Origin: an uncultured Candidatus Micrarchaeota archaeon
Lineage (GTDB): Archaea > Micrarchaeota > Micrarchaeia > Burarchaeales > Fermentimicrarchaeaceae
NCBI GenBank assembly: GCA_963760615.1
Contig: CAVXDX010000016.1
Location: 1 to 17,121 of the forward strand
Direction of reading: 5' to 3'
DNA length: 17,121 nt
Every line of letters begins with the position of its first letter. The first letter of the stretch is position 1. The notes under the pieces are model-generated. The model was given only the letters and a program-made list of their open reading frames with translations, was not told the DNA's origin and did not search any database. Below are positions 1 to 17,121 of this stretch, one piece after another. Position numbers and translations under genes: made by a program.

Positions 1-576
1 TTGGGCCCTGTTGAGGGCAACATCAACCAATCCTCTTGAAGCAGAGCCCATAATGCGCACAGCCCTTGTTGCCGGAAGCAGGTTTTTCACCCTCCTGACT
101 ATCTGTCTGCTCCTCCTATGCCCCAAGTCAGTTGCAACAACGCAGTTTATGAGCTCCTTCTCTTTGCCAATATGCATTCTTTTTTTGTTGATGTAAGCAC
201 CTCTCCCTTTCTCGGCGTGCATGAATTCTTTTTGGTATGGGTCGTAAACAACCCCAAGGATGGGCTGCTCCATGTAAGCAAATCCTATGGAAATTGCAAA
301 ATAAGGAATGCCAGCTGCAAAGTTCACTGTTCCGTCTATCGGGTCTATCACCCAGAGGTAATCAGAGCGGTTCTTATGCCTGCCGGACTCCTCTGCAAGA
401 ATTCCATGCTCCGGGAATCTTCTTTCTATTTCTTTTACTATTAGTTCTTCAACTTCTGTATCTGCGGCTGTGACGATGTCCTGCCTAGATTTTAAGCTCA
501 CCTTGTTTGTTTTCCTGAAATGCTTCAAGGCAATTACGCCTGCCTTCTCCGCGGTTTTTAATGCAAAATCCAGCAT
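1..576 (-). CDS. suhB: Inositol monophosphatase family protein (IMPase/FBPase, SuhB-like); 3' end outside the window
   Basis: Manual translation from ATG at 576: MLDFALKTAEKAGVIALKHF...DIVTAADTEVEELI...ILAEESG...WVIDPIDGTVNFAAGIPYFAISIG...GVVYDP...RIMGSA. Contains the EE and DPIDGT metal-binding motifs. SD-like AGGTGA upstream; frame open to position 1. Confidence 0.93.
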   Translation of the reverse strand, partial: MLDFALKTAEKAGVIALKHFRKTNKVSLKSRQDIVTAADTEVEELIVKEIERRFPEHGILAEESGRHKNRSDYLWVIDPIDGTVNFAAGIPYFAISIGFAYMEQPILGVVYDPYQKEFMHAEKGRGAYINKKRMHIGKEKELINCVVATDLGHRRSRQIVRRVKNLLPATRAVRIMGSASRGLVDVALNRAQ

Positions 577-589
577 GCACTCACCTGAG

Positions 590-676
590 CGGGCCCGGGG
601 GGATTTGAACCCCCAACCAACTGGTCCGAAGCCTTGCGAGTTTCCTAGTCGCGCTATCCAGTTGCGCCACGGGCCC
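590..676 (-). tRNA. tRNA-Arg (anticodon TCG) with a 13-nt intron at position 29/30 (634-646); CCA not encoded
   Basis: Acceptor GGGCCCG/CGGGCCC plus discriminator G; D-arm GCGC-AACTGGATA-GCGC; T-arm GGGGG-TTCAAAT-CCCCC. Removing AGGAAACTCGCAA restores the anticodon arm ACTGG-CTTCGGA-CCAGT. Confidence 0.95.
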
Positions 677-704
677 CGTATAGATTTTACAGCTTCATTA
701 ATAT

Positions 705-1589
705 TTACTTTGTGAGAACCCGCGCAGAATCCTTCTCAACAACAACAGTGAGCTCTGCCTGGGAGACCAGTCCTGAGCCAGCCTCCTTGAGAACTGGGTA
801 CTGGCGTATGGCTCCTGATAAGACCAGCTCCCTGAGCGCGGCATGGAGAAGTAGTTTGGAGTGGAATTCCTTGTAAAGCCACCTCTCTGCGAAAGGAAGT
901 GTTTTGTAGTTCTCCTCAACATATGTAAGCAGCCTCCTTGACTCCCTCATCCTGACAGGGAGCCTGGCCTCAAGGGAGAATATCTCAACGTCGGGCGCCT
1001 CTGAAACCCTGCCCTGCCCGTTTGTCGCAAATGGCTCTATGGCAATGACAGCTCCTTCTGAAAGCGTATTGGGGTCATTGTTTCCCACATTTGGAATTTC
1101 AACGCCCGCATGCAGGTCGTACTCCCCAAGGGAGTGACCTGTGAGGTTTTCTATAGGCTTGAAACCAAACCCTTTTATTGCAGCTTCCACTTCAGCGCCA
1201 ATGTCGCCGAGCTTTGCGCCAGCATGCACCGAGCAGATGGCTGCATCAAGGGCCTTCTCAGATGCTTCAACAAGCTTGCCATTCTCGTTTGACAAATCAA
1301 CTGTGAGGGCGTTGTCTCCTATGAAGCCGTCTATGTGGACGCCAACATCAAGCTTCACAATGTCTTTCTCCCCAAACACGAGCATGGAATCCTTCTCCGG
1401 AGTGAAGTGCGCTGCAGCCTCATTTATTGAGATGTTTACTGGGAATGCCGGCTTGGCTCCCTTTTCCCTTATCTTATTCTCTGCAGCATCGGCTACTTCA
1501 AGCAGCTTCACGCCTGGCTTGATGAGCTGCTTCGTCTCCTGCAACACCTCAAATGCAATTTTTCCTGCCTTCTCATATTTCTCAATCAT
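705..1589 (-). CDS. map: Methionine aminopeptidase type II (archaeal)
   Basis: Motifs AFPVNISINEAAAHFTP, KLDVGVHIDGFIGDNA, GHSL..HAG, IEPFAT and QAE, plus the type II insertion; 294 aa. Confidence 0.97.
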   Translation of the reverse strand: MIEKYEKAGKIAFEVLQETKQLIKPGVKLLEVADAAENKIREKGAKPAFPVNISINEAAAHFTPEKDSMLVFGEKDIVKLDVGVHIDGFIGDNALTVDLSNENGKLVEASEKALDAAICSVHAGAKLGDIGAEVEAAIKGFGFKPIENLTGHSLGEYDLHAGVEIPNVGNNDPNTLSEGAVIAIEPFATNGQGRVSEAPDVEIFSLEARLPVRMRESRRLLTYVEENYKTLPFAERWLYKEFHSKLLLHAALRELVLSGAIRQYPVLKEAGSGLVSQAELTVVVEKDSARVLTK

Positions 1590-2257
1590 TTCAATCCCTC
1601 TAGTATTTTTGGTATTTCTCCAACGCTTTTTACAGTGTAATCTGCATCCTTGTCCTTGCGCTCCTGTGAAACAAGTATGGTTGTGATGCCGGCCTCTCTT
1701 GCCGGCTTTATGTCTGTTCCAACATTATCGCCAACCATGACAACTTCCTGCGGGTTTAAGTGAAGTTTCCTGAGAACGGACTTGTAGAACTTCTTTGATT
1801 TCTTGGGAGTGACAAAAACTTCGTGGAGGATGTTATGGAGCCCAAGTCTTATGAGCTTATCCCACTGCTTTATGGCAACTCCTTGGGATGCTGCGCATAT
1901 TTTGTAGCCTTCCTCGCGCAGGCGGATGAGTGTATGAGGGACATCGGGGTAAGGGAATATGCTAGTCTTAGCCTGATGGTAGGCAACAATACCCGCGGCA
2001 ACTATCTTGGGGTTGGACTTCAGGCCAAGTTCCTTGAGAAGGGCATCGAAATGCTTGGGGTAGTTGGGCCCATATCTCTTTATGATAATCTGGAGTTTTG
2101 CATAAGCCTCATCGGCATCAACTTCAAGGCCTGCCTCAATCATCAGGCTGATTGCGTGCCTCCTGGCAAGCTCTGCAAAGTCGTTTGATGGGAATAAGGT
2201 GTTGTCAATGTCGAAGAGTATGGCCTTGATGTGCTGGGCTGAAAATCCCACGTTCAT
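1586..2257 (-). CDS. HAD-superfamily hydrolase (archaeal TIGR02253-like)
   Basis: Motif I FDIDNTL and motif IV GDNVGTD. Start moved from 2365 to ATG 2257 (or GTG 2260) because a TATA/BRE lies at 2286-2302. Overlaps the map start by 4 nt. Confidence 0.88.
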   Translation of the reverse strand: MNVGFSAQHIKAILFDIDNTLFPSNDFAELARRHAISLMIEAGLEVDADEAYAKLQIIIKRYGPNYPKHFDALLKELGLKSNPKIVAAGIVAYHQAKTSIFPYPDVPHTLIRLREEGYKICAASQGVAIKQWDKLIRLGLHNILHEVFVTPKKSKKFYKSVLRKLHLNPQEVVMVGDNVGTDIKPAREAGITTILVSQERKDKDADYTVKSVGEIPKILEGLK

Positions 2258-2285
2258 CACTGGCAAGTTACCCCCCTTCAGGCGG

Positions 2286-2302
2286 TTTATATATCTTTGT
2301 TT
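2286..2302 (-). promoter_or_regulatory. Archaeal BRE+TATA promoter of the HAD-map unit
   Basis: Minus strand reads AAACAAAGA-TATATAAA, ending 29 nt before ATG 2257. Confidence 0.65.
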
Positions 2303-2321
2303 CATAATCACATCACCGCCA

Positions 2322-2491
2322 ACCCATAAGGCGTGTAGGGGAGTCGCAACACGAACCACCTGCATGTTCCCTGTATTGCGTAAAGCCGGCAGGGATTAGT
2401 GCAGGGGCGGAATACCGCAGGGCATGCGGGAATGCAAGCCTGGCTGAGAACCCGATGGGTGTTCTTTGAAGCAGGAAGCCCATAAGTGGGT
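2322..2491 (+). ncRNA. Candidate structured non-coding RNA/element, family unassigned
   Basis: About 58% GC by hand count over 2311-2490, with several stems whose G-U pairs fit the + strand. No convincing ORF and no recognised Rfam core motif. Confidence 0.3.
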
Positions 2492-2494
2492 ATG

Positions 2495-4882
2495 TCACTC
2501 ATGCCACTCACCTAAACTTGACTGCTTTCCTCCAAGCAGCAAATCCTCCTTCTTAACTCCGAGCTCCTTGAGAATTTTCAGCACTGCAGGGATGACCTGG
2601 TGCTCTATGTAGTAGCCGGAGTCATAATCCTTTGCAAGCTCCAGTGGCATTGCCTTATCGGATATGCTGTTGCCTCTTCTCGTTATCACAAAGCTTATGA
2701 GGGAGCCCACCTCAACTGGCATGCCTGCATTCATTGCCTTCTTCGCGGCTGCAAGCTCCGGGGAGTTCACCTCATAATCTCCGGGGCTTTTCTTGAGCTG
2801 CGTGTATATCACCAGTTCCTCAAGAGGGGTCTTGCCTGCCTTGAGCTCGTCTATCTTGTCCATGACGATCTTTACTGCCTTCTCCTTGCTGCCCTCCTTG
2901 AGAATTGCTTCGAGAACCTGCTTCTGAACCTTCTTGGCAACCCCCGCCCAGTCCCTTCTCACCAATTCAAACCCGCGTATCTTTATCCTGCCCTCATCGC
3001 TGATCATCGCATATTTTTTCTTGGCTCCCTTCTCCTCGGCTTTCTTGCTCACGAAGACTCCTCTGGTGTAGAAGCCCTCCAGCTCAAGCTCCATCTTCTC
3101 GGGCAGCTCAGAGTTTATCTTTGCGACGAATTCAAGCGCATCCTTCTTCTTTTTGTCCCCAAGCAGAAGCATGAGGGAGTCTGTGTCCCCGTAAAGGACT
3201 TTGAAGCCTGCCTCCTCTGCCTTTTTCATCGTCTCCTGTATGTAGTGTCTGCCCCAAGCGGTTGTACTCTCCCCTGCCTCCTTGGAGTACCAGCGGGAGC
3301 GCGGGTAGAGCAGGTAGCCGTAGAATGAGTTGGCGGTTATCTTCAGGGCTTGTTGCCTTGCATCCAATTGTATGTATTCGTCGGTTCCTGGTTTGAGGGA
3401 TTTCATCTTCTTTTTAATCTCCCCTCTTTTCTCAAGTAGCTCTCCAAGCACAGAGGGGATGAGGCCCTTTTTCTTCCTGCAGAACTTGTGGCCCACAGGA
3501 GAGATGAATGCATCCTTCTCACAGCAGGAGCAGTTTAGTGTGAATGGGTCGATGTTATGCGAGATGATTATTGAGGGGTACAGGGAGCGGAAGTCGAAGA
3601 CAACAAGGTTGTCGTATATGCCTGGCTCGGGCATCTTCACAAATGCGCCGACTGCCGGGGAGGCGACCCTTGCATTTATCTCCTCTTCCTTGGGCTGGTT
3701 GGGCACAATCATGTTCTCCCAGTGAGCCCTGTTCATGAGGAGCTGTTCCACAATCGTTCCTGTGGAGGAGCCGCATATCTCGAAGAGAGGAACCTTTGAG
3801 AGCTTGGAGATTTCAAACTCCATAGGAAGAAGCTGGTCTGCAAGCTCCTTTTCCGCAACCGAGTCATTCAGGGAGTAGTCCGCAAGCTCTCCGCACTTCA
3901 AGCCCTCATCCCAGTACTTCCATATCTCCAGCTTTGGTACAATCTTCTTTTTCTTCCCAGTTATCTCTGAGTAAACTTCAGTGAGTGTGTATTGGAAGGT
4001 CTTGAGAGCACCTATGGTTGCAAGGAAGCGTATTATGTGGAAGATGTCTATGTGTATCCTCCCTTTTATCTTCGCTTTTGTTATGAGACCTCTCCTGTGC
4101 AAAGTGAATGATGAGCCGTCCCTTCCCAGTGAGAGTTTTGTTTTGAGGACAGATGCCCTCTCCTTCAGGTAGGGGAGGTCAAATTGGCTGGAGTTGTAGC
4201 CCATGATGATTTCTACATCTTTTTTCTTGATGAGCTCGCAAAACGTCTCAATCATTTCCTTCTCGCTTGAGCAGAGATGGACAAAAGGCCTGTCAATCTT
4301 CTTCGTTGTGAAAACTCCTGAGGATTCGCCTGCATAGCTTATCATAATGACTGGGTCTTTTGCAGGGCGCGGGGCACCCTGAGGGTTGTAGGTTTCAATG
4401 TCGAAAACAAGGGTGTTGAATTTCGGCGTGGGTGTTTCATGAACTTTTATTATTTTCTTTAGCTCCTTTCCCTCCCTCTCGAACTCTATGGTGTTGAGAG
4501 GGGCGAGGCCCTTGTCAATGATGTACCTCCTTGTGAACGGGATGTTGTGCTCGTAGGTTGTCCCGAACTTCTTGATCTCCTCCCTTAGAATAGGAACCTC
4601 CTGAGGGTGGTGGCACACTATCCTGAGCATTTCTTTATCCTTCCCTGCGAGGATTTTCTTAACTTTCTCAACCCTCTTGGCTTTTACAACTGCTCCCCTC
4701 TCCTCAACAACGAGCTGCTCTATGGCTTTCTTCACCTCGTCAATGTCATCTGCGTGGAGGTAGAAGTAGGGCTCGAAGGAGGAGTCGTGAATTCTGAAGA
4801 ACCTTTTCCTCTTGAAGATGAGGGTGAGCACTGGCTTGCTGCCTTTTGTCCTGTAGCTCACGTCAATGAAAAGGGCTTTCAT
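2495..4882 (-). CDS. polB: Family B DNA polymerase (archaeal PolB3-type), 795 aa, no intein
   Basis: ExoI FDIETY, ExoII YNSSQFDLPYL, ExoIII YSLND, motif A DFRSLYPSII, motif B KITANSFYGY, motif C YGDTDS. Uracil-pocket residues PYFY and IPFTRRY; C-terminal PIP box KQSSLGEW. Start set at MKALFIDV because the longer ORF would overlap rpiA. Confidence 0.97.
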   Translation of the reverse strand: MKALFIDVSYRTKGSKPVLTLIFKRKRFFRIHDSSFEPYFYLHADDIDEVKKAIEQLVVEERGAVVKAKRVEKVKKILAGKDKEMLRIVCHHPQEVPILREEIKKFGTTYEHNIPFTRRYIIDKGLAPLNTIEFEREGKELKKIIKVHETPTPKFNTLVFDIETYNPQGAPRPAKDPVIMISYAGESSGVFTTKKIDRPFVHLCSSEKEMIETFCELIKKKDVEIIMGYNSSQFDLPYLKERASVLKTKLSLGRDGSSFTLHRRGLITKAKIKGRIHIDIFHIIRFLATIGALKTFQYTLTEVYSEITGKKKKIVPKLEIWKYWDEGLKCGELADYSLNDSVAEKELADQLLPMEFEISKLSKVPLFEICGSSTGTIVEQLLMNRAHWENMIVPNQPKEEEINARVASPAVGAFVKMPEPGIYDNLVVFDFRSLYPSIIISHNIDPFTLNCSCCEKDAFISPVGHKFCRKKKGLIPSVLGELLEKRGEIKKKMKSLKPGTDEYIQLDARQQALKITANSFYGYLLYPRSRWYSKEAGESTTAWGRHYIQETMKKAEEAGFKVLYGDTDSLMLLLGDKKKKDALEFVAKINSELPEKMELELEGFYTRGVFVSKKAEEKGAKKKYAMISDEGRIKIRGFELVRRDWAGVAKKVQKQVLEAILKEGSKEKAVKIVMDKIDELKAGKTPLEELVIYTQLKKSPGDYEVNSPELAAAKKAMNAGMPVEVGSLISFVITRRGNSISDKAMPLELAKDYDSGYYIEHQVIPAVLKILKELGVKKEDLLLGGKQSSLGEWHE

Positions 4883-4919
4883 GTTATTGTTTTTTAATCT
4901 AAACCTTAAAAGCATACTT

Positions 4920-5582
4920 ATGGATGGAAAGTTCAACGCAGCGGAAAAGGCTCTTGGGTTTGTGAAAGGTGGGATGGTTGTGGGCTTAGGAACTGGGAGG
5001 ACTTCTGAAATTTTCGTAAGGTTACTTGGGAAGGAAGTGAAGGAAAAGAAAATGAAAGTTGTTTGCGTGCCTACTTCTGTAAAAACTGAAAAAGTTGCAA
5101 GGAGAGCAGGACTGGTTGTGAGGAAGCTCAATGAGGTGAGAGGGGTTGACCTTGCAGTTGATGGAGCGGACCAGGTTGACAGAAAGAAGAATCTTATAAA
5201 GGGCTATGGTGGTGCCCTGTTCAGGGAAAAAATTGTTGATTACGGAGCGAGAAAGTTTGTTGTGATAGTTGATGAGAGCAAGCTGAGGGAGGAATTGGAG
5301 GGATGGGTGCCCCTCGAGGTTTCTCCCTTTGCAGTTGAGCAGGTGATGAGGGAGCTGAAGAAGCTTGGCGTACGCAGCAGAGTCAGGAGGAAGGGGGATA
5401 GGAGGTTCATCACGGACAACTGGAATGTGATTGTGGATGCTTATTTCAGGAAGATGCACAACCCAAAGAGACTGAACCTGGTGTTGAAGGGGATTCCGGG
5501 CATAATTGAGACGGGTATTTTTGCTGGCGGAGTGTGGAAAGTGGTTGTCGGCAGTGAGAAGGGAGTACGAATCATAGGTTAA
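4920..5582 (+). CDS. rpiA: Ribose-5-phosphate isomerase A
   Basis: VGLGTGRT, DGADQVD, IKGYGGALFREK, PLEV, ITDN and GIIETGIF motifs; start at ATG 4920. Confidence 0.96.
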   Translation: MDGKFNAAEKALGFVKGGMVVGLGTGRTSEIFVRLLGKEVKEKKMKVVCVPTSVKTEKVARRAGLVVRKLNEVRGVDLAVDGADQVDRKKNLIKGYGGALFREKIVDYGARKFVVIVDESKLREELEGWVPLEVSPFAVEQVMRELKKLGVRSRVRRKGDRRFITDNWNVIVDAYFRKMHNPKRLNLVLKGIPGIIETGIFAGGVWKVVVGSEKGVRIIG

Positions 5583-5664
5583 GCAAAGAAGTTTGAGTGG
5601 GGAGAGTAAGCAACTTTCATGCGCCAGCGCTTAGCTATATATATTATTGAGTCATTAGTTATTT

Positions 5665-6165
5665 ATGAGAAAACTTCAGGAGAGCCTGCGGCTGGAGCTC
5701 AGGAGACCTTTTGGAAAAATTATGGATACCGGGGGGTTGGTGAAGGCTCTTGAGAGTAGGAAAGGTTTGCTGATTTCTGTTGGGGATGAATGCTCCTACA
5801 TTCTAATAAAAAATGGGGTGAACCCCGATATTATGATATACGACCTGAGGGTGAAGAGAAAGGATGTGATCGGAGATATGAGAGATGTTTTGGGGAAGTT
5901 TAATAATGGGGAGATTATAGTGCACAACCAAGCTGGTGTAATAATGGATGAGTTGATTGAAAGTGTAAAGAATATGCTTGAGGAGGGAAAAGGGAAGATG
6001 CTTGTCAAGGGTGAGGAGGATCTTGCTGCTCTTGTTGTTATGATGTACGCCCCTAACGGCGCTCTGATTGTTTACGGCCAGCCAGATGAGGGTGCGGTTC
6101 TTGTCGAGGAGAATGAGGAAGTGAGAAATAGGGCCGTAAGGTCTTACGAGAGCATGGAGGAGTAG
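5665..6165 (+). CDS. GTP-dependent dephospho-CoA kinase (DUF359 family)
   Basis: SVGD, D..VKR, N.AG.I, VKGEEDLAAL and YGQPDEG motifs; TATATATAT box at about 5636-5644. Confidence 0.9.
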   Translation: MRKLQESLRLELRRPFGKIMDTGGLVKALESRKGLLISVGDECSYILIKNGVNPDIMIYDLRVKRKDVIGDMRDVLGKFNNGEIIVHNQAGVIMDELIESVKNMLEEGKGKMLVKGEEDLAALVVMMYAPNGALIVYGQPDEGAVLVEENEEVRNRAVRSYESMEE

Positions 6166-6169
6166 TTCT

Positions 6170-7303
6170 ATGGATGAGTTGAGGATAATCAACTTCTTAG
6201 ATGCATTCATAGCAAATGCCCTTTCAGTAATCATACCGCTTCTTCTGGTTGCGAAGGGTGTTGATGTCATACAGATTGGGTTGGTTGTCTCCATGTCCCC
6301 AGTCGTATTCGTTGTTTCTAGGAGCATATTCGCCGCCATATCCGACCAGGTGGGCGTGAGGAAGATTTTCATAGCGAATGGCGCCATGAGTGTAGTTTCA
6401 CTTCTTGTCTATATGGTTGCAAACACCCCTCTGCTCTTCTCCATTGGGAAGGTGTTTGAGGGTGCGAGAAATGGCGCCATATGGGCGGTGAACAGGACTG
6501 CGGTGTTCATGAGGAGGAGCGGCAGAAGAGCTGTTGAGGAGGTACTGAGAACGCAGGCAATAAGGACTGGGGCTGCCGCAATGGGAATAATGGCCGCGGG
6601 AGTGCTGCTCAATACATACCAATTCAGCACTGCGCTTGTTTTCTTCGTCATTCTAAGCATTGTCCTTTTCTCAGTCTCATTCCTCGTTGAGGGAGGAGGC
6701 AAGTCTAGGGTGAAGATAAAGGAGATATTTGGGCAGCTGGACTTCAGAAGGACGGGTGATTTGCTGAAGAAAACCAGCTTGGTGGGGATACCGCAGTCTA
6801 TTGCGACGGCAGTCCCGCTCTCGCTGGTCTTCCCGCTTTTCCTGAAGGGGATAGGATACGACTATTGGTTGATAGGAGTTGCCATTGCCATGTATTATGT
6901 GACAAGCGCTCTTGTTACATACCTTTTCATGAGAATGAAGTGGGGGAGGAGGGCAATTTGGATAGGAGCCTTCTGCTTCCTGGGGGGAGGAATTCTGCTT
7001 CCGTTGCTGGATGGCGCATGGGCTGTGCCCCTGATAGCGGTTATGGGTATTGGTGATGGATTGTCAAACCCTCTCTGGGAGACGATGGTGTTCAACTGCG
7101 TGAGGAAGAGTAGGGATGTGTCAAGTGATATTGCGCTGTTGCATACTCCTCCGAATCTTTCAACTGCAGTAGGCTTAATCGTTGCTGGAGTTGTCCTCAA
7201 GTGGTGGGGTTATGGAGTTGTATTCTTCTCATGCGGAGTTCTTTTTGTGCTGTCCTTCTACTGGTCGTTTGAACTTCTCAGGGAGTCAAGATACTTTCTG
7301 TAG
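6170..7303 (+). CDS. MFS transporter
   Basis: 377 aa with about 12 hydrophobic segments; loop 2-3 motif AISDQVGVRK. Confidence 0.85.
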   Translation: MDELRIINFLDAFIANALSVIIPLLLVAKGVDVIQIGLVVSMSPVVFVVSRSIFAAISDQVGVRKIFIANGAMSVVSLLVYMVANTPLLFSIGKVFEGARNGAIWAVNRTAVFMRRSGRRAVEEVLRTQAIRTGAAAMGIMAAGVLLNTYQFSTALVFFVILSIVLFSVSFLVEGGGKSRVKIKEIFGQLDFRRTGDLLKKTSLVGIPQSIATAVPLSLVFPLFLKGIGYDYWLIGVAIAMYYVTSALVTYLFMRMKWGRRAIWIGAFCFLGGGILLPLLDGAWAVPLIAVMGIGDGLSNPLWETMVFNCVRKSRDVSSDIALLHTPPNLSTAVGLIVAGVVLKWWGYGVVFFSCGVLFVLSFYWSFELLRESRYFL

Positions 7304-7653
7304 AACTCATTCACCGTCTTTTCATCTATCCTGTGCTCAAAATAGGCATGCGGCCTCAGGGCTCCGCTGAATGTCTTCGGTATGTGGATAAGCTCGTGAA
7401 TGAGAACCTTGTCCTTGTGCTCCTCATCAAGGTCGTCAAAGTTCTCTGAGAGGACTTCTATTATATAGTATGTTCTTATGTCAAGCGCCTTCTGCCAGAT
7501 CGGCGGCAGATTCCATATTCTGGCGTAGGCATTCGCCTTTGAACCTCTGGAGCGCATGCAGATTATCCGCAGGGAGTTGATGTAGTCTAGATTGAGAACC
7601 TGGATGATTTTGTTGACCCTTTCCTGGATGTCTGGAGCCAGCTCCACTTCCAT
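7258..7653 (-). CDS. Putative zinc metallopeptidase (small archaeal HExxH protein)
   Basis: VLIHELIHIP motif preceded by YIIEVLSENFD. Start at ATG 7653 with a TTAATATTTA box at 7670-7679; 3' end overlaps the MFS gene by 46 nt. Confidence 0.8.
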   Translation of the reverse strand: MEVELAPDIQERVNKIIQVLNLDYINSLRIICMRSRGSKANAYARIWNLPPIWQKALDIRTYYIIEVLSENFDDLDEEHKDKVLIHELIHIPKTFSGALRPHAYFEHRIDEKTVNEFYRKYLDSLRSSNDQ

Positions 7654-7707
7654 GAAGATATTTTGCAGGTAAATATTAAGATTCTTGAGGCGCACGGCAG
7701 TAGGTTC

Positions 7708-7752
7708 AATTTGGATAAAATTTGGGTAAAAATTCGGAAATTGCTTATATAT
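7708..7752 (+). promoter_or_regulatory. Promoter/operator copy A: phased AATT(T/C)GG units, BRE CGGAAA, TATA TTATATAT
   Basis: 7720-7743 ATTTGGGTAAAAATTCGGAAATTG matches 8935-8958 at 23/24 nt. Confidence 0.65.
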
Positions 7753-7790
7753 TACTCCAGTTCATCTACTAATTTGCACTTGGCATACGG

Positions 7791-7922
7791 ATGCAGCAGG
7801 ATAATTGTTTCGGAATTTATAGGACCACCCAAACTGAAACTGAATACTGCTGCTGTTCGGCCAACAAGCTGAATGTCTGTGGAGGTGAGTGCATTGGTAA
7901 ACGACAACGGAGAGGGAAGTAG
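7791..7922 (+). CDS. Candidate small Cys-rich, basic-tailed peptide (43 aa)
   Basis: Manual translation MQQDNCFGIYRTTQTETEYCCCSANKLNVCGGECIGKRQRRGK; first ATG after promoter copy A; no SD. Confidence 0.25.
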   Translation: MQQDNCFGIYRTTQTETEYCCCSANKLNVCGGECIGKRQRRGK

Positions 7923-8116
7923 GTTATGCGAATACAACTTCATGGTTGCAGAAATTGTGCTCATGGGCGATGTCAGAATGAGTAAGAAACACCTATGAGG
8001 GAGGTTCCAGGAGGATGATTTGGATATGTGTATTGGGGAGAAGGAGCGGGTATAAAACAGAGCCGGGGCAATCTTAATATAAAATAATATGAATAAATGC
8101 TAAGGAATGTGGATAC

Positions 8117-8443
8117 ATGGACCCGACAAGAAGGTTGCTCTTCTGGCTTTTGGAAGGGACTAAGGGAGGCCCTACCAGAATTCAGCTCCTTTCACTACTT
8201 GCTAAAAAACCTATGAATATGAGACAGCTGGCACTTGCCGCAAACCTTGATTACAAAACTGTTGAGCACCACGTGCGGCTTCTGGAAAAGAATCTTATAG
8301 TAGAGCCAATGGGTTCGGGTTATGGAAAGATGTATTTTGTAAGCGACTTGCTGCTCGGGGAGAAGGAGTTTATGAGGAGGATAAGAGGTGAGAGATATGA
8401 AAGAAAAGAAAACAGTAGTAAAAAACGAGGGCACAAAAACTGA
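8117..8443 (+). CDS. ArsR-like winged helix-turn-helix transcriptional regulator
   Basis: LLFWLLEGTKGGPTRIQLL...PMNMRQLA...LDYKTVEHHVRLL...GYGKMYF; AT-rich TATA-like stretch at about 8074-8085. Confidence 0.87.
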   Translation: MDPTRRLLFWLLEGTKGGPTRIQLLSLLAKKPMNMRQLALAANLDYKTVEHHVRLLEKNLIVEPMGSGYGKMYFVSDLLLGEKEFMRRIRGERYERKENSSKKRGHKN

Positions 8444-8891
8444 AAGCCTTGCTTTAGTCTATACCTTGATTCTCATCATTTTGGCATTTGCAGTGATTAT
8501 CATCTCCTCTTTCCTCCTGCCCAATGTTCAGATTGTTGGGATGAGGGAGAGCGAGGGCAGGATGATGTTGGGGGGTATGGGGGTTGCTGGGAACCCGGGA
8601 TTCGCAGACTTAAACAGCTATTTTACTGTCCGGCTTGTGCTGTCCATGTTCAATCTGCTTCTTGCTTCGTATCTGCTGTTTGTGTACATAAGGAATTACC
8701 TCATAATCAGATCGAACTTCACACTTGGCATCGTTGCATTCCTCTTCTCCTTCCTCCTGTATGCATTGTCCTCCATACCTCTTGTGCATGGGTTTTTCGG
8801 ACCTTTTGGAATCGCCGGAGTTTTCTCATTTGTGCCGATGCTCTTCAGTGCAATAGGGTTGATTATATTCGCAAAACTGGGCAATGAGTGA
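8397..8891 (+). CDS. Integral membrane protein (about 4 TM), unknown function
   Basis: Four long hydrophobic segments; SD GAGGTGA before ATG 8397; overlaps the regulator gene 3' end. Confidence 0.8.
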   Translation: MKEKKTVVKNEGTKTESLALVYTLILIILAFAVIIISSFLLPNVQIVGMRESEGRMMLGGMGVAGNPGFADLNSYFTVRLVLSMFNLLLASYLLFVYIRNYLIIRSNFTLGIVAFLFSFLLYALSSIPLVHGFFGPFGIAGVFSFVPMLFSAIGLIIFAKLGNE

Positions 8892-8911
8892 TGACAAGAG
8901 CTATGGCACAG

Positions 8912-8967
8912 AATTGGATGTAAATTGGGGCAAGATTTGGGTAGAAATTCGGAAATTGATTAATAAG
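8912..8967 (+). promoter_or_regulatory. Promoter/operator copy B upstream of the ABC cassette
   Basis: Units at 8912, 8923, 8935 and 8946, then CGGAAATTG and TTAATAAG about 35 nt before ATG 9002. Confidence 0.65.
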
Positions 8968-9001
8968 CAGTAGTTATTTACCTATAACACTGGTGCAGTG
9001 T

Positions 9002-9733
9002 ATGAAGAAAACAGTACTTAAGCTAGCGGATGTGTCCAAGGAATACGACGGTTCGGCACCGTTTCGGGCGTTGTGCGACTTAAGCCTTGAAATAGAAGAG
9101 GGGGAGTTCGTCTCAATCGTAGGTCCTTCGGGAAGCGGTAAGAGCACGCTTCTGCATATTCTGGGTTGCCTGGACAAGTCCACAAGCGGGGAGATGTATC
9201 TGGATGGAGTGAAGGTGTCAACGCTTGGCGATGATGCGCTGGCTGATATAAGGCGGGATAAAATAGGCTTCGTCTTCCAGGCGTTCAACCTGGCTTCAAC
9301 TTTGAATGTATTCCAGAATGTTGAACTGCCGCTCATGATTCGTGATGTAGACGCCGGGGAGCGTAAAAAAACAGTAAACAGGCTCCTAGGTATTGTGGGT
9401 CTACAGGACAAGGCGCGTAATATGGCGCCGCAGCTCAGTGGCGGGGAGAAACAGAGGGTTGCAGTGGCCAGGGCGCTCGCCAATGATCCGAGCATACTTC
9501 TGGCTGACGAGCCGACTGGAAACCTGGACTCAAAATCAGGCAAGGATGTTATGGATTTGTTCTCAAAACTGTGGAGGGAGGAGGGGATGACCGTTGTACT
9601 CATAACCCACGAGCCACAGGTTGCAGCTTATGGTAACCGGATACTATACTTGCGGGATGGGCGGATTGAAAGGGATGAGGCCAACAAGCCGAGGAAAGTT
9701 GAAGGGATAAAAATAAAGGATAAGGGTGATTGA
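9002..9733 (+). CDS. ABC transporter ATP-binding protein (LolD/MacB type)
   Basis: Walker A GPSGSGKS, Q-loop FVFQ, signature LSGGEKQRV, Walker B LLADEPTGNLD, H-loop ITHE. GTG 8993 is an alternative start. Confidence 0.95.
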   Translation: MKKTVLKLADVSKEYDGSAPFRALCDLSLEIEEGEFVSIVGPSGSGKSTLLHILGCLDKSTSGEMYLDGVKVSTLGDDALADIRRDKIGFVFQAFNLASTLNVFQNVELPLMIRDVDAGERKKTVNRLLGIVGLQDKARNMAPQLSGGEKQRVAVARALANDPSILLADEPTGNLDSKSGKDVMDLFSKLWREEGMTVVLITHEPQVAAYGNRILYLRDGRIERDEANKPRKVEGIKIKDKGD

Positions 9734-11266
9734 ATGCAAATTTGGAAATTAGCGCTTCTGGCGCTTGTAATTGTTTTTGTTGGCGGCACGGCCTTTGCAG
9801 CTCCAACGAACCAGAGCAATGTGGCGCTGCAGGTGACGGACTACTCACTAGTCCCGCCGGCAGTTTACCCAGGAACTTCGGGTTATGCGAAACTCACAGT
9901 GACAAACACTGGAACGGACGGCGCGAGCGGTATCACTGTATACTATGACTACTCACAGAGCAGCACGCAGTTGTTCACTTACACAGGTGATATAAGCGGC
10001 GGCTCCAGCGAGCAGGTTACGATTCCATTCAAGATTCCGCAGCAGGTTCCCAGCGGGATTTACCTGATAAATGTCAACATATATTACACACCTTCCTCAA
10101 GCGCACAACAGAAGAAGACATCCATCTCCATACCAATAATTATTTCGCAGTACCAGGCTCTGGAAGTGACGACTCTTGGGAGCGGAAGAGAAGTGATAGC
10201 ACCTGGCGAGGCATTCCAGCTCCCGCTATCTATAAACAATACTGGTGGTGTGGTGAACAACCTTCTGGTGACGACGCCGCAGAACTCTTCATTCTCCCTA
10301 GAGGGGACAACACAGAAGTCCATAGGGAATATTGCTTCAGGAATGAGCACCAATGTGACAATAAACCTCATATCTGCTTCAACGGCATCGCTCGGCCAGT
10401 ACACAATTCCGCTTATCTTCACATACCAGGACGCATCTGGGAACACCACCTCCCTGACACTGTATGTTGGGCCCGTGAGCATCCTTGAACCCTCATCACA
10501 ATTCAGGCTCAGCATGAACCCGCTCACCCCAACAGAGGTGGGCTCGCAGGCAGTGCTCCAGTTGACAATTGAGAATATTGGCACGAGTCCACTTAGTGCC
10601 GTTGTTGATGTTAATGCCACGAACGCATTCACTCCTATTGGCATCTCGCGCGTTTACTTTGAGTCCATTGGATCTGGCCAGAATGTTTCAAAGAACGTAA
10701 CGCTGGGCATTTCAAACAGCGTCTCGGCGGGGTATTATGTGCTGCCGCTTGCTATTAGCCTCAGCTCTGGGAATGTGGTCACCCAGAATGTTGGAGTGCC
10801 AGTAACGGCAACTCCTGACCTCACAGTCACTGCTAGCTCATCTGGTGGGACTGTCAGCGTACAAATTTCGAACACGGGCAACGCGCCGATTAGGAGTGTC
10901 TATATAACTGCCTCCTCAAAGGACTTCACAATAGCCGGAGGGGTAGACAAGTTCGTAGGGACATTGAATGTTGATGATTTCACCACCATGTCCCTTACAG
11001 TTGGCGCCCAGAGGGCCGTGGCAAGCAACCGTACAATTACAGTGACAACCAGCTTCAAAGACAGTAATAATATACCGCATGTGGTGACAAAGGATGTTGA
11101 GGTGGGGGCGTCTTCGAGCAATTTTACATCAACCACATTTGGGAACAGAGGCAATAACGGGGTTATTTTTGGTTTGAGCTGGACAGAGATACTTGGAGGC
11201 GTAGTTGTTATAGTGATTGCCTACCTTGCGTATAGGCATTTTAGGAAGAGGGGCGCAAAGGCATGA
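9734..11266 (+). CDS. COG1361-like S-layer/Ig-fold repeat surface protein
   Basis: Signal peptide ending AFA; repeated beta-rich units with N.G and G.Y motifs; many N-x-S/T sequons; C-terminal TM plus basic tail. Sits between ABC ATPase and permease. Confidence 0.8.
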   Translation: MQIWKLALLALVIVFVGGTAFAAPTNQSNVALQVTDYSLVPPAVYPGTSGYAKLTVTNTGTDGASGITVYYDYSQSSTQLFTYTGDISGGSSEQVTIPFKIPQQVPSGIYLINVNIYYTPSSSAQQKKTSISIPIIISQYQALEVTTLGSGREVIAPGEAFQLPLSINNTGGVVNNLLVTTPQNSSFSLEGTTQKSIGNIASGMSTNVTINLISASTASLGQYTIPLIFTYQDASGNTTSLTLYVGPVSILEPSSQFRLSMNPLTPTEVGSQAVLQLTIENIGTSPLSAVVDVNATNAFTPIGISRVYFESIGSGQNVSKNVTLGISNSVSAGYYVLPLAISLSSGNVVTQNVGVPVTATPDLTVTASSSGGTVSVQISNTGNAPIRSVYITASSKDFTIAGGVDKFVGTLNVDDFTTMSLTVGAQRAVASNRTITVTTSFKDSNNIPHVVTKDVEVGASSSNFTSTTFGNRGNNGVIFGLSWTEILGGVVVIVIAYLAYRHFRKRGAKA

Positions 11267-12507
11267 AAATTTTGGATACGGCAACGCTTGCAGTCAATGC
11301 GCTGCAGCACAGAAGCTTGCGAAGCTGGCTGGCCGTTCTCGGTATAATAATCGGTGTTGCCGCCATAGTTAGTCTGATTTCCGTCAGCTTCGGGGTGAGC
11401 AACCAAATCAGCTCAAGGCTTAACACACTTGGGAGCAACATGATAACCATCAGCCCTGGCGGTCAGGGAGCTGAGAGGTTCGGCATTGGCGGTATTAGGG
11501 CGCCAACGACGCAAGCACGTGTCGGGGAATTTGGGGGAGGTGGGGGGGGCACAAACCAAATCACATTCACAGAAGCAGAGGACTTGCGGTCTCTCCCTGG
11601 AGTGGAATACTTGGACGCAAGGGTGCAGGGCAGGGGGAGAGTGCAGTATGTTGATAAGAATACTTCCCTAGGGATTACTGGAACCGACCCACAGGCGTTT
11701 GCCGGTACGGTTGGGGTGGGAGTGCTCTCAGGTAGGATGCTTGGCGGAAGCGACCAGTACTCGGCAGTCCTTGGTTTTGCGGTTGCAAATAACACCTTCA
11801 ATGATTTGGATATGGTGAACAGGCAGATAAAAATCAATAATGTGACTTTCAGAGTTGTGGGAATTCTGCAGTCAAGCGGTGCCAGTTTCGGCGGGGCGGA
11901 TTCACAAATATTCATCCCGCAAAAGACGGCGGAAAATATGTTCAACCAGACAAAAACTGTAAGCCAGATTGTTGTTGCAGCAGACCCGAATTATGACACG
12001 GACACTGTCGCAGCGGAAATTGAGAATGAACTCATATCACTGCATCATGTTACTCCAACTACCGAGGATTTCACAATTATGACTGCAGCGACTGTTCAAT
12101 CTGCTGTGGCGAGTGTGACAGACACCCTCTCTTTGTTCTTGGGGGGCATTGCCTCGATATCTCTCATTGTGGGGGGAATCGGCGTCGCAAATACTATGTT
12201 TATGAGTGTGCTTGAACAGACAAAGTATATTGGATTGCTGAAAGCGCTGGGGATGAAAAACCGGGATGTGCTTATGCTCTTTATGCTTGAGGCTGGAGTA
12301 ATTGGTTTAGTTGGTGGTGTGTTGGGTGTGGGGTTGAGTATGGGTGTTTCGGCGGTCTTGGATCAGTTTGGGGTGCCTTCTGCGATAACAATTGATTTGG
12401 TACTTCTGGGGCTTGGTTTCTCAGTTCTTGTGGGCCTTGTTTCAGGGCTTGTTCCCGCGAGAAACGCAGCATCCCTCCAACCAATTGATGCGCTGAGATA
12501 TGAGTAA
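11263..12507 (+). CDS. ABC transporter permease (MacB/FtsX family)
   Basis: LRSWLAVLGIIIGVAAIV TM1, large extracellular domain, ISLIVGGIGVANTMFMSVLEQTKYIGLLKALG, and C-terminal PARNAASLQPIDALRYE. Confidence 0.95.
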   Translation: MKILDTATLAVNALQHRSLRSWLAVLGIIIGVAAIVSLISVSFGVSNQISSRLNTLGSNMITISPGGQGAERFGIGGIRAPTTQARVGEFGGGGGGTNQITFTEAEDLRSLPGVEYLDARVQGRGRVQYVDKNTSLGITGTDPQAFAGTVGVGVLSGRMLGGSDQYSAVLGFAVANNTFNDLDMVNRQIKINNVTFRVVGILQSSGASFGGADSQIFIPQKTAENMFNQTKTVSQIVVAADPNYDTDTVAAEIENELISLHHVTPTTEDFTIMTAATVQSAVASVTDTLSLFLGGIASISLIVGGIGVANTMFMSVLEQTKYIGLLKALGMKNRDVLMLFMLEAGVIGLVGGVLGVGLSMGVSAVLDQFGVPSAITIDLVLLGLGFSVLVGLVSGLVPARNAASLQPIDALRYE

Positions 12508-12685
12508 GAAGAGTTGTTATGCGGTACACCCACCCCATACTTCCACTATTCATGTTTTAATGTGTTTTTGGTACTTATTTTGGTATGCTTCCGTCTGAAG
12601 TAACGTCGCAAAAATATGGGAAGAAATAGATATAGAATAGTGGAATTCGAAGCGTAAAACATAACTGATAATAATATATATATCT

Positions 12686-12703
12686 ATGTAACCATGGTTA
12701 CAT
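12686..12703. promoter_or_regulatory. Perfect 18-bp palindrome ATGTAACCATGGTTACAT, putative operator
   Basis: Self-complementary over all 18 nt; lies between a TATATATA box (about 12674-12682) and ATG 12705. Confidence 0.6.
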
Positions 12704-12704
12704 T

Positions 12705-12947
12705 ATGTTATTGTATATGTTTGATTTAAAAATAAAAGGAGCAAAACCCTATAACACACTCAAAAGACGCTTCTACTATCACCTAGGCAAATCCAGAATA
12801 GGCAGCAAGCCCTGGAGGACGAAATCCGTCATTGCCGTTGAAGATGATTTGGAAGAGGAAGCGGATGCCTTCTTCAAACAATTCAAGGGATTTGTAGAAG
12901 TGTACAAGGCCCGTGTTGAAAGCATAGAAGAAGTAACCAAGCCATAA
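12705..12947 (+). CDS. Small VapD/Cas2-like (ferredoxin-fold) protein, putative endoribonuclease
   Basis: 80 aa. Hydrophobic strand ending in Asp7 (LLYMFDLKI), a helix, then WRTKSV. Resembles the VapD FDL...W..xSV and Cas2 YD...xSV patterns as I recall them. Confidence 0.55.
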   Translation: MLLYMFDLKIKGAKPYNTLKRRFYYHLGKSRIGSKPWRTKSVIAVEDDLEEEADAFFKQFKGFVEVYKARVESIEEVTKP

Positions 12948-13014
12948 TAGCGGAAGTGCGGTGCCCCCCGTGTATTTTAAACATCCAACCCTAAATTTAC
13001 GTAGAGGTGTTTTC

Positions 13015-13524
13015 ATGGACTGTCTCGAATGCATCTACACGCGTCGTGCCATAAGGAAATACACCGACAAGAACGTTTCAGATGAGATAATCCACAAACT
13101 TCTAAAGGCTGGGATGAGCGGACCCTCTGCAGTGAATGAGCAGCCTTGGCACTTCATCATTGTGAAAGACAAGGAGCTTCTCAAAGAAATACCAAAAGCC
13201 AGCCAATACGCCCAGATGGTGAAGGACGCAGCGCTTGCAATCATAGTCTGCGGCAATCCCACGCTACAGAAAATTGACGGTTTCTGGTCTCAGGACTGTT
13301 GCATTGCAGCGCAGAACATACTTCTTGCGGCGCATGCACTTGGACTCGGAGCGGTGTGGACAGCAGCCTACCCTCTCCAGGACAGGGTTGACAACCTACA
13401 GAAGCTGTTCGGCATTCCCAAGACTATCATACCTCTCTGTGTGATACCAATAGGCTACCCGGCAGAGAAGAAGGAACCGGTTGACAGATTCAAGAAGGAG
13501 AGAGTCCACAGTGAAAAGTGGTAG
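13015..13524 (+). CDS. Nitroreductase family protein (FMN-dependent)
   Basis: RRAIRKY, GPSAVNEQPWHFIIV, QNILLAAHALGLGAVW and IPIGYP motifs; SD AGAGGTG before ATG 13015. Confidence 0.95.
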   Translation: MDCLECIYTRRAIRKYTDKNVSDEIIHKLLKAGMSGPSAVNEQPWHFIIVKDKELLKEIPKASQYAQMVKDAALAIIVCGNPTLQKIDGFWSQDCCIAAQNILLAAHALGLGAVWTAAYPLQDRVDNLQKLFGIPKTIIPLCVIPIGYPAEKKEPVDRFKKERVHSEKW

Positions 13525-13528
13525 CCGC

Positions 13529-13807
13529 CTACCTATGCCCCATCCTATTTTTTGCCTCATTTTCCAACTGTTGCACCAACTCTTTATTCTTCAACTCATT
13601 CTTTCCAAGAAATTTCATTAAAGTTTCGGGACTACTTACATCCATTATTCTTTTTCCAACCTTAAATGCAAATTTAGGGAATGCCACTTCGCTCTCCTTG
13701 ACTATACCCCACAGAACTTCAGGCTTGTTGCTTATCGTGGACTGAACTGCATTCCCAAAGGGTACACCCCCTTCCATATCTGTTCTCTTCTCGACAACAA
13801 ACGTCAT
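13529..13807 (-). CDS. Hypothetical protein (92 aa)
   Basis: Fills the gap between convergent/divergent neighbours; Lys/Glu-rich natural composition; TATTTAAATAT box at 13828-13838. Confidence 0.7.
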   Translation of the reverse strand: MTFVVEKRTDMEGGVPFGNAVQSTISNKPEVLWGIVKESEVAFPKFAFKVGKRIMDVSSPETLMKFLGKNELKNKELVQQLENEAKNRMGHR

Positions 13808-13852
13808 GAATCAAATATGAATTTTTGTATTTAAATATCTACAAGCAAACCC

Positions 13853-13918
13853 GGCTTTGCTAAAAAAATAGTCGATTCGAGCGACTTTATGAGCAGGATG
13901 GACTTTCTTAGCAAAGCC
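13853..13918. mobile_element. 66-bp MITE / internally deleted IS with IS903-like ends and a 9-bp target-site duplication
   Basis: TIR GGCTTTGCTAA perfect for 11 bp and 15/17 when extended. Exact flanking direct repeat AGCAAACCC at 13844-13852 and 13919-13927. Confidence 0.8.
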
Positions 13919-13962
13919 AGCAAACCCTCAAAATTAATAACCCCTGCAACCAATCACTAATC

Positions 13963-14796
13963 ATGGAAGTCACTAAAACTTACCTCAAAAAACACCTTCG
14001 GAAGAGGCTTGCAACATCCCACAAGGGCCAGAACGGCCGGGTTCTTGTTGTCGGCGGCAGCAAGCTCTACTTCGGCTCCCCCATCCTTGTTTCCCTTTCC
14101 GCATTCAGGCTAGGTATTGACCTTGTCTACCTTCTAACACCCGAATACACCGCAAAATACATCGGACCGCGCTACCCAGACCTCATAGTGTGGGGTTACA
14201 CAGGTGAATTCCTCAATAAAAAGGCTCTGCCGTTGTTTGAGCAACTGCGCTCAAGAACAGATGCAATGGTGGTAGGCAACGGCATAACCAAGCAGCCTGG
14301 CGTGCTGAAAACTGCCTCCGAACTGATTAGGAAATGGGACAAACCACTTGTGATAGATGCGGATGCCATACAATCAAATCTCAAAACAAACTCAGAACAG
14401 CTCATCTACACACCGCATTTTGTGGAATTCTCGCGTTTAACCGGAGTGAAGACACCAGAAGATTTGAAGAAAAGAGTAAAGCTTGTGCAAAAGACAGCAG
14501 AGGACCTTTCAGCAACCATCCTTCTCAAGGGAAGGCCGGATATAATCTCTGATGGAGACAGGCTGATGCTCAACAATACCCACAATCCAGGCATGACTGT
14601 CGGCGGAACCGGAGACACCCTTGCGGGCATTGCGTGCGCTCTGCTCTCCCAGAAGCATACTGCATTTGAATCTGCCTGTATGGCTGCATACATAAACGGC
14701 TCTGCAGGCAATCTTGCAATGAAAAAGTACGGCTACTCAATACTCGCATCAGATCTAGTAAACGAAATTCCTACTATTATGAAGAAACTTCGATAA
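13963..14796 (+). CDS. nnrD: ADP/ATP-dependent NAD(P)H-hydrate dehydratase (YjeF C-terminal domain, stand-alone)
   Basis: SHKGQNGRVLVVGGS..YFGSP, VIDADAI, TPH..EF..L, ILLKG..DII and MTVGGTGDTLAG motifs. Confidence 0.93.
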   Translation: MEVTKTYLKKHLRKRLATSHKGQNGRVLVVGGSKLYFGSPILVSLSAFRLGIDLVYLLTPEYTAKYIGPRYPDLIVWGYTGEFLNKKALPLFEQLRSRTDAMVVGNGITKQPGVLKTASELIRKWDKPLVIDADAIQSNLKTNSEQLIYTPHFVEFSRLTGVKTPEDLKKRVKLVQKTAEDLSATILLKGRPDIISDGDRLMLNNTHNPGMTVGGTGDTLAGIACALLSQKHTAFESACMAAYINGSAGNLAMKKYGYSILASDLVNEIPTIMKKLR

Positions 14797-15429
14797 TCAG
14801 AAAATGTCAACAACGCCTCCCACATCTCTGAACACAAAATCAGGTTCCTCCTCAAGAAGCCATTCCAATCTATGTATTCCATTGCAGACGCACCCAGTCA
14901 CCATGCCTGCAGCCCTCCCAGCCTGAATATCTTCCACTCTATCGCCGACATAAATACACTCCTCCCCACGTTTATTTATTCTGTCAAGAGCCATCAACAG
15001 ACTTTTGGGAGATGGCTTATTCTCATTGGCATCCTCCCTCGCAACCACCACCGAGAAGTATTTTTTGATCCTAAACCTCTCCAAATCCCCCCTTATCCTT
15101 GCGCCCTTCCCATCGCTCACCAGACCCATTCCCACTCCCAACAAATTCAACTTCTCAAGAGTCGGAACAGTTTCAGGAAACAGCTTTATGCCACCTCGCA
15201 TTGCATCCCAATAACCCCACCAAATATCCTCCACCCTCTTTACATCATCCTTCTTTACACTCATCTTCCTATACATCTCCTTATGATTCATTGAGAACTC
15301 TCTTCTGAAGAACTCCAAGTCCAAATTCCTGTAACCCAACCCAGAAAAAGCCTTTCTGAAGCTCTCGTAAGTTACAGCAGTAGAGTCAAGCAGCGTCCCG
15401 TCATAATCAAACAAGACGAAATCCAGCAT
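14797..15429 (-). CDS. HAD-superfamily hydrolase (phosphoglycolate phosphatase-like)
   Basis: FDYDGTL, VSD, KPSP and YVGDRVEDIQAGRAAG motifs; stop codon directly abuts the nnrD stop. Confidence 0.9.
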   Translation of the reverse strand: MLDFVLFDYDGTLLDSTAVTYESFRKAFSGLGYRNLDLEFFRREFSMNHKEMYRKMSVKKDDVKRVEDIWWGYWDAMRGGIKLFPETVPTLEKLNLLGVGMGLVSDGKGARIRGDLERFRIKKYFSVVVAREDANENKPSPKSLLMALDRINKRGEECIYVGDRVEDIQAGRAAGMVTGCVCNGIHRLEWLLEEEPDFVFRDVGGVVDIF

Positions 15430-15515
15430 AATACCCGTACTCTAATCTAATTTATCTGTTTTCTCGTACCACAAGCTTTTTATTCGCTCCAAATACAATG
15501 AATCTGGGTGGTCCA

Positions 15516-17121
15516 ATGGACTTATTCGGGAAATTCAGCATATTTATTATTATATCTGCCATCCTGCTTTTTGGTTGCACCTCGCAACAACAACTCCAGC
15601 AATTTTTTCAGAGTAATCAGTCAAGCTCAGCATGCATACAGGAAAACAGCATATGTGGCTATGGAACTGCTCCGCCTAGCACTCTTGCTGCTAACAAATC
15701 GCAATTCTACGGAAAATGCTGCGAAGGTTACGCATGTGTGGAAGGCTACTGCAAAAAAACAACTGAGAATTGTGTTGGGAAGGGTCAGCTTTGCGCATAC
15801 GGGCCAACCGCGCTAGCGCACCCAGAAAATCTCACTTATTACGGAGAATGCTGCGAGGGCGAATGCACAAATGGATACTGTAAGACTGCTTGCAAAACCT
15901 CCGGCTCTTGCACCACTGCTGCAGACTGTTGCACAGGTCTTGAGTGTACTAACGGGCAGTGTAAAGTTCCGTGCAAAACCTCCGGCGCATGTGCAGGTAA
16001 CTCGGACTGCTGCGCAACCTACTACTGTGACGAGACTTCAAAATGTGCCAAGGTATGCAAAACCAGTGGTTCCTGCGCTCAGAACTCAGAATGCTGCTCG
16101 GGATACTTCTGCAGCCCCAACCTTCAATGCATTCCAGAGCCGAAATGTGTCGAGCACAGGGGCAGCTGTACCACCACAGGCCAGTGTTGCTCAGGCCTCG
16201 AATGCGTTGGTGGAACGTGCACAAACACAACATGTAAATGGGGAAGTGCCTGCAACAGCACATCAGAATGCTGCACCGGCCTGTACTGCGGCCAAACTGG
16301 AATTTGTGGTATAGAGACATGTTCAGAAATCAACAACTTATGCAACACTACTGACGACTGCTGCCTTGGTGCAAAATGCCAGAATGGCACCTGCATAAAT
16401 TGGACCTGCTCATCACTCAACGAATCCTGCGCTTCAATCAGCTGCTGCGCGGGGCTGACGTGCATGAACTACAAATGCTCCACCCCATGCAAAATATCTG
16501 GAATATGCTCAAAGAATTCTGAGTGTTGCACTGGCTATTACTGCAGCCCCATGGGCTATTGCGCTAAAATAGCCTCCTGTGTTTTCGAGAGTGCCAACTG
16601 CACAAACACCTCGCAATGCTGTTCTGGGCTTCAATGCAATAACGGACAATGCACAAAATACTGCAAACAATCTGGCCCATGCTCCAGCAATTCAGAATGT
16701 TGCGCAGGCTACCTTTGCAATGCAGATATGCAGTGTGCCCCTCAACCAGTAATTCTCTGCGCGAATTCCTTCCCGAACTGCACAGGAACCTGCAACAGCG
16801 GATGGTGCTTTAACTCAGGGCCTGGGATCTGCACATGCGCAGCATACGATGATAATTCATGCACCAGTCTGTGCTCCTCTTCGGGATCACCTTACGGAAG
16901 AAGAGTCCACAGCTCTAGTAACTGCAGCGCATCAGAATCATACATAAACGGCTGCTGTTGTTACTCTCAGGCTGCTCCGCCGCAACAGCCACCACAACAA
17001 AGCTGGTACTACTGTTGCTATTCAAACGGCCAAAATCACTGTTCCTCAACATTATGTCTCCCAACGGAGTTTACAATGGGCAGCGGTTTCTCCTCCCAAC
17101 AGTCATGCCAATCCTCATGTC
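15516..17121 (+). CDS. Cys-rich tandem-repeat lipoprotein (at least 535 aa, 3' end outside the window)
   Basis: Manual translation shows no stop from ATG 15516 (alternative 15498) to the window end. Signal MDLFGKFSIFIIISAILLFG-C, about 91 Cys (about 17%), 13 N-x-S/T sequons by hand count. Confidence 0.92.
   Translation, partial: MDLFGKFSIFIIISAILLFGCTSQQQLQQFFQSNQSSSACIQENSICGYGTAPPSTLAANKSQFYGKCCEGYACVEGYCKKTTENCVGKGQLCAYGPTALAHPENLTYYGECCEGECTNGYCKTACKTSGSCTTAADCCTGLECTNGQCKVPCKTSGACAGNSDCCATYYCDETSKCAKVCKTSGSCAQNSECCSGYFCSPNLQCIPEPKCVEHRGSCTTTGQCCSGLECVGGTCTNTTCKWGSACNSTSECCTGLYCGQTGICGIETCSEINNLCNTTDDCCLGAKCQNGTCINWTCSSLNESCASISCCAGLTCMNYKCSTPCKISGICSKNSECCTGYYCSPMGYCAKIASCVFESANCTNTSQCCSGLQCNNGQCTKYCKQSGPCSSNSECCAGYLCNADMQCAPQPVILCANSFPNCTGTCNSGWCFNSGPGICTCAAYDDNSCTSLCSSSGSPYGRRVHSSSNCSASESYINGCCCYSQAAPPQQPPQQSWYYCCYSNGQNHCSSTLCLPTEFTMGSGFSSQQSCQSSC
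15633..16736 (+). repeat. 12 tandem six-cysteine modules with C-C-CC-C-C spacing
   Basis: Examples: CKTSGSCTTAADCCTGLECTNGQC and CKQSGPCSSNSECCAGYLCNADMQC. DNA-level echo TGCAAAACCTCCGGC at 15891 and 15972. Confidence 0.9.

Follow-up and report, generated by a model that had tools for sequence, protein, structure and literature searches.

A Micrarchaeota gene encoding a lipobox-bearing protein with twelve tandem knottin-like modules and variable C-terminal cassettes

Known knottins are free, secreted eukaryotic peptides of 25–40 aa. According to the paper describing the KNOTTIN database in 2017, knottins are absent from archaea (PMC5753296); the database also holds some bacterial and viral sequences. 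Here, we describe a gene, termed A, whose product differs from these peptides in that 12 such units are fused within one predicted membrane-anchored archaeal protein of 672 aa. Its modules share the C-C-CC-C-C framework and the loop lengths of inhibitor cystine knot (ICK) peptides such as CcoTx-II, jingzhaotoxin-XI, SGTx1, the omega-conotoxins and EETI-II, and the predicted fold is alike (TM 0.70; rmsd 1.0–1.4 Å over 25–28 residues). Tandem ICK toxins (DkTx; Xt3a, PDB 7rz3) also place ICK units head to tail with short linkers, but they comprise two units in a soluble venom, whereas A combines 12 units with a putative membrane anchor and non-ICK head cassettes. A further relative in terms of spacing is the C-subdomain of Dkk4 CRD1 (PDB 5o57), which reads C-x6-C-x5-CC-x4-C-x4-C, as in the modules, while the two-disulfide N-subdomain of the same CRD1 parallels four-Cys variants of prokaryotic arrays. 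The Dickkopf_N unit of animal Wnt antagonists, however, is a 10-Cys unit with two subdomains, whereas the matches in A cover single six-Cys units. In eukaryotes, stalks of EGF repeats use tandem small disulfide-rich modules to hold a binding head at a distance from the membrane; their likeness to A is a functional analogy only, with another fold, another domain of life and no homology implied. In the literature, we found no description of archaeal or prokaryotic ICK arrays. A bioRxiv manuscript on cysteine-rich repeats (10.64898/2026.06.07.730663) deals with another repeat and contains no description of this family.

The DNA analysed here (the window) is the whole of contig C16 (17,121 nt; GCA_963760615.1, CAVXDX010000016.1) from a Micrarchaeota genome of 1.14 Mb in 16 contigs, 91% complete. 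An ORF starting at 15498 or 15516 and running to 17120 (+) stays open up to the contig end; it confirms as real the gene for a six-Cys array that an earlier, sequence-only reading had placed at 15516–17121 (+). The last 427 bases of C16 are identical to the first 427 bases of contig C2, and gene A, read across this overlap, reaches a stop at C2:840, giving a product of 672 aa with 109 Cys (16%). Five independent metagenome contigs all carry NAD(P)HX dehydratase, HAD hydrolase (opposite strand), A, a Cys-rich paralogue termed B, purL and purQ, in this order. Joining C16 to C2 yields the same arrangement, and the join is therefore real; the C-terminus of one orthologue (P0004) is likewise collinear across the junction. 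The earlier account of the gene therefore stands for the array but was incomplete, as the gene continues on C2. The C-terminal third and paralogue B had been missed, which changes the functional picture. The genes flanking A and B are housekeeping genes and give no functional hint.

Upstream sequence elements point to 15516 as the start codon and to an independent transcription unit. A TATA-like element, TTTTTATT (15477..15484, +), lies ~35 nt 5' of the start codon, and an element of the form T(A/T)TTTAT(T/A) is kept at the same offset in four orthologous loci (L030, L032, L035 and L036), consistent with a putative promoter. A Shine-Dalgarno-like GGGTGG (15506..15511, +), 5–10 nt before the ATG at 15516, is conserved upstream of orthologous loci as well. 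Conservation extends to a second in-frame ATG, at 15498; the orthologues begin M-x-L-F-G-K, as does translation from 15516.

The proteins nearest to A are 52–68% identical, and the named ones among them derive from Candidatus Micrarchaeota MAGs (isolates Sv368, Sv174 and Sv319), with weaker relatives in Candidatus Iainarchaeum and Bilamarchaeaceae MAGs. The same contig encodes a family B DNA polymerase, RpiA, an M24 peptidase and an ABC/MacB transporter. The Micrarchaeota relatives and the housekeeping neighbours bear out the archaeal origin that had been proposed. The contig is not chimeric, and a eukaryotic or chimeric origin is excluded.

Translation from 15516 opens with a predicted signal peptide and lipobox (MDLFGKFSIFIIISAILLFG-C; 15516..15578, +), in which Cys21 is encoded by TGC at 15576–15578, within ILLFGC. 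The lipobox Cys at 15576, a feature of the earlier reading, is present and is conserved in nine of ten orthologues, supporting the lipobox-type membrane anchor proposed there. In the tenth orthologue, P0009, a TM helix replaces the lipobox, and so anchoring itself appears to be the trait that is kept. The motif is L-F-G-C in A and L/F-L/M-G-C in the orthologues; positions −3, −1 and +1 fit the strict [LVI][ASTVI][GAS]-C consensus (quoted in PMC12462473), and position −2 (F, L or M) falls outside it. At least 16 lipobox-type N-termini are found in the genome, with Cys ~2–3-fold enriched at +1. Both lipoproteins and AliA are reported to occur commonly among DPANN archaea, AliA with gaps (PMC12462473). 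Judged by its N-terminus, protein A is probably lipid-anchored. A Q/S-rich tether of variable length among orthologues (residues 22–39; 15579..15632, +) connects the putative lipid anchor to the first module.

The Cys spacing confirms the 12 modules of six Cys each that had been claimed. Modules 1–2 (15633..15881, +), delimited by their Cys spacing, share the C-C-CC-C-C framework and have a long second loop of 18–20 residues (C-x6-C-x18/20-CC-x3/4-C-x4-C). Modules 3–12 (15891..16736, +) are ten ICK-spaced units, delimited by Cys spacing and by profile and Pfam matches. Their spacing, C-x5/6-C-x4/5-CC-x4-C-x4/5-C, is the one given by the sequence-only reading and corresponds to the knottin framework with short loops of 5/6, 4/5, 0, 4 and 4/5 residues. 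The four-Cys variant does not occur among the 12 modules. Linkers of 3–5 aa, as described earlier, join most modules, but 6 aa separate modules 1 and 2; the linkers include KVP, AKV, IPEPK, TNTT, GIET, INWT and STP and share no common cleavage motif. Charged residues are scarce in the protein as a whole, and S, T, N and G are abundant. Across all six-frame ORFs of the 1.14-Mb genome, the module pattern occurs ten times in A and 11 times in B, while three other ORFs contain it no more than once each; this concentration in A and its neighbour shows that the array is not a chance pattern. Another Cys-rich lipoprotein of the genome, on contig C10, has no significant match to the module HMM.

All ten aligned proteins keep the array collinear, with P0004 lacking one module. 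For three out of four orthologues in a module-by-module comparison, 8–10 of the 12 modules find their best match at the same module index; in the fourth, P0004, the numbering is shifted by the one-module deletion. Identity among orthologues is 62–72% for modules 3–12 and highest for modules 1–2 (61–83%), in which GYG, FYG, YGP and TYYGECC are invariant. Many modules carry an aromatic CCxGY[YF]C motif, together with a Lys after Cys I that is invariant. The most conserved part of the array is thus membrane-proximal, which fits a function borne by the array as well as it fits a stalk.

To assess the module fold, we aligned 112 distinct modules from C16, C2 and the loci of relatives (alignment A1). 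Compared with the sequences of solved structures, the resulting profile has ICK peptides as nearly all of its best matches, led by remipede Xt3a (E=1.7e-5) and including spider toxins, omega-conotoxins and asteropsins. The sole match that is not an ICK peptide is Dkk4 CRD1, in its C-subdomain (E=4e-4). Searched singly against Pfam at E≤0.1, the 112 modules match Toxin_12 (68), Dickkopf_N (65) and Conotoxin_I2 (40), with a best single-module E-value of 1.5e-4. Family cut-offs are not reached: module 5 scores 16.1 bits against 21 for Toxin_12 (PF07740), the whole protein 15.7 against 27 for Conotoxin_I2 (PF17557), and, for Dickkopf_N (PF04706; cut-off 25 bits), paralogue B scores 23.2 and the orthologues 21.4 and 18. 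By sequence, the modules resemble Toxin_12 and Conotoxin_I2 but are not members, and no curated family claims protein A as already characterised. The Dickkopf_N match covers the ICK-type C-subdomain only. In Dkk4 CRD1, the disulfides of this subdomain are C5–C8, C6–C9 and C7–C10, that is I–IV, II–V and III–VI, and were described as fully conserved in ICKs (PMC6078440). Because the matched subdomain itself has ICK connectivity, the Dickkopf matches, which bear on the Dickkopf-like alternative raised earlier, do not represent a rival fold.

Structure prediction of single modules, which the sequence-only reading had suggested, gave a confident model whose neighbours are knottins in two fold searches. 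The AlphaFold2 model of module 5 (16047–16139), built with alignment A1, has a mean pLDDT of 90.7. Foldseek returned EETI-II first (probability 0.99, TM 0.70), with spider toxins next. VIA, a fold search independent of Foldseek, returned 36 of 48,161 chains at Z≥2, nearly all ICK, the best being CcoTx-II (Z 3.6, rmsd 1.2 Å over 28 residues). Absolute scores in both sequence and fold comparisons are low owing to the size of the domain, only ~28–31 residues, and the weight of the evidence lies in the almost exclusive presence of knottins in the match lists. A hevein or chitin-binding identity, which the CCxGY[YF]C motifs had brought to mind, gained no hevein-type match in any search, with hevein/CBM18 entries absent from the PDB-sequence profile, Pfam, Foldseek and VIA lists; as a family can be missing from such lists and still be related, the idea is kept as one part of the active-binder alternative below.

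Loss of individual Cys residues provides a separate indication of how the bridges may be paired. We collected 1,410 modules from 167 proteins, all retaining Cys II, III and V. Of these, 1,333 have both Cys I and Cys IV and 53, spread across 22 proteins, have neither, whereas each is absent alone 12 times (Fisher p=2e-72, a value that treats repeats inside one protein as independent, which they are not). Joint loss is what an I–IV bridge predicts, and it therefore lends indirect support to this pairing. The four-Cys remnant corresponds to a core with two disulfides, the same one of which the Dkk N-subdomain is made. The predicted model also superposes on solved knottins, which lends further indirect support to a putative I–IV, II–V, III–VI connectivity. 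Profile matches, predicted structure and correlated Cys loss thus support the knottin-like fold that had been proposed from spacing.

The genome also carries functions compatible with an oxidized, glycosylated surface protein. The search for oxidases that had been proposed turned up membrane-anchored DsbA-like proteins with CSYC, CPYG and CPPC motifs; VKOR (PF07884) was not found in this genome, which is 91% complete. AglB is encoded. Protein A contains 15 sequons where 9.5 would be expected (p about 0.03), several of them invariant among orthologues. With sequons mildly enriched and AglB present, N-glycosylation of the array, proposed in the earlier reading, is plausible and goes no further than that.

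Beyond the array, the C-terminal 265 aa form a mosaic of other cassettes. Cassette X1 (residues 408–495; 16737..17000, +) is Cys-rich, ends in GCCC and is present in only some orthologues. It is followed by the first R unit (17001..17121, +), a CC-x8-C-x4-C-x16-C-x3-C motif that reaches the contig end; three further R units and the stop lie in the continuation of gene A (G000:C2:428-840). Each of the four R units comprises 41 aa, so the C-terminus of A reads X1-R-R-R-R, while those of relatives read X1-R-Z-W, Y-R-Z-W, Y-Z-W, Y-X1-R-... and Y-W'-R-R-R-R. Shared cassettes are well conserved (R1–R4 are 81% identical to those of P0004), and the variability of the head consequently lies in cassette content and not in sequence. 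The C-terminal 265 aa match no Pfam family, their Atlas neighbours do not exceed the noise level, an R-unit profile found nothing credible among PDB sequences, and the initial metagenome scan queried with this region returned no relative. AlphaFold2 modelling of the second R unit (L004:445-567) with a 13-unit alignment (A3) gave a pLDDT of 90.4 and predicts a beta-hairpin followed by a C-terminal helix carrying C-x3-C. This model matches MbtH-like proteins (Z 4.0–4.5) and, in part, Kunitz domains (Z 2.1–2.6); we judged these matches to reflect a common small beta-hairpin-plus-helix arrangement and rejected kinship with either group.

Paralogue B (C2:931-2727) encodes 598 aa with 95 Cys, an N-terminal TM helix and, according to the strictness of the pattern, 11–13 modules. 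Its probable role is that of a partner of A or of an alternative form of it. Between contigs, identity is 71–94% for the flanking genes, 55–65% for A and 42–57% for B.

Cultivated Micrarchaeota attach to their hosts via unidentified fibres or direct surface contacts (PMC8784108). We consider it somewhat better than an even bet that A is a lipid-anchored, disulfide-locked poly-knottin stalk that presents a variable cell-contact head. Protein A would be exported through Sec to the surface of the Micrarchaeota (DPANN) cell, where its signal peptide would be cut at the lipobox and a lipid anchor attached to Cys21. The 12 knottin-type mini-domains, with three disulfides each, would form a beads-on-a-string stalk resistant to proteases and heat and probably N-glycosylated. 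This stalk would keep the distal head, composed of X1 and four R units, away from the membrane, and the head, with its cassettes reshuffled between close relatives, would be where contact with another cell or its envelope is likely made.

Alternatively, A may be a structural component of the cell envelope or coat, forming a disulfide-locked and glycosylated layer that shields the small cell mechanically and against proteases and has no specific partner. The low charge and the S, T, N and G content of A fit such a layer, as do the conserved length and order of the array, the housekeeping nature of the flanking genes and the presence of several other very Cys-rich exported proteins in the genome. 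Cassette reshuffling and divergence above that of the neighbouring genes are, however, more typical of interaction surfaces, and the distribution is patchy (19 of the 201 sampled genomes of the class), which leaves the coat unlikely in our estimate. Conservation of the modules position by position in orthologues, their aromatic CCxGY[YF]C motifs and the invariant Lys after Cys I could instead mark the modules themselves as active binders, whether squash-type protease inhibitors, which top the Foldseek list, or carbohydrate-binding units of the hevein/Ac-AMP type. Yet the squash, hevein and chitin-binding families all fall below significance, similarity to the knottin fold is uninformative on the target, and loop 1 (K-T-S-G-S) is unlike what we take to be the canonical squash inhibitory loop; we regard active binding of this kind as decidedly unlikely, and a protease-inhibitor role for the array is unsupported. 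It is also unlikely that the modules are multivalent target binders that grip or manipulate host envelope proteins and, at the same time, share true homology with the ICK, Dickkopf and colipase units of eukaryotes. If such homology were true, the knottin fold would have originated in prokaryotic surface proteins.

Plants and animals possess tandem ICK precursors, and the short linkers of A would be compatible with a polyprotein cut into 12 free knottin peptides acting as toxins or signals, as the sequence-only reading had suggested. We consider this suggestion extremely improbable because the protein is anchored, by a lipobox or a TM helix in all orthologues, because the linkers share no cleavage motif and because the array is continued by other domains over a further 265 aa. 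The array is moreover collinear in ten proteins, and related proteins bear the module on pilin-like and TM-anchored chains. A metal-binding or non-knotted Cys pattern, in which the resemblance to knottins would be one of spacing only, could draw on the weak sequence and fold E-values of this ~28-residue domain. Against it stand the export signal on A, the extracytoplasmic DsbA-like enzymes, the confident AlphaFold2 model with structural neighbours that are almost exclusively ICK, and the joint loss of Cys I and IV; we hold it to be very improbable.

In the archaeal class to which the genome belongs, the module is found in 19 of 201 sampled genomes and 10 of 110 genera. An exhaustive search of 1.84 billion representatives with the module profile returned 1,389 clusters at E≤1e-3, 251 of them at E≤1e-10. 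In this wider superfamily, most sampled proteins have lipobox, Tat, TM or pilin-like N-termini, and the two named bacterial members that we looked up are Myxococcota 'hypothetical proteins'. Arrays from Micrarchaeota, Iainarchaeum and Myxococcota share the module profile with gene A; the A orthologue group is distinguished by two long-loop and ten short modules, a lipobox, head cassettes of the X1, R, Y, Z and W types and a fixed position before the paralogue and purL.

The gene and its relatives suggest that the knottin fold is used in DPANN archaea and bacteria, where it would serve as a building block of anchored surface proteins and not as a free toxin. For DPANN biology, A offers a concrete, conserved and fast-evolving surface protein as a candidate for cell–cell contact. 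For protein evolution and engineering, the family provides natural poly-knottin scaffolds, and its more than 1,300 protein clusters allow two- and three-disulfide forms to be compared. Among sequencing runs matched to sampled words, no RNA run was listed; one freshwater-sediment DNA run contains about one-third of the sampled words.

The assembly break fell within the repeat-rich gene A, which encodes the array of twelve knottin-like six-Cys modules, and left a 427-base overlap duplicated at two contig ends (window 16695–17121 and G000:C2:1–427). Gene callers would see two truncated fragments. At the other end of the gene, an upstream in-frame ATG (MN[LS]GG..., window 15498–15515, + strand) overlaps the Shine-Dalgarno-like GGGTGG motif, and both are conserved together in orthologous loci. 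Either translation can begin at this ATG, as an alternative or leaderless start, or the stretch is no more than the ribosome-binding region. The gene A orthologue from a congeneric genome (L010, G003:C9:265–1167, − strand) contains one in-frame TAA within the array; pseudogenization, strain variation or misassembly could each account for it.

Joining the contigs places a tandem paralogue, B, directly downstream of gene A (L004, G000:C2:931–2727). Paralogue B is 598 aa long with 95 Cys, and comprises an N-terminal transmembrane anchor, 11–13 knottin-like modules (the number varies with the stringency of the pattern) and a non-module insert of ~130 aa. The A–B pair is kept in six metagenome contigs (L030–L035), and paralogue B diverges fastest, at 42–57% identity.

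The genome encodes further Cys-rich exported proteins. A lipoprotein with an IAFGC lipobox (G000:C10:6380–7402, − strand; 341 aa, 49 Cys) repeats a 26-aa unit with four Cys, C-x5-C-x5-C-x6-C-x6, about 12 times and gave no significant match to the ICK (inhibitor cystine knot) module HMM. Two very Cys-rich proteins (G000:C12:41834–46042, − strand, 1403 aa, 185 Cys; G000:C3:128933–130324, + strand, 464 aa, 58 Cys) have N-termini that resemble class III (pilin-type) signal peptides.

Candidate extracytoplasmic disulfide catalysts are three membrane-anchored, thioredoxin-fold (DsbA-like) proteins (G000:C12:64329–65957, + strand; G000:C1:7589–8026, − strand; G000:C8:122098–122478, − strand), one with two domains and CPYG motifs, the remaining two with CSYC and CPPC. 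No VKOR was found in this genome, which is 91% complete.

Within the window, a three-gene row (8993–12507, + strand) encoding an ABC ATPase, a 510-aa protein and a MacB/FtsX-type permease resembles an exporter of the MacB type in which the middle gene is unusual; the product of that gene carries Ig-like/NPCBM-associated domains.
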